The notes beneath the pieces were generated by a model. The model did no database searches. It was not told where the DNA came from and saw only the letters and a program-made list of their open reading frames with translations. Shown here piece by piece: positions 1-64,000 of a DNA stretch of 64,000 bases. This DNA is from Candidatus Latescibacterota bacterium (GTDB lineage Bacteria; Latescibacterota; UBA2968), in NCBI GenBank assembly GCA_965204745.1, contig OZ242010.1, positions 4,480,001-4,544,000 on the forward strand, given 5' to 3'. Position 1 is the first letter of the stretch. Every line of letters begins with the position of its first letter. The position numbers were made by a program, and so were the translations under genes.

Positions 1-1176
1 TCGCAATGACTTTTTGCATGAGCGCATCCAAGCGTTTGCAAGCCCGTATAACCATTTTGTTGCGTTGCGTAGGCGGTACTATCGCATGTTCAAAAAGTCT
101 CCGAGCAAAAACGATTTGATTAAGCATGTTGCCAAATTAAAAAAAACCGAACGGTTTGCTTGGTGGCATACCTTGCCAAGCCAAGCATTGCAAAACGTCG
201 TTGAGCGCATTTGCTTTGGCTATGACAAGTTTTTCGCAAGAGACAACAAACGACCGCCGAAATTCCGTGCAGGATTTAAGTACAAGTCGTACACGCTCAA
301 ACAAACGGGCTACGAATTTCTCGACGGCAACCGCATAGAACTTGCGTTTGGCGTGCGTGGGCGTGTCAAGCGTGTGTTCAAGTATTTTAAGCATAGAGCG
401 TTTGACGTTGAAAGCGTTAAGACGGTCACAGTCAAACGTGACCGCGTAGGCGATATTTGGCTGTGCATAACGGCATTGTTTGAGAATGAGCCTGTCGTCA
501 CATTCAAGACGGGTAAGACCGCAGGGTTTGACTTTGGACTCAAGCAATATCTCACCGTGTCCGACGGCACTGTCCACAAATCGCCTTTGTTTTTCAAGCG
601 CGGTATTCGCAAGGTCAAAAACGCCCACCGTGACTTGTCTCGCAAGCAAAAGCACAGCAACAACCGTGTGCGTGCGAGACAGCACTTGGCGAGAACCCAT
701 CGCAAAGTTGCAACCGCAAGAGAGACCTACCACTGGCAACTTGCAAATGAACTGTGCAAAAAGTATGACGTGCTTTGCTTTGAGATGTTGAACCTTCAAG
801 GGATGAAAAAACTTTGGGGGCGAAAAGTGAGCGACTTGGGCTTTGCAGACTTTTTGACCAAGTTGCAATGGGTTGCACACAAGCACGGCAAAGTTGTCGA
901 GTTCATCGACAAGTTCTACCCCAGTAGCAAGACGTGTAACGCTTGCGGTACGGTCAATGAGAACTTGCAACTGCGTGACCGTGTGTTCAACTGCCCATGC
1001 GGTTGGACGTGCGACAGAGACGACAACGCCGCGCTCAATATACACAAGGTTGGGTTGACAACCTTTGCAGGAGAGACCGTAAGACGCCTGTCCGCATGAA
1101 GGCGCAGTCTTGTCGATAGCACAACCTACGCTGAAGTGGGGCTGAAGCCCCGATGTTTTAGCGCGGGGTTCTTCAC
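1..1176 (+). mobile_element. IS200/IS605-family element (3' part; left end outside window)
   Basis: tnpB followed by subterminal hairpin GAAGCCCCG-atgttttagcg-CGGGGTTCTTC ending in TTCAC at 1172-1176, after which sequence switches abruptly to an in-frame Fic C-terminus. Confidence 0.8.
2..1099 (+). CDS. tnpB: RNA-guided endonuclease TnpB (5' end truncated by window edge)
   Basis: RuvC-I GFDFG, RuvC-II CFEMLNL, PSSKTCNACG...CPCG zinc ribbon, RuvC-III DRDDNAALNI; frame open back to base 2. Confidence 0.93.
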   Translation, partial: RNDFLHERIQAFASPYNHFVALRRRYYRMFKKSPSKNDLIKHVAKLKKTERFAWWHTLPSQALQNVVERICFGYDKFFARDNKRPPKFRAGFKYKSYTLKQTGYEFLDGNRIELAFGVRGRVKRVFKYFKHRAFDVESVKTVTVKRDRVGDIWLCITALFENEPVVTFKTGKTAGFDFGLKQYLTVSDGTVHKSPLFFKRGIRKVKNAHRDLSRKQKHSNNRVRARQHLARTHRKVATARETYHWQLANELCKKYDVLCFEMLNLQGMKKLWGRKVSDLGFADFLTKLQWVAHKHGKVVEFIDKFYPSSKTCNACGTVNENLQLRDRVFNCPCGWTCDRDDNAALNIHKVGLTTFAGETVRRLSA

Positions 1177-1569
1177 TACGAGTTGCTGACGCATGTGCGC
1201 CGCACCGGCGATTGGGAGGCATGGCTCGCTTTCTTTTTTGAAGGTGTACGGGTGACAGCAGAGGGGGCCGTCGCCACATCCCGTCGCTTGTCGGATCTGT
1301 TCGCATCTGACCGGGCAGTCATCGAGCGACAAAAAGGCCGTCGCGTAGGCTCGATCTTGCGCGTCCATGAATCCCTGAAGGCGCGGCCGATTCTGTCCCT
1401 ACCTGAGATACGCAATCGCACGGCACTCTCCTTTTCCACCGCATCCTCGGCGATGGAATGGCTCGTCGAACACGGCATTGCGCGTGAGATCACGGGCAAA
1501 CGCCGAGATCGCTTGTTCGTCTATGACCAGTATCTCGCCATCCTGAATGAAGGCACCGAGGCACTCTGA
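1177..1569 (+). pseudogene. C-terminal part of a Fic-family protein with HTH, interrupted by the tnpB element
   Basis: YELLTHVRRTGDWEAWLAFF...GIAREITGKRRDRLFVYDQYLAIL is typical of Fic protein C-termini; no Fic active-site motif and no RBS-backed start. Confidence 0.75.
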
Positions 1570-1639
1570 TGCCGGGCTTGACTTTCTTTTTTTTTCTTTT
1601 AGAATACACGACGAATAGACGAGCCACACCTGACCACTA

Positions 1640-1687
1640 AGTTGTCAGTTGTCAGTTGTCAGTTGTCAGTTGTCAGTTGTCAGTCCC
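1640..1687. repeat. Heptamer tandem array (AGTTGTC)x6 ending in AGTCCC
   Basis: Read directly from sequence. Confidence 0.95.
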
Positions 1688-1853
1688 TGCCCCAACACCT
1701 CCAAAACCCGACGCACTTCGCAGATTGGGGTACAATGGGCTACTTTTCGAGCCTGTTCACCGCCCCGTTGTACGCCGCTCCGCAGATTCTTACCGCCGGG
1801 ATACCCGATGTAAAGGCGAAAAATTTTTGCCATAAAATGAAAGGATTTACGCC

Positions 1854-3617
1854 ATGCCATCTGAATCCAATCGCCGCGAGCAACCCATCCTCTACGAACC
1901 CGACGAACGACCGCCGCATACCATCACTTTTGCACTCGGGTTTCAGGCCGCAATGCTCACTATCGCGGGCATCGTGTTCACGCCCGTCATCGTGGTGCGG
2001 GCCGCGGGTGCGAACGAGGTGTATCTGGCTTGGGCGGTCTTTGGGGCGCTGGTCGTCAGCGGCCTGACCACAGTGCTGCAAGCCGTGCGCGTGTGGCGCA
2101 TTGGCGCGGGCTACATCCTCCTGATGGGCACGTCGGGGGCGTTCATCGCGGTCTGCGTCACCGCGCTTGCCGATGGGGGACCGGCGATGCTGGCAACCCT
2201 CGTCATCATCTCGTCCCTGTTCCAATTCGCGCTTTCGGCGCGCCTCTCCCTGCTGCGGCGGATCATCACGCCCACCGTGGCCGGCACCGTGATCATGCTG
2301 ATCTCCGTGACCGTTATGCCCATCGTTTTTGAGATGTTGACAGACGTGCCCGAAGGAACGCCGCCCGCTGCCGCGCCCGTTAGCGCGCTTGCGACCTTGT
2401 TCGTCATCGTGGTGCTCGTGCTCAGGGTTTCGGGCGTGTGGCGTCTGTGGGTGCCCCTCATCGGGATTGTCGCGGGGTGCATCGCGGCTTCGTTCTTCGG
2501 CTTGTACGACATCCAGCGCGTTGTCGACGCCTCGTGGATTGGCATTCCCAAAGGCGGTGGTTGGCCGGGCTTTGACCTCGGCTTTGGCCCTGTTTTCTGG
2601 TCGCTCCTGCCCGCTTTCATTTTTGTGACCATGGTCGGAGCTATCGAAACAATTGGCGATTCCATCGCGATCCAAAGGGTCTCTTGGCGCGCAGACCGGG
2701 CGCCGGACTTTCGCGCTGTGCAAGGCGCGGTCACCGCAGATGGCATGGGCAACCTGCTGTCTGGCCTCGTGGGCACCGTGCCCAACACGACCTACTCGTC
2801 CAGCGTTGCCATTACAGAACTCACCGGCGTTGCGGCGCGCGGCGTGGGCGTGTGCATTGGCGCGGTCTTTGTGGCGGCGGCCTTTTTGCCCAAAGTGTCC
2901 GCCCTGCTCTTGGCGATTCCCAATCCCGTGGTCGCGGCTTATGTGACCGTGTTGCTGGCTTTGCTCTTTGTGCTGGGCATGCGAATCGTGGTTCAAGACG
3001 GCGTGGATTACCGCAAGGCGACCGTGGCCGGGGTCGCGTTCTGGGTTGGCGTGGGCTTCCAAAATCAGGTCATTTTCGCGGACTACCTGGGCGACTGGTG
3101 GGGGTCCCTGCTCGGCAATGGCATGACGGCCGGGGGGCTTACGGCGATTCTGCTGACCCTGTTCATGGAACTGATGGGCTCGTGGCCGAAACGCATCGAG
3201 ACCGAACTGCGCGTGGATGCGTTGCCCCGGATCAGGGTCTTTTTGGAAAAATTCGTCACCCGCAGGGGTTGGAATGAGGAAATGGTGGATCGGCTGTATC
3301 TCGCTACCGAGGAAACCCTCTTGTTGCTCATCCAACAAGACGAGGACGAACAAGTGGCGAAACGCCTGTTGCTGATCGCACGCGGCGATGAGCGCACCGC
3401 GTCTTTGGAGTTCATCGCGGCAGTTGGCGACGGGAATATCGAGGATCGCTTGACCTTCCTCACAGAACAGACTGCCGATGCGTCGCTCGAGCATGAAATC
3501 TCGTTGCGATTGTTGCGGCACTTCGCCTCGTCCGTGCGCCATCAGCAATATCACGACGCGGATATCGTCGCGTTGCAAATCGAGGCCCCGATGCGCGAGC
3601 GAAAAGCAAACACATGA
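1854..3617 (+). CDS. NCS2 (uracil/xanthine permease) family transporter with C-terminal RsbW/HATPase-like extension
   Basis: ILYEPDERPP N-terminus, many TM helices, ETIGD, ADGMGNLLSGLVG.VPNTTYS, FLPKVSALLLAIPNPV; about 140-aa soluble C-terminal domain. Confidence 0.85.
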   Translation: MPSESNRREQPILYEPDERPPHTITFALGFQAAMLTIAGIVFTPVIVVRAAGANEVYLAWAVFGALVVSGLTTVLQAVRVWRIGAGYILLMGTSGAFIAVCVTALADGGPAMLATLVIISSLFQFALSARLSLLRRIITPTVAGTVIMLISVTVMPIVFEMLTDVPEGTPPAAAPVSALATLFVIVVLVLRVSGVWRLWVPLIGIVAGCIAASFFGLYDIQRVVDASWIGIPKGGGWPGFDLGFGPVFWSLLPAFIFVTMVGAIETIGDSIAIQRVSWRADRAPDFRAVQGAVTADGMGNLLSGLVGTVPNTTYSSSVAITELTGVAARGVGVCIGAVFVAAAFLPKVSALLLAIPNPVVAAYVTVLLALLFVLGMRIVVQDGVDYRKATVAGVAFWVGVGFQNQVIFADYLGDWWGSLLGNGMTAGGLTAILLTLFMELMGSWPKRIETELRVDALPRIRVFLEKFVTRRGWNEEMVDRLYLATEETLLLLIQQDEDEQVAKRLLLIARGDERTASLEFIAAVGDGNIEDRLTFLTEQTADASLEHEISLRLLRHFASSVRHQQYHDADIVALQIEAPMRERKANT

Positions 3618-3646
3618 GGCAATCACCCAAAACACAGAGGTGCGAT

Positions 3647-4135
3647 ATGGCGGATTTTAAGACGATGGCGACAGAGGTGGGGGCATTGCTCAAAGAACGA
3701 GGGCAAAGCGTGGCGGTGGCAGAGTCCTCGTCGGGCGGCCTGCTTTGCGCGGCACTTTTGGCCGTGCCGGGGGCTTCGGCGTATTTCAAGGGCGGCGGCG
3801 CGTGTTATACGGGCGATGCCAAGCAAATTCTGATGGGCGTTTCAGACGCGGCCATGCGAGATGCGCGGTCCGCCACCGAACCCCATGCCCTGCATCTCGC
3901 ACGCGCGGCGCGCAAACGCTTGGCCGCGGATTGGGGCATCGGCGAAACCGGCGCCGCAGGCCCAACCGGCAATCGGTACGGCGATCCGCCCGGCCATACG
4001 TGCATCGGCATTGCAGGCCCAAACACAGAGCGGGCCATAACTATCGCAACCGGTAGCGAGAACCGGGGCGACAACATGGAAGCCTTCGCCCGTGCAGCAC
4101 TCGATCTGCTGTCCAAATGTTTGCAACAGACGTGA
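3647..4135 (+). CDS. CinA C-terminal domain protein / NMN amidohydrolase (PncC family)
   Basis: VAVAESSSGGLL, PGASAYFKGG, GETGAAGPTG motifs; alternative start 3614 overlaps upstream stop. Confidence 0.88.
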   Translation: MADFKTMATEVGALLKERGQSVAVAESSSGGLLCAALLAVPGASAYFKGGGACYTGDAKQILMGVSDAAMRDARSATEPHALHLARAARKRLAADWGIGETGAAGPTGNRYGDPPGHTCIGIAGPNTERAITIATGSENRGDNMEAFARAALDLLSKCLQQT

Positions 4136-4143
4136 GGGAAAAA

Positions 4144-4254
4144 TCAGTAGTCAGTAGTCAGTAGTCAGTAGTCAGTAGTCAGTAGTCAGTAGTCAGTAGT
4201 CAGTAGTCAGTAGTCAGTAGTCAGTAGTCAGTAGTCAGTGGTCAGTAGTCAGTA
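4144..4254. repeat. Heptamer tandem array (TCAGTAG)x~16, continuing after the MITE at 4680-4706
   Basis: Read directly; one unit is TCAGTGG. Confidence 0.95.
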
Positions 4255-4679
4255 GGTTCTGTTGACATTTATGAGCAAAGCAACTGGCTTGAGCGGTTTA
4301 TCGAGAAAATCAAGCCCTATCGCAGAATATGCTCTCGGTTTGAGAAACTGGAATAGTCGCTCCTTATCGGGACCTACCCCCTAACCCCCTTCCTGCGAGG
4401 AAGGGGGAACTGTGAGCGGTTTTGCGAGGGGATTGATGAGGGATATTTAATCGCTTTATGCCCTCGTGCCACGCCATCAGAGTAACCAGAGCGAGAAGCT
4501 ATCAAAGGTGCTTTACTCCCCTTTCCTCGTAGGAAAGGGGCCGGGGGATAGGTCCCCTCGCGCCACGCCATCAGAGCCACCCTAGAGATAAGCCATCAAA
4601 GGATCAAACGCATTAAATGAGCAAGCAACACATTTGCTAATCTGTGCGTAACGTAAAAAAATAAAATGTCAACACAACC
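4255..4679. mobile_element. MITE family A (425 bp, 16-bp TIRs, TA duplication)
   Basis: Left GGTTCTGTTGACATTT, right AAATGTCAACACAACC (15/16 inverted match); TA on both sides (4253-54, 4680-81); heptamer array resumes in register; no transposase inside. Confidence 0.8.
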
Positions 4680-4734
4680 TAGTCAGTAGTCAGTGGTCAG
4701 TCCCCCATTGCGGGGAGAGGTCAAGGAGGATGAA

Positions 4735-5967
4735 ATGGCGACATTGGCACTTTTGGGTGGCGAAGCCGAGGTAAAGGAAAAGGTGACTATCCCCTGGCCC
4801 ATGTACGATGCCACCGAGAAAGAGGCACTCGTCGAGGTGCTGGAAAGTCGGTCGTGGAACAATGCCGCGAAGTGTCGGGAATTTGAAGAGACGTTCGCCG
4901 CATTTCAAGACGCGAAATACGGGATCGCGTGTACGGGCGGCACTGTGGCGCTGGAAATGATCTGCCGCGCTGCGGGCATTGGCATCGGCGATGAGGTCAT
5001 CACGAGTGCGTACACGTTTATCGGGACGTGTACCGGGATTCTCAAAGCGGGGGCCACGGTTGTTTTTTGCGATATCGATCCCGACACCAACAATCTCGAC
5101 GTGGCGGAAGTCGAGAGCCTGATAACGGATCGCACCAAGGCGATTATGCCCGTGCATTTTGGCGGGTTGGCGTGCGATCTCCAGCGGTTGTTGGACATTG
5201 CGGCCCGGCATGACCTCGCGATTTTGGAAGACGCGGCGCACGGGTGGGGATCGACCTATCGGGAGCGCGGCCTGGGCAGTTGGGGCTTGGCGTCGGGGTT
5301 TTCGTTTCAGCAGAGCAAAAACATGACCGGAGGCGATGGCGGCATTGCCCTGACCGATGACGAGGCCATAGCCGACGCGATCTCCTGCGCGGTCAATGTC
5401 GGGCGGTCGCGGTATGGGCATACGGATGCGTCTCGGCAATGGGGCGGCAATCACCGAATGACGGAGTTTGTCGCCGCGGTCTTGTCGTGTCAGTTGAAAC
5501 GCATTCCCGAACACGCGGAAATCAGAGAACAAAACGGGGCGATGCTGACGCGCACCTTGTCGGACATCGAGGGCCTCGAGCCGATTCACCGATCCGAAGA
5601 CGCGACCCGCGTGAACTGGCATGTGTACGGCGCGCGCTATCTCGCCGAAGCCTTTGCAGGCGTTCCCCGCGAGGTATTTGTCAAAGCGATGCGCGCCGAG
5701 GGCGTGCCGATCAGCACGGGATACGACGCGCCCGTGTACAAACATCCGGTTTTTCAAGCGGATTGGAACGCCGGGGAGTACACGCCCTTTGCGTGGACGA
5801 GCACACAGGATTATCGCACCTTGCACCTGCCAAAAGTCGAGCAATACTGCAAAGAACGGCTGTCGATCAGCCAGACGACCTTGCTGGCATCCGAGACCCA
5901 AATGCGAGATGTGGCACGCGCATTTGTCAAGGTTCGTGAAAATGCGGATCAACTCCGCGGCGAGTAA
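4735..5967 (+). CDS. DegT/DnrJ/EryC1/StrS family PLP-dependent aminotransferase
   Basis: GTVAL, PVHFGG, EDAAHGWG, FSFQQSKNMTGGDGG (PLP lysine); GGAGG RBS. Confidence 0.92.
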   Translation: MATLALLGGEAEVKEKVTIPWPMYDATEKEALVEVLESRSWNNAAKCREFEETFAAFQDAKYGIACTGGTVALEMICRAAGIGIGDEVITSAYTFIGTCTGILKAGATVVFCDIDPDTNNLDVAEVESLITDRTKAIMPVHFGGLACDLQRLLDIAARHDLAILEDAAHGWGSTYRERGLGSWGLASGFSFQQSKNMTGGDGGIALTDDEAIADAISCAVNVGRSRYGHTDASRQWGGNHRMTEFVAAVLSCQLKRIPEHAEIREQNGAMLTRTLSDIEGLEPIHRSEDATRVNWHVYGARYLAEAFAGVPREVFVKAMRAEGVPISTGYDAPVYKHPVFQADWNAGEYTPFAWTSTQDYRTLHLPKVEQYCKERLSISQTTLLASETQMRDVARAFVKVRENADQLRGE

Positions 5968-5970
5968 AAG

Positions 5971-6070
5971 TCAGTAGTCAGTAGTCAGTAGTCAGTAGTC
6001 AGTAGTCAGTAGTCAGTAGTCAGTAGTCAGTAGTCAGTAGTCAGTAGTCAGTAGTCAGTAGTCAGTCCCC
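5971..6070. repeat. Heptamer tandem array (TCAGTAG)x13 ending in TCAGTCCCC
   Basis: Read directly; begins 3 nt after the aminotransferase stop. Confidence 0.95.
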
Positions 6071-6106
6071 GCCCTGCCACCCCAAAGGCAGAAAAAAAAA
6101 GTAATC

Positions 6107-6134
6107 GTAGGGGCGGTGCCCCCGTGCCCGCCCT
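6107..6134 (+). repeat. GTAG-type REP-like palindrome
   Basis: GTAG followed by GGGCGG...CCGCCC stem. Confidence 0.6.
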
Positions 6135-6165
6135 TATCCTGTCCATCTTTTTTGAGGAGAATTTC

Positions 6166-6885
6166 ATGTTTGAACGAGCGATTGGCTTGAAGCAGAAATA
6201 CCGCAATGGGGAACGCATCCTCGGCGTGTCCATGGCACCGAACACCCCTGCGGATCGGTTTGACGAGATTATGGATCGCGATGATTACGACTTCGTGTCT
6301 ATCGACAGCCAGCACACGCCCTTGAGCGAAGAGCGCGTCGCCGCGTTTTGCGACATGGCCGCAGAGCGCGATGTGTTCGTGCAGTTTCGGATCAAGCACA
6401 CGCGCAATGCCTATTTGATCGGCAATTATCTCGACTTGGGGCCGTGCGGGATCGAGATTCCGCAGACCGAGACCGAGGATACGGTCGATGACGCCTTGCA
6501 CTATTTTTATTATCCACCGGCGGGTGGGCGCAGTTTTGGCGGAGCGCATCGGCGCAGCGCATCAGACAAGAGCACGGAGGAATACGCGGCTTGGTGGAAC
6601 AGCTTTGGGGTGTTGTGGTTGCAGATCGAATCGGTCGAGGCGGCCACGCGCGGGCACCTGCTCGCAAAACCGGGCGTGGATTGTCTGTCGATAGGTCCGA
6701 CAGACCTGTCCGTGAACATCGAGGCGCATCCGCAACACTGGTTGAAATCCGTGGATGATACCATCGCGTATTTGTGCAAATCCCTGCAAGGCACTGGCGT
6801 GGCCGTATGCCACCGCAACCGCACGCCCGACACACGCGAAAAATACGCCGACCTGGGCGTCACGGTTTTTTTGGAGAATGCCTGA
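6166..6885 (+). CDS. HpcH/HpaI aldolase family protein
   Basis: YDFVSIDSQH, YLDLGPCGIEIPQ, YPPAGGRSFG, QIES, GVDCLSIGPTDLS; GAGGAG RBS. Confidence 0.85.
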   Translation: MFERAIGLKQKYRNGERILGVSMAPNTPADRFDEIMDRDDYDFVSIDSQHTPLSEERVAAFCDMAAERDVFVQFRIKHTRNAYLIGNYLDLGPCGIEIPQTETEDTVDDALHYFYYPPAGGRSFGGAHRRSASDKSTEEYAAWWNSFGVLWLQIESVEAATRGHLLAKPGVDCLSIGPTDLSVNIEAHPQHWLKSVDDTIAYLCKSLQGTGVAVCHRNRTPDTREKYADLGVTVFLENA

Positions 6886-6933
6886 AAGGCAGTTGAATCG
6901 GCGATTCGTAAGCCGATCTGTGGAGGAGCGAAC

Positions 6934-8127
6934 ATGCCTACGAATGAGGTGAATGTAGCGGATTTTTTCAACGCGGAATCCCCGACCTGTGGGTTGGAGG
7001 ATGCGATTGCATCTTTGCCGGAAACAGGAGGCGGGGTTCGCATTCCGGCGGGCACTTATCCGTTGCGTAAGACCTTGTACGTGCCTAGCCGCGTGAGCTT
7101 GATCGGCGATGGGCCGGCGACCGCGTTGACGATTTTGCCCTTGCAAGTCGCCCCTTTGGCCCGTGATATTCACAAAGGGGAGCGGGTCTTGACCTGCACG
7201 AGCAAACCGCCTTTTCGCGTGGGCGAAGGCATCGGCGTGTGCGATGACGATCACAGGGGATGGTGGGGCACGCACGGCGAGGTCGAACGCGTTGAAGGCG
7301 TGCGCGTGTGGATGAACGTGCCGTTTGAGCGGGACTTGTCCGCGAGCCGCAATGCGCGGGCCGTGAATCTGTTCCCCGGGATCTGGGCAGAGGGGGAAAC
7401 GGATATCGCAATCCGCGATTTGACCCTCAAAGGCCCGGAAAACTACGAAGGCGCGTGGTGGGATTTTACGTACTCGGCGATGCACATTGTCGCGTGTGAG
7501 CGCGTGCGGATTCTGAATTGTTCGGTCTTTGGCTGGCCGAGCGATGGGTTTGGGATTCAGCGCGGTTGCGATGTACAAGTGGCGCACTGTCAGGCACACG
7601 GATGTCGCGGGCACGGGTTTCATCCCGGCACCGGCTTGGCGCGCAGCATTTGGTCGCACAACATCGGGAAGGGCAATGGGGGCGACGGGTATTACTTCTG
7701 TGCGCGGGTGCATCATTCGGTGTGTAGCGACAGCGTGTTTTCCGAAAACGGGCAACACGGTATCGGCGGGGTCGCCAATGGCGGGGATCACCACAACATC
7801 GCGTCCAACAATGTGTGTTCGCACAACGGCATGTGTGGGATCGACGCAAACAGAGGGGAAGAACAAGTGATGACCGGCAATCTGTTGCTGGGCAATTCGC
7901 GGGCAGAGCCGGGAAAATACCCCGGCATCCGCGTACACGACTTGACCCACTCGATCATCCAAGGCAACCGGTGTGCAGATGATCGGGAACCACAGACGCA
8001 ACAGAAGGGCATTGAAGAAAGCGGCGCGAGCGATTACAACTTGATCAGCGGCAATCTGTGCGCGGGCATGGCGCAGGCCATCGCCATTGTGGGCAGGCAC
8101 AGCCGCGCAGAGGGAAATTTGGTATGA
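6934..8127 (+). CDS. Right-handed parallel beta-helix (pectate-lyase-like) protein
   Basis: GGGVRIPAGTY N-terminal motif and repeated N/G-rich strands (SENGQHGI, SHNGMCGI, ISGNLC). Confidence 0.8.
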   Translation: MPTNEVNVADFFNAESPTCGLEDAIASLPETGGGVRIPAGTYPLRKTLYVPSRVSLIGDGPATALTILPLQVAPLARDIHKGERVLTCTSKPPFRVGEGIGVCDDDHRGWWGTHGEVERVEGVRVWMNVPFERDLSASRNARAVNLFPGIWAEGETDIAIRDLTLKGPENYEGAWWDFTYSAMHIVACERVRILNCSVFGWPSDGFGIQRGCDVQVAHCQAHGCRGHGFHPGTGLARSIWSHNIGKGNGGDGYYFCARVHHSVCSDSVFSENGQHGIGGVANGGDHHNIASNNVCSHNGMCGIDANRGEEQVMTGNLLLGNSRAEPGKYPGIRVHDLTHSIIQGNRCADDREPQTQQKGIEESGASDYNLISGNLCAGMAQAIAIVGRHSRAEGNLV

Positions 8128-9077
8128 TGGATGCCCGTCATATTTCAGATAGAGACATCGCTTCGGTCATGACCGCGCGGGATTTTGTGAACAGTTGCGA
8201 CGAGGCGTTTCGATTCTACGGATCGGGGCAAATGACAAATCCCCCGCGCAAAGAAGAGGTCATGCGCGAGGGAAATTTGGACGTGTTTCGCTTGGTGATG
8301 CCGGGCCGGTGGAAAGGGAAATTTCAGGGGCAAAAGGTCCTCGAAGAGCGTTCCGATGTCAAAACCGGGCGGTTGGGCGAGAGAACAGCGGTGATCGAAT
8401 TGGAAGACGTACGCGGGCAGACGCATGTGGTTGTGGATGCCGAACACATCACCGACATGCGAACGGGCGCGGCAGGCGCGTTGGGCGCGAAATACCTGGC
8501 AAAAACTCCGGTACGCACCGCGGCGATTCTGGGCACGGGCCGCATTGCACGGGCATTGGCGCGGTGTATCGACATAGCACTCGGGCCAAAACTCATGCGG
8601 GTGACGAGCAGAACGCCGGAAAAACGTGCGGCTTATGCAGCAGCGGTCGCGCCGGCTATTCAGTGCGACTTGGACGTGGTTGAAGACATCGAAACCTGTA
8701 TTGATGGCGCAGACGCCATTTTTACCTGCGTGCCAACGCCCGAGCCGATCTTGCGCGATGCCGCAGATCACGTACACATTTCCGTGCTAGGCGGCGATGG
8801 GCGCACCACGCAGTTGCAACCGGGATTGTTAAAGCGGCGAATCGTGGTGGCAGATCACGCAGAGCAAGTGCTTTTGTCCGGCGAATTTCTCGCGTTGCGC
8901 GATCTGGATGAGACGCCCCGATGGGCGAAAAATTCAGCGGGTCAGATCTCGACTATCGGGCATGCGGCATTGGGGCAGTTGGAACATTTGCGCGGGCAGG
9001 GGAGTATCGCGTACTTCAGCGGGCTGGCAATCCAAGATATTCACGCAGCAGCAACCGCGTGGCGAAAACTGCGGTGA
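8124..9077 (+). CDS. Ornithine cyclodeaminase/mu-crystallin family protein
   Basis: ITDMRTGAAGALGAKYLA, ILGTGRIA Rossmann motif, SGLAIQD; ATGA overlap with upstream gene. Confidence 0.88.
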   Translation: MMDARHISDRDIASVMTARDFVNSCDEAFRFYGSGQMTNPPRKEEVMREGNLDVFRLVMPGRWKGKFQGQKVLEERSDVKTGRLGERTAVIELEDVRGQTHVVVDAEHITDMRTGAAGALGAKYLAKTPVRTAAILGTGRIARALARCIDIALGPKLMRVTSRTPEKRAAYAAAVAPAIQCDLDVVEDIETCIDGADAIFTCVPTPEPILRDAADHVHISVLGGDGRTTQLQPGLLKRRIVVADHAEQVLLSGEFLALRDLDETPRWAKNSAGQISTIGHAALGQLEHLRGQGSIAYFSGLAIQDIHAAATAWRKLR

Positions 9078-9103
9078 TCTGTTGAATGTCCAGTTGCAAA
9101 ACC

Positions 9104-9133
9104 AAAAGGCAGGCCCTCGCGCCCGCCTTTTTT
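9104..9133 (+). terminator. Intrinsic terminator
   Basis: AAAAGGCAGGC-cctcgc-GCCCGCCTTTTTT hairpin plus T run downstream of the operon. Confidence 0.6.
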
Positions 9134-9217
9134 ATTGCCAAAAAGCGCGGCGCGGATTATTATTTTCAGGACGATTTGTATAAGACATACCGGAATTTTG
9201 TGGCAGGAGCGTCATCC

Positions 9218-9730
9218 ATGGCCTGGCTTTATCAGCGGGGAAAAAAGTGGTGGATCGGGTATTACGATCAAGATGGCAAGCGCGTTCGCAAATCCATCAG
9301 CGATTCCAAAGAGGCCGCGGAATTGGCTATGAAGCGGATCGAATCGGAATTGGAGCGCGACAATGCCAGAGCACTTGCGATTCCCCAAAGCACGCTCGAC
9401 GCCATTGGCAAACAACTGGGCAATGGCAGTCCGGAGCCGCTTTTGACCTACCCGGCTGTGCGAAATGTCACCAATGTCCGGGAGTTGTTCATTCGGATTT
9501 ACGAAAAGCTGGGGTTTGAGGTGCTCAAGTCTCAAGAGGCATTTCCCCACTACGTCCTCTCGCGCGACGAACTGCCCATCCGAGCGCACGCCGTGTTGCG
9601 AAGCAGTGATTTCCAGCGCGAAAAATTGGATTGCACGACCTGCGACAGCATCATCTGCTGGGTTGACGATTGGGAAGCCTCGCCCATCCCGGTTTTGGAA
9701 TTGTCTGCCCACTACGATCTCTGCGGGTAA
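9218..9730 (+). CDS. Hypothetical protein: integrase arm-type DNA-binding domain plus degenerate PD-(D/E)xK-like domain
   Basis: GGAG RBS; MAWLYQRGKKWWIGYYDQDGKRVRKS resembles tyrosine-integrase N-termini; C-terminus LGFEV..FPH..RSSDF..CDSIICWVDDW..PVLELS. Confidence 0.7.
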   Translation: MAWLYQRGKKWWIGYYDQDGKRVRKSISDSKEAAELAMKRIESELERDNARALAIPQSTLDAIGKQLGNGSPEPLLTYPAVRNVTNVRELFIRIYEKLGFEVLKSQEAFPHYVLSRDELPIRAHAVLRSSDFQREKLDCTTCDSIICWVDDWEASPIPVLELSAHYDLCG

Positions 9731-10497
9731 TCCGCACGTTTTGCCGCCTCCCACAGCGCGTCCATTTCCTCGAGGGTGGCTTCCTCCGGCGTTTTGCCCC
9801 GTTTGCCCAATTCGGTTTCGATGTATCGAAAGCGCGTTTGAAATTTTCTGTTCGTCTGCGCGAGGGCATCTTCCGGGCAGATTTGGAGAAATCGCGCGAG
9901 ATTCACCAACGCGAACAGCAAGTCCCCAAATTCCTCCCGAACCCGATCCTCCGCGCCTGCTGCTCGCGCGTGCATCAACTCCTCTGTTTCCTCCCGCACT
10001 TTTTGAATCACCTCCGCAATGTGATCCCACTCAAATCCCACCCGTGCGGCTTTTCTCTGAAGATGGTACGCCCGCAACAGAGCGGGCAGATGGCGCGGCA
10101 GCCCGTCGAGCAGAGACGGTCGTTTGTCCGGGTTTTCCTCGGCTTTGATGCGTTCCCAGTTTTGGAGGACTTGGTCCGGCGTATCCGCTTCTGCGTCCCC
10201 AAACACATGGGGGTGTCGGCGAACGAGTTTGTCGGCTATGGCGCAGGCCACGTCGTCTATGGTAAAGCGGTTTTCTTCCCGGGCAATTTGCGCGTGAAAG
10301 ACGATTTGCAACAACAAATCGCCCAATTCCTCTACGATTTCGGCGTCGTCATTGCGGTCGATGGCGTCGAGAACCTCATAGACTTCTTCGATCAAATAGG
10401 GCTTCAGGCTCTGCGGGGTTTGCGCTTTGTCCCACGGGCAACCCGAAGGCGATCTCAAACGCGCCATGAGATCGACGAGGCGGTCAAAATTGGACAT
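9712..10497 (-). CDS. mazG: Nucleoside triphosphate pyrophosphohydrolase MazG
   Basis: LRSPSGCPWD, EEVYEV, EELGDLLLQIVFHAQIA, RRHPHVFG, second EEFGDLLF domain. Confidence 0.96.
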   Translation of the reverse strand: MSNFDRLVDLMARLRSPSGCPWDKAQTPQSLKPYLIEEVYEVLDAIDRNDDAEIVEELGDLLLQIVFHAQIAREENRFTIDDVACAIADKLVRRHPHVFGDAEADTPDQVLQNWERIKAEENPDKRPSLLDGLPRHLPALLRAYHLQRKAARVGFEWDHIAEVIQKVREETEELMHARAAGAEDRVREEFGDLLFALVNLARFLQICPEDALAQTNRKFQTRFRYIETELGKRGKTPEEATLEEMDALWEAAKRADYPQRS

Positions 10498-10644
10498 GGT
10501 TTTCCTTTCGCAAGAGATGAGGTCATTAAACTAACCGGGAAAACTGCCCGCGTCAACGCTATCGAGCGGGAATTACCTTTTGACAAACAGCATCGGGCGC
10601 GTTATTTTTTTGCCTCAAATCTTTCACTTTGGAGGAGTTTGAAA

Positions 10645-11079
10645 ATGAGTGATTCACTGCGCGATATTATGCGGAAAGTGGGCCGCGATGACGTGCGCGA
10701 GCACGAGCGGGAAAAGTGGACGGAGCGGACAGAAGACCTGTTCAGCACCCAAGAGCGGAACGAACCCAAAGACGAGGTCGAAAAGCGGCACGACAAGTAC
10801 CGCAGACAACAGGAATACGCCAGTCGCTTGGGCCCTGCGGCAGAGCGATTGCCCATTTTGAGCAAGGAAGAAACCGAGCGCAGGGCGCGCGAACGGCCCA
10901 AACGCCGAACCTATCAGTTTGAAGGCCCAATCGAAAAATTGCTGGAAAAATACGGCGATCCCAAAGAGGCGTTCAAGCACATGTCCCTGGGGCAGTTGAT
11001 GAAATACGAGTTGGACGAAAAAACAGGGGCGATTTACGAAAAGGGCGAGTTGATTTACGACGGCGAAAAATGGGTTTGA
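10645..11079 (+). CDS. Hypothetical highly charged protein (144 aa)
   Basis: GGAGGAG RBS, host-like codon usage, divergent from mazG; no family recognised. Confidence 0.7.
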   Translation: MSDSLRDIMRKVGRDDVREHEREKWTERTEDLFSTQERNEPKDEVEKRHDKYRRQQEYASRLGPAAERLPILSKEETERRARERPKRRTYQFEGPIEKLLEKYGDPKEAFKHMSLGQLMKYELDEKTGAIYEKGELIYDGEKWV

Positions 11080-11143
11080 GTATCTCCGCGCCACCCTGCC
11101 GCCCAAGTGCGTGCCCGTCCGCGCCGCCCAACCGTGTCTGAAT

Positions 11144-11180
11144 CGCGGATTAAACGGATTACGCGGATTGCGCGGATTAC
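11144..11180. repeat. Nonamer tandem repeat with CGGATT core, 4 units
   Basis: cgcggatta aacggatta cgcggattg cgcggatta. Confidence 0.8.
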
Positions 11181-11246
11181 CCCACACCACCCTACCGCCG
11201 CTTCATCGTTCCCATCCGCTATGTCCTTTGCACGCCCTGTCGCCAT

Positions 11247-11649
11247 AGACCTATCCCCCCGGCCCCCGTTATTCGCTTCGCTCATTGTAGGCTACGCCTG
11301 TGCCTACGAGGAAAGGGGGAGCGCGTGGCTTTCTTAAAGGGTTGCATCCAGGGCTGTTTTGATGGCTTTGGGCGAATGGATCACGCCATGAAAATCCAAA
11401 AACCCTTACACACAATCCCTCGCACAACCTCTCGCCATTCCCCCTTCCTCGCGGGACCTATCCCCCCGGCCCCCTTTCCTACGAGGAAAGGGGGAGCGCA
11501 TGGCTTTTTGAAGGTTTGTATCCAGGGCTGTTTTGATGGCTTTGGGCGAATGGATCACGCCATGAAACCCAAATCCCCCTCGCACAATCCCTCGGAAAAC
11601 CACTCACAGTTCCCCCTTCCTCGCAGGAAGGGGGTTAGGGGGTAGGTCC
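11247..11649. repeat. Cluster of REP-like CCCCTTCCT...AGGAAGGGG palindromes with an internal ~90-bp direct duplication
   Basis: GACCTATCCCCCGGCCCC..CCTACGAGGAAAGGGGG units; 11310-11395 repeated at 11485-11570 and related to the MITE B interior. Confidence 0.85.
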
Positions 11650-11957
11650 AGGGTTTAGGTCACAATTTCCTTGTCAAGAATGACGTAGTACCTTAATTTG
11701 TCTCCACCATCGTTATTTGGCACCCGCAGGCAAAAGCCATGCCTGCACAACTCGTTATATTTTTTAGGAGGTTTTGTATGTTGACTGCCATTTTTCGACG
11801 TTGTTCAAACCTGTTTGGAGGCCACCGTTCCCCTGCGAAAACAGGCGTTCATGTCGCCCATCCCCGTCTTGGAGTGCCGTTCTATTTCATTGCAAAACAA
11901 TCCGTTAAGATGATCAGTACAGTGTACCCCCCCCCCCCCCCCCGAGAGGAGTCTGAT

Positions 11958-14900
11958 ATGATGTCCCGCTACGCTCATTTGTTGGCCCTGGTCGCGCTGG
12001 TTTTGCTGGTGGCATCGGGGCCGGCTTTTGCCCAAACCGACTACGATACGGACAACGACAACCTGATTGACATCACCTCCTTGGCGCAACTGAATGCCAT
12101 TCGCTATGACCTCAACGGCGATGGGGCCGTAGCCAATACGGATACCATGAACTACAACGCCGCCTTTCCCAACGCCATGTCGAGCATGGGTTGCGCCGCT
12201 ACCTGCACCGGCTACGAACTGATGAGCAACTTAGACTTCGACACGAACGGTGACGATACCATCACTGTCGCCGACGACTACCCCAACTGGGATCCCAATC
12301 GTCAACCCCGGCAACGACAACAGCGGCTACACCGCCATCTTTGAAGGCAACGGTCACACCATCTCCCACCTGACCATTACCGACCGGAACAGCCGGGACG
12401 TAGGGCTGTTCGATGAGCTGGAGCCCACCGGCATTATCCGCAATGTAGGGATCATCGACGCCAATATCCGAAGCGGCGGCGCGTCCGACGGATACGCCCC
12501 CCTGGTAGGCTACAACGCACGCGGCACCATAATCGCCAGCTACGCCCGGGGCGGCTCGGTCACCGCCACCATGCAAAACTCCAGCATCGGCGGACTGACC
12601 GGCCGCAATTCAGGCGTCATCCTGGCCAGCTACTCCACCGTCACGGTCATCGGCGGCGGCCATACCAGGGTCAACGCCGGCGGGCTGACCGGCACCCTGG
12701 AATCCTTCCCCAACACCGGCCGGATCACCGCCAGCTATGCCACCGGCGCGGTGTCCGCCACCGGCTATAACGCCGTCCGCGGCGGTTTGGTGGGAAGTTC
12801 CTCCAGCAACGCCAGCGTAATTGCCAGCAGCTATTGCACCTCCGGGGGCTGTATCGGCTCCAACGTCGGCGGCAGCCTTGACGCCACCACCCAAACCGCC
12901 ACCGCTTTGCAAACCCCCACCGCCTACACCGGCATCTACGCCAACTATAACATCGACCTGAACGGTGATCGCGTCCCCGACAATCCGTGGAACTTCGGCA
13001 CATCCAGCCAGTACCCGACCCTGAAAACCCCCACCCAGCGCGCCGTTGTCATTGACTACGACAACGACAACGACGGTCTGATTGACGTGACTTCCCTGTC
13101 GCAGTTGAACGCCATCCGCTACGACTTGAACGGCGATGGCCTGCCCATCGGCACCAACGCCGACACCATCGCCTATGCCGGTGCCTTTCCCGGCGGCGAC
13201 ATAACCGCCAGTAGTGGCCGGATGGGTTGTCCGTCCACCGGTTGCACCGGCTACGAACTCCTCGCAAGCCTTGATTTCGACAGCGACGGCGACGGCGATG
13301 TGGACGCCAATGACCACGGCGGCGCTTACTGGAACAGCGGCGCTGGCTGGCAACCCATTGGCCCTAGATCCCTCACCCCATACGCAGGCAATTTCAAAGG
13401 CAACGGATACACCATCAACAACCTGTTCATCGACCGCAACGCCAACGATAACCAAAGTCTGTTTGGCGTTGTTGCCTCCAATCGCATAGAAACCCTGGGC
13501 GTAACCAACGCCAATGTTAGCGGAAATGCCTATACCGGCATTCTGGCAGGTATCAATAACACGACAATTGTCGCTTGCTACACCACCGGCAAGGCACAAG
13601 GTAGCGGTAATAACACTGGCGGATTAGTTGGCTATTCCACCGGGACTATCTCCGCTAGCTACTCCACTACATACGTCAGCGGAAACAACAACGTCGGCGG
13701 CCTGGTGGGTTACATGCAGAGCGGTACGATAACAAGCTCCTACTCAACCGGCAGAGTCACCCGGGCTAGCGGATCGGCAACAACCATTGGCGGGTTAATA
13801 GGAAATCTGAACACCGGCACCGTGTCCATCAACTACTGGGACACCTCAACCAGCGGACAGGCCACAAGCGCAGGCGGTAGCGGCGTTGTTGGCAAGACCA
13901 CCAGCGAGCTCCAGAGCCAGACCACCTACGGTGCCACCACCAACGACCCCTACTACAACTGGAACGCCAACCTCGACGGACAAGCCGGCAACGACGATCC
14001 GTGGACCTTTGGCAAGACGGATCAGTATCCGGTCTTGAAGTATGCCGGCATGGATACCACCGTGCAGTATAACTCGCAACCGCCGGGCAAGCCGGATGTG
14101 GCAGTGACGTCCAATGGGGACACTTTGTACGTGCGCTGGACAGCGTCGAGTTATGCGACGGGGTACAAAGTGCAGTGGAAATCCGGCATGCAAAGCTACG
14201 ACGCCTCACGTCAGGCCACCACCACGGCTACGTTCCTCAAGATTCCCTTGACCACGGGGACGACCTACACAGTGCGTGTCCTTGCCACCAAGACCGGTGC
14301 GAGCGATGCACCCTCGGACGAGGTCATGCGCGCTCCAGGCCTCACCAATTACGATACCGATGGCGATGGCCTCATCGCTATCACCACGCTAGCTCAGCTC
14401 AACGCCATTCGCCACGACCTAAACGGCAATGGCGACGCTACCCACGCCGATTATGACGCTGCCTTTCCCGGCCGCGACACCAGCAGCAGTGCCCGCATGG
14501 GCTGCCTCTCGGGATGCACCGGCTACGAACTGCTCAACGACCTGGACTTTGACGAGAACAACGACGGCGCAATCACCTCAGCAGACGCCACCTACTGGAA
14601 CAGCGGCACGGGCTGGGAGCCCATCGGAACCGACGCCGACACAGACGCTCCATACACAAGCCAATACCACGCAGGTTTCAAAGGCAACGGCTACACCATC
14701 AACAACCTATACATCAGCCGCCCCAGCACTAACGACGTCGGGCTGTTCGGCGCAATTTCCTCCCCCGGCCGCATCGAGACCTTGGGCGTAATCAACGCCG
14801 ACGTTACGGCGCAGTATTGGGTCGGCATTCTGGCAGGCACCATTCGCGGCGACGGCGATATTGTCGCCAGTTACACCACCGGCGAGGTTGCCGGCAACCA

Positions 14901-16761
14901 AAATGTTGGTGGATTAGTCGGCTACATGTTAGAAACAGGACCAGGAATCCACTCCAGCTACTCTACCGCATCCGTCAGCGGCAATCTGAACGTCGGCGGT
15001 CTATTGGGCCGCCAGGACAGCGGCGGCTCTATAACAAACTCATACTCCACCGGCAGGATTAGCGGCACCGGAAGCTCTCCCGTCCAAATCGGCGGACTAT
15101 TAGGCCTCGGTAACCTGGGAAGCGTCGTGTCCAACAGCTACTGGGACACCTCCACCAGCGGGACTACCTCTAGCGAAGGCGGCACGGGCAAGACGACCCG
15201 CGAGCTCCTAAGCCCCACCACCTACGGTGCCACCAGTAGCGATCCCTACTATAACTGGAACGCCAACCTCGACGGACAAGCCGGCAACGACGATCCGTGG
15301 ACCTTTGGCGCGATGGATCAGTATCCGGTCTTGAAGTATGCCGGCATGGACACCACCGTGCAATTTCAGCTTCAACCCGCGATAGTGACGTTGGCACTGA
15401 CGCCCTCGTCGATCTCGGAAAGCGGCGGGATGAGTACCGTGACCGCGACGCTGACACGGTCGTGGAGCTCGGCGACGACGATCACGGTGCGTCCTGTGGC
15501 GGGTGCTTACACGGTGGCGGCGGATTCGACGATCACCATCGCGGCCGGGAGCACGGCGAACGCGTCGGACACGGTGGTCATCACAGCGGTGGACAATACC
15601 CAAGACGCGCCTAATCGCGACGTGACCGTGTCCGTTGTATCAGCCAACGCCCAGGGCAGTGTGGTCCTCCCGACTGCAATAACGATCACCGATGATGACG
15701 CGCCGCCGAGGCTCTCGATCAGTTCGCCGAGTGCGGTTGAGGGCACTGCCCTGACGTTCACCGTTAGATTGCATGCGGCGAGCGGCAAGGCGGTGACGGT
15801 GGCGTATGCAGACGCGGGCACGGGCACCGCGACTTCGGGGACGGACTACACCGCGCTTACCGCAGGGACCCTGACCTTCGCGGCGGGCACGACCACGACC
15901 AGCCAGACCATCGCTGTTTCTGTGAGCGACGACGGGGATGATGAGCCGAACGAGACCGTGATCGTGACGCTGAGCAGTGCGACCAATGCGACCATAAGCA
16001 CGGCGCAAGGCACCGGTACGATTATCGATGACGATGGCATGCCTGCGCTGAGTATCAGTTCGCCAAGCGTGATTGAAGGCGCGACCAGCGCGACCCTGAC
16101 CTTTCAGGTGTACCTACGCCCAGCGCACGACATGTTACAAGTGACGGTGGCGTATGCAGACGCGGGCACGGGCACCGCGACTTCGGGGACAGACTACACC
16201 GCGCTTACCGCAGGGACCCTGACCTTCGCGGCGAGCGATACCATCCAGACCATCCCTGTTTCTGTGACCGACGACTCGGATGATGAGCAGAACGAGACCG
16301 TGATCGTGACGCTGAGCAATGCGACCAATGCGACCATAAGCACGGCGCAAGGCACAGGAACGATTATCGATGACGAAACCCCGAGTGCCAACTTGGATGT
16401 GGATGGCGATGGCCGGGTGAGATTGTTCTCGGATATAATCCTGGTCATCCGATATGTCCTCTTCTTCCGGGAAGAGGCCCTCCTCAGAGGGAACGTCATC
16501 GAGCCAACTGCCACGCGCACGACCGCTCAAGAAATTGAACCCTACCTCGACACGTTGGTCAATCAGAACATTCTCGATGTGGATGGCGATGGCGATGTGA
16601 GGCTGTTCTCGGATATAATCCTGATCATTCGATATGTCCTCTTCTTCCGGAACGAGGCCCTCCTCAGAGGGAACGTCATCGAGCAACAGGCTACGCGCAC
16701 GACCGCTCAAGAAATTGAACCCTTCATCCGAAGCCTCTATCCCGCCTCCCACTTCCAATGA
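11958..16761 (+). pseudogene. Large secreted surface protein (GLUG-like repeats, FN3, two Calx-beta, C-terminal tandem domain), frameshifted near 12290
   Basis: Signal peptide MMSRY..PAFA/Q in one frame to 12344, 1500-aa continuation in another; DYDxDxDGLIxITSLxQLNAIRYDLNG repeated three times, VGGLVG repeats, TATSGTDY..GTLTF..EPNET Calx-beta motifs. Confidence 0.75.
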
Positions 16762-16952
16762 AAGCCTGTTCCCTGACCGCCACAGATGGCGATGGCAATG
16801 TGAATTTCGCCGACTTCTTGACCTTTGCCAGCAAGTTCGGATCGCGCCTCGGTCAGGAGCGATATGACCCCCGGTGCGATCTCAACGGCGCTGACGAAAT
16901 TGGATTCGACGATTTCCTCATCTTCGCCGCCGACTTTGGCTCGACAGGCTGA
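16758..16952 (+). CDS. Stand-alone paired EF-hand/dockerin-like module (possibly orphaned C-terminus)
   Basis: DGDGNVNFADFLTFASKFG...YDPRCDLNGADEIGFDDFLIFAADFG. Confidence 0.6.
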   Translation: MKACSLTATDGDGNVNFADFLTFASKFGSRLGQERYDPRCDLNGADEIGFDDFLIFAADFGSTG

Positions 16953-16967
16953 ACGACGAAAAACAAA

Positions 16968-17010
16968 AAAGTAAAGCCCGGGTTCACAGCGAACTCGGGC
17001 TTTACTTCTT
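16968..17010 (+). terminator. Intrinsic terminator
   Basis: AAGTAAAGCCCGGGTTC-acagc-GAACTCGGGCTTTACTT long stem. Confidence 0.7.
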
Positions 17011-17137
17011 GGAATTGGAACCTACCCACTAGCCCCGTTACTCGCTACGCTTCGTTGTAGGCTACGCCTGTGCCTACGAGGAAGATACAAGGGGGAATAA
17101 CATCTCTCCGTTGCGGGGAAGATCCGGAGGAGGGGCA

Positions 17138-17256
17138 TCCATCGTTCGTTTTAAGACAAGTTCAAGGGCGATTCTAGAATGGATGACTCGTTACATGTCT
17201 TTGGATGATGGGTCGCGGCTTGCTTCTTACTCGCTTTCTACTCTTAATTCGCATTG
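17138..17256. repeat. Diverged partial copy of MITE family B
   Basis: Ends in CTCGCTTTCTACTCTTAATTCGCATTG, identical to 40490-40516. Confidence 0.75.
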
Positions 17257-17284
17257 ACAACTGATCACCTTTCCAACTTTCCAC

Positions 17285-17341
17285 TTGACACGAGACCAGC
17301 ATTCGGTTTATGTTGCTATCAGTTGTTTTATGAACAAAACA
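17285..17341 (+). promoter_or_regulatory. Putative sigma70 promoter and palindromic operator of the feo operon
   Basis: TTGACA 17285-17290, TATGTT 17309-17314; inverted repeat TGTTTT-atgaac-AAAACA 17324-17341 upstream of a DtxR-family gene. Confidence 0.55.
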
Positions 17342-17362
17342 TCGGTTTGAAGGGATGGCGTT

Positions 17363-17887
17363 ATGATGGCATCGGACGTTTGGAAGGAGTACGAGAGCAA
17401 TGAGATTTCCCACAGCGTTGCCCATCACTTGGTCGCCATTCACGAACTGATGGGCGATCTGGGCTATGCGCGGGTGTCGGATGTGGCCCGCGTGCTGGAG
17501 ATAACGCGGGGCAGCGCGTCTTTGACGCTCAAAGCTCTCAAGGCGCGCGGTCTGGTTTTGGAAGATCGCAACAAGTTTTTGAAATTGTCCGAAGAAGGGC
17601 ACGGGGTTGTCGATTCCGTTTTGGCAAAACGCACCATTGTCCGCAAATTTCTCAATGAAGTGCTCAAGTTAGACGCGCATCAGGCCGAAGTGGATGCGTG
17701 CAAGGTCGAGCATCTCTTGAGTGCGAAAACCGGCGAGCAGTTGCTGCATTTTGTGCGTTTCTTGCTTTCGGACGATCCCACTGCGCGGCAATTTCTCACG
17801 GAGTTTTGGCGCAAATTGGCGCGAACTGAGGACGGGCAGTGGCCCGTTCAAGATGTCGATCAACTGTTTGAATTGGAGTGTCGGTAA
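17363..17887 (+). CDS. DtxR/MntR-family metal-dependent transcriptional regulator
   Basis: ARVSDVARVLEITRGSASLTLKAL HTH; AEVDACKVEHLLS metal site. Confidence 0.9.
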   Translation: MMASDVWKEYESNEISHSVAHHLVAIHELMGDLGYARVSDVARVLEITRGSASLTLKALKARGLVLEDRNKFLKLSEEGHGVVDSVLAKRTIVRKFLNEVLKLDAHQAEVDACKVEHLLSAKTGEQLLHFVRFLLSDDPTARQFLTEFWRKLARTEDGQWPVQDVDQLFELECR

Positions 17888-18117
17888 TGGAAATCGCAAC
17901 GTCACTTTTGAGATGGCAGCAAGGGGATGAAGGCATTATTGAAGGCATTTCAGAGACGAATCGCCTCGCGGCGCGCTTGCGCGAGTTCGGCGCGATGCCC
18001 GGGATGCCCGTGCGCGTGTTGCGCGTGTGTTGCCCCGTGGTCATTCAGGTGGGGGCCAGCAGATTTTGCTTGCGAAAAGCCGATGCCGCGTGCATCAAGG
18101 CAAAAAAAGCGGCCTGA
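17887..18117 (+). CDS. feoA: Ferrous iron transport protein A
   Basis: RLREFGAMPGMPVRVLR..PVVIQVGASRFCLRK; directly upstream of feoB. Confidence 0.85.
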   Translation: MEIATSLLRWQQGDEGIIEGISETNRLAARLREFGAMPGMPVRVLRVCCPVVIQVGASRFCLRKADAACIKAKKAA

Positions 18118-18123
18118 TTGCTT

Positions 18124-20301
18124 ATGGCAACGGATATAGCAGATCAAAAACGAGTGTCTGCCGAGCGCGTCACAGTCGCTGTGGTCGGCAATCCCAACAC
18201 GGGCAAGACAACGCTTTTTAATGCGCTGACCGGGCTTTCGCAGCGCGTGGGAAATTTCCCCGGCGTGACGGTCGAGCGCAAAATTGGGCACCTGACATTG
18301 CCCCAAGTGGGCGCGGTTGACCTGCTGGATTTGCCCGGTACCTATAGCCTTTCGGCGCGATCCCCAGATGAAGTCATCGCGGTTGAAGCCCTGATGGGCA
18401 TTCTGGAAGGCGAGCGCGATATTCAAGCCGTGCTCGTGGTGCTCGACGCCAGCAACTTGCGGCGCAATTTATACGTCGTCTCGCAACTTCTCGAACTGAA
18501 TTTGCCCCTGGTCGTGGCCCTCAATATGTCGGATGTGGCCAAGGCCAGGGGCATTTTTATCGACGCGGATATTCTGACCGAGCGGCTGGGGGTGCCGGTC
18601 ATTTCCGTGCAGGCCAACAAACGCGCGGGGCTCGGCGAATTAAAGGCCGCGCTTTCCCGCGTGCTCGGCAAGGGCACGGCGCCGGCGCGCAGCGGGGCAT
18701 TGCCGCACGCTTTGTGGGCAGAGGTCGAGCGGTTGGCGCGAAAATACGAGGGCGCGTCTGCGGGCTTGGTGTTGCGCGGGTTGATCGACGGGCAAGGCGC
18801 GTTTGCAACCGCTGTTTTGAACCGCTTTGGCGATGGCTTTGCATCCGATATCCGCGCATTGCACGCACGGATCGAAGGAGAGGCACTGGCGAGCCGCGAG
18901 ATCGAATCGCGCTATCGCTGGATCGACGAGGTGCTCGATGGCGCGTTGCGCGATCCAGAGCCGCTCCGCAAGACCCGGTCCGATCGGTTGGATCGCGTGC
19001 TGACGCATCCGCTCGGCGGTCTCTTGAGTTTTGCCGCGGTGATGGCCCTGGTTTTTCAGGCGATTTTTTCATGGGCCGCGCCGCTGATGGATGCGATAGA
19101 CGCGCTGTTTGGCACGCTCGGCAACTGGGTGTCCGGGTATTTTCCCGACGGCGCGTTGCAAAGCATGGTGGTCGATGGGGTCATTGCGGGCGTGGGTGGC
19201 GTGGTCATTTTTTTGCCGCAGATCTGCATCCTATTTCTCTTTATCGGCCTGCTCGAAGATTGCGGGTATATGGCCCGCGCCGCGCTGTTGATGGATCGGT
19301 TGCTCACGCCTTGTGGGTTGTCGGGCAAGTCGTTTATCCCCCTGTTGTCGAGTTTTGCCTGCGCGATTCCCGGGGTGATGGCAACGCGCACCATCGACGA
19401 TCCCAAGGACCGCATTGCCACGATGCTGGTCGCGCCCCTGATGAGTTGCTCGGCGCGGTTGCCGGTGTACGCGATTTTTATTGGGGCGTTTATTCCGGAT
19501 CGAACGCTTTGGGGCGGATTTGGCTTGCAAGGGCTCGTGCTGTTGGCGCTGTATTGCGTGGGAATTGTCGTGGCGATTCCGGTTGCGTGGATCGTAAAAA
19601 AGACGCTGTTGAAGGGACAGCCCGCGCCGTTTGTGCTCGAGTTGCCGTCCTACAAGATGCCCGATGCGGGCACGGTGGGCATGCGCGTGTATCAAAGCGC
19701 GCGGCATTTTTTGGAACGCGCCGGCACGTTGATCCTCGCCGCGACCATTGTGATGTGGGCACTGGCGTATTTCCCGCGGTCCGAAACCATTGCCGCGCAT
19801 TACGAAGCCGAACGCACGCGATTGGCAGACGCGCCACAGGAGGTGCTGTCCGACTTGAACGCCCGCGAAGCCGGCGCCATGCTCGAACAGAGTTTCCTCG
19901 GGCGGATGGGGCACGCGATAGAACCGGTCGTCGAGCCACTGGGATGGGATTGGCGAATCGGCATGGCCGCGCTGGCGTCTTTTCCGGCGCGGGAGGTGAT
20001 CGTCGCGGTTTTGGGCACGATTTACAGCTTGGGCGAGGTGGATGAGGAATCCGCATCGTTGCGAGACGCGCTTCGATCCGCGACATGGGCAGATGGGCGC
20101 GAGGTGTTCAACATCCCGGTCGCGCTTTCGATTATGGTGTTTTTCGCCCTGTGCGCGCAGTGCGTTTCCACGCTCGCGGTCATCCAGCGCGAGACGGGCC
20201 GCTGGCGGTGGCCCGTGCTGACGTTCGCCTACATGACGCTGCTCGCGTACATCGGCGCGTTTGTGACGTATCAATTCGGCATGGCATGGGGATGGGGGTG
20301 A
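18124..20301 (+). CDS. feoB: Ferrous iron transport protein B
   Basis: GNPNTGKT, VGNFPGVTVE, DLPGTYSL, NMSD, LEDCGYMARAA, MSCSARLP. Confidence 0.97.
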   Translation: MATDIADQKRVSAERVTVAVVGNPNTGKTTLFNALTGLSQRVGNFPGVTVERKIGHLTLPQVGAVDLLDLPGTYSLSARSPDEVIAVEALMGILEGERDIQAVLVVLDASNLRRNLYVVSQLLELNLPLVVALNMSDVAKARGIFIDADILTERLGVPVISVQANKRAGLGELKAALSRVLGKGTAPARSGALPHALWAEVERLARKYEGASAGLVLRGLIDGQGAFATAVLNRFGDGFASDIRALHARIEGEALASREIESRYRWIDEVLDGALRDPEPLRKTRSDRLDRVLTHPLGGLLSFAAVMALVFQAIFSWAAPLMDAIDALFGTLGNWVSGYFPDGALQSMVVDGVIAGVGGVVIFLPQICILFLFIGLLEDCGYMARAALLMDRLLTPCGLSGKSFIPLLSSFACAIPGVMATRTIDDPKDRIATMLVAPLMSCSARLPVYAIFIGAFIPDRTLWGGFGLQGLVLLALYCVGIVVAIPVAWIVKKTLLKGQPAPFVLELPSYKMPDAGTVGMRVYQSARHFLERAGTLILAATIVMWALAYFPRSETIAAHYEAERTRLADAPQEVLSDLNAREAGAMLEQSFLGRMGHAIEPVVEPLGWDWRIGMAALASFPAREVIVAVLGTIYSLGEVDEESASLRDALRSATWADGREVFNIPVALSIMVFFALCAQCVSTLAVIQRETGRWRWPVLTFAYMTLLAYIGAFVTYQFGMAWGWG

Positions 20302-20304
20302 CAC

Positions 20305-20478
20305 ATGAGCGACTGGCAAAATTGGATCGCGGTTGCGGTGGCCCTGTGGTGTGCAGGCCGCGTTGTGCGCGAGATAGCGAAGCCGTTTGTCACCCCATCT
20401 TCGGGATGCGGCGGCGCGTGCGAGAACGCGGGGTTCACTCGCACCACTCCCCGCGAGGAGTTGCTCGAGATCGAGTGA
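20305..20478 (+). CDS. FeoB-associated small Cys-containing membrane protein (57 aa; absent from ORF track)
   Basis: MSDWQNWIAVAVALWCAGRVVREIAKPFVTPSSGCGGACEN...; N-terminal TM segment then GCGGAC, 3 nt after feoB. Confidence 0.75.
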   Translation: MSDWQNWIAVAVALWCAGRVVREIAKPFVTPSSGCGGACENAGFTRTTPREELLEIE

Positions 20479-20514
20479 CGCCCGGAGTTGATCTCGGGTC
20501 GGATGGAGTAAATC

Positions 20515-20697
20515 ATGGCAACCGTGTTTGTGCCCCATGCGGAAAGCGAATATCGACGGCTCGTGACCGTACTGGACGATTTGATCGACGTGGTCGGGGA
20601 AAATGAAAATCACCCGTTGGCCTCATTGATGGAGGTCATTGGTGTGCTGATCGAGAGATACGAAGCCGAACACGTTCCAGAACTGAGAGATATATAA
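20515..20697 (+). CDS. HigA-type antitoxin N-terminal domain lacking the HTH
   Basis: EYRRLVTVLDDLIDVVGENENHPLASLMEVIGVLIERYE; GGAG RBS. Confidence 0.65.
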   Translation: MATVFVPHAESEYRRLVTVLDDLIDVVGENENHPLASLMEVIGVLIERYEAEHVPELRDI

Positions 20698-20706
20698 CTC
20701 GTCCAA

Positions 20707-21064
20707 CAATGCGAATTAAGAGTAGAAAGCGAGTAGGAAGCAAGCCGAGACCAATCGCCCAAAGACATGGACGAGTCATCCATTACCGAATCGCCTTTTA
20801 GAACTCGTCCTAAAACAAACGAGAGATGTTCTTCCCCTTCCTCGTAGGACCTATCCCCCCGGCCCCCTTTCCTACAAGGAAAGGGGGAGCGCATGGCTTT
20901 TTGAAGGTTTGTCTCCCTAGCTGTTCTGATGGCTTTGAGCGAATAGATCACGCCATGGAACCCCAAACCCCTCGCACAACCTCTCGCCATTCCCCCCTTC
21001 CTCACAGGAAGGGGGGCCAGGGGGGTAGGTCCCAATAAATGGATGCAACGCTTTATTCGCATCA
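20707..21064. mobile_element. MITE family B, copy 1 (358 bp)
   Basis: Near-identical inverted copy at 40159-40516; termini CAATGCGAAT...ATTCGCAT; internal REP-like hairpins. Confidence 0.8.
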
Positions 21065-21183
21065 ACGAATAAAAAATTTGCGTCTCTCTATGCGGGGATT
21101 TGCTCCAACTATACATTCACCATACGACCCTCAATCCATTGGATTGGGGGTTTTTGTTTTGCGTTGGCTTTGGGATTTTATAT

Positions 21184-21201
21184 ATTTAGGCATGGCTAAA
21201 T
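21184..21201. promoter_or_regulatory. Putative DtxR/MntR operator
   Basis: ATTTAG-gcatgg-CTAAAT palindrome 20 nt upstream of the metal-binding lipoprotein start. Confidence 0.65.
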
Positions 21202-21221
21202 TTTGTTTTTTGGAGGGTGTC

Positions 21222-22130
21222 ATGTACCGACTGTTCGCTATGGCGGGTGTTTTGTTGTGTTGCGCGTGTGGCGGGGGGGACGCGCCCCCGGTTGCCGAGG
21301 GCAAGAAACGGGTGGTGTGTACGACCGGGATGATCGGGGACTTGGCGCGCCGTGTCGCGGGGGATCGCGCAGAGGTGATTGCCCTGATGGGGCCGGGCAT
21401 CGACCCGCATTATTACAAGGCCACGCAGGGCGATTTGCAACTTCTGTCGCGGGCAGATGTGATCTTTTACAACGGCCTGTTTTTGGAAGGCAAGTTGGAA
21501 GATATTTTTGAAAAAATGGCGCGTACCAAGACCGTGGTTGCGGTATCGCGGGATATTCCCAAAGACCGGTTGCGGAAACCGTCCGAAGGCGGGTACGATC
21601 CGCACATCTGGTTCGACGTGGCCCTGTGGGCGGAAACCCTGAATGTGGTTGTCGAGACCCTGAGCGAACGCGACGCCGAGGGCGCCGAGGTGTTTCGCGC
21701 CAATGCCGAGGCGTATCGCGAGCAGTTGCGCGATTTGCACGCTTGGGCAAAAGCACAGATCGAGCGCATTCCCGCGGATCGGCGCGTGCTGATCACCGCA
21801 CACGATGCGTTTGGGTATTTTGGCCTCGCTTACGGCATTGAGGTGCGCGGGCTTCAGGGCATTTCGACCGTGGCGGAATACGGGGTCAATGACGTGTCGC
21901 GCTTGGTCAATTTTATCGTCGACCGGCGCGTGAAAGCCATTTTTGTGGAAAGCAGCGTGCCCGAGCGGTCGATCAATGCGGTGCGCGAGGGATGCAAAGC
22001 GCGGGGGTGGAATGTCGCAGTGGGCGGCACGCTGTATTCAGACGCGATGGGGCCTGCGGGCAGCGGCGCGGATACGTATATCGGCATGGTGCGGTCCAAT
22101 GTGAATGCGATTGTCGAGGCAATGAGGTGA
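21222..22130 (+). CDS. Mn/Zn ABC transporter substrate-binding lipoprotein (TroA/MntA family)
   Basis: Lipobox CACG, GIDPHYY, YNGLFLEG, DPHIWFD, TAHDAFGYFG, FVESS, LYSDAMG. Confidence 0.93.
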   Translation: MYRLFAMAGVLLCCACGGGDAPPVAEGKKRVVCTTGMIGDLARRVAGDRAEVIALMGPGIDPHYYKATQGDLQLLSRADVIFYNGLFLEGKLEDIFEKMARTKTVVAVSRDIPKDRLRKPSEGGYDPHIWFDVALWAETLNVVVETLSERDAEGAEVFRANAEAYREQLRDLHAWAKAQIERIPADRRVLITAHDAFGYFGLAYGIEVRGLQGISTVAEYGVNDVSRLVNFIVDRRVKAIFVESSVPERSINAVREGCKARGWNVAVGGTLYSDAMGPAGSGADTYIGMVRSNVNAIVEAMR

Positions 22131-22139
22131 GATGGAAAT

Positions 22140-22562
22140 TTAGCCACAAAAGGCACAAAAGGCACAAAAGGTGAGAGGCGAGAGGTAAGAGGGCCGCCCA
22201 ACCACCCCAAAGGCGAAAAGCAACCATGCCATCGCAAAAGACCCTCCGATCAAGCCATCACGCACAGCGCGCAAGTCCGTTTCGCAACCAACGTTCATTA
22301 TGCAACCCACTTTGCAGGCCGACGCATGTCGTTCTGCTACAAAAGCGCTTTGCGCTGTGCAAGCCCCTCGGCGTTTGAGAGCGGCATTTTTTGCCTACTT
22401 TTTTTTGCTGTTGAAAAAAAGTAGGTCGCCGAAGGCATCAAAGGCAACCAACGATGTTGCAGAACAAACTTTTGAGACAAGCACCGCATGATTTGTACGG
22501 AATGTCTGTTCCTCATTCATCCCTGATAGGACGCAGGATACGGACAACTTAAAATCAAAACT
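22140..22562. repeat. Dispersed long repeat family C, copy 1
   Basis: Inverted homolog at 31862-32331; starts with GGCACAAAA nonamers; contains CTACTTTTTTTTG-ctgttg-AAAAAAAGTAG hairpin. Confidence 0.8.
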
Positions 22563-22588
22563 GATGCGCCGTTCCGTCGGAGAAAATT

Positions 22589-23374
22589 ATGGTACACACG
22601 CTCGATGAATCCATAACGCCCATCCACATTCACGATATGACGGTGGCGTATCACAAGAAGCCCGTGCTGTGGGATGTGGATCTCGCCATACCAGAGGGCA
22701 AACTCGTCGGGGTTGTAGGGCCAAATGGCGCGGGCAAGAGCACGATGATCAAAGCCATTATGGACCTCGTTCCCAAAGCGTCTGGGTGGGTTCGCATCTA
22801 CGGAAAGCCATATCCGCGGGCGCGGCGGGCTATCGGCTATGTGCCGCAGCGCGAATCGGTCGATTGGGATTTTCCCATCCATGCCTTAGACGTGGTGCTC
22901 ATGGGGCGCTATGGGCATGTGGGATGGATAAAGCGGCCGGGCAAGCGCGATAGGGAACGGGCAGAAGAAGCCCTCGCAAAGGTCGGCATGAGCGAGTTTG
23001 GGCACCGGCAGATCAACCAGTTATCCGGCGGGCAACAACAGCGCGTTTTCCTGGCGCGGGCACTGGCGCAAGACGCGCAAATTTACTTGATGGACGAACC
23101 CTTTGCCGGGGTTGACGCCGCGACCGAGCATGCGATTATCGACATTTTGATGGACCTGCGGGCGCGAAAAAAAACCATGCTGGTCGTCCACCACGACTTG
23201 CACACGGTCAGGCAGTACTTTGACTGGCTGGTTTTGATCAACATGCGCGTGGTGGCCGCGGGCGAGACGCGAGATGTGTTCACCGAAGAGAATTTGAACA
23301 AGACCTACGGCGGGCGGTTGACCGTGCTGTCCGAAGCCGCGCAAGCCGTTGCGGATCACCGCGGAGGGCTATGA
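22589..23374 (+). CDS. Mn/Zn ABC transporter ATP-binding protein (TroB family)
   Basis: GPNGAGKST, LSGGQQQR, MDEPFAGVD, VHHDL. Confidence 0.95.
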   Translation: MVHTLDESITPIHIHDMTVAYHKKPVLWDVDLAIPEGKLVGVVGPNGAGKSTMIKAIMDLVPKASGWVRIYGKPYPRARRAIGYVPQRESVDWDFPIHALDVVLMGRYGHVGWIKRPGKRDRERAEEALAKVGMSEFGHRQINQLSGGQQQRVFLARALAQDAQIYLMDEPFAGVDAATEHAIIDILMDLRARKKTMLVVHHDLHTVRQYFDWLVLINMRVVAAGETRDVFTEENLNKTYGGRLTVLSEAAQAVADHRGGL

Positions 23375-23375
23375 G

Positions 23376-24656
23376 GTGATTTGGGACGCGACATTTCAAC
23401 TCGTCTTGCTCGGCGCGTTGCTGATCGGCGCGACCTCGGGCACGCTGGGCGCGTTTGCCGTGTTGCGCCGGCGAAGTCTGTTGGGCGACGCCCTGGCCCA
23501 TGCCGCGCTTCCGGGCGTGGCGTTGGCGTTTTTGTGGGCGCAGACCAAGGCATTGCCCGTCCTGCTTTTGGGCGCGACGGTGTCCGGCGTCATCGGCGTG
23601 CTCGCCATCGAGGTCATCGTCAACTACACGCGCATCAAAGCCGACGCTGCGCTGGGCATCGTGTTGTCGGTGTTTTTCGGGATCGGCATTGTGTTGCTCA
23701 CGCATATTCAGCAAAGCGCGGTGGGCAATCAAAGCGGGTTGGACAAATTTCTCTTTGGGCAAGCGGCGTCTGTGGTGCGCGCAGATCTGTACGTGATGTG
23801 CGCGGTGTCCGCGCTGGTGCTCATCGCGGTGTGCGCGTTTTACAAAGAGTTTAAGGGCCTGATTTTCGACTCGGACTTTCTCGGCGCGCTGGGGTTTCCC
23901 CCGCGCCTGGTCGATCTGTTGCTGATGGGGTTGATCGTGCTCACCGTGATGGTCGGGCTTCAAGCCGTGGGGGTTATTCTCATCGCCGCGATGCTGATCA
24001 CCCCGGCCGCTGCGGCCCGGTTTTGGACGGATCGGTTGCATGTGATGGTGGTCGCGTCCGGGATTTTGGGCGCGTCGTGCGGCGCGCTCGGCACGGGCAT
24101 CAGCGCGCTCGCGCCCCGCATTCCCACCGGGCCGGTGATGGTGCTGGTCGCAACGGCGGCTTTTCTCTTCTCCGCGCTGATCGCCCCAAGGCGCGGGGTG
24201 CTCGCCCGATGGGCGCGCAGGCGGGAAAACGCGCTGCGGGAAAACGGACAGCATTTCTTGCGGGCTTATGTCGCGTTGCGAGCAGGACATGGCGACGCGG
24301 TCGCCTTGACGGCCATCGCCGATGAATTGCAGGTGTCGCGCCGCCGCGTCCAAAGGCTCGCCAAACGCCTGTCGCGCGACGGGTGGGTGGCACGCCACAA
24401 TGGCGCGTGTTCGTTGACGGCACAGGGGCAAAAAGAGGCGGCGTTCGTGGTCAAATCGCACCGGCTGTGGGAATACTATTTGGTGTATCGGTCCATTTTG
24501 GAACGCGATCACGTCGACCGGCCCGCGGATGAGGTGGAGCACATTCTCACGCCGGAGATGATCGACCAACTCGAAACCCTGTTGGCAAACGAAAATATCG
24601 ACACGGACATTCACGCAACCGACAGTGGCTATCGGAGGACAGGCGGCGATGGGTGA
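23376..24656 (+). CDS. Mn/Zn ABC permease with C-terminal DtxR-like domain
   Basis: LLGDALAHAALPG, LQAVGVILIAAMLITPAAAAR; C-terminal HTH plus HRLWEYYL..HVDRPADEVEHIL. Confidence 0.9.
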   Translation: MIWDATFQLVLLGALLIGATSGTLGAFAVLRRRSLLGDALAHAALPGVALAFLWAQTKALPVLLLGATVSGVIGVLAIEVIVNYTRIKADAALGIVLSVFFGIGIVLLTHIQQSAVGNQSGLDKFLFGQAASVVRADLYVMCAVSALVLIAVCAFYKEFKGLIFDSDFLGALGFPPRLVDLLLMGLIVLTVMVGLQAVGVILIAAMLITPAAAARFWTDRLHVMVVASGILGASCGALGTGISALAPRIPTGPVMVLVATAAFLFSALIAPRRGVLARWARRRENALRENGQHFLRAYVALRAGHGDAVALTAIADELQVSRRRVQRLAKRLSRDGWVARHNGACSLTAQGQKEAAFVVKSHRLWEYYLVYRSILERDHVDRPADEVEHILTPEMIDQLETLLANENIDTDIHATDSGYRRTGGDG

Positions 24657-25926
24657 ATTTTGGGGGCCATTTTGGATCGTGCTCACCGGCGCGCTGGCCG
24701 GGGGCGCGTGCGGGCTTTTGGGCGCGTACCTCGTGTTGCGGAAGATGTCGCTGTTGGGCGACGCCCTCAGCCACGCGGTTTTGCCCGGCATCGCGATTGC
24801 GTTTTTGCTGTCGGGCAGCCGCGATGTGTTGCCGATGTTTGTCGGCGCGGCCGCGTGTGGGGTGGTTGCCACGCTGTTGATCGAGACCTTTCACCGCAGG
24901 TGGCGCGTGCAAGAAGACGCGGCTATCGGCATTGCGTTCACCGCGCTGTTCGCGCTCGGCGTCGTTTTGATTACGGCATTTGCTGGGCAGGTCGATTTGG
25001 ATCAGGAATGCGTGCTGTACGGGGAAATCGCGTACGCGCCGTGGGACCGCTTGTTCTGGAATGAGCGGGACCTAGGGCCGCGCCCGGTGTGGATCCTCGG
25101 CGTGGTTTTCGCGCTCGATTTGCTGATCGTGGTGGTGTTTTACAAAGAGTTGTTGATCGCGTCTTTCGACCCGGAAATGGCGGTTTCCGTGGGCATCAGT
25201 GCCGCGCTGATGCACTACGTTTTGATGGGGGCCGTCTCCGTGACGACTGTGGCCGCATTCGAGTCCGTGGGCGCGATTCTCGTGGTGGCGATGCTGATCG
25301 TGCCCGGCGCATCGGCCTATTTGTGGAGCGATAGGTTGAAGGTCATTTTGATCCTCTCCGCGCTGATGGGCGTGGGGTCTGCTGTCGCGGGGTATTTTCT
25401 CGCCGGCGCGTGGAACAGTTCCATTGCCGGCGCGATGGTCGTGGCGATGGGGGCCATCTTCGCGGCGTCCCTCCTGGTCGCGCCGCGCTATGGCCTGTTG
25501 GGGCGGTTTGTGCGGCGGGCGCGCCTTTCCATTCGCGTGGCACGCGATCACGTTTTGCTCAAATTGCTCCGGGAGCGCGAATCCCGAGCCGTCTCCGCGC
25601 TCGGCCGGGGCGATTTGGTTGACTTAGCCACACCCCGACTTTCCGGCATCGCGCTTCGGTCCTTGATGTGGCAAGGGCTGATCGTGCGGGAAAACGGGCG
25701 GTTCGCCCTCGCGGAACAAGGGATCGCACGCGCGACCGAGTTGCTCCGCAATCACAGGCTTTGGGAAGCCTATCTCAACCGGCTGGGACTGCCGCCGGAT
25801 CACGTCCACGATCCCGCAGACGCGCTCGAACACATCACGGACGACCACCTCCAACGCGAAATCCGCGCGGCCCTGCCCGATGTCGCTATCGACCCACAGG
25901 GCAAGCGCATTCCCGACGCGCGATGA
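24649..25926 (+). CDS. Mn/Zn ABC permease with C-terminal DtxR dimerisation domain
   Basis: LLGDALSHAVLPG, FESVGAILVVAMLIVP; C-terminal HRLWEAYL..HVHDPADALEH..DPQGKRIP. Confidence 0.9.
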   Translation: MGEFWGPFWIVLTGALAGGACGLLGAYLVLRKMSLLGDALSHAVLPGIAIAFLLSGSRDVLPMFVGAAACGVVATLLIETFHRRWRVQEDAAIGIAFTALFALGVVLITAFAGQVDLDQECVLYGEIAYAPWDRLFWNERDLGPRPVWILGVVFALDLLIVVVFYKELLIASFDPEMAVSVGISAALMHYVLMGAVSVTTVAAFESVGAILVVAMLIVPGASAYLWSDRLKVILILSALMGVGSAVAGYFLAGAWNSSIAGAMVVAMGAIFAASLLVAPRYGLLGRFVRRARLSIRVARDHVLLKLLRERESRAVSALGRGDLVDLATPRLSGIALRSLMWQGLIVRENGRFALAEQGIARATELLRNHRLWEAYLNRLGLPPDHVHDPADALEHITDDHLQREIRAALPDVAIDPQGKRIPDAR

Positions 25927-26091
25927 TATGCTTGCCTCTGCGCGGGGTTTGTCTTACTTTCGAGCGAGTTGAACGCCGCCTCTAAGAACGAGGAGCAAAA
26001 ACCGATGACCCAACTTCTCCAACGGGCTTTTGAGAGAGCCACCAAACTCCCGCAAAAAATAGACAGAGACCCTGAAATATGGGAGCGAGAC

Positions 26092-26766
26092 ATGATCAGC
26101 CAATCGTCACAGGATTATTTGAAAACCATTTACAAACTGACGCATGGGCAAAATCCGGTCGCGTCTGTGACGACCTCGCTGATCGCCGAGACCCTGTCGG
26201 TCGCGCCCGCGTCTGTAACCAATATGCTCAAGAAACTCGCGTCCATAAAGCTGGTGAACCACACGCCGTATCAGGGCGTCGCGCTCACGCCCACGGGCGA
26301 GCGCATCGCCCTCGAGGTCATCCGCCACCACCGCTTGCTCGAGCTCTATTTGTCCGAAGTGCTCGGCTTTGATTTAGACAAGGTCGACGCAGAGGCGGAT
26401 CGGTTGGAACACGTCATTTCCGAGGAATTTGAGGATAAAATCGACCGCGCCTTGGGCTATCCCACGGTTGATCCGCACGGCGCGCCCATTCCGAGCAAGG
26501 ACGGGTCCATCGAGTACGGGGATTATCTGAGTTTGTCAGAGATCGCGCCCGGCGAACGGGTGCGCGTGATGCAAGTGAGCGACCAAAGCGCGGAAATGCT
26601 GCGCTATATGGCCGCGATGGGCATTCGGCCCAATGTCGAAATTCAAGTCGTCGAGCGCGCGCCGTTTAATGGGCCGATGGACATTGTGGTCGATGGCGAG
26701 GCCGCGCATTCCCTCGGTCTCGAAGTGGCCGAGCACATCTATGTTTCGCCTGCGGAGGAAGCATGA
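26092..26766 (+). CDS. DtxR/MntR-family repressor with FeoA-like C-terminal domain
   Basis: QDYLKTIY, SVTNMLKKL, RHHRLLELYL, ADRLEHVIS, DPHGAPIP; in-frame upstream ATG at 26005. Confidence 0.93.
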   Translation: MISQSSQDYLKTIYKLTHGQNPVASVTTSLIAETLSVAPASVTNMLKKLASIKLVNHTPYQGVALTPTGERIALEVIRHHRLLELYLSEVLGFDLDKVDAEADRLEHVISEEFEDKIDRALGYPTVDPHGAPIPSKDGSIEYGDYLSLSEIAPGERVRVMQVSDQSAEMLRYMAAMGIRPNVEIQVVERAPFNGPMDIVVDGEAAHSLGLEVAEHIYVSPAEEA

Positions 26767-28370
26767 GCCGAGTTGTGGTTTTGTCGGCGGCGATTTTATT
26801 TTTTGCCGGATTCGCACAGGCACAAGTTCCACCCGATTTTGTGCCGGGAAGCGCGTTGCACGACGTGTACTGTCGCGCCTGCGCGCATTTCTATCCCGAG
26901 GTCTTGCCCGTCGACAGCGAGTTTCGCTTGGACAGAGCGGTTTGCGGCACATCTGCACTGCTGGGCTTGCGGGCGAATTGGGACCGCTTGCCGGCATCGG
27001 CCAAAGAGGCGTTTGCATTTCTCCTGCAGCGGCCCGTTTTGAGGGAGTCGATCCTGTCGTCGGAAGGTCATTTCAAAATTCACTACAATACCACGGGGAT
27101 CGACGCGGTCGATCCCACGGACGCAGACAGCAATGGGGTGCCGGATTACGTGGATGAGGCCGCCCGCACGTTTGAGGCCGTATGGGATTTGCAAATCGAC
27201 CAGATGGGCTACGATCCGCCGCCGTCCGATGGCGATGGCGTGTACGATATTTACATCAAAAATCTCGCTCGCCAGGGCGCTTATGGCTTTACCTATCCGA
27301 TAGCCTACCCGGAAACGATCACCCCGAGTTATATGGAAATCGACAATGATTTTAGGGATAATATTTACGCTTCGCGCGGCGTGGATGGCTTGCGCGTGAC
27401 CGCGGCGCACGAGTTTTTTCACGCGATTCAATTTGCGTATTACGCCGACTATGGCGCGGCGTGGTGGCAGGAACTCACGGCCACGTGGATGGAGGATGTG
27501 GCCTATCCCGACGTCGATGATTTTTATCAGTATATGCGCTGTCCGAGTGTTTATTCGTGTTTTTACGATACGCCCGAAGCGTCATTGGACTCGGATGCCG
27601 ACCTCCGTGAATTTGGCGCGTCCATTTTCGCGCACCACGTCGAGCAGATCTACGGCGCGGATGCGATAAAAAATGTTTGGGCACACCTCCGAGCGCGCGA
27701 CCCGAGCACCTATCGCTTGTCGCTGATTGACGAGGCCATGCCCTTGGGGGGTTTCGCCCAAGTGATGCCGCGGTTTTCCGCGTGGAATTATTTGACCGGC
27801 ACACACGCGAGGGACGGATATTACACGGAGGCGAGGGAGTTACCGACCATTGAGCACGCCGATGTTTTCCTGGGAACGGGCGGATATCGCGACGGGTCTG
27901 CGGCTGTGGATCACTTGGGGACGACCTACATTTCCGTGCCGACGTCAAGCGTCGCGGGCGGGCTTCGCGGGACGTTCGCGTTGGACGCAGCCGGGGAATG
28001 GACCCTGTTGGTGTTGCTGATTTCACAATCCGGCGTGGAACTGCTGTGGCCGCGTGGAACGACGGTGGTGATTCCGGATGCGAGTCGGTTTGACGAGGTG
28101 GTGTTTGTGGCGATGGAGACTTCGCTTTCCGGGACGCGGCGGCGCGTGGCTTACACCCTAGCCACCGGGGGTAGCACCGCGACCGATCTCGTGGGCGATC
28201 TCGATGGCGATGGGCGCGTTGCGTTTGCCGATTTTGTGCGCTTTGCCGATAGCTATGGGCGGTTGCACACGGACGCGGCGTACGAACTCAGAGCGGATTT
28301 CAACGGGGATGGCCCCATCGATTTTTGGGATTTCCTCATTTTTGCTTCTCATTTTGGCGAATCGCGTTAA
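26763..28370 (+). CDS. Secreted HEXXH metalloprotease-like protein (MXAN_6640-like) with C-terminal dockerin-like module
   Basis: Signal peptide AQA, HFKIHY..NGVPDYV, TAAHEFFHAIQFAY, WWQELTATWMED; two DxDGDG EF-hand loops at the C-terminus. Confidence 0.8.
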   Translation: MSRVVVLSAAILFFAGFAQAQVPPDFVPGSALHDVYCRACAHFYPEVLPVDSEFRLDRAVCGTSALLGLRANWDRLPASAKEAFAFLLQRPVLRESILSSEGHFKIHYNTTGIDAVDPTDADSNGVPDYVDEAARTFEAVWDLQIDQMGYDPPPSDGDGVYDIYIKNLARQGAYGFTYPIAYPETITPSYMEIDNDFRDNIYASRGVDGLRVTAAHEFFHAIQFAYYADYGAAWWQELTATWMEDVAYPDVDDFYQYMRCPSVYSCFYDTPEASLDSDADLREFGASIFAHHVEQIYGADAIKNVWAHLRARDPSTYRLSLIDEAMPLGGFAQVMPRFSAWNYLTGTHARDGYYTEARELPTIEHADVFLGTGGYRDGSAAVDHLGTTYISVPTSSVAGGLRGTFALDAAGEWTLLVLLISQSGVELLWPRGTTVVIPDASRFDEVVFVAMETSLSGTRRRVAYTLATGGSTATDLVGDLDGDGRVAFADFVRFADSYGRLHTDAAYELRADFNGDGPIDFWDFLIFASHFGESR

Positions 28371-29164
28371 TGGAGCACCTTGTGATTGCATTGCGAAAAG
28401 ATCGAGAATTGGAGTTGATGGTCGAAGCCAACCGGGTCGTGGGCATGGTGCATCGCGTGCTCAAACCGCTGATTCAACCGGGGATAACGACGAGGGAATT
28501 GGACGAGGTGGCCGAAAAAGTGATCCGCGCCCACAGCGCAGAACCCGCGTTTAAGGGCTATCGGTTGAACGAGTGTGAGGTCGCGTATCCGGCCGCGACC
28601 TGCATTTCGATCAACGAGCAGGTGGTACACGGGATTCCCGGCAATCGCAGGTTGATGGATGGCGATATCGTCAGCATCGATGTCGGCGCGAAACTGCGCG
28701 GGTACTACGGGGATCAGGCCATTACGCGCGTTGTCGGCGAGATTTCCGACCGGGAAAAGGAATTGCTCGAGGTGACGCGCGAGGCATTGTTCAAGGGCAT
28801 TGAACAAGCGGTCGCCGGGCGGCGCCTGAGCGATATTTGCGGCGCGGTGCAACGCTGGGTCGAGCGATTCGGGTTTTCCGTGGTGCGGCAGTTCGTCGGG
28901 CACGGCATCGGGCGCAGGTTGCACGAAGACCCCGCAGTGCCCAATTACCTGCCGCTGGATCGGGACCCGCGATTGCGAAAGGGGATGGTGCTCGCGATTG
29001 AGCCAATGGTCAATTTGGGCACGCACGATGTGGTGGTCGCCGATGATGGCTGGACCGCATCTACTGCCGATGGGTTGCCCTCGGCGCATTTTGAGCATGT
29101 GGTGGCGATTACACATGCCGAGCCGCGGATTTTGACGATGTTCGAGGAAGAGATCAATGGGTAA
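28370..29164 (+). CDS. map: Methionine aminopeptidase type I
   Basis: CISINEQVVHGIP, DIVSIDVG, GHGIGRRLHEDP, AIEPMVN, SAHFEH. Confidence 0.96.
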   Translation: MEHLVIALRKDRELELMVEANRVVGMVHRVLKPLIQPGITTRELDEVAEKVIRAHSAEPAFKGYRLNECEVAYPAATCISINEQVVHGIPGNRRLMDGDIVSIDVGAKLRGYYGDQAITRVVGEISDREKELLEVTREALFKGIEQAVAGRRLSDICGAVQRWVERFGFSVVRQFVGHGIGRRLHEDPAVPNYLPLDRDPRLRKGMVLAIEPMVNLGTHDVVVADDGWTASTADGLPSAHFEHVVAITHAEPRILTMFEEEING

Positions 29165-29777
29165 TTTTATTCGGACCCGTTACGCGCTACGCTTCGTTGT
29201 AGGCTACGCCTGTGCCTACGAGGAAAAGGGGAAGAACGTCTCCCCTCCCCGTCTCGGGGAGGGGCCGGGGGAGGGGTCACATTTCGTTTCAAGACAATTT
29301 CTTAGAGTCGTTTGCAGTCTGATAGTCGTGCTGATGTCTTGTAGCCAGCACTACGAAGAAGGGGCGCATCCGCCGCCAAAGCCGCCGTCTGGTTCCGAGT
29401 CTCCTGCGCCAAAGCCGCCGACCGAGTCTGCCCTTGTGGTTTCCGGGACGATTCGATTGGCCGAGGGCTTTGACGCACGTATTGGACGCGATGCCGCGCT
29501 GTTTATCATTGCGCGTCCTGCCCCGGTGGGCGGCCCGCCCTTGGCCGTGAAACGGCTCGACATTCCCGCATTCCCGCACGATTACGCGCTGATGCAAAGC
29601 GACGCGATGATAGAGATCAACTGGGATGAGATTGACGCGCTGTACGTTTCCGCCAAAATTGACGCGGACGGCCGCGTCGGTGGCGCGACGACCGGCGACC
29701 TCGAAGGCATCCACGCGCACAACCCGGTCGCGCCCGGCGCTGTGGATGTGGATATTGTGATCGATAAAGTGCATTGA
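29157..29777 (+). CDS. Putative lipoprotein with CycH/CcmI C-terminal-like domain; REP-like element in N-terminus
   Basis: LIVVLMSC lipobox, Pro-rich linker, LFIIAR..GGPPLAVKRL..FP..VSAKIDADG..GDLEG. Confidence 0.7.
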   Translation: MGNFIRTRYALRFVVGYACAYEEKGKNVSPPRLGEGPGEGSHFVSRQFLRVVCSLIVVLMSCSQHYEEGAHPPPKPPSGSESPAPKPPTESALVVSGTIRLAEGFDARIGRDAALFIIARPAPVGGPPLAVKRLDIPAFPHDYALMQSDAMIEINWDEIDALYVSAKIDADGRVGGATTGDLEGIHAHNPVAPGAVDVDIVIDKVH

Positions 29778-29814
29778 TGCGCGTAGAGATATGAATCCCG
29801 AGGAAGGCAACGCC

Positions 29815-30063
29815 ATGAAGAACGCCAAGTGCAACTTCTGCGGGAGTGAACGTTGCGAAGAGCGACGCATTGACTATCTTTATAGGCACCGAGATCAATA
29901 CCTATTGGTGCCCAACACGCCGGTCGAAATCTGCCTTCACTGCGGCATGATCTACTACGATGCTGCCGTGCTCAAGGAAATCGAACGCCGCTTCTTTTCC
30001 ATTCAAAATAAGCGAGAAGAACCCGACCGGTACATCGAGATGCCGACCGTGGCGTACTCTTGA
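29815..30063 (+). CDS. YgiT-type zinc-finger protein (MqsA N-terminal-like), no cognate toxin adjacent
   Basis: KCNFCG...VPNTPVEICLHCGMIYY. Confidence 0.8.
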   Translation: MKNAKCNFCGSERCEERRIDYLYRHRDQYLLVPNTPVEICLHCGMIYYDAAVLKEIERRFFSIQNKREEPDRYIEMPTVAYS

Positions 30064-30072
30064 GAAATCGCT

Positions 30073-31794
30073 ATGGACTACACGATTATTCACGCGACGC
30101 ATGAGGCCATTCAAAAAGCCGGGGGGATCGGCACTGTGCTCGAGGGGTTGATCACCTCGGCGGTGTATCAAAAAGCCGTGACGCGATCCTTTCTCGTAGG
30201 CCCTCTGTTGCACCTCGACGATGAAGACCTCCTCGCGGCGAGCGGCGAAGTGCGGTTCTCGACGATTTCCGGGGTGCAAAATACCCCGCATGCCAACGCG
30301 CTCGACCACATAGCCGAGCGCTACAATGTCAATCTCGTGTACGGGACGCGGCAATTCGCAGATGGGGCAGAGGCCGATGTGTTGCTCGTGGATGCCGCAG
30401 ACATTAACCCGCGGCGGTCGCGCAATTTCAAATACAATCTCTACCGGCACTTTGGCCTGACGTCTGACCGATACGATTCGGTCGCGGATTACGCGCTGTA
30501 TGTCGATATCGCCGAAGTGGCCTACGAAGCGGTTTCCGATTTGATCGGCGCCGCGCCCGGGCCGCATATTGTGCTCGCGCACGAGTATATGGGCATGCCC
30601 GTCGCACTCAAGGCGATCATGGAGGACGACCCGCGCTTTCGAACCGTTTTTTACGCGCACGAGGTGGCGGCCATGCGCGGGATTGTGGAGAGCCACCCCG
30701 GGCACGATGTCATGTTTTACAATGCGCTGGCACGCGCATTATCACAGGGCGAAACCGTCGCGGATTTGTTTGGCGATCAGTCCGATTATTACCGGCACGC
30801 GCTGGTGCAACTGGCATCGCACTGCGATGGGATCTTCGCCGTGGGCGATCCCACGCTCGACGAACTGCGCTTGATGGGATTTGGAGATCGGCACATCGAC
30901 TTGGTGTACAACGGCATTCCCGCCGGGCGAATTTCCCACGCAGAAAAATCGCGCTCGCGCTCGCGCCTGTTGCAATACGCGCAAAACTTGCTCGGGTACG
31001 CGCCGGATGTGGTGATGACGCACGTCACAAGGCCCGTGATCAGCAAGGGACTGTGGCGCGATTTGCTCGTGTTGACGCACCTCGATAACCTGTTGCAGGA
31101 CAAGGGCCAGACCGGGGTGTTTTTCGTGCTGACGACCGCGGCCGGGCCGCGCGAGTTGCGCGATGTGGAAACCATGGAAGCCGAATACGGGTGGCCGGTC
31201 GTCCACCGCAAAGGGCATCCTGACTTGGTCGCGAGCGAGGTGGATATCTGGGCGGATATCGAGGCGTTTAACCGAGAGGCAACAGCCGTGCGGGCCGTTC
31301 TGGTCAATCAATTTGGATGGGATAGGGCGAGTTGCGGGCAGCGCATGCCCCGCGGGATGGCCTTTGCGGATTTGCGCCAGGGCACGGATGTCGAATTTGG
31401 GCAGTCGATTTACGAGCCGTTTGGCATTGCGGTGCTCGAGCCCCTGACCTTTGGCGCGTTGTGCGTGCCGAGCAGCGCGTGCGGGTGTTGCGGATTTTTG
31501 GATCGCATCGCGAGCAAAAATATTGCGGATCACGTCCTCGTGGCGGATTATACGGCAGATGTCGCGCTAGATGGCGATGCCCGCGCTATCGGGGGACATG
31601 AACGCCAGCTTCAAGAGGGCAAAGTGGCGCGAAAAGTCGCACGGGAGATCGCGAGCGCGTTGCCCACGTCCGACGAGGAACGCGAGGCGCGATTGCACGC
31701 AGGCTATGCACTGGCCGCGCACATGAGTTGGGATCGCGTGTGCGAGGCGTTCTTTTTGCCCGGCATCCAACGCGCGATTTCGCGTTGTACATAG
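30073..31794 (+). CDS. GT-B glycosyltransferase, glycogen synthase (GT3)-like
   Basis: HEAIQKAGGIGTV, AHEYMG, VYNGIP, SIYEPFG. Confidence 0.7.
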   Translation: MDYTIIHATHEAIQKAGGIGTVLEGLITSAVYQKAVTRSFLVGPLLHLDDEDLLAASGEVRFSTISGVQNTPHANALDHIAERYNVNLVYGTRQFADGAEADVLLVDAADINPRRSRNFKYNLYRHFGLTSDRYDSVADYALYVDIAEVAYEAVSDLIGAAPGPHIVLAHEYMGMPVALKAIMEDDPRFRTVFYAHEVAAMRGIVESHPGHDVMFYNALARALSQGETVADLFGDQSDYYRHALVQLASHCDGIFAVGDPTLDELRLMGFGDRHIDLVYNGIPAGRISHAEKSRSRSRLLQYAQNLLGYAPDVVMTHVTRPVISKGLWRDLLVLTHLDNLLQDKGQTGVFFVLTTAAGPRELRDVETMEAEYGWPVVHRKGHPDLVASEVDIWADIEAFNREATAVRAVLVNQFGWDRASCGQRMPRGMAFADLRQGTDVEFGQSIYEPFGIAVLEPLTFGALCVPSSACGCCGFLDRIASKNIADHVLVADYTADVALDGDARAIGGHERQLQEGKVARKVAREIASALPTSDEEREARLHAGYALAAHMSWDRVCEAFFLPGIQRAISRCT

Positions 31795-31861
31795 CGAACC
31801 ATTTGACGCCTTGAGGCGTGTAAGGCGAGTGCAGAGTGGAGGGCATAGCCTCTCTTATATC

Positions 31862-32331
31862 TTATACCAAATTTGATTTTATATTGTCCGCATCCTGCCT
31901 CACATCAGAGATGAATGAGGAACAGACATTGCTTGCCTCAAGCGTTTGGTCCTAAAGCCTCGTTGGTTGCCTCCGATGCCTTCGGCGACTTACTTTTTTT
32001 CAACAGCAAAAAAAAGTAAGCGAGCGGGGTACAACTGCCCTAGCAGTTCAAAAATGCCGCTCTCAAACGCCGAGGGGCTTGCACAGCGCAAAGCGCTTTT
32101 GTAACAGAACGATATACGCCAGCCTGCAAGGTGGGTTGCAAGATGGGCGTTGGTTGCGAGACGGCCTTGCGCGCTGTGCGTGATGGCTTGATCGGAGGGT
32201 GTTTTGCGATGGCACTTGTTGGGATGCCTGCTTTGAACTGCGGAACGTCAGGGCTTGATTTTCTCGATAAACCGCTCGTGCCTTTGAACGGGCTATCGCC
32301 TTTTGTGCCTTTTGTGCCTTTTGTGGCTAAA
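31862..32331. repeat. Dispersed long repeat family C, copy 2 (inverted)
   Basis: Reverse complement shares blocks such as ACAAAAGCGCTTTGCGCTGTGCAAGCCCCTCGGCGTTTGAGAGCGGCATTTTT with 22339-22391. Confidence 0.8.
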
Positions 32332-32374
32332 ATCCCATCTTTCCTCTCGCCCTTCAATTGATCGGGTTGACGAT

Positions 32375-33574
32375 ATGATGAAAAAACGATTTCTATTGAT
32401 TTTCGCGCTCGCCGCATTGCTCGGCGGGTGCAGTACCGAGAAGCGCAATCCAGCGGGCGGGGCCTTGGTTGGGCGCGATGCAGGGGATGCGGTCGCAGTG
32501 TCCGATATTCCGCTGCGGCCCGCGTTGTCCCGATCCTTTCAGATGCGATTTTTCCCCATTCGCATGGGGGAACGAGAGGAATTGCTGGTCGGGCAGATGA
32601 ATGGGTTTTTGTTGCGGAGCCTGTTGCGTTTCACCGTGCCTATCGGCACATGGGCTGAAAATGCGGGCGGCACAGCAACGGAGTTGACGCTCGATTCCCT
32701 GCGTGTCAACTTGGGCATTCGGGCCTCGCGCCTGGTCGAAAATGCGTCTCTTGCCGCGCTGATACCCGATTCGCCGTGGGAAGAACTCCAAACTTTTGTC
32801 GATACGCTCTCCCTGACCGAGACCGAGGTGCTGGCGACGCCCATTGCCGGCGCGGTAACGCAGGTGCTCGAAAACCGCGTGCAGATCGCGTTGCCGGTGT
32901 CGGTCTTGGAGGATGCGCGACGGGCAGAACCCAATCTGCCGACTGTGGAACTCCTATTGCAACCCGAGGGCGCGGCGGAGTTTTTGCTCGATCTCTTTGC
33001 ACGCGAAGCCACGTCCGCTGATTCGGCCCATCCCACCTTGGAAGTGGTGTATCGGGTGGGCGAGGTGTCCGAGCGCGAGGTGGTTCAAGTCGATGCGGAT
33101 ACCTATTGGAATGCGCGGGTCGATGGCGGGCCGCCGGAGGATTTGCTGATTCTCTCCGAAGGCTTGTTTTACGGTAGCATCCTGCATTTTGACCTGCCCG
33201 CGGAGATTCCCCCGGGCGCGACCATCAATTCGGCCAAATTGCGGTTTGCGATGGATCTGGATCGCTCCTATTTTTCGTCTTTGCCCTTTGGCATCTATCG
33301 CCTGACGTTTTCAGAAGGCGCGCGCGACACCGCGTTCACAGCGTATCATACGGACATAGAAGCCGAACCGACAACCGCGACTTATACCTTCAACCAAACC
33401 CTGATTCAGGAGTGGGTATCGGGCGTGCGGGAGAATCAGGGCTTGGCATTGTCGCCGCTCGATTTTACCACGTCGATATTGGGGGTGCCCATAACTTCGC
33501 CCCCGCTCATCAGGTGGCTCGTTTTGAAAGACGTGCGTTTGGACCTCATCTACTCCACACCTCCGGAATTGTAA
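32375..33574 (+). CDS. Putative lipoprotein of unknown function
   Basis: MMKKRF..LLGGC lipobox; LHFDLP..GATINSAKL beta-sandwich motif. Confidence 0.75.
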   Translation: MMKKRFLLIFALAALLGGCSTEKRNPAGGALVGRDAGDAVAVSDIPLRPALSRSFQMRFFPIRMGEREELLVGQMNGFLLRSLLRFTVPIGTWAENAGGTATELTLDSLRVNLGIRASRLVENASLAALIPDSPWEELQTFVDTLSLTETEVLATPIAGAVTQVLENRVQIALPVSVLEDARRAEPNLPTVELLLQPEGAAEFLLDLFAREATSADSAHPTLEVVYRVGEVSEREVVQVDADTYWNARVDGGPPEDLLILSEGLFYGSILHFDLPAEIPPGATINSAKLRFAMDLDRSYFSSLPFGIYRLTFSEGARDTAFTAYHTDIEAEPTTATYTFNQTLIQEWVSGVRENQGLALSPLDFTTSILGVPITSPPLIRWLVLKDVRLDLIYSTPPEL

Positions 33575-33575
33575 T

Positions 33576-34739
33576 ATGATGCGAATCTTGCTCGCTTTGG
33601 GTCTCGCGCTCGCGCTGGTGTTGCCGGCGCAGGCGAAGACGATTTTTTCTTTTTCTGGCATTGGCGATCCGGTCAGGCGCGTGGATGCGCGGTCGCGCAG
33701 TATGGGCGGCGCGGGCCGCTCGCTCGCCGATGGCCTCAATTTTTCCTCGCACAACCCCGCGCTGTTGGCGTCTTTTTTGAGGGCCGCGGCGAGTGTGCAA
33801 TTTGGGGTGCAACACCGGTTTTTGACCGGGGACCGCGCTGTCAATGACGGCGATGTGGGGGCGTTTCAAGTCGTGCTGCCGATGGGGCGCGGGCCGGTTT
33901 TGGGCATTGGCCTCGAGCCGCTTACCGATATGGATTTCGGCGCGGTTACAGATCGCGGCACGGGTGATTTGGCGTATCGGTTGGAGGTGGAAGCGACCGG
34001 GGGCATCCAAGCGATTTCCTTCGGGCTTGGGCATCGGTTCGGGCGCAAGTTTTTGGTGGGCGGGCGCGTCAATTGGGTGGCGATGGGCACGTTGAACGAG
34101 TCTTGGTTGAAGAATTTTGACCGCGATGATGTGTTTTTTTCCCGGGACGAAATCACGCGCACGCACCGCGGATGGTCGCCATCACTTGGCGTCATCGCCA
34201 TGCCCACGCCGCGCTGGAGCCTGGGCGCGACTGTCGATATCGGAGGCACTATCAGACAGCGTCAGATCCAAAAAAATCGCTTTGTGGATCAAAACCTAGC
34301 CCGCGAGGTCACGACCGAGAGCGACGTGGAACTGCCCCGGGAATTTGGCGCGGGCATCACCTATTTTGCGGGCTATCGCTGGCTGGCATCGGTCGATGTG
34401 TCGCGGGGGTTGTGGGCCGCGACTGGTAGCGGGCGGTTCGATACTTGGGATATCAGCGCGGGGATGTTGTGGCGCGCGGGAAGCCCGGACCCGCTGGTGC
34501 GGAGCCGCCGCTTTGAACTCTGCGCGGGCGTGCATTACCGATCCCTGTATTTTCCGACGACATCCGGCGAGCAGATCGGCGAATGGGGGGCCAGCTTTGG
34601 CTTTGCATTGCCGTTTGTAAAAAACAGCGGGCGGTTTCGCTATACGGTCGAGGTGGGAAGGCGCGGCAACCACGCCGCGCACGGCGCGTCAGAGCGGTTT
34701 ATCCAGCAGGTTTTTTCCGTGGTCGGTTTTGCAAAATAA
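33576..34739 (+). CDS. Outer-membrane beta-barrel protein (FadL-like)
   Basis: Signal peptide AQA, ARSRSMGGAG..NPALLA hatch motif, amphipathic beta strands. Confidence 0.75.
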   Translation: MMRILLALGLALALVLPAQAKTIFSFSGIGDPVRRVDARSRSMGGAGRSLADGLNFSSHNPALLASFLRAAASVQFGVQHRFLTGDRAVNDGDVGAFQVVLPMGRGPVLGIGLEPLTDMDFGAVTDRGTGDLAYRLEVEATGGIQAISFGLGHRFGRKFLVGGRVNWVAMGTLNESWLKNFDRDDVFFSRDEITRTHRGWSPSLGVIAMPTPRWSLGATVDIGGTIRQRQIQKNRFVDQNLAREVTTESDVELPREFGAGITYFAGYRWLASVDVSRGLWAATGSGRFDTWDISAGMLWRAGSPDPLVRSRRFELCAGVHYRSLYFPTTSGEQIGEWGASFGFALPFVKNSGRFRYTVEVGRRGNHAAHGASERFIQQVFSVVGFAK

Positions 34740-34754
34740 CAACGGCGGGACAAT

Positions 34755-35915
34755 TCAAACGGCTTGTGTCCGGGGCGTGCGCGCCCGGAGGCGGCCGTTT
34801 TTTATTTTTTGAATGACCGGGTCGGTCAGCAGGTAGAGGAAGGACAGGCCAACCCCCGTGCATAAGAAGTACAGGGGGACTGCTGCGGGAGCAATGGATT
34901 CGAGGCAGACCATCGCGAGGAGGCCCTGCGGCAGGAGCGGCAACCAGGCGCGCACGGATTGCGCGGCGAAGCGGCGCGACAGCAGACCCCCTGCAATTTT
35001 GCCCAAAACCATCGCCGCAATCAGCGCGAAAAAGTGGGGGGGAACAGGGGGGATGGGCCACGCAAAACCGCTGACATAGTGCGCCAGAGCAAAGCCGATG
35101 AGGACTTCGGCTTTGGGCAGACGCGCGCGCGGCCTCAAGCCGCGTTTGGTTCGGCAGGACAAGGCGAGGCCCGCGGTCCAAGCCAAAAACAGGGGCGGAA
35201 CGCCCAGATGCCACGAGGCCAAGGCGATCGGGAACGCGAGGCCGAGCCAACTCGTAAATTGCCCGGTGGGCGTGCGGATCTGCCGCAGCCAGTGGTGGGA
35301 CAATTCAATGCCGACAAGCCCGATCAGAACGGCCAAGGCGATGTCTGCCGCGCGGTCTGGCGAAACGCGATTGTTCCAGATCGCATCCCCCAGATCGACG
35401 AGCGAGAACAAAAACAGCCCCATGGTCGCGACGAGCAACGACAGGGGCCAGGTGTCTCGCAAGGTGTGTTCGGCGCGTTCCAAAAATACCGGGGCAGAAA
35501 TGCCGGACAAGATGGCGAGTTGTACTGCGGAGAGCCAGGGCAGGTCAAAGAAGATGAGCGCGAGAAACGCGGTCAGCACGGGCGCGAGATACAGGCAGAG
35601 ACCGCCCGCGAGCAAGCGCGGATTGGCAAACAGGGGGCGGGAGATCGGCGTGCCCAAGTAAAGGCCGACCCATGCCAGGGCCACATCGGCAAAGGGCTGC
35701 AAATTTTGATGGTTTTCAGGGGTTATGATGGGCGCGTAACCCAGTGCGAGGCCCGCGGCGATCACGCCCATCACGCTGGGCAATTTGGCGCGGTTGCCCA
35801 AGCGTGCGCCCACCATCGCGGCCGTCATCAAAAAGCCCACGAGCGCCATGAGCGGCGGCGAGGGGAGCAGCCAAATTGCGATGCCAATACCGAGTGTGAT
35901 GCACAGCAGACGCAT
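34755..35915 (-). CDS. Multi-pass membrane protein, cation:proton antiporter-like
   Basis: KLPSVMGVIAAGLALG, GKIAGG, LLPQGLLA; 12 or more hydrophobic segments. Confidence 0.6.
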   Translation of the reverse strand: MRLLCITLGIGIAIWLLPSPPLMALVGFLMTAAMVGARLGNRAKLPSVMGVIAAGLALGYAPIITPENHQNLQPFADVALAWVGLYLGTPISRPLFANPRLLAGGLCLYLAPVLTAFLALIFFDLPWLSAVQLAILSGISAPVFLERAEHTLRDTWPLSLLVATMGLFLFSLVDLGDAIWNNRVSPDRAADIALAVLIGLVGIELSHHWLRQIRTPTGQFTSWLGLAFPIALASWHLGVPPLFLAWTAGLALSCRTKRGLRPRARLPKAEVLIGFALAHYVSGFAWPIPPVPPHFFALIAAMVLGKIAGGLLSRRFAAQSVRAWLPLLPQGLLAMVCLESIAPAAVPLYFLCTGVGLSFLYLLTDPVIQKIKNGRLRARTPRTQAV

Positions 35916-35925
35916 GGGAATCGCC

Positions 35926-37143
35926 TTATGCGTGGGATTGCGGTGAATTTGTGGGCGGAACCAGGACGAGTTGGCTGAGGAACGCGGCCATCACCAGGCC
36001 CGTCATGAACGCATTGTGCTGAAATTCGAGGAGGTACACGGCTTGCGCGGCCAACGCCACGGCCAGGGTACCTTGGGGATGCCAACTGATGGCGAATAAG
36101 TCGCGCCCAGTGCGCGGGATTTCCCAGAGGTTTTGCGAGAACGCGAACCCAATGGTGCGGCCCATGCCGCGCACGAGCAACATGGTGAACGCGAGCGGCA
36201 AAAGCGGGGACCAGGCGAAAAATGGCCCGTTGACAAATTCCCCGATGAGCGTGCCGAGCAGCGCGAAAAAGATCGGCTCTATCACGTCATTCGCGCGCGC
36301 GGTAAATTCCGCGACCTCGCGCTTGGCCACGGTGGCGTTGATCAGCCACGCCCCCGCGAGAAAGCCCACGCCGAGCGCGGGCAGGCCCGGGGCTTGGGAC
36401 AAGCCAAACAGGGCGATCGCGATGCCCATCACCAGGCTCATGGCGCGGGACCCGGTGCGGTGGCTGCGAAACGAAAAATCGAGCGCGACGCCCCCTGCGA
36501 CCCCCAAGCCGAGCATGAGCAACGCCATCCCCATCGGGCCTATGAAGGTCTGGTTGCCAAACGAAAAGATGGGTTGCGCTGCGGTCAGGGGAAACGCGAC
36601 GCACAATATGACCATCGCGGCGATGTTGCTAAGGGGAAGGTCTTGGCCCGAAATCCGGTGGGGAAGGCCGCGGTTGGGCCACTGAAAAAAAGGCGCGGGC
36701 AAGCGCGTGGCAAGGGCAAAGCTGGCGAGCAGGACGGCGGCGATGGGCAAATTTTGCACCAAGCCCAAGTCGCGGTACAGGGTCTCGTCGCTGGCCAGGA
36801 CCGCGAGAATCGCAAACCCGCCCGTGGCGAGCGCGCCGGCCACTTGCGCGTAGATCCCCGAAAGCCCGGCATTTCGCAGGTGTTGGAGGTTCGCCGACAG
36901 CCCGGTTTGCAGGCCGACCCACAGGAGAATCGCGCCGATGCAATTCGACCGCACCAGGTCAAACGGTTGGAACAGTGCGTCGGCTTTGGGGAAAAACAGC
37001 CCGACGAGAACCCCCACGATCAGGTAATGCAACCTGCCCAGTCGCAAGCTGTCTAGCAAGGGATAGGGCGGGGTTCGCCGAAAGAGTTCGCGTCCAAAAA
37101 AAAATGTGCCAAAACCCGCGATTAAGCTCAAAATAAAAGCCAT
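35926..37143 (-). CDS. Multi-pass membrane protein, cation:proton antiporter-like
   Basis: YLIVGVLVG, LWVGLQTG, GFLAGAWLIN, EPIFFALLG, PQGTLAVALA. Confidence 0.62.
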   Translation of the reverse strand: MAFILSLIAGFGTFFFGRELFRRTPPYPLLDSLRLGRLHYLIVGVLVGLFFPKADALFQPFDLVRSNCIGAILLWVGLQTGLSANLQHLRNAGLSGIYAQVAGALATGGFAILAVLASDETLYRDLGLVQNLPIAAVLLASFALATRLPAPFFQWPNRGLPHRISGQDLPLSNIAAMVILCVAFPLTAAQPIFSFGNQTFIGPMGMALLMLGLGVAGGVALDFSFRSHRTGSRAMSLVMGIAIALFGLSQAPGLPALGVGFLAGAWLINATVAKREVAEFTARANDVIEPIFFALLGTLIGEFVNGPFFAWSPLLPLAFTMLLVRGMGRTIGFAFSQNLWEIPRTGRDLFAISWHPQGTLAVALAAQAVYLLEFQHNAFMTGLVMAAFLSQLVLVPPTNSPQSHA

Positions 37144-37190
37144 GAAACACCTGCTCGTTGGGAGAAATGGCGGCGTCTTGAGTGCGGTGG

Positions 37191-37219
37191 ATTATACTTT
37201 TTTCCGCGCACAGAGTCAA
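37191..37219 (-). promoter_or_regulatory. sigma70-type promoter for the antiporter-like pair
   Basis: Minus strand TTGACT-17 nt-TATAAT. Confidence 0.75.
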
Positions 37220-37243
37220 GGCAGAAGTGCCCGCCCCCCGCCC

Positions 37244-37272
37244 TTGACAGTCCGGAACATAAGGCTTATATT
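37244..37272 (+). promoter_or_regulatory. sigma70-type promoter for rsbW-hpf-hprK
   Basis: TTGACA-17 nt-TATATT. Confidence 0.75.
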
Positions 37273-37431
37273 CGCGGGTGGTTAAGACGCGACCGGGCAG
37301 ACGGGAAAGGCGAAAAGCACCCCCAAACAAACCCATCAGAACGCGGATGAGAGGCATGTCCTACGCGGTTAAAGCGTTCCAACGCAGGCCCCGTGCTCGC
37401 CTGCTTCAGCATAACGAGAGGTGGCGTTCCC

Positions 37432-37863
37432 ATGCAGGTGTTGACGCACAGCGCGCCGAGTTTGTACGAGCATCTCGACGCATTTGCCGATGTGGTCGAA
37501 TCGGCCATTCGGATCGCGGGCGTTTCAGAAGACGAGCGCGGCGACTTGATGGTCGCGGTCATGGAGGCGTTGAACAACGCGATTGACCACGGCAATGGCG
37601 AAGATGCGTCTCGGCAAGTGCATCTCAAGATCGATGTCCAACCCGCGTCCCTCACGGTTTGGGTGCGAGACGAGGGGCGGGGCTTCGATCCGGGTGCGAC
37701 GCGAGATCCGTGTGCGCCGGAAAATTTGATGCGCGATTCCGGGCGCGGGCTTTTGATGATGCGCGCCTTTATGGACGAAGTGGATCTCAGGCCCTCGCAA
37801 ACGGGCACGTTGGTGAAGATGGTCAAGTATTTTCCCGCTGAATCATCCCCATCCCACAGTTGA
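37432..37863 (+). CDS. RsbW-like anti-sigma factor / serine kinase (HATPase_c_2)
   Basis: EALNNAIDHGN, VRDEGRGFDP, SGRGLLMMRAFMDEV. Confidence 0.9.
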   Translation: MQVLTHSAPSLYEHLDAFADVVESAIRIAGVSEDERGDLMVAVMEALNNAIDHGNGEDASRQVHLKIDVQPASLTVWVRDEGRGFDPGATRDPCAPENLMRDSGRGLLMMRAFMDEVDLRPSQTGTLVKMVKYFPAESSPSHS

Positions 37864-37873
37864 GGAGGATGCC

Positions 37874-38176
37874 ATGCAAACGGTCATTTCAGGACATCAC
37901 TACCAAGTTTCGGACGCGACTCGCGGCCATATCAAAGCGGCGGTGGCGCGGTTCGAGCGGTTTTACAATCCGGTGCTGGATTGCCACGTCACCATCACCA
38001 AAGAAGAGCATGCCTTTCGCGTGGATATGATCGTCAATGTCCATAAGCACACCCTCAAAGCGTCGGACGAGGGCATCAAACTCTATCCCGCCATCGATGC
38101 GGCCGGCAAGAAGATGGTGCGTCAGTTGAAGAAGTTGCACGACCGCCGCAGAAAACCGCGTCCCGCCGCGGTTTAA
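37874..38176 (+). CDS. hpf: Ribosome hibernation promoting factor (HPF/RaiA)
   Basis: MQTVISGHHYQVSDA, LYPAIDAAGKKMVRQLKKLHD; adjacent to hprK. Confidence 0.85.
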   Translation: MQTVISGHHYQVSDATRGHIKAAVARFERFYNPVLDCHVTITKEEHAFRVDMIVNVHKHTLKASDEGIKLYPAIDAAGKKMVRQLKKLHDRRRKPRPAAV

Positions 38177-38199
38177 GGGCTTAAAGTGAGGCATACGCC

Positions 38200-39168
38200 A
38201 TGCCACAAATTTCGGTTGGCAAGCTGGTCAAAGAGTACGGCGACCAACTCGCGCTGACCCTCGTCGCAGGGCAAGGCGGGGTCGGCAATACGCTCTCGAC
38301 GAGCGATGTGCATCGGCCCGGTCTCGCACTCGCGGGCTTTCTCGGGCTTTTTACGTTTGACCGGGTTCAGGTGATGGGCAACACGGAGATGCTGTATTTG
38401 GCGAGTCTCGAGCAGGATGAGCAGCGCAAAACCCTCGAAACCATTTTTCAGTTTGAAATTCCCTGCGTGGTGATCACAGACGACAACGAGGTGATGCCCG
38501 AGATGATCGCCTTGTCCAATGCCCGCGATATTCCCCTGTTGACCACGCCGTTTGCCACCACCAAGTTCGCCCACCTCTTGTCTTATTATCTCGACGATGT
38601 GTTTGCCCCGCGCACGGCCATTCACGGTTCCCTGGTCGACGTGTACGGTATTGGGCTGTTGTTCGTCGGCGAGAGTGGGATTGGCAAAAGCGAGATCTCC
38701 GTGGATTTGGTCGAGCGCGGTCACCGCTTGGTCGCCGACGATGTGGTGATCGTGTCGCGCAAGGTGCAGGGCCTGATCGTGGGCAGCAGCGGCGATACCC
38801 TGCGCGATCACATGGAAATCCGCGGCTTGGGCATTTTGAATGTCCGCAACATGTTTGGGGTGCGCGCGGTTCGCATGCAAAAGCGCGTGGAGGTGGTCGT
38901 CAAGCTCATCAAATGGGATGACTCCGCGGCGTATGACCGCATCGGCCTCGACGAGGACTGGGTGTCGATTCTCGACGTCGAGGTGCCGCAGGTGACCGTG
39001 CCGATCTATCCGGGAAAAAATATCACGGTGATCGCCGAAACGATAGCCCTGAATTACCAACTCAAAATTCAGGGCTACCACACGGCACAAGAATTTAACC
39101 GCCGCTTGTTGGCGCGCATAAAAAACAAGCTGCGAGATGATATGCAGGTGCGCGCGGATATCGAGTGA
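38200..39168 (+). CDS. hprK: HPr(Ser) kinase/phosphatase
   Basis: RPGLALAGF, GESGIGKSE, HRLVADDVV, MEIRGLGIL, PGKN. Confidence 0.96.
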   Translation: MPQISVGKLVKEYGDQLALTLVAGQGGVGNTLSTSDVHRPGLALAGFLGLFTFDRVQVMGNTEMLYLASLEQDEQRKTLETIFQFEIPCVVITDDNEVMPEMIALSNARDIPLLTTPFATTKFAHLLSYYLDDVFAPRTAIHGSLVDVYGIGLLFVGESGIGKSEISVDLVERGHRLVADDVVIVSRKVQGLIVGSSGDTLRDHMEIRGLGILNVRNMFGVRAVRMQKRVEVVVKLIKWDDSAAYDRIGLDEDWVSILDVEVPQVTVPIYPGKNITVIAETIALNYQLKIQGYHTAQEFNRRLLARIKNKLRDDMQVRADIE

Positions 39169-39169
39169 T

Positions 39170-39199
39170 TAGGTCGTGTTGACATTTTATTTTTTACGT
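39170..39199. repeat. Solo end of MITE family A
   Basis: TA-GGTCGTGTTGACATTTTATTTTTTACGT matches the reverse complement of 4651-4681. Confidence 0.7.
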
Positions 39200-39208
39200 G
39201 AGGAATCC

Positions 39209-40144
39209 ATGAAGTTGAAATGTTTTGTCTTCGGCGCATTGTTGATTGGCGCGATTGGATGTGGGGAGCAACGGGATGCGCGGGAAAGCGACGCCCAACG
39301 CGCCCTGGCTTCTGCGCGGGATTTGGAAGAGGAATTGGCGGATTTGCCGCAGGCCATTGCGCGGTATGGCGAGATCGCGGCGCAATTCCCAAGTACGCAA
39401 GCAGCGCGCGTAGCGCAGTCGCGTCGGGCCATGCTCGAACAGGCACAGACGCGCTTGGCGGACAGAGATAGCATTTCCCAAGACAGCACGCAGGTCTTTT
39501 ACGAGGCGGTGGTCGAAATCGCGCCCGATTATTTTGCCGCGCTGAAAAAACTCGGCACGAATTACAGCAACCAACTGTACTTGAGCACGCTCTTGGCAGT
39601 GAGAATGGAGATGGAATCGACAAAAGATCACAGCTTGTCGATCTGGGCGAAACAGGACAGCATGTGGTCGCGCTATGATTTTCGGCCCATCCCGTCGAAC
39701 CGCGAATGGCAGGATCAGTTGTGCAAGGACGCGCTGAATGTCACGGAAATGCTGATCGCCCAAGCGTTCCGGGATTACGACCATGCGTTGGCGGTGATCA
39801 ACCGGGGCTTGGCGTATGCCTCGGGCAAAGACGTGATTTCACGCGCCAAAGTGTACGCGGCGTATTGCGTATTTTGGCAGGGCAAACCATCGGATCTCCA
39901 ACGGGGCATCGCGCTGGCAAACGAGGCCCTGAGCTACGAATTTTTGTCGGATAATGCTCGCGCCCGCGCCTATCACGTCATCGGCTTGTGCCATAGGTAT
40001 ATCTATGAAAATTCAAAGGATGTAGCGGATCTCGACAAGGCGATCAAAGCCCTCAACGAGGCCGTGAATATCGACGAGAAGATGGACGAGGCGCGGAAGT
40101 TGCTCAAAGAATCGCGCCAACAACGCGCAAAGATGGCGTCATAG
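39209..40144 (+). CDS. TPR-like repeat lipoprotein
   Basis: AIGC lipobox; AIARYGEIAAQFPST, ARAYHVIGLCH, DKAIKALNEAVNID helical repeats. Confidence 0.75.
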   Translation: MKLKCFVFGALLIGAIGCGEQRDARESDAQRALASARDLEEELADLPQAIARYGEIAAQFPSTQAARVAQSRRAMLEQAQTRLADRDSISQDSTQVFYEAVVEIAPDYFAALKKLGTNYSNQLYLSTLLAVRMEMESTKDHSLSIWAKQDSMWSRYDFRPIPSNREWQDQLCKDALNVTEMLIAQAFRDYDHALAVINRGLAYASGKDVISRAKVYAAYCVFWQGKPSDLQRGIALANEALSYEFLSDNARARAYHVIGLCHRYIYENSKDVADLDKAIKALNEAVNIDEKMDEARKLLKESRQQRAKMAS

Positions 40145-40158
40145 AAGTGGTCAGTGGT

Positions 40159-40516
40159 CAATGCGAATAAAGCGTTGCATCCATTTATTGGGACCTACCC
40201 CCCTGGCCCCCCTTCCTCACAGGAAGGGGGGAATGGCGAGAGGTTGTGCGAGGGGTTTGGGTTTCCATGGCGTGATCTATTTGCTCAAAGCCATCAGAAC
40301 AGCCAGGGAGACAAACCTTCAAAAAACCATGCGCTCCCCCTTTCCTTGTAGGAAAGGGGGCCGGGGGGATAGGTCCTACGAGGAAGGGGAAGAACATCTA
40401 TCGTTTGTTTTAGGACGAGTTCTAAAAGGCGATTCGGTAATGGATGACTCGTCCATGTCTTTGGGCGATTGGTCTCGGCTTGCTTCCTGCTCGCTTTCTA
40501 CTCTTAATTCGCATTG
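40159..40516. mobile_element. MITE family B, copy 2 (358 bp)
   Basis: TIR CAATGCGAAT...ATTCGCATTG; flanked by heptamer units GTGGTCAGTGGT and TCAGTTGTCAGTCC. Confidence 0.82.
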
Positions 40517-40561
40517 TCAGTTGTCAGTCCACTTTGCACGCTACACTTACCTCGCGTTTTT

Positions 40562-41878
40562 ATGAAAAAAATCGTTTGCAAATTTGGCGGGTCATCGGTT
40601 GCCGATGCCGAGCAGATCGAGAAGGTGGTGTCGATAGTGCAGAGCGACGACCGGCGGCGGTTTGTCGTTCCGTCCGCGCCCGGCAAGCGGTCCGATGGCG
40701 ATACAAAAATTACCGATTTGCTCTATTTGTGCCACGAACTCGCGCGGCAAAACATCGACTTTTCCGAGGCGTTTGACAAAATCCGCACGCGATTTTTAGA
40801 CCTCGCAACCGCGCTCGGGTTGTCGCTCGATATGGATGGCTTGCTCGATGAAATCGGCCGCCTGATCAAAGAAGGCGCGGGCCGCGATTGCGTGGCCTCT
40901 CGCGGCGAATATCTGAGTGGGCGCGTTTTGGCCGAGGTCTTGGGTGCCGCGTTTGTCGATCCCGCAGAGGTGATTCTCTTCCGCTCGGATGGGCGTTTTG
41001 ACAGCGATGCGTCTCATGCCCGGTTGCGGGCGCGATTGGCCGAGGATCGCCGCTACGTGATTCCCGGGTTTTACGGCGCAGATGCCGAGGGCGAGATCGC
41101 GACATTTTCGCGCGGCGGGTCGGATATTACCGGCGCGATTGTGGCCCGTGCAGTGGGCGCGTCGGTGTACGAAAACTGGACCGATGTCTCTGGGTTGCTC
41201 ATGGCGGACCCGCGCATGGTGAGCGATCCCTTGCCCGTCGAGGAAATTACCTACCGCGAGATGCGCGAATTGGCCTATATGGGCGCCGATGTTTTTCACG
41301 ACGAAGCCATGTTTCCGGTGCGCTCGGCTGAAATCCCGGTTCACATCCTCAATACCAATCGCCCCGATGACGCGGGCACGCGAATCGTACCGCGCCGAGC
41401 GCGCGCAGATCGCATGATCGCCGGCGTGGCGGGCAGGCCCAATTTTAGCATGCTCTTTATCGAAAAAGCCATGATGAATCAGACGAGGGGATTTGGGCAA
41501 CGGGTTTTAGAGGTGGTCGCGCGGCACGGGATCAGCTACGACCACACGCCTTCAGGCATCGATACGATGTCGGTCATTATCCAAGATGAACAGTTGGCGC
41601 ACAAAGGCGAGCTCCTCGTGGAAGACATTCAGCGCATCCTCGAACCGGACCGCGTTGAACTCATTCGCGGCCTCGCGCTGATCGCCACGGTCGGCGAGGG
41701 CATGGCGCATCGGGTGGGCATTGCAGCGCGGTTGTTTTCCGCACTGGCCGATGCCGGGGTCAATGTGCGGGTGATCGATCAAGGGGCTTCGGAAATCAAT
41801 ATTATCGTGGGCGTCAAAGAGGCCGATCTCGACCGCGCCCTCGTCGCCATTTACCGAGCGTTTGTCACGCAAAAATGA
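40562..41878 (+). CDS. lysC: Aspartate kinase
   Basis: CKFGGSSVADA, VPSAPGKR, FSRGGSDITG, ENWTDVSG, two ACT domains. Confidence 0.93.
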   Translation: MKKIVCKFGGSSVADAEQIEKVVSIVQSDDRRRFVVPSAPGKRSDGDTKITDLLYLCHELARQNIDFSEAFDKIRTRFLDLATALGLSLDMDGLLDEIGRLIKEGAGRDCVASRGEYLSGRVLAEVLGAAFVDPAEVILFRSDGRFDSDASHARLRARLAEDRRYVIPGFYGADAEGEIATFSRGGSDITGAIVARAVGASVYENWTDVSGLLMADPRMVSDPLPVEEITYREMRELAYMGADVFHDEAMFPVRSAEIPVHILNTNRPDDAGTRIVPRRARADRMIAGVAGRPNFSMLFIEKAMMNQTRGFGQRVLEVVARHGISYDHTPSGIDTMSVIIQDEQLAHKGELLVEDIQRILEPDRVELIRGLALIATVGEGMAHRVGIAARLFSALADAGVNVRVIDQGASEINIIVGVKEADLDRALVAIYRAFVTQK

Positions 41879-41886
41879 GGAATGCC

Positions 41887-42930
41887 ATGAAAATTCTCGT
41901 CACGGGATCACACGGCAGGGTGGGGGGCAATCTGGTCAAACGCCTGCTCGATCAAGGCCACGACATCCGCGGCTTTGTCTATCCCGGCGATGCGAGTCGG
42001 GCGGGCAAGTGGAAAGGGGTGGATGAGGTGGAGGTCGTCGAGGGCGACCTGCGCGATTTCGAGGTCGTGTCGCGCGCGGTTGAAGGCGTGGATGCCGTGT
42101 ACCATCTGGCCGCGGCCTTTGCAAGCCCACACAGCAATATCGACTATTTGCAGATCAACGGGCTGGGCACGCTGCATCTGCTCGAAGCCGTGCGCGAGAA
42201 AGTGCCCCAGTTGCAGCGTTTTGTGTACGCGTGTACAGAAGCCATCTACTGGAAGGTCGAGGAAGCGGGGCGCCTGTTCGAGAAGCCGATTTCCGAGGCG
42301 ATGGTCAGCCGAACCCATGCGATGCCGTATTTTTTGACCAAGTGGATCGGCGAAGAATTGGTGATGAATTACAGCGTGCAATACGGCCTGCCGTGCGTGG
42401 TCTGTCGGTTTGCGACCATTTTTGAACCGAGTGAATTTTTGACCGAAGACGGCGTTCCCAAATTTTGCGCCCTCAGACCGGCGCTCGACCGGTTGCGCCG
42501 CGCGAAAAATCCGACTCAACGCGCCCAATGCGCGGCCCTCGAAAAAGCATGGGCAGAGGGTGCGCGGGTGTTGATCAGCCGTTGCCCCGATGGCAGGAGT
42601 TTTAAGCAGGAGTGGGCCGATGTGCGCGATATTGCCCTCGGCCTGGCTTTGGCATTGGAACACGACCGAGCAATAGGCGAAGCGTTCACCCTTGGCGGCT
42701 TGCTCGTCGTGTGGGAAGACGATGTCCCCCAAATTGCCCAACGCCTAAGCGTGGGCTATGCAGAAGCGACCATGCCCGCGCCGAATTTTTTTGAATTTGA
42801 TCGGACCAAGGCCCAAACGCTGCTCGGCTATCGCGCCGAGCACGACTTGTGGAGCACGCTAAATACGGCGTTGGCGATGCGAGCGGGCAAAGAGACAGAT
42901 GTCGTTCCCACGGGGGTCAGGTACGGGTGA
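41887..42930 (+). CDS. NAD-dependent epimerase/dehydratase
   Basis: ILVTGSHGRVG, YHLAA, YFLTK (YxxxK), DVRDIA. Confidence 0.9.
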   Translation: MKILVTGSHGRVGGNLVKRLLDQGHDIRGFVYPGDASRAGKWKGVDEVEVVEGDLRDFEVVSRAVEGVDAVYHLAAAFASPHSNIDYLQINGLGTLHLLEAVREKVPQLQRFVYACTEAIYWKVEEAGRLFEKPISEAMVSRTHAMPYFLTKWIGEELVMNYSVQYGLPCVVCRFATIFEPSEFLTEDGVPKFCALRPALDRLRRAKNPTQRAQCAALEKAWAEGARVLISRCPDGRSFKQEWADVRDIALGLALALEHDRAIGEAFTLGGLLVVWEDDVPQIAQRLSVGYAEATMPAPNFFEFDRTKAQTLLGYRAEHDLWSTLNTALAMRAGKETDVVPTGVRYG

Positions 42931-43012
42931 GACCGCCAAATGAAAGGAATTTCTATGAGAGGAACTTCGCACATCCCCTTTCACAATGAGGTTTATCTTC
43001 GAGGAGAATTTT

Positions 43013-46000
43013 ATGAGACGCTGGAGTGAATGCAGTTCGATTCTGTTTTTTGCGGCCTTGCTCTTTGCCGCGCAACCGTTGCCTGTTCGGGCGCAATCGA
43101 CCGGGCATATCGCGGGCACAGTGGTCGATGCCGCGAGTGGCGAGAAGTTGGAATTTGTGCAATTTTACATCCAAGCGCTGAATGTGGGCGCGATGTCAGA
43201 CGAGGAAGGCCGGTTTCACATCCAAAATGTGCCGCCCGGCACGCACGAACTCAAGGCGGATTTGATCGGCTATACGGGCATCACACAGACCGTGACCGTA
43301 ACCGCCGAGCAAACGACGACGGTCGCGTTGCAGATGGCGCCTTCCGCGCTCTTTCTCGACGAAGTGGTGGTGACCGGCACGGCATTTAAGGAATCGCCCA
43401 TCAGTTTGACCTATGCGGTCGCCGTGGTGGGCCGCGACAAAATGAAGGAACAAGGGTCGCCGCAAGCCACCGATTTCTTCAAGAACATCAGTGCGAGCCA
43501 CGGCGTGATCGGCGAGCGGAACAGTTGGTACAATTCCAACCAAGCCGCCACCGTGGCGGAGAGCGTGGCCAATGTCAACCTGCGCGGTTTGGGGGCATCT
43601 CGGACGCTGGTGCTGATCAATGGTCTGCGTCAGGTGTATGTGCCGGCGCGCTTGATCGGCGGGCGCTTTGTCGATGTCAATGCCATTCCCTCTATCGCCA
43701 TCGACCGCATCGAGGTGCTCAAAGAAGGCGCCTCGGCCATCTACGGCTCGGATGCCGTGGCCGGCGTCGCCAATTTCCTGACCCGCGCGGACTTCAATGG
43801 TTTTGAAATTTCGGGCGCGTATGACCACATTGCCAATGCAGGCGATGCGAACATCGGCGCGATATGGGGTGGAAAACTCGGCAATTCCCAGGCCGTTATT
43901 TCTGCGGAATGGTTGGGCCGCCAAGAATTGGCAACCCGAGACCGCGACTACCTGCTGGTGCCTTGGCACGGGGCCGGTCAGCGCATGGGGTGGTCGAGCC
44001 TGGGCAACCCCGGCACCTTCGCTGTTGGAGCACCCGAACCCTGGACTGCCACCATCCACGCGCCGCGCTGTAAGGAGTTCGGAGGTCACAAGGAATCGTG
44101 GACCTGCCGCTTCCGCTATCAGCCCTGGGACAACCTCATCGAAGGCACGCGCCATACCCGCGCGTTTGCCGAGATCAACGGTTCGCTGGACAATGGCACC
44201 GATTACCACATCGAAGGGTTGTGGGCACAGGCCGAGATTCCCAACTGGTACACGACGCCTTCCTACCCGCCCTTTCCCATTACGGACACGCGCATCATGG
44301 AGGTCGCGCCCAACCACCCGGGCCGGGTGGCTTTTTGCCGCGAGGACTACAGCCATCTTGAGGAAGTTGAAGGTGAACACGACTACGCCGAGGAATGCGC
44401 CGGCGACGAGAATTGGTATTTCAACGGGCGGCCGTTCGGAAATTCGGGACCCGAACGCCTCTTGAGCCGCAATTCCAACACCTGGCGCGTGGCCGCTTCT
44501 GCGGATGGCGACTTCAAGGCGACCCATTTCAACTTGGGCCTCTCCTATTCCCGGTCTTCGGGCTACCTGAGCAATCCGGGCGTGTACACCGAACGCATGT
44601 TCCTCGCCTTCCGCGGCTTTGGCGGCCCGGACTGCGGCGTGGGCGTGATCGCGGACCGCGAGAACGACGCAAAGATGCGGCTCGGCGCGCTCAATGGCGC
44701 AGCCCCGGGCGTGGGCAACTGCATGTATTACAACCCGTTCAGCAACGCCATCGAGTATTCGCAACAACCCGGCGCAGATTTCGAGACCGAGCGGAATCCA
44801 TCGTACCGCGCCGACCTCGCCAACAGTGAGGCATTGCGGCAATGGCTCAACGAGGAAGTCGGTTTGTCCAGCACCGCGGATATGCTGGTTGCCGATGCGA
44901 CATTGACGGGGACATTGAGCGAAAATGTCTGGGTCAACGCGAGTTATGCCGCGGGGTATCAATTCCGCAGGCTCAATGCCACCGGCGACCCCGACGATGT
45001 GGCCGATGTCACCAAAAACCCCTGCCCGGTCGTGGGCGATACGAATTGCTCGGAGGAAGACAAGTTCGGCCCCTATCTCTTCACGAACGTGTATCGGCCC
45101 TATTCCGCAAATCAGACCGTACACCGCTTCTTCGGAGAAATTCCCCTGAGCTTGGGCGAGCGGTTCGACGTGCAACTAGCTGGGAACTACGAGTTCCACA
45201 ATTTTGCGAGCAGTTTCGATCCCAAATTCGGCTGGCGTGTGCAACTCTCGCAATCCGAGACCCACTCTTTGTTTTTGCGCGGCTCGGTGCAAACGACGTT
45301 TCGCACGCCCTCGCTGGACGATGTCAATGAAACCACGCTGACCACACTTGAATGGATCAACCAAACGGGTGCCTATCAAGCGGTGGATCGCTTCGGCAGC
45401 CCGGATCTCAAACCCGAACAGGCGTTCACCTACAACGCGGGTCTCTCTCTGGCCACCGAGGCGGGCTTTGACGCGACATTGGATTATTGGAGCTACGATT
45501 TTAGCGATGTGATCGGCGCCATGCCCTACGGTAAGATCGTGGACCTCTATGAGGCCGAAGACACAAAGGACGCTGTGAGGCAATTCATCGTCTGCCCGGA
45601 CGGCGTGGGCACCGGTACCTGCGATGCTGATGCACTCGAGCGGGTGCGAATCGATCTCGTCAATTGGCCGGGGGTCAAGACCTCGGGTTTGGATGTCCAC
45701 TTAGGCGTTCGGATACCGACAGGACCGGGGCACTTGGCGACGAGTTTGGACGCCACCTATACGTTCAACTACCGCACCAAGGCCCTCATGCTACGCGATA
45801 GCGACTTGGAGCTCCAAGGGGCGACAGACGCTGCCGGCTACCTGAATTTCGGCAACCCCATCGCGACCTCCATTCCCAAGTTGAAGGGCCAAGCATCGGC
45901 GGGCTACCACTGGAAAAACTACAGCCTCGTGAGTTACCTAAACTACATTTCGTCTTACGAGGATCGCGGATCAAAGGCGAGGGACGACAACCCAGTCATT

Positions 46001-46213
46001 CGGGACTTATTCAGCACCATCGACCCGTTCATCACTTGGGATGTGAGTTTTCTGTGGACCTTGTCCAAGAAATTCAACCTCGCACTCTCGGGGGTGAATT
46101 TGCTCGCCAAGAGGCCGCCAATGGCGAATGTCGAGCAAGCCTACGATGGCTTCACGCACACCCCCAAAGGCCGAAAATTGAAATTGGCGGTTACATATCA
46201 ACTCGCCGACTAA
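43013..46213 (+). CDS. TonB-dependent receptor with N-terminal carboxypeptidase-regulatory-like domain
   Basis: Signal peptide, LDEVVVTG, NLRGLGASRTLVLING, IDRIEVLKEGASAIYGSDAVAGVANF, PDLKPEQA. Confidence 0.95.
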   Translation: MRRWSECSSILFFAALLFAAQPLPVRAQSTGHIAGTVVDAASGEKLEFVQFYIQALNVGAMSDEEGRFHIQNVPPGTHELKADLIGYTGITQTVTVTAEQTTTVALQMAPSALFLDEVVVTGTAFKESPISLTYAVAVVGRDKMKEQGSPQATDFFKNISASHGVIGERNSWYNSNQAATVAESVANVNLRGLGASRTLVLINGLRQVYVPARLIGGRFVDVNAIPSIAIDRIEVLKEGASAIYGSDAVAGVANFLTRADFNGFEISGAYDHIANAGDANIGAIWGGKLGNSQAVISAEWLGRQELATRDRDYLLVPWHGAGQRMGWSSLGNPGTFAVGAPEPWTATIHAPRCKEFGGHKESWTCRFRYQPWDNLIEGTRHTRAFAEINGSLDNGTDYHIEGLWAQAEIPNWYTTPSYPPFPITDTRIMEVAPNHPGRVAFCREDYSHLEEVEGEHDYAEECAGDENWYFNGRPFGNSGPERLLSRNSNTWRVAASADGDFKATHFNLGLSYSRSSGYLSNPGVYTERMFLAFRGFGGPDCGVGVIADRENDAKMRLGALNGAAPGVGNCMYYNPFSNAIEYSQQPGADFETERNPSYRADLANSEALRQWLNEEVGLSSTADMLVADATLTGTLSENVWVNASYAAGYQFRRLNATGDPDDVADVTKNPCPVVGDTNCSEEDKFGPYLFTNVYRPYSANQTVHRFFGEIPLSLGERFDVQLAGNYEFHNFASSFDPKFGWRVQLSQSETHSLFLRGSVQTTFRTPSLDDVNETTLTTLEWINQTGAYQAVDRFGSPDLKPEQAFTYNAGLSLATEAGFDATLDYWSYDFSDVIGAMPYGKIVDLYEAEDTKDAVRQFIVCPDGVGTGTCDADALERVRIDLVNWPGVKTSGLDVHLGVRIPTGPGHLATSLDATYTFNYRTKALMLRDSDLELQGATDAAGYLNFGNPIATSIPKLKGQASAGYHWKNYSLVSYLNYISSYEDRGSKARDDNPVIRDLFSTIDPFITWDVSFLWTLSKKFNLALSGVNLLAKRPPMANVEQAYDGFTHTPKGRKLKLAVTYQLAD

Positions 46214-46235
46214 AGTTTTGCGAGCGAAAAAAAAA

Positions 46236-46270
46236 CAAAAGGCATCCGGCGATGGCCGGATGCCTTTTGT
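46236..46270. terminator. Intrinsic (likely bidirectional) terminator
   Basis: ACAAAAGGCATCCGGC-gatg-GCCGGATGCCTTTTGT perfect stem. Confidence 0.8.
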
Positions 46271-46305
46271 ATCTTTGGGTTCAGCAAGTTGCCTTTCTTA
46301 GGAGA

Positions 46306-47385
46306 TAGGACTTACGCCAGGGTCATTGGTATCGCCGGTGTTTTGAGTTGTTGTCTCAAATAATCCTCCCATAAGCCATGTTTGACTTGATAGATGGTTT
46401 GTCCAGTCTGATAGGCGACTTGGGTCAGTCGTCCCCAAACGAGAAAGGCACACGCGATGTGGTTTCGCACAATGCGTGCCAATCGGCATTGACACTTTTC
46501 AAGCCCCGTTACCTGTTTTGCTTCCCGGTGAACTTGCTCAATCTTCCAACGCAAGTGGCACACCGCTTGTGCCACTGACGGGTCGGTTTGAGTCAAGTCG
46601 TTGGTTACGATATACGCCGTGCGTCTCGTCGCAGACGCGACCCGGAATACGTTCACCTTGTGGTTTTTAGGGAACCCTCTGAGTTTCATGCGTTTTCCTG
46701 TGGCCTGTTCGCGTTTTGTCCAAGTTAAGGCATCGACCCGTTGATAGGGGTTTTCACCTGACGAATCGTCCACGAGGCGATTCTTTTTGATAGGACAGTA
46801 ATAGGTCTTTTGCAAGTGCTCAATGTGAAGCATGACCGCTTTGGTGGCATACCAAGTATCCATCACCACTCGCTCAAAAGGCAGTTTTTTGTGATAGACC
46901 AAGAGTGACAACATCTCTTTGACGTGGTCTAACTTGGTTTTTCCATCCCCTTGCGGATCGTAAATGCGATAGTCAATCAGCCAAAACCGATCTTGAATCG
47001 GATTGACATACACACACGTCACCACACCGATCCCCGAGATGACCCCCTTCGCATTGCCACTGTATTGCCGACGCACGAGAGCCATCTTTTTGGCATAGCG
47101 CTTATCTAAGACCGTGTCATCAAAGAGAATTACGCCCTTTGCGGTCGACGTGAGGTGGGGTTTGACGTTTTTCCAGATCACACGCGGCGAGACGCGATCC
47201 CCACCCAGATAGCGGTTGAGCATATCATGCGTGAACCGGTCGCTGTGATCTGCGAAATGAGTCAGGGTATAATTGAGCGGACTGCTAAGCAGATACTGGC
47301 AGTAATCCAAGCGCGTTGGTTTCGCCATACAGACCTCCAAAGTGAGGATGGGGGTTCGATCCTGTTCTTTTTTGCGTAAGTCCTA
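46306..47385 (-). mobile_element. IS701-family insertion sequence (1080 bp)
   Basis: TIR TAGGACTTACGC / GCGTAAGTCCTA; 6-bp direct repeat AGGAGA at 46300-46305 and 47386-47391; lower GC. Confidence 0.9.
46312..47328 (-). CDS. IS701-family DDE transposase
   Basis: LFDDTVLDK, RQYSG, MDTWYA, RWKIEQVHREAKQVTGLEKCQCR; stop codon lies in the TIR. Confidence 0.9.
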   Translation of the reverse strand: MAKPTRLDYCQYLLSSPLNYTLTHFADHSDRFTHDMLNRYLGGDRVSPRVIWKNVKPHLTSTAKGVILFDDTVLDKRYAKKMALVRRQYSGNAKGVISGIGVVTCVYVNPIQDRFWLIDYRIYDPQGDGKTKLDHVKEMLSLLVYHKKLPFERVVMDTWYATKAVMLHIEHLQKTYYCPIKKNRLVDDSSGENPYQRVDALTWTKREQATGKRMKLRGFPKNHKVNVFRVASATRRTAYIVTNDLTQTDPSVAQAVCHLRWKIEQVHREAKQVTGLEKCQCRLARIVRNHIACAFLVWGRLTQVAYQTGQTIYQVKHGLWEDYLRQQLKTPAIPMTLA

Positions 47386-47396
47386 AGGAGAGTTCA

Positions 47397-48686
47397 ATGC
47401 GTTATCAAACACCGATTACCGATGCTCAGATCGAAGCCAATTTTCAGCATGCTGTCGAGCAATACGCGACCTTTGGCGTGGATGTTGAACGGGCCGTTGA
47501 CCGCGCGCTCGAAGTGCCGATCTCACTCCATTGTTGGCAGGCCGATGACGTGGCTGGTTTTGAAGTCAAGGATCGACCTGTCGAAGGCGGGGGCATTATG
47601 GCCACGGGCAATTACCTCGGGCGCGCGCGCAATGGCGATGAGTTGCGCCGCGATCTCAAGACCGTGATCGACCTGTTGCCCGGCCCGCACCGCGCAAACA
47701 TCCACGCGTCGTATTGCGAGACCGGAGGCCGAGTCATCGACCGCGATGCCCTTGAACCCGAGCACTTTGCAAGTTGGATCGACTGGGCAAAAACGCACGG
47801 CATTGGCATCGACTTCAACCCCACCTATTTTGCACATCCCAAAGCCAACGACGGCTTCACCTTGAGCCATGCGGACCGGGGCATCCGCGATTTCTGGATC
47901 CAGCACGGCATCGCGAGCCGCCGCATCTCTGAGGCCATTGGCAAGGCGTTGGGCGATGAGGTGGTCAACAACCACTGGATCCCGGATGGCGCGAAGGATC
48001 ACCCCGCGGATCGGTGGACCCCGCGCGAGCGTCTCGTGGAAGCCTTAGACGCGATTTTCGACGCCCGCTTGGGCATTGGCCCGGCGTGCATTGACGCGGT
48101 CGAAGGCAAACTCTTTGGCTTGGGCATGGAAGATTACACTGTGGGATCCAATGATTTTTACGCCAACTACGCCCTTAGCCGGGGCGTGCTCCTCTGCTTG
48201 GACATGGGCCATTTCCACCCCACGGAATCTATCGCTGACAAGCTCTCTGCCCATTTTGCCTTCCACGAAAAATTGCTCATCCACACCAGCCGCCCCATCC
48301 GCTGGGACTCGGATCATGTGGTGCTCTTCAGCGACGACGTCCGCAATGTGTTTCTCGAACTCGCCCGGCACGACGCCATCGACCGCATGTATCTCGCGCT
48401 CGATTTCTTCGACGCCAGCATCAACCGCATCGCCGCGTACGTCATCGGCACACGCGCCACGCGCAAAGCCCTCCTCTACGGGCTTGTCGATCCCACGGCC
48501 CGCCTGCGCCAACTCGAAGCCGAAGGCAAAAACGCGCAAAAACTCGCGCTCATGGAAGCCATGAAAACCATGCCCTTCTCCGCGGTGTGGGACATGTGTT
48601 GCCTCAAAGCCAACGTGCCTATCGGCGCGGCGTGGCTCAACGCTGTGGAAGCCTACGAGCGCGAGGTGTTGGCGCGAAGGGATTGA
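47397..48686 (+). CDS. rhaA: L-rhamnose isomerase
   Basis: ISLHCWQADDVAGFE, ATGNYLGRAR, DFNPTYFAHP, WIPDGAKD, LDMGHFHPTE, RPIRWDSDHVV, LDFFDASINR. Confidence 0.95.
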   Translation: MRYQTPITDAQIEANFQHAVEQYATFGVDVERAVDRALEVPISLHCWQADDVAGFEVKDRPVEGGGIMATGNYLGRARNGDELRRDLKTVIDLLPGPHRANIHASYCETGGRVIDRDALEPEHFASWIDWAKTHGIGIDFNPTYFAHPKANDGFTLSHADRGIRDFWIQHGIASRRISEAIGKALGDEVVNNHWIPDGAKDHPADRWTPRERLVEALDAIFDARLGIGPACIDAVEGKLFGLGMEDYTVGSNDFYANYALSRGVLLCLDMGHFHPTESIADKLSAHFAFHEKLLIHTSRPIRWDSDHVVLFSDDVRNVFLELARHDAIDRMYLALDFFDASINRIAAYVIGTRATRKALLYGLVDPTARLRQLEAEGKNAQKLALMEAMKTMPFSAVWDMCCLKANVPIGAAWLNAVEAYEREVLARRD

Positions 48687-48713
48687 GAGGGAAGGAACGC
48701 AGGGAGAGGCACT

Positions 48714-49445
48714 TCACGACAGCATCAATTTCAGCCCAATGCACAATGCTAAGACCAACACGCTGCGGTTGAACCACAGGGGCGACAAGCGGTGGTTCAA
48801 GAACAAGCCGGCCGCCGCACCCAAGCACAACACCGGCAACATCCACACATCCATCATCAAACTCTGCGGGTTGATCATGCCCAAAAAAACATAAGGTATC
48901 ATTTTTAACACGTTCAACACGATGCCAAAAACCCAAGCCGTGCCCACAAACGTGCGCCCGGTGAGGCCCTGCGGCAACAAGTACAACATCAAAATCACCC
49001 CGCCTGCGGAGAGCAAGGTGGAGACCGCGCCCAACGTAATGCCGACGCCAAACCGCATCCACGGCCCGGTGGGTTTGACATTGCCCAATACGCGATCTCT
49101 GAACGCTTGTAGCATTGCAAAAACACACGCCATCGCGCCCAGAACGCGCCGAAACCAGACCTCGGGCACGAGGTCCAAAATGCCCGCGCCTATCGCAATC
49201 CCAAGCACCATGCCGGGCAGGAGTGCCCTGACGTGCTCGCCGACCCAGTGCCCCCAGTAGTAGCGCGCGCTGATCGCATCTGTCGCCAATGACAAGGGCA
49301 AAATCAGCCCCAATGCGGCCTTCGCCGGAATCGCCAATGCGAGCACGGGCGCGGCCACCACCCCAATGCCCCCGCCAAATCCCGCGCGCATCACGCCGAT
49401 CAAAAACCCACCCGCGCCCAATACGACCAAATCAATTGTTTCCAA
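48714..49445 (-). CDS. TauE/SafE family membrane exporter
   Basis: GFLIGVMRAGFGGGIGVVAAP, second-half repeat, about 8 TM segments. Confidence 0.85.
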   Translation of the reverse strand: METIDLVVLGAGGFLIGVMRAGFGGGIGVVAAPVLALAIPAKAALGLILPLSLATDAISARYYWGHWVGEHVRALLPGMVLGIAIGAGILDLVPEVWFRRVLGAMACVFAMLQAFRDRVLGNVKPTGPWMRFGVGITLGAVSTLLSAGGVILMLYLLPQGLTGRTFVGTAWVFGIVLNVLKMIPYVFLGMINPQSLMMDVWMLPVLCLGAAAGLFLNHRLSPLWFNRSVLVLALCIGLKLMLS

Positions 49446-49526
49446 AAAATCACCTGTGAAAATCAGCGATCAACTTTCCAGCCCGCCGGCCCTCGCGTTA
49501 AGCGCGTTAAGGCGGATGGATTCGCT

Positions 49527-50984
49527 TTACTGAACAAATCCCAACGCGCGGTGGATAAAGCGGGGATCGATCACGACAGCGGGCTTGGTGTTGGACGTTG
49601 GGGCGATTGTTTTTCCAAAAGCAGCGGCGAACGCGAGAAAGTCCGAAAAGCCGACCATCCCATCGGCGTCAAAGTCGAATCGCGGATCAAAATCCGGGTC
49701 GGAACTACTCAGTCCAAAGTGCGCGGCGAACGCGAGAAAGTCGTAGAAATCGATGGTGCGATTGTCATCAAAATCGAAGGCTATGAGGCCGGATCGAACC
49801 TTTTCAACGTAGGCGAATAACCCAGCGAGATCCCGAGGAGATTCCGCGATCAAGACATCGGTGCCGCGCTGGTCAATCTTGAAGTCCTCAGTCCCGCGCC
49901 ATTTGATTGCGAGCACGTCTCGGTACGCGGTCGTGAACTCTGTCGCATCCTGTTCCGTATCCCAAGTCGTGAACAAGACGAGCGCGAAGGTGTTCTGTTG
50001 CCGACGTTTGAAAACCGCATACTGATCGCCATGCCAACCCGCGGCCGCGGCATGCGCTGTTTCGATATCAAAGGCGTTGAAGATGATTCTGAAGCCGAGT
50101 TCGCCCAGCGTATTCCTGTCCAGTTCATCCCAATCGCCTGCAAAAGGCTCACGCGCCAAAGCGGGAAGGGCGATCTCCTCGGGCAATTCCCATGCGATGT
50201 ATTTGTCTGGGTGCAGGATGTGTTCCGATGATGCTGGCAGATTGATATAGGCGCGATTCACCGCGGCCCAGCCTCCGTGTCGCTTCAGGGCAAAGACAAA
50301 AGCCCGGCCGCGCACGTAGGGTGTATGCCACTGCTCAAACAAAAAGCCGGGGCCACCTTCGGACGGCATCACGTTGAGGGCATCGTTTATGACCCGCTGT
50401 AGTATGGAATCTGGCACCACTAGGCCAGCGCGTGCGTTCTCCACGAGGAGTTCGACCAGCGTTGCCCCGCCTTCAACCAGAGCCTGCCGAGCGATCAATT
50501 GATCGGCGTTCTTCGCGCCTGTGAGCAGGCGGTCAAGTCCAAAGTGCATATCCTGGAGCGCGTGTACGAGTTCATGCGCCATGATCGACGCGAGGTCCGC
50601 TTCCTCTGGGGGATATTCCCTCATTGGGATGTTGATAGAGCGGTCTGCTGGCTCGTAATAGGGAGGAAGGGGGCCCTCCGAGGCCCCTGTTATTATCTCA
50701 CTGTTGAGCGGGGTTTCACCGCGATAAAGTCCGATAGTGCGGATGATCTGATCGTAGTTTTCAAGATACGCCTGCGGATAAAACTCAGAGGCGTCGAAGG
50801 TGTCGAGATCCGCGGCTGAATAATAATGCACCGTGAACGGCCGGATAAAGTCGAGTGATCGCACCGCCGAGACCTCTGGTTTAATCTTCGCACTCAGCGA
50901 GTCCAAGTCCGGAAGATTTTGCGACAGCGCGACAGAGGGGATCGCGAGGATCGCCCATGCAATGCAACAACATTTTTTCACCAT
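49527..50984 (-). CDS. Secreted HEXXH protein with C-terminal dockerin-like module (paralog 2)
   Basis: Signal peptide, AHELVHALQDMHF, ALVEGGATLV, PASSEHILHPDKY, AAAGWHGD, paired DFDxDG loops. Confidence 0.85.
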   Translation of the reverse strand: MVKKCCCIAWAILAIPSVALSQNLPDLDSLSAKIKPEVSAVRSLDFIRPFTVHYYSAADLDTFDASEFYPQAYLENYDQIIRTIGLYRGETPLNSEIITGASEGPLPPYYEPADRSINIPMREYPPEEADLASIMAHELVHALQDMHFGLDRLLTGAKNADQLIARQALVEGGATLVELLVENARAGLVVPDSILQRVINDALNVMPSEGGPGFLFEQWHTPYVRGRAFVFALKRHGGWAAVNRAYINLPASSEHILHPDKYIAWELPEEIALPALAREPFAGDWDELDRNTLGELGFRIIFNAFDIETAHAAAAGWHGDQYAVFKRRQQNTFALVLFTTWDTEQDATEFTTAYRDVLAIKWRGTEDFKIDQRGTDVLIAESPRDLAGLFAYVEKVRSGLIAFDFDDNRTIDFYDFLAFAAHFGLSSSDPDFDPRFDFDADGMVGFSDFLAFAAAFGKTIAPTSNTKPAVVIDPRFIHRALGFVQ

Positions 50985-51031
50985 TTTGAACTCCTTTTTG
51001 AAAGTCAGCGGTCAGTCTGCCTGCCCTCGCT

Positions 51032-52564
51032 TTACCGGACAAATCCCAACGCACGGTGGATAAAGCGGGGATCGATCACGACAGCGGGCTTGGTGTTGGG
51101 CGTTGGGGCGATTGTTTTTCCAAAAGCAGCGGCGAACTTGAGAAAGTCCGAAAAGCCGACCATCCCATCGTCGTCAAAGTCGAATCGCGGATCAAAATCC
51201 GGGTCGGAACTACTCAGTCCAAAGTGCGCGGCGAACGCGAGAAAGTCGTAGAAATCGATGGTGCGATCGCCATCAAAATCGAAGTCTGCGAGGGCCAAGG
51301 TGGGCGTGGATCGAACCTTTTTGACGTAGGCGAATAGCCCATCGAGATCCCGAGGCGATTCCGCGATCAAGACATCGGTGCCGCGCTGATCAATTCTGAA
51401 GTCCGTGGTCCCACGCCGTTTGATTGCGAGCACGTCTCGGTACGCGGTCGTGAACTCTGTCGCGTCCTGTTCCGTATCCCAAGTCGTGAACAAGACGAGC
51501 GCGGGGGTGTTCTCCTGCCGATGTTTGAAAACCGCATACTGATCGCCATGCCAACCCGCGGCCGCGGCGTGCGCGGTTTCGACATTCAAATCAAAGGCGT
51601 TGAAGATGATTCTGAAGCCAAGTTCGCCCAGCGTATCCATGTCTAACAATTCCCAATCGCCTGCAAAGTGCTCACGCGCCAAATCGGGAAGGGCGATCTC
51701 CTCGGGCGATTCCCCCGCGATGTATTTGTCTGGGTGCAGGATGTGCTCCGATGACGCTGGCAGACGGGTATAGGCGCGATTCACCGCATTCCAACCGCCA
51801 TATCTCTTCAGGGCAAAGACAAAGGCCAGCCCTCGGTAGTAGGGGGCGAGCAGAGAAAAATAAAAAAAGTCGGGCGTCTCGTCGATCTCTTTGACGATCT
51901 GTGGATCGGACTCTTCGTCCTTGGCTCGTCGCTTAAATTCGTCAACACTGATGTTGGCAACTATGTCTATGGTTTCCTGGAGCTCAGTATCTGGTACTGT
52001 TCGCCCCGTGGCAGCGAACAACCAAAGGGTTTCGACCAGCGTTGCCTCGCCTTCGACCAGAGCCTGCCGAGCGATCAGTTGATCGCTGTGCGTGGCGTCG
52101 CTGAGCAAGCGGCCGAGTCCAAAGTGCATATCCTGGAGCGCGTGTACGAGTTCATGGGCCATGATCAATTCGAGGTCCCCTGGGGGATATGTTCTGATTG
52201 GGATGTTGACAGAGCGGGTTTCGGGATCGTAATAGGCGGCGACCGCGGTCTGAGTGGCCCCTGTGATCGTCTCAATGCTGATCGGCACGCCGCCGTGATG
52301 AAGCCCGATGGCGCGGATGATCAGATCGTAGTTTTGACGATAGTTTTGCGGCAACATATTCGCGCTGGCATCTATGAAGGCACTGATCTCCGCGTTTGTC
52401 TGATAGCGCACTTCGAACGGACGGATAAACCGGAGGGAGCGAATTTGCGCGATCTGCGGCGCGATTCTTTCGCGCAACGCGATCAAATCCGGGCGGTTTT
52501 GCGACCACGCGACCACGGGAATCGCGAGGATCGCCAATGCAATGCAACAACATTTTTTTACCAT
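51032..52564 (-). CDS. Secreted HEXXH protein with C-terminal dockerin-like module (paralog 1)
   Basis: Same architecture and upstream RBS region (AAAAGGAGTTCAAAATG) as 49527-50984. Confidence 0.85.
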   Translation of the reverse strand: MVKKCCCIALAILAIPVVAWSQNRPDLIALRERIAPQIAQIRSLRFIRPFEVRYQTNAEISAFIDASANMLPQNYRQNYDLIIRAIGLHHGGVPISIETITGATQTAVAAYYDPETRSVNIPIRTYPPGDLELIMAHELVHALQDMHFGLGRLLSDATHSDQLIARQALVEGEATLVETLWLFAATGRTVPDTELQETIDIVANISVDEFKRRAKDEESDPQIVKEIDETPDFFYFSLLAPYYRGLAFVFALKRYGGWNAVNRAYTRLPASSEHILHPDKYIAGESPEEIALPDLAREHFAGDWELLDMDTLGELGFRIIFNAFDLNVETAHAAAAGWHGDQYAVFKHRQENTPALVLFTTWDTEQDATEFTTAYRDVLAIKRRGTTDFRIDQRGTDVLIAESPRDLDGLFAYVKKVRSTPTLALADFDFDGDRTIDFYDFLAFAAHFGLSSSDPDFDPRFDFDDDGMVGFSDFLKFAAAFGKTIAPTPNTKPAVVIDPRFIHRALGFVR

Positions 52565-52669
52565 TTTGAACTCCTTTTTGAAAGTAGTCAGTCCCAACCC
52601 CCTACCCCACCCCGCCGCGTGCGTGCCCTTCCTCTCCACCTCTCCACCCGTGCGTCCCCATCCCCGCTC

Positions 52670-52721
52670 GCCTCTCGCCTTTCGCCTCTTGCCTCTCACC
52701 TCTCGCCTCTCACCTCTTACC
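52670..52721. repeat. Degenerate heptamer array of (A/G)CCTCTC units
   Basis: gcctctc gcctttc gcctctt gcctctc acctctc gcctctc acctctt; related units at 22170-22192 and 61368-61490. Confidence 0.75.
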
Positions 52722-53701
52722 TATCGAAGCCATTTGTCCAAATCCGGCGTCAATACCGAGTTGATATCCGGATCGTTCATATTGTCTTTGGTCACGAGGG
52801 CAACGCCGGTGTCAATGCGTTTTTCAACGGGTTGATGCGCGAGATGTGCGGCCAGGGTCTTGACGCCGAGGTAGCCCATTTTGAAGGGGTTTTGCAAGAC
52901 TAGGGCGTGGATCTGGTCGTTTTGCAGGGCTTCCACGAGTTTTTCCGAACTGTCGAACCCAATGAAAATCACGCTACCGGCCAGGCCCGCGTCTTGCAGG
53001 GCGCGCAGCATGCCAAAGGTCGTGGATTCGTTGGGGCAGAAGATGCCTTGCACCGCGAGGTTGCCCGATGCGTCTTTGAAGGGCGCGAGCAGGTTTTCGC
53101 TGGCGCGATACGCGCTTTCTGTGGTGGCGCCGCCGTGCTGATTCGACGAGGCGATTTCAATGCCCGCGCACTCGCCTATCGCGTCCAAAAATCCCCGTTC
53201 GCGTTTTGCAGTGCTGGCCGATCCTTCCTGATAGCGCAGCATGATCACCTTGCCCGATTGGTTCAAGCGTTGGGCCATGTGCGCGCCTGCCATGCGCCCG
53301 CCCCGATAATTGTCCGTGGCGACAAAGGAGACGAAGTCCGCGCTTTGCAGGCCCGAGTCGATGATGACGACGGGGATGCCGTTGCGGACCGCATTGGCAA
53401 CGGGCACGCGGAGGGCCGTATCATCCAAGGGCGCGAGCACAATGCCGGAAACGCCGCGTGCGATGAAGGTCTCGACCAGCGCGATTTGATCTTCGCGGTT
53501 GTCTTCTTTGAGCGGGCCTTTCCAGATGATTTCGAGGTCCAACTCGCGTCGTGCTTTGACCGCGCCCGCGTGGATCGATTTCCAAAACTCGTGGGTCGTG
53601 CCTTTGGGAATCACGGCAATGGTCGTCTTGGACGGCCGCGGCGGTTCGCCTCCACACGCGATCAGCGCGAACGCCATGATCAACAAGTGCAAGCGGTTCA
53701 T
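52721..53701 (-). CDS. Sugar ABC substrate-binding lipoprotein (RbsB-like)
   Basis: LIAC lipobox, IPKGTTHEFWKSIHAGA, VATDNYRGG, GFDSS, QNPFKMGY. Confidence 0.9.
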   Translation of the reverse strand: MNRLHLLIMAFALIACGGEPPRPSKTTIAVIPKGTTHEFWKSIHAGAVKARRELDLEIIWKGPLKEDNREDQIALVETFIARGVSGIVLAPLDDTALRVPVANAVRNGIPVVIIDSGLQSADFVSFVATDNYRGGRMAGAHMAQRLNQSGKVIMLRYQEGSASTAKRERGFLDAIGECAGIEIASSNQHGGATTESAYRASENLLAPFKDASGNLAVQGIFCPNESTTFGMLRALQDAGLAGSVIFIGFDSSEKLVEALQNDQIHALVLQNPFKMGYLGVKTLAAHLAHQPVEKRIDTGVALVTKDNMNDPDINSVLTPDLDKWLR

Positions 53702-54540
53702 GGTTTTCCCCCCTTTCCGATGTCGTTATCGGTCGTCAGTCCCTGCCGGGCAATCCCTGCATCTGCCCACTTTTTGCCGGCGATAAGCCCGCCATCCACC
53801 ACCAAGGCGTGGCCGTTGACAAACGAGGCGTGGTCGCTGGCGAGATACAGAGCCGCCTGTGCCACATCTTCGGGTTGACCCGCGCGCTGAATGGGCTGTT
53901 CGCCGGCGAGTTTTTTGGTCATGGACGCATAAGCGCGGTCCGCGTCTTCGGGTGCGAGGCCCAATGCCGGGGCAAATATCGGGGTGGCAATGCCGCCTGG
54001 GCAGATGCAGTTGACGCGCACATTGTGCGGCCCCAGTTCCACAGCAGTCGTCTTGGTCAGGTGGATGACCGCGGCCTTGCACGCGCTGTACACATGCGGC
54101 CCATAACCCGTGCGAAGGCCCGCGACAGACCCGGTGTTGATGATGCTACCCGATAGCTGCTTTTTCATGATCGGCGCCGCGTGTTTGATGCCCATGAACA
54201 CGCCGCGCAGGAGAACCGCGACAGTGTCGTCAAACCCCTGCATGGATGTTTTTTCAACACCTCCGGCCACGCCGCCGTATCCCGCGTTGTTAAACAGGCA
54301 ATCCAGTCGTCCAAAGTGCGCGATGGCGCGGTCGATCATCGCCTTGATCTCGGGTTCGCGGCTGACGTCGGTGCGCTGAAAAATGGCGGCTGAACCGAGT
54401 TCGCGCACGAGGGCTTGCCCGTCCTGAATATCCGCAATGACCACGCGCGCGCCTTCCCGCACAAAGAGGCGAGCCGTCGCCCGCCCAATCCCACTCGCCC
54501 CACCCGTGATAACCGCAACTTTTTGGTCGAGTAATCCCAT
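53698..54540 (-). CDS. Short-chain dehydrogenase/reductase
   Basis: TGGASGIG, NNAG, YSACK, VNCICPG. Confidence 0.93.
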   Translation of the reverse strand: MGLLDQKVAVITGGASGIGRATARLFVREGARVVIADIQDGQALVRELGSAAIFQRTDVSREPEIKAMIDRAIAHFGRLDCLFNNAGYGGVAGGVEKTSMQGFDDTVAVLLRGVFMGIKHAAPIMKKQLSGSIINTGSVAGLRTGYGPHVYSACKAAVIHLTKTTAVELGPHNVRVNCICPGGIATPIFAPALGLAPEDADRAYASMTKKLAGEQPIQRAGQPEDVAQAALYLASDHASFVNGHALVVDGGLIAGKKWADAGIARQGLTTDNDIGKGGKP

Positions 54541-54578
54541 CGTTCGCTTTCTGGCGTAAGATTTTGGCGTATGTCCTG

Positions 54579-54603
54579 ATACTAATTTTATATATATTAG
54601 TAT
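54579..54603. promoter_or_regulatory. Putative operator palindrome upstream of the Fic gene
   Basis: ATACTAAT-9 nt-ATTAGTAT in an AT-rich divergent intergenic region. Confidence 0.5.
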
Positions 54604-54612
54604 GAAATCAGT

Positions 54613-55947
54613 ATGAACCCATCAATACGGGCGGCGACCATGAAAAAGCCTCAAACACCACCGGCTTTCGATGATCTCATGCGCGAATTGCGAGTTGAAC
54701 GCTTTCCGCATGTGATTTCCAAAGTGAGACCATCCGATTACTTGCATTGGGATCAGTTGCGCCATCGGACGCCGCCCGCGGGGTTGACGCATCGCGAGTG
54801 GTGGTTGGGCATGAAGTTGTGGCGCAGGGGATCGTGGCGCGATATCCCACTGATCGACTGTTCGGGAAAGCCCTTTCGCTTTTTGATTACCGATCCCATG
54901 CTCGCGTCTTTGCATCAAATTGATTTGGGAATGCGCGGTTTTGCCGGTCTGTCCGACCAGCTCGTCGAGAACCGCAATCGCTACGCTGTGGATTTGCGGG
55001 TTGAAGAGGCCATTACGTCTAGCCAACTCGAAGGCGCCGCAACCACGCGGCGGGTCGCTCGAGAAATGCTCCGTGCTGGGCGCGCTCCGCAAAATCGCAG
55101 TGAGCAGATGATTTTGAACAATTATCGCGCGATGCAGGCTATCGCAGAGTTGAAAGATCGCGCCTTAACGCAAAGCCTCATTTTCGACCTGCACCGAATG
55201 GTGATGGAAGATATACTGGACGCCGCTTCGGGGTCGGGGCGTTTTCGGAATGCCGACGAATCGATTTATGTTACCGATCAGACCACGGGCGATGTTTTGC
55301 ACCACCCGCCGCCCGCCGCAGAACTCCCCGAACGCCTGCATGCGATGTGCGATTTTGCCAATGGCAAAACGCCAGATGGGTTTATTCATCCAGTGCTTCG
55401 GGCGATTATGCTGCATTTCTGGTTGGGATACGATCATCCGTTTGTCGATGGCAATGGCCGCACAGCACGCGCACTTTTTTACTGGTCGATGTTGCACAAT
55501 GGGTACTCCCTGTTTGAATTTTTGTCCATTTCCCAAATTCTTCGCAAAGCCCCCGCGAGCTATGGCCGATCCTTTTTGTACACCGAAACCGATGACAATG
55601 ATTTGACCTATTTTATTTTTTTTCAACTGCGCGTTATTGAACGAGCGGTGCAGGCCCTGCGCGAATATATTGAACGCAAAATGCGACAGTTCGACGCCAT
55701 CGATCAGATGCTGAAATTCCCCGCGTTCAATCATCGCCAACGCGCACTTTTAAGCCACGCGCTCCGCCATCCGCGCCATCGCTATACGATCCAGGGTCAT
55801 CGGAACAGCCACGATGTGGTGTACCAAACCGCACGCACGGATTTGCTAGCCCTTCAAAGGTGGGGGTTGCTCGATGCCGCGAAAGTGGGCAAGCGATGGA
55901 TCTTTACGCCAGTTGAAAATTTGTCGCAAAAATTGCGCGGCTTGTGA
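54613..55947 (+). CDS. Fic family protein
   Basis: HPFVDGNGRTAR catalytic motif, SSQLEG helix, C-terminal wHTH (YQTARTDL); alternative start 54640. Confidence 0.93.
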   Translation: MNPSIRAATMKKPQTPPAFDDLMRELRVERFPHVISKVRPSDYLHWDQLRHRTPPAGLTHREWWLGMKLWRRGSWRDIPLIDCSGKPFRFLITDPMLASLHQIDLGMRGFAGLSDQLVENRNRYAVDLRVEEAITSSQLEGAATTRRVAREMLRAGRAPQNRSEQMILNNYRAMQAIAELKDRALTQSLIFDLHRMVMEDILDAASGSGRFRNADESIYVTDQTTGDVLHHPPPAAELPERLHAMCDFANGKTPDGFIHPVLRAIMLHFWLGYDHPFVDGNGRTARALFYWSMLHNGYSLFEFLSISQILRKAPASYGRSFLYTETDDNDLTYFIFFQLRVIERAVQALREYIERKMRQFDAIDQMLKFPAFNHRQRALLSHALRHPRHRYTIQGHRNSHDVVYQTARTDLLALQRWGLLDAAKVGKRWIFTPVENLSQKLRGL

Positions 55948-55961
55948 TGGGCCTGAACGCC

Positions 55962-57659
55962 TTATTCTTTTATGGTCAGCATCACGCGGCGCACGTCCAT
56001 GACTTGGATGCCGGGGATGTCGAGGGCGCGCAAAGTCAGTGTGCCACGCCCCGCGGTCAGGTGGATCGTCCCGAGGGACAGGGGCGCGAAATCCTTGACA
56101 TAGGACTCGCCCTGGCGCGGGCAGCGATCGTCGTCTGCGCCCACGAGCGGGGGATCGTGCGCGTCATGGACTCGGCCTTGCACGGTGGCGGTATTCGCGC
56201 CGTGAAACGCCAACGCCACAGTCGCGCCCACATCTTCTGCCGGGCACGTATAGTAAATCGCCGCGTCATAATCGCCGGTTGTGCCGACTTCGATCTCCCA
56301 CGTCATCCGATCTCCCACTTGGGTCCAATGCGTGAAATACGAGCAGTTCGGCGCGCCTGCACTGCGTGCGATGCTACCGACCGAGACCCCATCTCTTGCG
56401 GGCAAGCGCGTGGATTTCCAATGGCCCACGGCAAAGGGGCGGTCGTCGGTGACGGGCAACACTTCGGCGCGAAATTTTGCCACGGCATCGGACAACGCCG
56501 CATGCACCTCCGGATGGTCTTGCGACACGTCCGTCGTCTGCCCGCCATCTGCGACCATATCGTACAACTTGCCCGCCACATCCAACCGAAACCGCTGGTT
56601 GCGCGCACTGAGTTGCGCCCGCTGATGAGACAGAATAATCCTGTCGGGCCACGCCACCTCCTCGCCCATGAGCAGGGGCTTCAAACTGCGCCCATCCAGC
56701 GGCTTTTCACTCGCCAAATCAATGCCCGCCAAATCCGCAAAGGTCGGCAACAAATCAATCGCGCCCGCGATTTCCTCAACCACCACGCCCGCCTCGATCT
56801 GCCCCGTCCAGCGCATCAACCCGGCCACGCGCACGCCGCCTTCATCTGCCGATCCCTTCGTGCCCTTCATCCCGCCATTCCACCGCGCGCCATTGGGGCC
56901 ATTGTCCCCGAAGTAAAACACTATCGTATCTTCCGCAATGCCCAAGTCGTCCAACTCGCCCAACAATCGCCCCACGTTCCAGTCGATGTTTTCGCACAGG
57001 GCGAGCGCGGCCCGAGTGCGGTCGATATCCTCTTGTTCCGGACGGGTCGCGCGCATCGCTATCGGCTTGTCGCGGAACGGGTCGTAAAATCGGTCTGGCA
57101 CTTGAAAGGGCGTATGCGGGATGTTGTAGGGGATATAGCAGAAAAACGGCCGATCCCGCGCCACATTCTCCGCCATAAAGTCCATCGCGCGATCCGTGCA
57201 TTCGTCCGGCAAATAGCCCTTGCCGCGCGTCAAGTCGCCATTGTGCTCGAGTTCCGAGTCGAAATAGTGCCCCCAGTGCCCAGAGCAAAATCCAAAAAAC
57301 TCGTCGAACCCCCGCGCATTGGGGTGGTAGGGATGTTGCGTGCCATTGTGCCATTTGCCAAAGGCCCCGGTGGCGTAGCCCGCGGCCCGAAACACCTCGG
57401 CGATAGTTTGCTCGTCGAGGTTCAAGCGCTCGGCCCCTGTGCTCACGCCATGCACGCCGCCGCGCAGGTGATAGCGTCCGGTCAAAAATTCTGCCCGCGT
57501 GGGCGCGCACACCGGGCACACGTAAAACCGGTCGAACAGCGCGCCGTCTCGCGCCAGCGAATCCACATTGGGCGTATTGAGATTCGCATTGCCGTGCACG
57601 CTCAAATCGCCCCATCCCTGATCGTCTGTCAAAATCACGAGAATATTGGGTTTGGTCAT
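55962..57659 (-). CDS. Arylsulfatase (formylglycine-dependent)
   Basis: [37 protein letters not shown]. Confidence 0.94.
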
Positions 57660-59050
57660 GGTGCCTCCTTTTTGATCGCATCGTACTCTGGATTCACACA
57701 CTTCTCGCCCCAGCGTTTTAGCACGCAACGCAAGCCGATTTCGGATTCCGGGGATTGGCCCTTGTCGTGGGTTTGTGCGATCCATCGGGTCAAAATATCG
57801 CGGTGCTGTTGCAATGCGCCCGCATGGGTGGGATCAGCCGCGAGATTGTTCACCTCGTCGGGATCCGCATCGCAATCGTAAAACTCTTCTGCCGGGCGTT
57901 CCGTTGCCCAAAGAAACGCCTGCTCCGGCGCGAGTTCGCCCCGTGCGTACATCCCGCGTAGCAGTTCCATGTAATCCGATCCATCGCGGTATTGCGCCTG
58001 CATCAAGGGCCTATCGGTCATAAAATTCCGCACGTAGCGATACCGCTGCGACCGCACCGCGCGCATGCGATCAATGGTGAAATCGCAGCGATCCCTCGCC
58101 GCGATCACGTAGTCCCGCGGGACGAACTCCTCGCCGAACACATCTCGACCCTCCATGGACTCGGGCACCCCAAGCCCGGCGAGCGCGAGCGACGTGGCGC
58201 CGATGTCGATGCCGCTGACGAGATCTGACCGCACTGTGCCGGGTTGTACGACCGCGGCGTTGCCGGCCCAAGAAATCATCAGCGGGATTTTATGACCGCC
58301 TTCGTAAATGAACTGCTTGTGCCGGGGCAGGCGCATGCCGTGGTCGCTGAACAGGAAAATGATCGTATTCTCGCGCAGGCCATCTTCCGCCAAGCGGGAC
58401 AAAATCCAGCCCACCTGTTCGTCCGTGTGCAAAATGCAATCGTAGTGCAGGGCGATTTCCCTGCGGATGATCTCGTGATCAGGATAAAACGACGGCACGC
58501 GCACAGCCGCGGGATCGACTCGGTGGCGCTTGAGCAAGCCGATGCTCTTGCCACCCCGAAGTTGAATCTGTCCAAAAAACGGCTGACCGGGGGCGCGTGC
58601 GGACCACTCGGTTCCGTTTTTCGCGCCTTTGAAATCATTGGCGCCGTTGTGATGGTCGAACAAAACATCCGACTCATACACAAAATTGTAGTGCGTCTTG
58701 CCCTCGTTGAACGTGTAATACCCCGCGTCTCGAAAGTATTCCGGGATCGTCTTCACCCCATCGGGCAAGTGGATGGCGTCGTACTCATCGCCCATGTCCA
58801 ACCCGCGAAAATGGGGTTGCGAACTGAGGTGATTGTGCGCGCCAATGGTCGTCTGATACATCCCCGTAATGGTTGCCGACCGCGATGGCGAACACACGCC
58901 AGACGTTTGATACGCCCGATCAAATCGCACGCCCGAGGCCGCGAGCGCGTCTATATTCGGCGTCTGCACGGTTTGGTCGCCGTAGCAACTCATCCACGGG
59001 TTCATATCCTCGAGAAACAGCCAAAGGACATTGGGATGGGTGTTTGACAT
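57656..59050 (-). CDS. Sulfatase family protein
   Basis: [33 protein letters not shown]. Confidence 0.93.
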
Positions 59051-59064
59051 AGTTGCTCCTTTCA

Positions 59065-59153
59065 AAGTCGAGATTGACCAAGCACAAGTACGCGGTGATC
59101 AGGAACACACCCGCGGCGGCTATGGTGTAAAATTTGTTGTTGGAAGTGTTCAT
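59065..59153 (-). pseudogene. Possible 5' remnant of a membrane protein gene
   Basis: AAGGA RBS then MNTSNNKFYTIAAAGVFLITAYLCLVNLD (one TM helix) that runs out of frame into the sulfatase gene. Confidence 0.4.
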
Positions 59154-59200
59154 GTTATCCTTGTTTATCCCGGCTTATAGCCGCCGGGACATGCCCGTGT

Positions 59201-61320
59201 TCATCGGTGGTTGCTCGTTTTGACCTCAAAACTCTCACTCCAAAAATGTGTATATTCTCCATGGTGGTAATGGTACTGCCCGGTACGGATTTTTGCAATG
59301 TCGTAGTCCGGCAGGCGGCGTATCGCCATACAGGCTTCTCTTTCAAGAACGTCGAGTTGAAAGTCCAGATTGTCATAGCCGTATAGTTGGCGGTCAGCGC
59401 GCAGGTCGAACAACGCAACCGGGAATACGTGCAAAAAAAACGGCTTGTCAATCATTTTTTTGCACGGAGACTGCACATAGACGAGTTCGTCGTTGAAAAA
59501 ATAAACGTCATAAACCGAGCGGATGACGGGATCCCTGCCTCGGAGCATTGCCTCAATTAGGGGTCTGAAATCGTCCCGAGAGCGCAAGCCGAGGTCCGCG
59601 AAACGCGCTTGTGCCCACTGCGGATCCGCTTTGAAGGGCATCCACAGGTTAGGGCCAACTGGGACAGCATAGGGGGCATAGCTGAGGGCACCTGCCGCGC
59701 TGTTTGCGGCCGGGTAGATCTCGATGTTGACGCCCTGTTGTTCGAGATATCCCGATGGTGGCTCTCGGTCATGTGCGAGCAGGCGTTCGCTATTAGGGAG
59801 CGTCACGGGATTGCGTGCTATGGTCTTGTCATTCAAGCCGTGCCAGTCAATGAATTTCACATCGGGAAGGTAATAGGGCCAGATGCCTGCCCCCCTTGTG
59901 GTCATCACCGCATCATCGGGAATGACCCCGCGCTTCATATTTCGATAGGGTTGATACTGCCGAAGACGCTTGTTGGCAGATTCGAGGTGATTATGAAATC
60001 TCATACAGACCCATTGCCTAACGAGCTTTGTTCGTAGGTCGTTGGAGATTGTAGATAGCATCGCCATCCCGGGCGCGGCCAATAGCCTGCCCGAGTTCTC
60101 CTCATTGAGCGTCACTGATATGATTGGATTCCTGATGCCATCGACCATGAGAGCAAGTTGCATAGCACTGGCATAGAATAACATGGGGAGAAAGATAACG
60201 ATTGTGAAAATTATGTATAACCTTTTTTTTAGGGGGGGGGGGGGGGGCCATGATTGTAGTGACGCGAACTGGCATACCTCCGGACAATGGCGGACGACCA
60301 CAGGCCGAGATGAACGAGGCCCTCCGCCGCTGGCACCGCCAACAGGGGCCAATAGAAATCCAACGGGCGATACTCAAAATGATCCCCGCCAATCTGGGCG
60401 AGGTACGCCATGTGAGAAATGATGCAAAGCAACGGCAGGGTGTAGGTCAGGCTATGGCGTACTCGCCACCCTCTGATCAAAGACAGTACTACCAACGGCA
60501 ATAGCAGATACAGCCCGGTCTCCAACGCCGCCATCCACAGATAGCGCAGGCCCATGTCGTACCACGGGCGCACATGCTTGGCGTAGTACGTATTGGGCAA
60601 CCACTCGCCATAGTACGCATAGCGAAACAGAAAATGCGCCCCCACTATCGCGACGAAAGGCACGACCAAATACGCCAATTCACGCCAATCCACTCGCAAC
60701 CGTTTGTTTTTGACCACGCGCTCAATGGCGAAATAGCCAAAACAGCAAGCCGCGATTAAAGGGCCCTCGGGCCGCGTCAAGGCAGCAGCGGATAAGAACA
60801 ACGATGTCCCCAACAAACCCCGGAGGCTATCTCCGTACAGGCTCAGACACACTATGGACGAGACGACGAAGAGCGTGAACTGCCGCGTCTCCAATCCACC
60901 ACCTGATGTCCATGTTGCAAAAGTCACACTGCTGCACACCAACCCCAACGCCATCCACGCCACCAATCCCCGATAGCGCAGTTCGGGCAAGCGAGACACC
61001 CACCACAGCATCGCGGCGAGTGTGCCCACCGTGCAGGCCACCGACAGCCACGGTGCCACATGCTCGGGACGCAGGCCGAACATGCCCCATATCGCCGCCA
61101 ATTCCAGCACCCACAGGAAGTTGGAGTAGCCCTCAACGCGCTCGCCGGGATTGAACACCAAGCCGTGCCCTTCTAGCAGGTTGCGGGCATAGCGGAAGCT
61201 GATAAACGCATCGTCCGTCAGAAACCATGTGACATAGGTCAGACAGCCGAGCAATATCAGCCACGGCAGGCAAGCGATGGCGAGGCCAAATCGGGATGTC
61301 GGGCTAGAACGCATTCTCAT
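59201..61320 (-). pseudogene. GT-C fold membrane glycosyltransferase (arabinofuranosyltransferase-like), frameshifted at a C16 tract
   Basis: DDAFISFRYARNL..GLVFNPGERVEGYSNFLW, LTRPEG, LPNTYYAK, IGGD in one frame; continuation (GAGIWPYY, IDWHGLND) in another frame beyond 60232-60247. Confidence 0.82.
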
Positions 61321-61523
61321 GATCTCTCAATAGGTGTTGGGATGTTCACAAGGGCAGCACCCAAAAAGGTGAGCGGTGAGAGGCAAGACGGGAGAAGACC
61401 TACACTCACTGCTCGCCTTTGAACGGGCTGTCGCCAGTTGTACCCCGCTCGTGGCTAATTCCTCTCACCTCTCCCGTCTCACCTCTTACCGAAGGGGGTT
61501 GGGCCGGGTGGCCTGACCACTGA

Positions 61524-62633
61524 CTACTGCCTCAAACATTTCCCCTCCCGAATCGCGCCTTCAAACCGCGCCCAGGTCGAATCGGAGACTATCGGTCTGG
61601 GTGCCACTGTCAGCGAGTCCGTGTAGGGCGCGAGGGAACGGATGCGGTCTTTTGTCAAGGGGTGGCTGGAAATATAGGCCAAGCCGTCTGGCACATCGCC
61701 CGTGACTGCGAGGATGATTTCAAAGACCTCGACCATGCCCGCGGGGTCGATCTCGGCATCCAAAATCATTTTCATCCCCTGGATATCCGCGGCGGCTTCG
61801 TGCCGTCTGGAAAACCGTAGGGCGCCGACCATCGCGGCATTGTCGAGCACGTAGTCCAACCCGCCGGCCTCGCTCGAGATGGCGGCGACGAGGGCGCGTG
61901 TCGCGATTGCCCGGAAAACGGCCCGGGTGCCGTGTCGTTGTGCGACGTGCTGAATTTCGTGGGCGATGATGCCGGCGAGTTGTTCCGGGGATTTTATCTG
62001 CTTGAGAAATCTGGTCGTTATGGCGATATAACCCCCGGGCAACGCGTACGCATTGAGATGGTCGTCATCCACCACATAGACGCGAAAGGTGTAGGGCAGG
62101 TCGGCGCGCGCGGTTAGGCGGGCGACGACCTCATCCACCACCTCGGCATAGACCGCGTCGCCACACCGGTCCGCTTCGGGCGCGATGTACGCCACAACGG
62201 ATCGGCCGAGCGCGTTTTCCCATGCGACGGGCGCGATGCGCGCCATGCCATCCACCAACACGGGCAACCCATACCCGTAAGTCAGCCATATCACGAGGAC
62301 GATGCATGCGATGCACAGCCCGACGAGCGGGGGGCGATACTTGCGAACCGCGGGATCGTGACAGCCGGACGCGGGATAGCGGGCGCGAATCGCCCGTAAA
62401 ATCCCCACATCTTCGATAGCGAGGGCCTGCCCAAAAACGTCGTTCTTTTCCAATCGCACCCATTCCCCGGTGTAAAAACCCTCGGTCTGGCGAAAACTTC
62501 CATAAGCCCATTGTTCGGGAGGGCGGTCAGCAAAGATCACCTCGAGGCCATCGGCCCCAACCCGCACTTGCACCGGAGCGAGATCGGCGGTTTGTCCATC
62601 GCAAAACTGCGCGTGCCAAGTATCGCGTGCCAT
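61524..62633 (-). CDS. M48 family metallopeptidase
   Basis: NAYALPGG, AHEIQHV, FSRRHEAAAD, SSHP. Confidence 0.92.
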   Translation of the reverse strand: MARDTWHAQFCDGQTADLAPVQVRVGADGLEVIFADRPPEQWAYGSFRQTEGFYTGEWVRLEKNDVFGQALAIEDVGILRAIRARYPASGCHDPAVRKYRPPLVGLCIACIVLVIWLTYGYGLPVLVDGMARIAPVAWENALGRSVVAYIAPEADRCGDAVYAEVVDEVVARLTARADLPYTFRVYVVDDDHLNAYALPGGYIAITTRFLKQIKSPEQLAGIIAHEIQHVAQRHGTRAVFRAIATRALVAAISSEAGGLDYVLDNAAMVGALRFSRRHEAAADIQGMKMILDAEIDPAGMVEVFEIILAVTGDVPDGLAYISSHPLTKDRIRSLAPYTDSLTVAPRPIVSDSTWARFEGAIREGKCLRQ

Positions 62634-62634
62634 T

Positions 62635-63999
62635 CTAAAACTCAAATTCAAAATTGAGATAATCGCTCATGCCCTCGCCTGTCGCGCCTGCGTCTGAAAA
62701 ATCCTGCGCCACCCGGGAAAAATCCGGTTGCCCGGCCAAGGCGAGATGGGCGCACCAAAACCTGCTGTTGCGAACCGCGACCCAGGGCCATGCCAATCCC
62801 AATGAGAGGACGAGCAAAATGAAATTGCCCACCTTCAACGACAGGAGGCGACTCGCACCGACTGTCGAGAGAAACGGGATGCCTTCCAATGTGGTGTGCG
62901 CCCAGTAGTAGCGCGTCTTTCGCGCCGAGTACCACACCCAGCACAAAAACAGGGTAAAAGGCGAGAGCAACATGCACATCGCGAAAGGCCCGAACAGGTC
63001 GCGCCCACGCCCGGAAAAATCGAACCGCCCCGTGCCAAAGCGCGTGTCTTGGGTCATGAATCGGCGCATTTTGGTTTCAAAATAGGGATAGTAAAACCCC
63101 AAGGTGAACAGGGTTTTCAGCAGCCCGACATGGTAGATTTTGAAAAATTTTTTCACATCGCCCCGGAAGGACAACCGAATGCCCCGCCAAGACGTGCGGC
63201 TGAGCCGGAACCGCCACGATCCCACAAGCGCCATGGGCAAGAACAGAAAAAGGAGAAGCCCGTAAAACGCGATGAGGGTGATCCACTCGTGCGTCGTATT
63301 TTCCCAAAAAAACGAAGGCACCTCTGACAGCACGGTGATGGTGACGATCAACAAAACGGCCTTGATCCAGCCCACGCAGAGTTCGCCGCCAGTGGTGGTG
63401 TTTGAAAACCGGCTGTCGTGCAATGCGGTTTGGCTGTGCATATAACGCCGAATTTTCGCCCTGCCCCAAAAGTAATATACCCCAAAGGTGAGGAGCGTGA
63501 GCAGGGTGTTGACCACAAAAACCCCAAACAAGCTGCGTCCCTTTCCGTGAAAGCGCAGGCGCAGGGCATTGGGAAAGTCCTCTCGTGCGAGCGCGTTGGG
63601 CGATTGCGAAGCAACCGCTTGAATGAAGAGATGGAACGCGCCGACGAGCACCGCGATGATGAGAAACGAAGCGAGCATTGCAAAAATGAGTTTTTGCAGC
63701 ACCGCATCGACAAACCACATGGGGCGAATATCCACGCCTTTGACGACCTCGCCGGGCCTGACGACGAGGTCGCGGCCTCCGCCCCAGGCATCGGGCACTT
63801 GAATCCTGTAGTCGCCGGGCGAGACTTTCATCTCGTAAAACCCTCGGGCATCGGTCGCGGCGCTCGCTTTGACATGGCTATCGGGGGTTGTCGCAGATAC
63901 GGCAATTGACGGCATCGCCTTCCCCGCCCGATTTTCAACATGTCCGGAAATGCGCGCCCATTGCGTCGTGTCCGGTTCAAACGCGGTCAGGGCCCGATC
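62635..63999 (-). CDS. YjgN/DUF898 family membrane protein with N-terminal extension (5' end outside window)
   Basis: FHGKGRSLFGVFVVNTLLTLLTFGVYYFW, SRTSWRGIRLSFRG, SLGLAWPW; frame open to window end; usual neighbour of M48 peptidases. Confidence 0.88.
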   Translation of the reverse strand, partial: DRALTAFEPDTTQWARISGHVENRAGKAMPSIAVSATTPDSHVKASAATDARGFYEMKVSPGDYRIQVPDAWGGGRDLVVRPGEVVKGVDIRPMWFVDAVLQKLIFAMLASFLIIAVLVGAFHLFIQAVASQSPNALAREDFPNALRLRFHGKGRSLFGVFVVNTLLTLLTFGVYYFWGRAKIRRYMHSQTALHDSRFSNTTTGGELCVGWIKAVLLIVTITVLSEVPSFFWENTTHEWITLIAFYGLLLFLFLPMALVGSWRFRLSRTSWRGIRLSFRGDVKKFFKIYHVGLLKTLFTLGFYYPYFETKMRRFMTQDTRFGTGRFDFSGRGRDLFGPFAMCMLLSPFTLFLCWVWYSARKTRYYWAHTTLEGIPFLSTVGASRLLSLKVGNFILLVLSLGLAWPWVAVRNSRFWCAHLALAGQPDFSRVAQDFSDAGATGEGMSDYLNFEFEF

Positions 64000-64000
64000 C

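Follow-up and report, generated by a model that had tools for sequence, protein, structure and literature searches.

ArmNuc, the name given here to the protein encoded at 9218..9730 on the forward strand of the window (the 64,000-nucleotide stretch of a Candidatus Latescibacterota genome that was analysed), is the product of a real gene that is under purifying selection and vertically inherited. It is most likely a self-regulating DNA-binding protein built from mobile-element parts: a predicted integrase arm-type module is followed by a domain of apparent nuclease fold from which the acidic catalytic residues have disappeared, and it is the combination of these two halves with a repeated box and a palindrome in the promoter region that suggests this reading. 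The probability that ArmNuc binds specific DNA sequences without catalysis and controls at least its own transcription is put at roughly 0.6.

The gene and its conservation

The start of ArmNuc is placed at 9218 rather than at the ATG upstream at 9086 because the corresponding methionine is common to all 38 aligned homologs. The original prediction had described a gene with its own ribosome-binding site, preceded by a terminator and overlapping the 3' end of the convergent mazG by 19 nt, and these details were found as described (AGGAG at 9205-9209, hairpin at 9104-9133, stop codon at 9728-9730; Table 1).

Table 1. Positions of ArmNuc, its domains and neighbouring features in the window
Feature	Positions	Strand	Basis
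Terminator-like hairpin and U-run, ending the upstream gene (8121..9077)	about 9104..9133	+	dG -16.5 kcal/mol, z -2.9
Promoter-like TTGCCA-17-TATTAT, sigma-70-like	9135..9163	+	same -35/-10 elements align in relatives
Sole TGTGGC box left upstream of ArmNuc in the window's genome; abuts the ribosome-binding site, -19 from ATG	9199..9204	+	
Ribosome-binding site AGGAG, 8 nt ahead of ATG	9205..9209	+	read directly from sequence
ArmNuc gene, 170 aa, including stop codon	9218..9730	+	open reading frame and translation, starts MAWLYQRG
Residues 1-52, integrase arm-type/AP2-like DNA-binding module (predicted)	9218..9373	+	Pfam, profile matches, model
Residues 53-80, linker of variable sequence: short helix at 57-66, disordered beyond it	9374..9457	+	least conserved part; dN/dS 0.21
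Residues 81-170, nuclease-fold domain without acidic catalytic residues	9458..9727	+	hhalign, column table, model
mazG, convergent neighbour	9712..10497	-	Pfam MazG 3.3e-40

Homologs of ArmNuc, which form 44 clusters at 53-95% identity, were found only in Latescibacterota genomes; the gene is whole in 27 of the 168 genomes of the phylum, with two more copies cut by contig ends, and is single-copy in the window's genome. Its dN/dS is 0.09 overall, 0.07 for each domain and 0.21 for the linker. These values rule out a pseudogene or chance open reading frame at 9218..9730 and, given the 27 whole copies, dispel the concern that the gene might be a strain-specific, decaying chimera. MazG and ArmNuc evolve at an equal rate (Pearson 0.96 for pairwise distances, the pairs being non-independent). 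Distant dead paralogs (L076, L078 and L082) have other N-termini and other upstream palindromes.

A predicted arm-type module joined to a probable nuclease fold

The Pfam model Arm-DNA-bind_4 (PF14657) matched residues 13-46 with an E-value of 5.6e-4 and 19.9 bits, under its gathering cut-off of 22.3 bits, and it was matched at E <= 0.01 by 13 of the 38 ArmNuc members (best 6.7e-5). The family profile in turn matched the N-termini of open reading frames of 357-411 aa in other genomes, and that of the true integrase P0187, which has both recombinase domains. In the structural model, an antiparallel three-stranded sheet (strands 3-7, 10-16 and 22-28) packs on one helix (31-52) at a pLDDT of about 90. 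VIA aligned this module with the arm domain of HPI integrase (3jtz; Z 4.2, rmsd 1.6, 46 aa), the lambda Int DBD (2wcc; Z 4.7) and an AP2 structure (6sy0; Z 4.5), but unrelated small sheets score equally well, so that the fold match cannot by itself identify the module. Scans of ArmNuc against NCBIfam and PHROGs returned only weak matches to the N-terminal part. Behind the module neither Phage_int_SAM nor Phage_integrase was present by Pfam, and the protein ends at residue 170, in agreement with the predicted arm-type N-terminus lacking a recombinase core. The linker that follows has a pLDDT below 50 at residues 67-77.

The C-terminal domain was traced to a family of intact proteins, here called A2, with the motif E...FPD...ExE...HxHD...CDxIxCW. 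Alignment of the ArmNuc family with 70 intact members by hhalign gave 99.9% and an E-value of 3.4e-36 over 85 columns (residues 81-165), and a search of the window's genome with the A2 profile recovers ArmNuc (E 1.3e-26). At the acidic positions of the motif, all 38 ArmNuc members carry replacements: glutamate by valine, alanine or proline at 84, aspartate by histidine or asparagine at 111, glutamate by histidine at 124, and glutamate by valine, leucine, alanine or histidine at 126, so that the window's protein reads V84, H111, H124 and V126 where the intact family has E, D, E and E. The HxH is likewise gone, and only P110, C142-D143 and C147-W148 are kept from the motif. The loss of the acidic catalytic positions, first noticed in the single protein, is thus real and family-wide, and a search for orthologs retaining these residues found none among the 38 aligned.

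A model of this domain (helices 84-94 and 129-134; strands 101-105, 112-116, 119-128, 144-149 and 159-161; pLDDT 94-98) has the alpha-beta-beta-beta-alpha-beta topology of the PD-(D/E)xK core. Its best VIA neighbour was NucS (2vld; Z 5.8, rmsd 3.2, 82 aa), followed by AF1548 (1y88; Z 5.6), with FokI, Hjc, VRR_NUC and others also matched and none reaching a Z of 8. Of 50 VIA rows, 19 fell wholly within residues 70-170, and 12 of these 19 are titled nucleases, resolvases or restriction enzymes, which we take to be PD-(D/E)xK folds. Foldseek placed Bax1 first (6p4w; E 7.4e-3), with no match at E <= 0.001, and a profile search of solved structures gave nothing meaningful (best E 0.52 for ArmNuc and 0.42 for the intact family). 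A first model, made from 38 close homologs, had a mean C-terminal pLDDT of 62.5 and yielded nothing in Foldseek; VIA on that model covered residues 1-54 only. In the protein atlas, ArmNuc had a single lead, to PDDEXK_5, with a score of 0.75. The structural matches are thus middling, and the C-terminal domain is read as a probable PD-(D/E)xK-type fold devoid of cutting residues. Taken together, hhalign, Pfam, the model and VIA lend support to both of the folds originally assigned, arm-type for the N-terminal half and PD-(D/E)xK-type for the C-terminal half.

Boxes and a palindrome in the promoter region

In relatives, the promoter region of ArmNuc holds three to five TGTGG(C/A) boxes, one of which belongs to a palindrome, TGTGGC-N5-GCCACA. 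Three to five boxes were found upstream at 23 of 24 ArmNuc loci, and TGTGG boxes are 6.7-fold denser there (99 in 5,520 nt) than in the remainder of the loci (728 in 272,593 nt). Their order is constant: one box within or beside the promoter comes first, the palindrome follows, and another box stands 29-49 nt ahead of the ATG. This layout recurs in lineages whose flanks can no longer be aligned. The first box lies inside the promoter spacer in relatives, and the palindrome just downstream of the promoter. Within the genus, 16 of the 20 other genomes contain the palindrome exactly once, in each case 133-154 nt upstream of ArmNuc. At the level of the order, the palindrome adjoins ArmNuc in 21 of 27 gene-bearing genomes, and five of the 26 genomes without the gene hold one stray palindrome with a G+C-rich spacer; a reversed control pattern occurs 0-3 times per genome. 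The 10-nt box shows no genome-wide enrichment in typical genomes (1-20 copies versus 3-30 for the control), and no consistent boxes were found in the intergenic region between mazG and the next gene.

Compensatory changes were never seen in the stem of the palindrome, which is broken in L053, L054 and L056; Rfam returned no family at gathering score for the 5' region, and its fold z-score is -1.5. The palindrome therefore fits a DNA site and not an RNA hairpin. An RNA reading of the 5' region as a whole was rejected on the Rfam result and the fold z-score. This set of putative binding sites upstream of ArmNuc is new here, and its conservation in relatives lends support to the suggestion, made at first from the protein alone, of a DNA-binding regulator.

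On this reading, ArmNuc would descend from modular nucleases, in which a core is combined with interchangeable DNA-binding domains, and would have become fixed as a host gene. The arm-type/AP2-like sheet is proposed to read the TGTGG(C/A) boxes, with the consensus (T/A)TTGTGGC(T/C)A, while the dead nuclease fold, its metal-binding carboxylates gone, would serve as a scaffold that joins subunits and possibly makes extra DNA contacts. Two or more arm modules could then sit on the palindrome and its flanking boxes, and the occupied sites would overlap the promoter spacer, the transcript start and the region ahead of the ribosome-binding site. Binding of the boxes by ArmNuc itself, repression by it and dimerisation of the dead domain are steps that we infer.

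Loss of the putative operator and a dispersed repeat

The window's genome and the two genomes nearest to it, G082 and G091, have lost the palindrome and most of the boxes. ArmNuc nevertheless remains constrained in these three genomes, with a dN/dS of 0.10-0.15, and since a clade without the putative operator keeps the gene under purifying selection, self-regulation is not its whole function. A search for further targets found none.

The same clade is rich in box-bearing repeats, and a rather unlikely alternative is that ArmNuc is an architectural or repeat-binding protein whose main work is done at many chromosomal sites, in nucleoid organisation, silencing or the handling of a dispersed repeat family, with the promoter boxes only setting its level. 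The window's genome contains 238 matches to TGTG[GC]C-N3-TGTG[GC]C in 128 arrays (4-20 for scrambled controls). These belong to a dispersed repeat of about 100 copies whose last unit, TTTTGTGGCTAA, is identical to the promoter box. The repeat is mostly intergenic (long open frames make up 83% of the genome but contain 47 of 104 copies), and TTTTGTGCC/TTTTGTGGCTAA is the repeat unit of this genome. The 10-mer TTTGTGGCTA occurs 146 times in G000, 101 times in G091 and 60 times in G082, the clade that lost the promoter palindrome and still maintains ArmNuc, versus 1-20 times in each of the order's remaining 50 genomes. Against this alternative, the repeat and ArmNuc are not co-distributed: genus g10, which lacks the gene, has 1-18 copies of the repeat 16-mer in 13 of 15 genomes, and most ArmNuc-bearing genomes have 0-4. 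The association between repeat expansion and operator loss comes from one clade, and hence from one evolutionary event.

A more specific version of this idea, which we regard as quite unlikely, is that ArmNuc, domesticated from a mobile nuclease and no longer able to cut, still recognises an old signal, TTGTGGCTA. As a host factor it would drive or guide the spread of the repeat, or be titrated by it. The signal is the terminal unit of the mosaic intergenic repeat, and in the one clade without the promoter palindrome, where a deletion would have taken away a self-repressing operator, each genome has 60-146 copies of box-bearing repeats, up from fewer than 20. If true, an integrase arm module and a dead nuclease fold would together make up a partnership of REP/RAYT type. 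The clade's loss of the putative operator, along with its repeat expansion, offers a natural experiment on the interplay of such a factor with dispersed repeats.

Catalysis, recombination and mazG

Residues H124, E89, D131, C142 and C147 are invariant within ArmNuc. Because H124 never changes and position 111 is always histidine or asparagine, these positions may, to judge from the alignment, bind a metal or form an active site of a non-canonical kind. This, together with the C-terminal domain being constrained as strongly as the DNA-binding module (dN/dS 0.07), would be expected if ArmNuc were still an enzyme, performing nuclease or phosphoryl-transfer chemistry at a rebuilt site (H111/H124 with E89, D131 or D143) aimed at the boxes by the arm module. 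Such an activity is nonetheless very unlikely, as the four canonical carboxylates and the HxH are gone, two of the once catalytic positions, 84 and 126, are free to vary among members, and a nuclease that targets its own chromosomal promoter site would be self-damaging. A heterodimer with an intact paralog was considered separately and excluded: a search with the A2 profile found no such paralog in the window's genome, and therefore none to supply a catalytic partner.

It is very improbable that ArmNuc is instead a recombination accessory, acting as a directionality factor, inhibitor or decoy on the arm-type sites of an integrase encoded elsewhere in the genome. Its N-terminal module is of the type that reads such sites, and one VIA neighbour of the C-terminal domain is the FdxN-element excision-controlling factor (2okf; Z 5.2, rmsd 3.0, 80 aa). 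Yet the genes recognised within the 1.5-6 kb flanks of ArmNuc include no evident integrase, and neither an att-like context nor a mobile element adjoins it; the absence of a prophage proposed originally holds within the conserved flanks of about 6 kb, which is the extent of the check. The gene lies in a syntenic block (beta-helix protein, cyclodeaminase-like gene, ArmNuc, mazG) that is stable across three families of the phylum, its two flanking genes abut directly in genomes without it, and it is around its own promoter, not around a mobile element, that the boxes are clustered. With no integrase or mobile element beside the gene, the earlier option of a recombination inhibitor or decoy is left unsupported.

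A functional partnership with MazG, for example antisense or convergent-transcription coupling through the 19-nt overlap, is just as hard to credit: mazG is convergent and adjacent at 29 of 29 ArmNuc loci in one set, at 23 of 24 in another (the 24th stops at a contig end) and at five of six orthologous metagenome loci, but among the 29 loci the spacing runs from the 19-nt overlap up to about 670 nt, synteny extends to the wider block, genomes that lost ArmNuc keep mazG, and no mazG was found within the flanks of more distant ArmNuc paralogs. The linkage is synteny, and a functional tie could not be shown from it.

Relation to known systems

The self-regulating DNA-binding protein proposed here has a counterpart in WhiA, a bacterial transcription factor that combines a degenerate LAGLIDADG homing-endonuclease scaffold with an HTH domain (PMC3240954; PMC3781837; PMC11701221; PMC3384342). 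As described there for WhiA, ArmNuc consists of a nuclease scaffold without catalytic residues and a separate DNA-reading module, and is predicted to have been fixed on the chromosome as a regulator. The folds are unrelated, LAGLIDADG and HTH in WhiA and a PD-(D/E)xK-type fold with an arm/AP2-like sheet in ArmNuc, and WhiA occurs widely among Gram-positive bacteria and has been the subject of experiments, whereas ArmNuc, known from sequence, is restricted to Latescibacterota MAGs.

The AP2 transcription factors were reportedly derived from AP2-HNH homing endonucleases by Magnani et al. in 2004. In a later account, AP2-HNH homing endonucleases are thought to be ancestral to both the AP2/ERF and the ApiAP2 transcription factors (PMC5714182). 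As proposed for ArmNuc, a three-stranded module of AP2/integrase type there targets a mobile nuclease and later survives as the module of a transcription factor. The nuclease of the AP2-HNH proteins is an HNH (His-Me finger) domain that was wholly lost in the transcription factors, whereas that of ArmNuc is of another fold and is retained, dead, under strong constraint. Inactive PD-(D/E)XK homologs have been described in the nuclease-like domain of RecC, in RPB5 and in the HTH-fused COG1395 and Replic_Relax predicted regulators, where activity was lost and the fold retained as a structural or nucleic-acid-binding unit (PMC3424549), much as proposed for ArmNuc. No sequence relation of ArmNuc to these proteins was found, and none of them is known to be joined to an integrase arm-type module.

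A keyword search of the literature found no printed description of an arm module joined to a restriction-endonuclease-like domain. ArmNuc would be a second, structurally unrelated case, beside the known one of WhiA, of a bacterial DNA-binding protein derived from a dead mobile nuclease, in a phylum that has no cultured members, and its predicted DNA site is precise and testable, since most genomes contain the palindrome only once.

The intact family

ArmNuc has intact relatives in the A2 proteins, true homologs over residues 81-165 that share with it the combination of a core and an interchangeable DNA-binding domain but keep the acidic residues that it lacks. In the protein library, 1007 proteins match the C-terminal family at E <= 0.001, in about 1000 clusters at 50% identity, and L030 754-1617 reads NENGV..FPDC..IEFEYES..CDVIVCW; the family invoked in the original prediction therefore exists. 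Among 70 intact members, the P, the D and the first E of the ExE are invariant, and the helix E, the second E, the HxH, the CD and the CW are each conserved in at least 90%. No published activity was found for any member, and the core has no model in Pfam, NCBIfam, PHROGs or PADLOC, which exposes a large nuclease-like family outside all four of the libraries searched. Scans of intact members against PHROGs, NCBIfam and PADLOC matched accessory HTH domains only, and the protein atlas placed an intact member in clusters without a family name. In public collections, tblastn with intact members matched nothing among phage records and gave a single weak match, in a haloarchaeal plasmid.

An arm-type module was joined to an intact core in none of the 150 best library matches. 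The fusions found were with HNH_repeat (as in L030), wHTH/HTH, Trans_reg_C, RHH-like and RPA domains. Some of the intact-family copies examined are in mobile or viral settings: 14 viral contigs carry them, and one copy is flanked by apparent fragments of transposase genes, as read from the open reading frames.

The ArmNuc Gene and Its Conservation

The gene encoding ArmNuc follows a cyclodeaminase-like gene (Pfam OCD_Mu_crystall, 1.4e-33) that is closed by a hairpin and U-run, and its stop codon lies within the 3' end of the convergent mazG (see the table of features). A longer frame beginning at 9086 was rejected; the same MAW opens all 38 aligned homologs. The gene is present in one copy in its own genome.

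Of 118 candidates from a word-indexed search, 44 protein clusters reached E <= 0.001, with identities of 53-95% and lengths of 167-172 aa in nearly all; the alignment used (A1) comprises 38 full-length homologs, and the seven sequences P0036 and P0040-P0045, being fragmentary or partial, were excluded. Among the 168 genomes of the phylum searched, each genome compared being a metagenome-assembled genome of uncultured bacteria, some match was obtained in 38: a complete gene was found in 27 (own genome counted), a gene truncated by contig ends in 2 further genomes, and single-domain matches to unrelated proteins in the remaining 9. ArmNuc occurs in 19 of the 20 other genomes of its own genus, and in the genera g3 (3/3), g4 (1/1, a fragment), g8 (1/1), g11 (2/2), and g13 (2/2), the bearing genera belonging to three families. 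The sole genome of the genus that lacks ArmNuc is probably unassembled in this region, because mazG is missing there too. The 24 loci found in GTDB species representatives carry Latescibacterota or Latescibacteria labels, with one exception labeled Gemmatimonas.

Within the genus, dN/dS for ArmNuc was 0.09 (Nei-Gojobori; 133 pairs with dS 0.05-2), the values by segment being 0.07 for residues 1-50, 0.21 for residues 51-80, and 0.07 for residues 81-170. Pairwise distances of ArmNuc and MazG were closely correlated over 276 non-independent pairs (Pearson 0.96, Spearman 0.91; rate ratio 1.0). ArmNuc is a constrained host gene, inherited vertically. The original prediction had described the gene as having its own ribosome-binding site, a preceding terminator, and a 19-nt overlap with mazG, all of which proved correct, and it had named a strain-specific decaying chimera as the case that would speak against it; that case did not arise, given this dN/dS and the presence of the gene across three families.

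Features of the ArmNuc locus and its surroundings (window coordinates)
Feature	Position	Strand	Remarks
Hairpin, then six U	about 9104-9133		dG -16.5 kcal/mol, z -2.9
Promoter-like TTGCCA-17-TATTAT	9135-9163		downstream of hairpin
Sole box kept	9199-9204		upstream of ArmNuc
AGGAG	9205-9209	+	8 nt upstream of ArmNuc start
ArmNuc ORF	9218..9730	+	170 codons; product begins MAWLYQRG
mazG	9712..10497	convergent to ArmNuc	Pfam MazG 3.3e-40
Antisense ORF	10654..11190	-	probably spurious
Small conserved gene	10679-11079	+	divergent from mazG
Tandem non-coding copies	11248-11647		two copies
ORF	11739-12344		directly before the 1503-aa ORF
Very long ORF	12250-16761	+	1503 aa
Dispersed-repeat copy	about 22143	-	
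Dispersed-repeat copy	about 32304	+	

An Arm-Type Module Joined to a Predicted Dead Nuclease Fold

The only Pfam match of ArmNuc is to Arm-DNA-bind_4 (PF14657; residues 13-46, E 5.6e-4, 19.9 bits against a cut-off of 22.3), a family matched at E <= 0.01 by 13 of the 38 members. The ArmNuc profile also finds the first 45-60 residues of 357-411-aa ORFs in other genomes of the phylum and, among 1.84 billion representatives, P0187 (E 2.1e-8), a protein with Phage_int_SAM_5 and Phage_integrase domains. In the deep-alignment model, the N-terminus forms strands 3-7, 10-16, and 22-28 followed by a helix at 31-52 (pLDDT about 90), and its structural neighbors include the arm-type domain of HPI integrase (3jtz; Z 4.2, rmsd 1.6, 46 aa, 24% identity), the arm domain of lambda Int (2wcc; Z 4.7), and a Plasmodium AP2 domain (6sy0; Z 4.5, rmsd 2.2); PH-domain pieces tie with these three, so that the N-terminal fold search alone is undiagnostic.

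When the profile was searched against the same 1.84 billion representatives, 1007 proteins were found at E <= 0.001, nearly all of which align to residues 83-168 only. The 70 aligned members of this family with intact acidic catalytic residues (alignment A2) show no variation at P, D, or the first E of ExE, and conservation is >= 90% at the helix E, at the second E, and at HxH, C-D, and C-W. Profile-profile comparison of A1 with A2 gave a probability of 99.9% (E 3.4e-36, 85 columns). The helix E corresponds to V84 in ArmNuc, the D of FPD to H111, the two E of ExE to H124 and V126, and HxH to E135 and L137; throughout the ArmNuc members, position 84 is V/A/P/T/S, 111 is H/N, 124 is H, and 126 is V/L/A/H. 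Because positions 84 and 126 vary, two former catalytic positions are seen to drift, with H124 fixed. The original prediction is supported for both halves: an integrase arm-type N-terminus is followed by no recombinase core in the 170-aa protein searched with Pfam, the PD-(D/E)xK-like pattern that it had given is borne by the 1007 proteins, and the acidic catalytic residues said to be lost are replaced at all four positions in all ArmNuc members.

No model for this core was found in Pfam, NCBIfam, PHROGs, or PADLOC, nor did a sequence search of solved structures yield a match. A model from a 150-sequence alignment (pLDDT 94-98 across residues 81-160) has the order helix 84-94, strands 101-105, 112-116, and 119-128, helix 129-134, and strands 144-149 and 159-161, a predicted topology that matches the PD-(D/E)xK fold. 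Foldseek returned nothing at E <= 0.001, its weak list being headed by Bax1 (E 7.4e-3) and including EcoT38I, a CdiA-CT toxin, I-Ssp6803I, AF1548, several Hjc resolvases, and EcoRV. In a structure search independent of Foldseek, 19 of the 50 matches listed fall wholly inside residues 70-170, among them NucS (2vld; Z 5.8, rmsd 3.2, 82 aa), AF1548 (1y88; Z 5.6), SPO1766 (Z 5.3), an FdxN-excision factor (2okf; Z 5.2), LlaBIII, FokI, VRR_NUC, Can1, a splicing endonuclease, BstEII, I-Ssp6803I, Hjc, SdaI, AspBHI, Cdn1, and SfsA, which are presumed to be PD-(D/E)xK-fold proteins. The similarity of the modeled domain to solved structures is considered suggestive, because no neighbor in that search reaches Z 8, and the fold assignment draws on a predicted model with middling structural scores.

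Intact relatives have the core joined to HNH_repeat (the homing-endonuclease-associated repeat), HTH, winged-HTH, Trans_reg_C, an Omega-repressor-like part, or the replication initiator RPA, and 14 loci of IMG/VR place such relatives in viral contigs. No intact paralog was found in ArmNuc's genome. Two metagenomic proteins of 515-516 aa (P0046, P0050) hold a degenerate and an intact core in tandem on one chain, which suggests that the core would normally act as a dimer. Wider short dead relatives from other uncultured bacteria have the same replacements as ArmNuc and a shorter hairpin-like N-terminus. Elsewhere in the phylum, intact members at L031 (3555-4442) and L032 (3-575), from G071 and G116, are fused to a C-terminal part that matches an EVE domain weakly (E 0.014), which hints at a restriction-like enzyme reading modified bases; apparent transposase-gene fragments, as read from ORFs, flank the L031 gene.

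The reuse of dead nuclease scaffolds as DNA-binding proteins is known, with WhiA as the textbook bacterial case, and to that extent WhiA and ArmNuc are alike. AP2-type modules serve HNH homing endonucleases as targeting parts, according to PMC5714182. A protein that pairs an arm-type module with this family's nuclease fold in its dead form was found neither in the literature searched nor in Pfam, NCBIfam, PHROGs, or PADLOC.

A Palindrome in the Putative ArmNuc Promoter Region

The promoter boxes and palindrome are a new element beyond the original prediction. Alignment of 22 loci revealed a recurring TTTGTGGCTAATAGCCACA within 190 nt upstream of ArmNuc, and 23 of 24 loci hold 3-5 TGTGG(C/A) boxes in the upstream 230 nt (99 in 5,520 nt vs. 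728 in 272,593 nt of remaining locus sequence, 6.7-fold). Four deep lineages with flanks that have ceased to align share one layout: a first box, either within the promoter spacer and 31 nt ahead of the palindrome or immediately behind the -10; the palindrome TGTGGC-N5-GCCACA, with half-sites 12 nt apart; and a further box 29-49 nt before the ATG, sometimes with another on the ribosome-binding site.

Of the 20 other genomes of the genus, 16 have exactly one copy of the palindrome, which in each case precedes the ArmNuc start by 133-154 nt (reversed control pattern, 0-2 per genus genome). Across the 53 genomes of the order, it lies beside the gene, with A+T-rich spacers, in 21 of the 27 that bear ArmNuc, and 5 of the 26 without ArmNuc have one copy each, with G+C-rich spacers; in G063, two copies lie elsewhere and the gene itself has a variant with one mismatch. 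Such a gene-specific palindrome, placed across the transcript start of a DNA-binding protein's gene, usually signals autoregulation, and ArmNuc would accordingly control its own promoter, its binding to the palindrome, repression, and oligomeric state being putative. Anecdotally, upstream palindromes of other sequence were seen at 3 of 4 loci of short paralogs inspected.

An RNA structure at the palindrome was rejected: its 5-bp core is invariant and the sixth pair differs without compensation in L053, L054, and L056, no Rfam family reaches threshold in the 5' region, and this region folds no better than shuffles (z -1.5).

Loss of the Putative Operator and a Dispersed Repeat

In the window's own genome (G000) and its closest kin, G091 and G082, whose proteins are 92-93% identical, a deletion of about 110 nt takes the palindrome or half of it; one box (9199-9204) is left in G000. 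ArmNuc is still constrained in these genomes (dN/dS 0.10-0.15), the differences being confined to the linker and one loop, and because the gene stays constrained after operator loss, self-regulation cannot be its only role. No second target was found in the intergenic region between mazG and the next gene or by 10-mer counts across the genomes of the order.

In G000, TGTG[GC]C-N3-TGTG[GC]C has 238 matches in 128 arrays (scrambled controls, 4-20), which belong to a mosaic, mostly intergenic repeat of 9-bp TTTTGTGCC units. The end of this repeat, TTTTGTGGCTAA, is the promoter box, and modules including GAACTGGCTGTCGCCAGTTGTACCCC and CCATCTCACCTCTC lie at its flanks. The 16-mer TTGTGCCTTTTGTGGC numbers 104 in G000, 87 in G091, 11 in G082, 9 in G087, and 0-4 in the rest of the genus; the 10-mer TTTGTGGCTA numbers 146, 101, and 60 in the first three and 1-20 in each of the order's 50 remaining genomes, G087 included (control 3-30). 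Strong expansion of the repeat is limited to G000 and G091, with a smaller one in G082. These three expanded genomes make up the clade without the operator, yet the coincidence is that of a single clade, and the 16-mer is found at 1-18 copies in 13 of 15 genomes of g10, a genus without ArmNuc; a causal tie of the expansion to ArmNuc or to operator loss is kept here as an improbable reading. In one g10 genome (G059:C1:3051760-3055273), the 16-mer repeats every ~186 nt in two runs, which looks like a satellite-like tandem array.

Linkage to mazG and the Neighborhood

A convergent mazG adjoins ArmNuc at 29 of 29 loci in one set, at 23 of 24 in a second (the 24th stops at a contig end), and at 5 of 6 orthologous metagenome loci. 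Because the spacing varies between an overlap of 19 nt and a gap of about 670 nt, a wider block (a beta-helix protein, the cyclodeaminase-like gene, and the small conserved gene past mazG) is syntenic, and short paralogs have no mazG inside their flanks, the linkage is read here, from gene order, as probable inherited synteny with repeated ArmNuc loss. In genomes without ArmNuc, the cyclodeaminase-like gene and mazG are directly convergent with 25 nt between them.

The small conserved gene, the product of which begins MSDSLRDIMRKVGRDD and ends in a GEKWV-like motif, is retained beside mazG in almost every relative, those that lack ArmNuc among them; the antisense ORF is its mirror. The two tandem non-coding copies, which have a spacing of 172-175 nt and are 78-91% identical, lie between this small gene and the next one and probably represent one more of the intergenic repeat families of this genome. 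The ORF preceding the 1503-aa ORF has dockerin/calcium-binding-like DxDxDG motifs.
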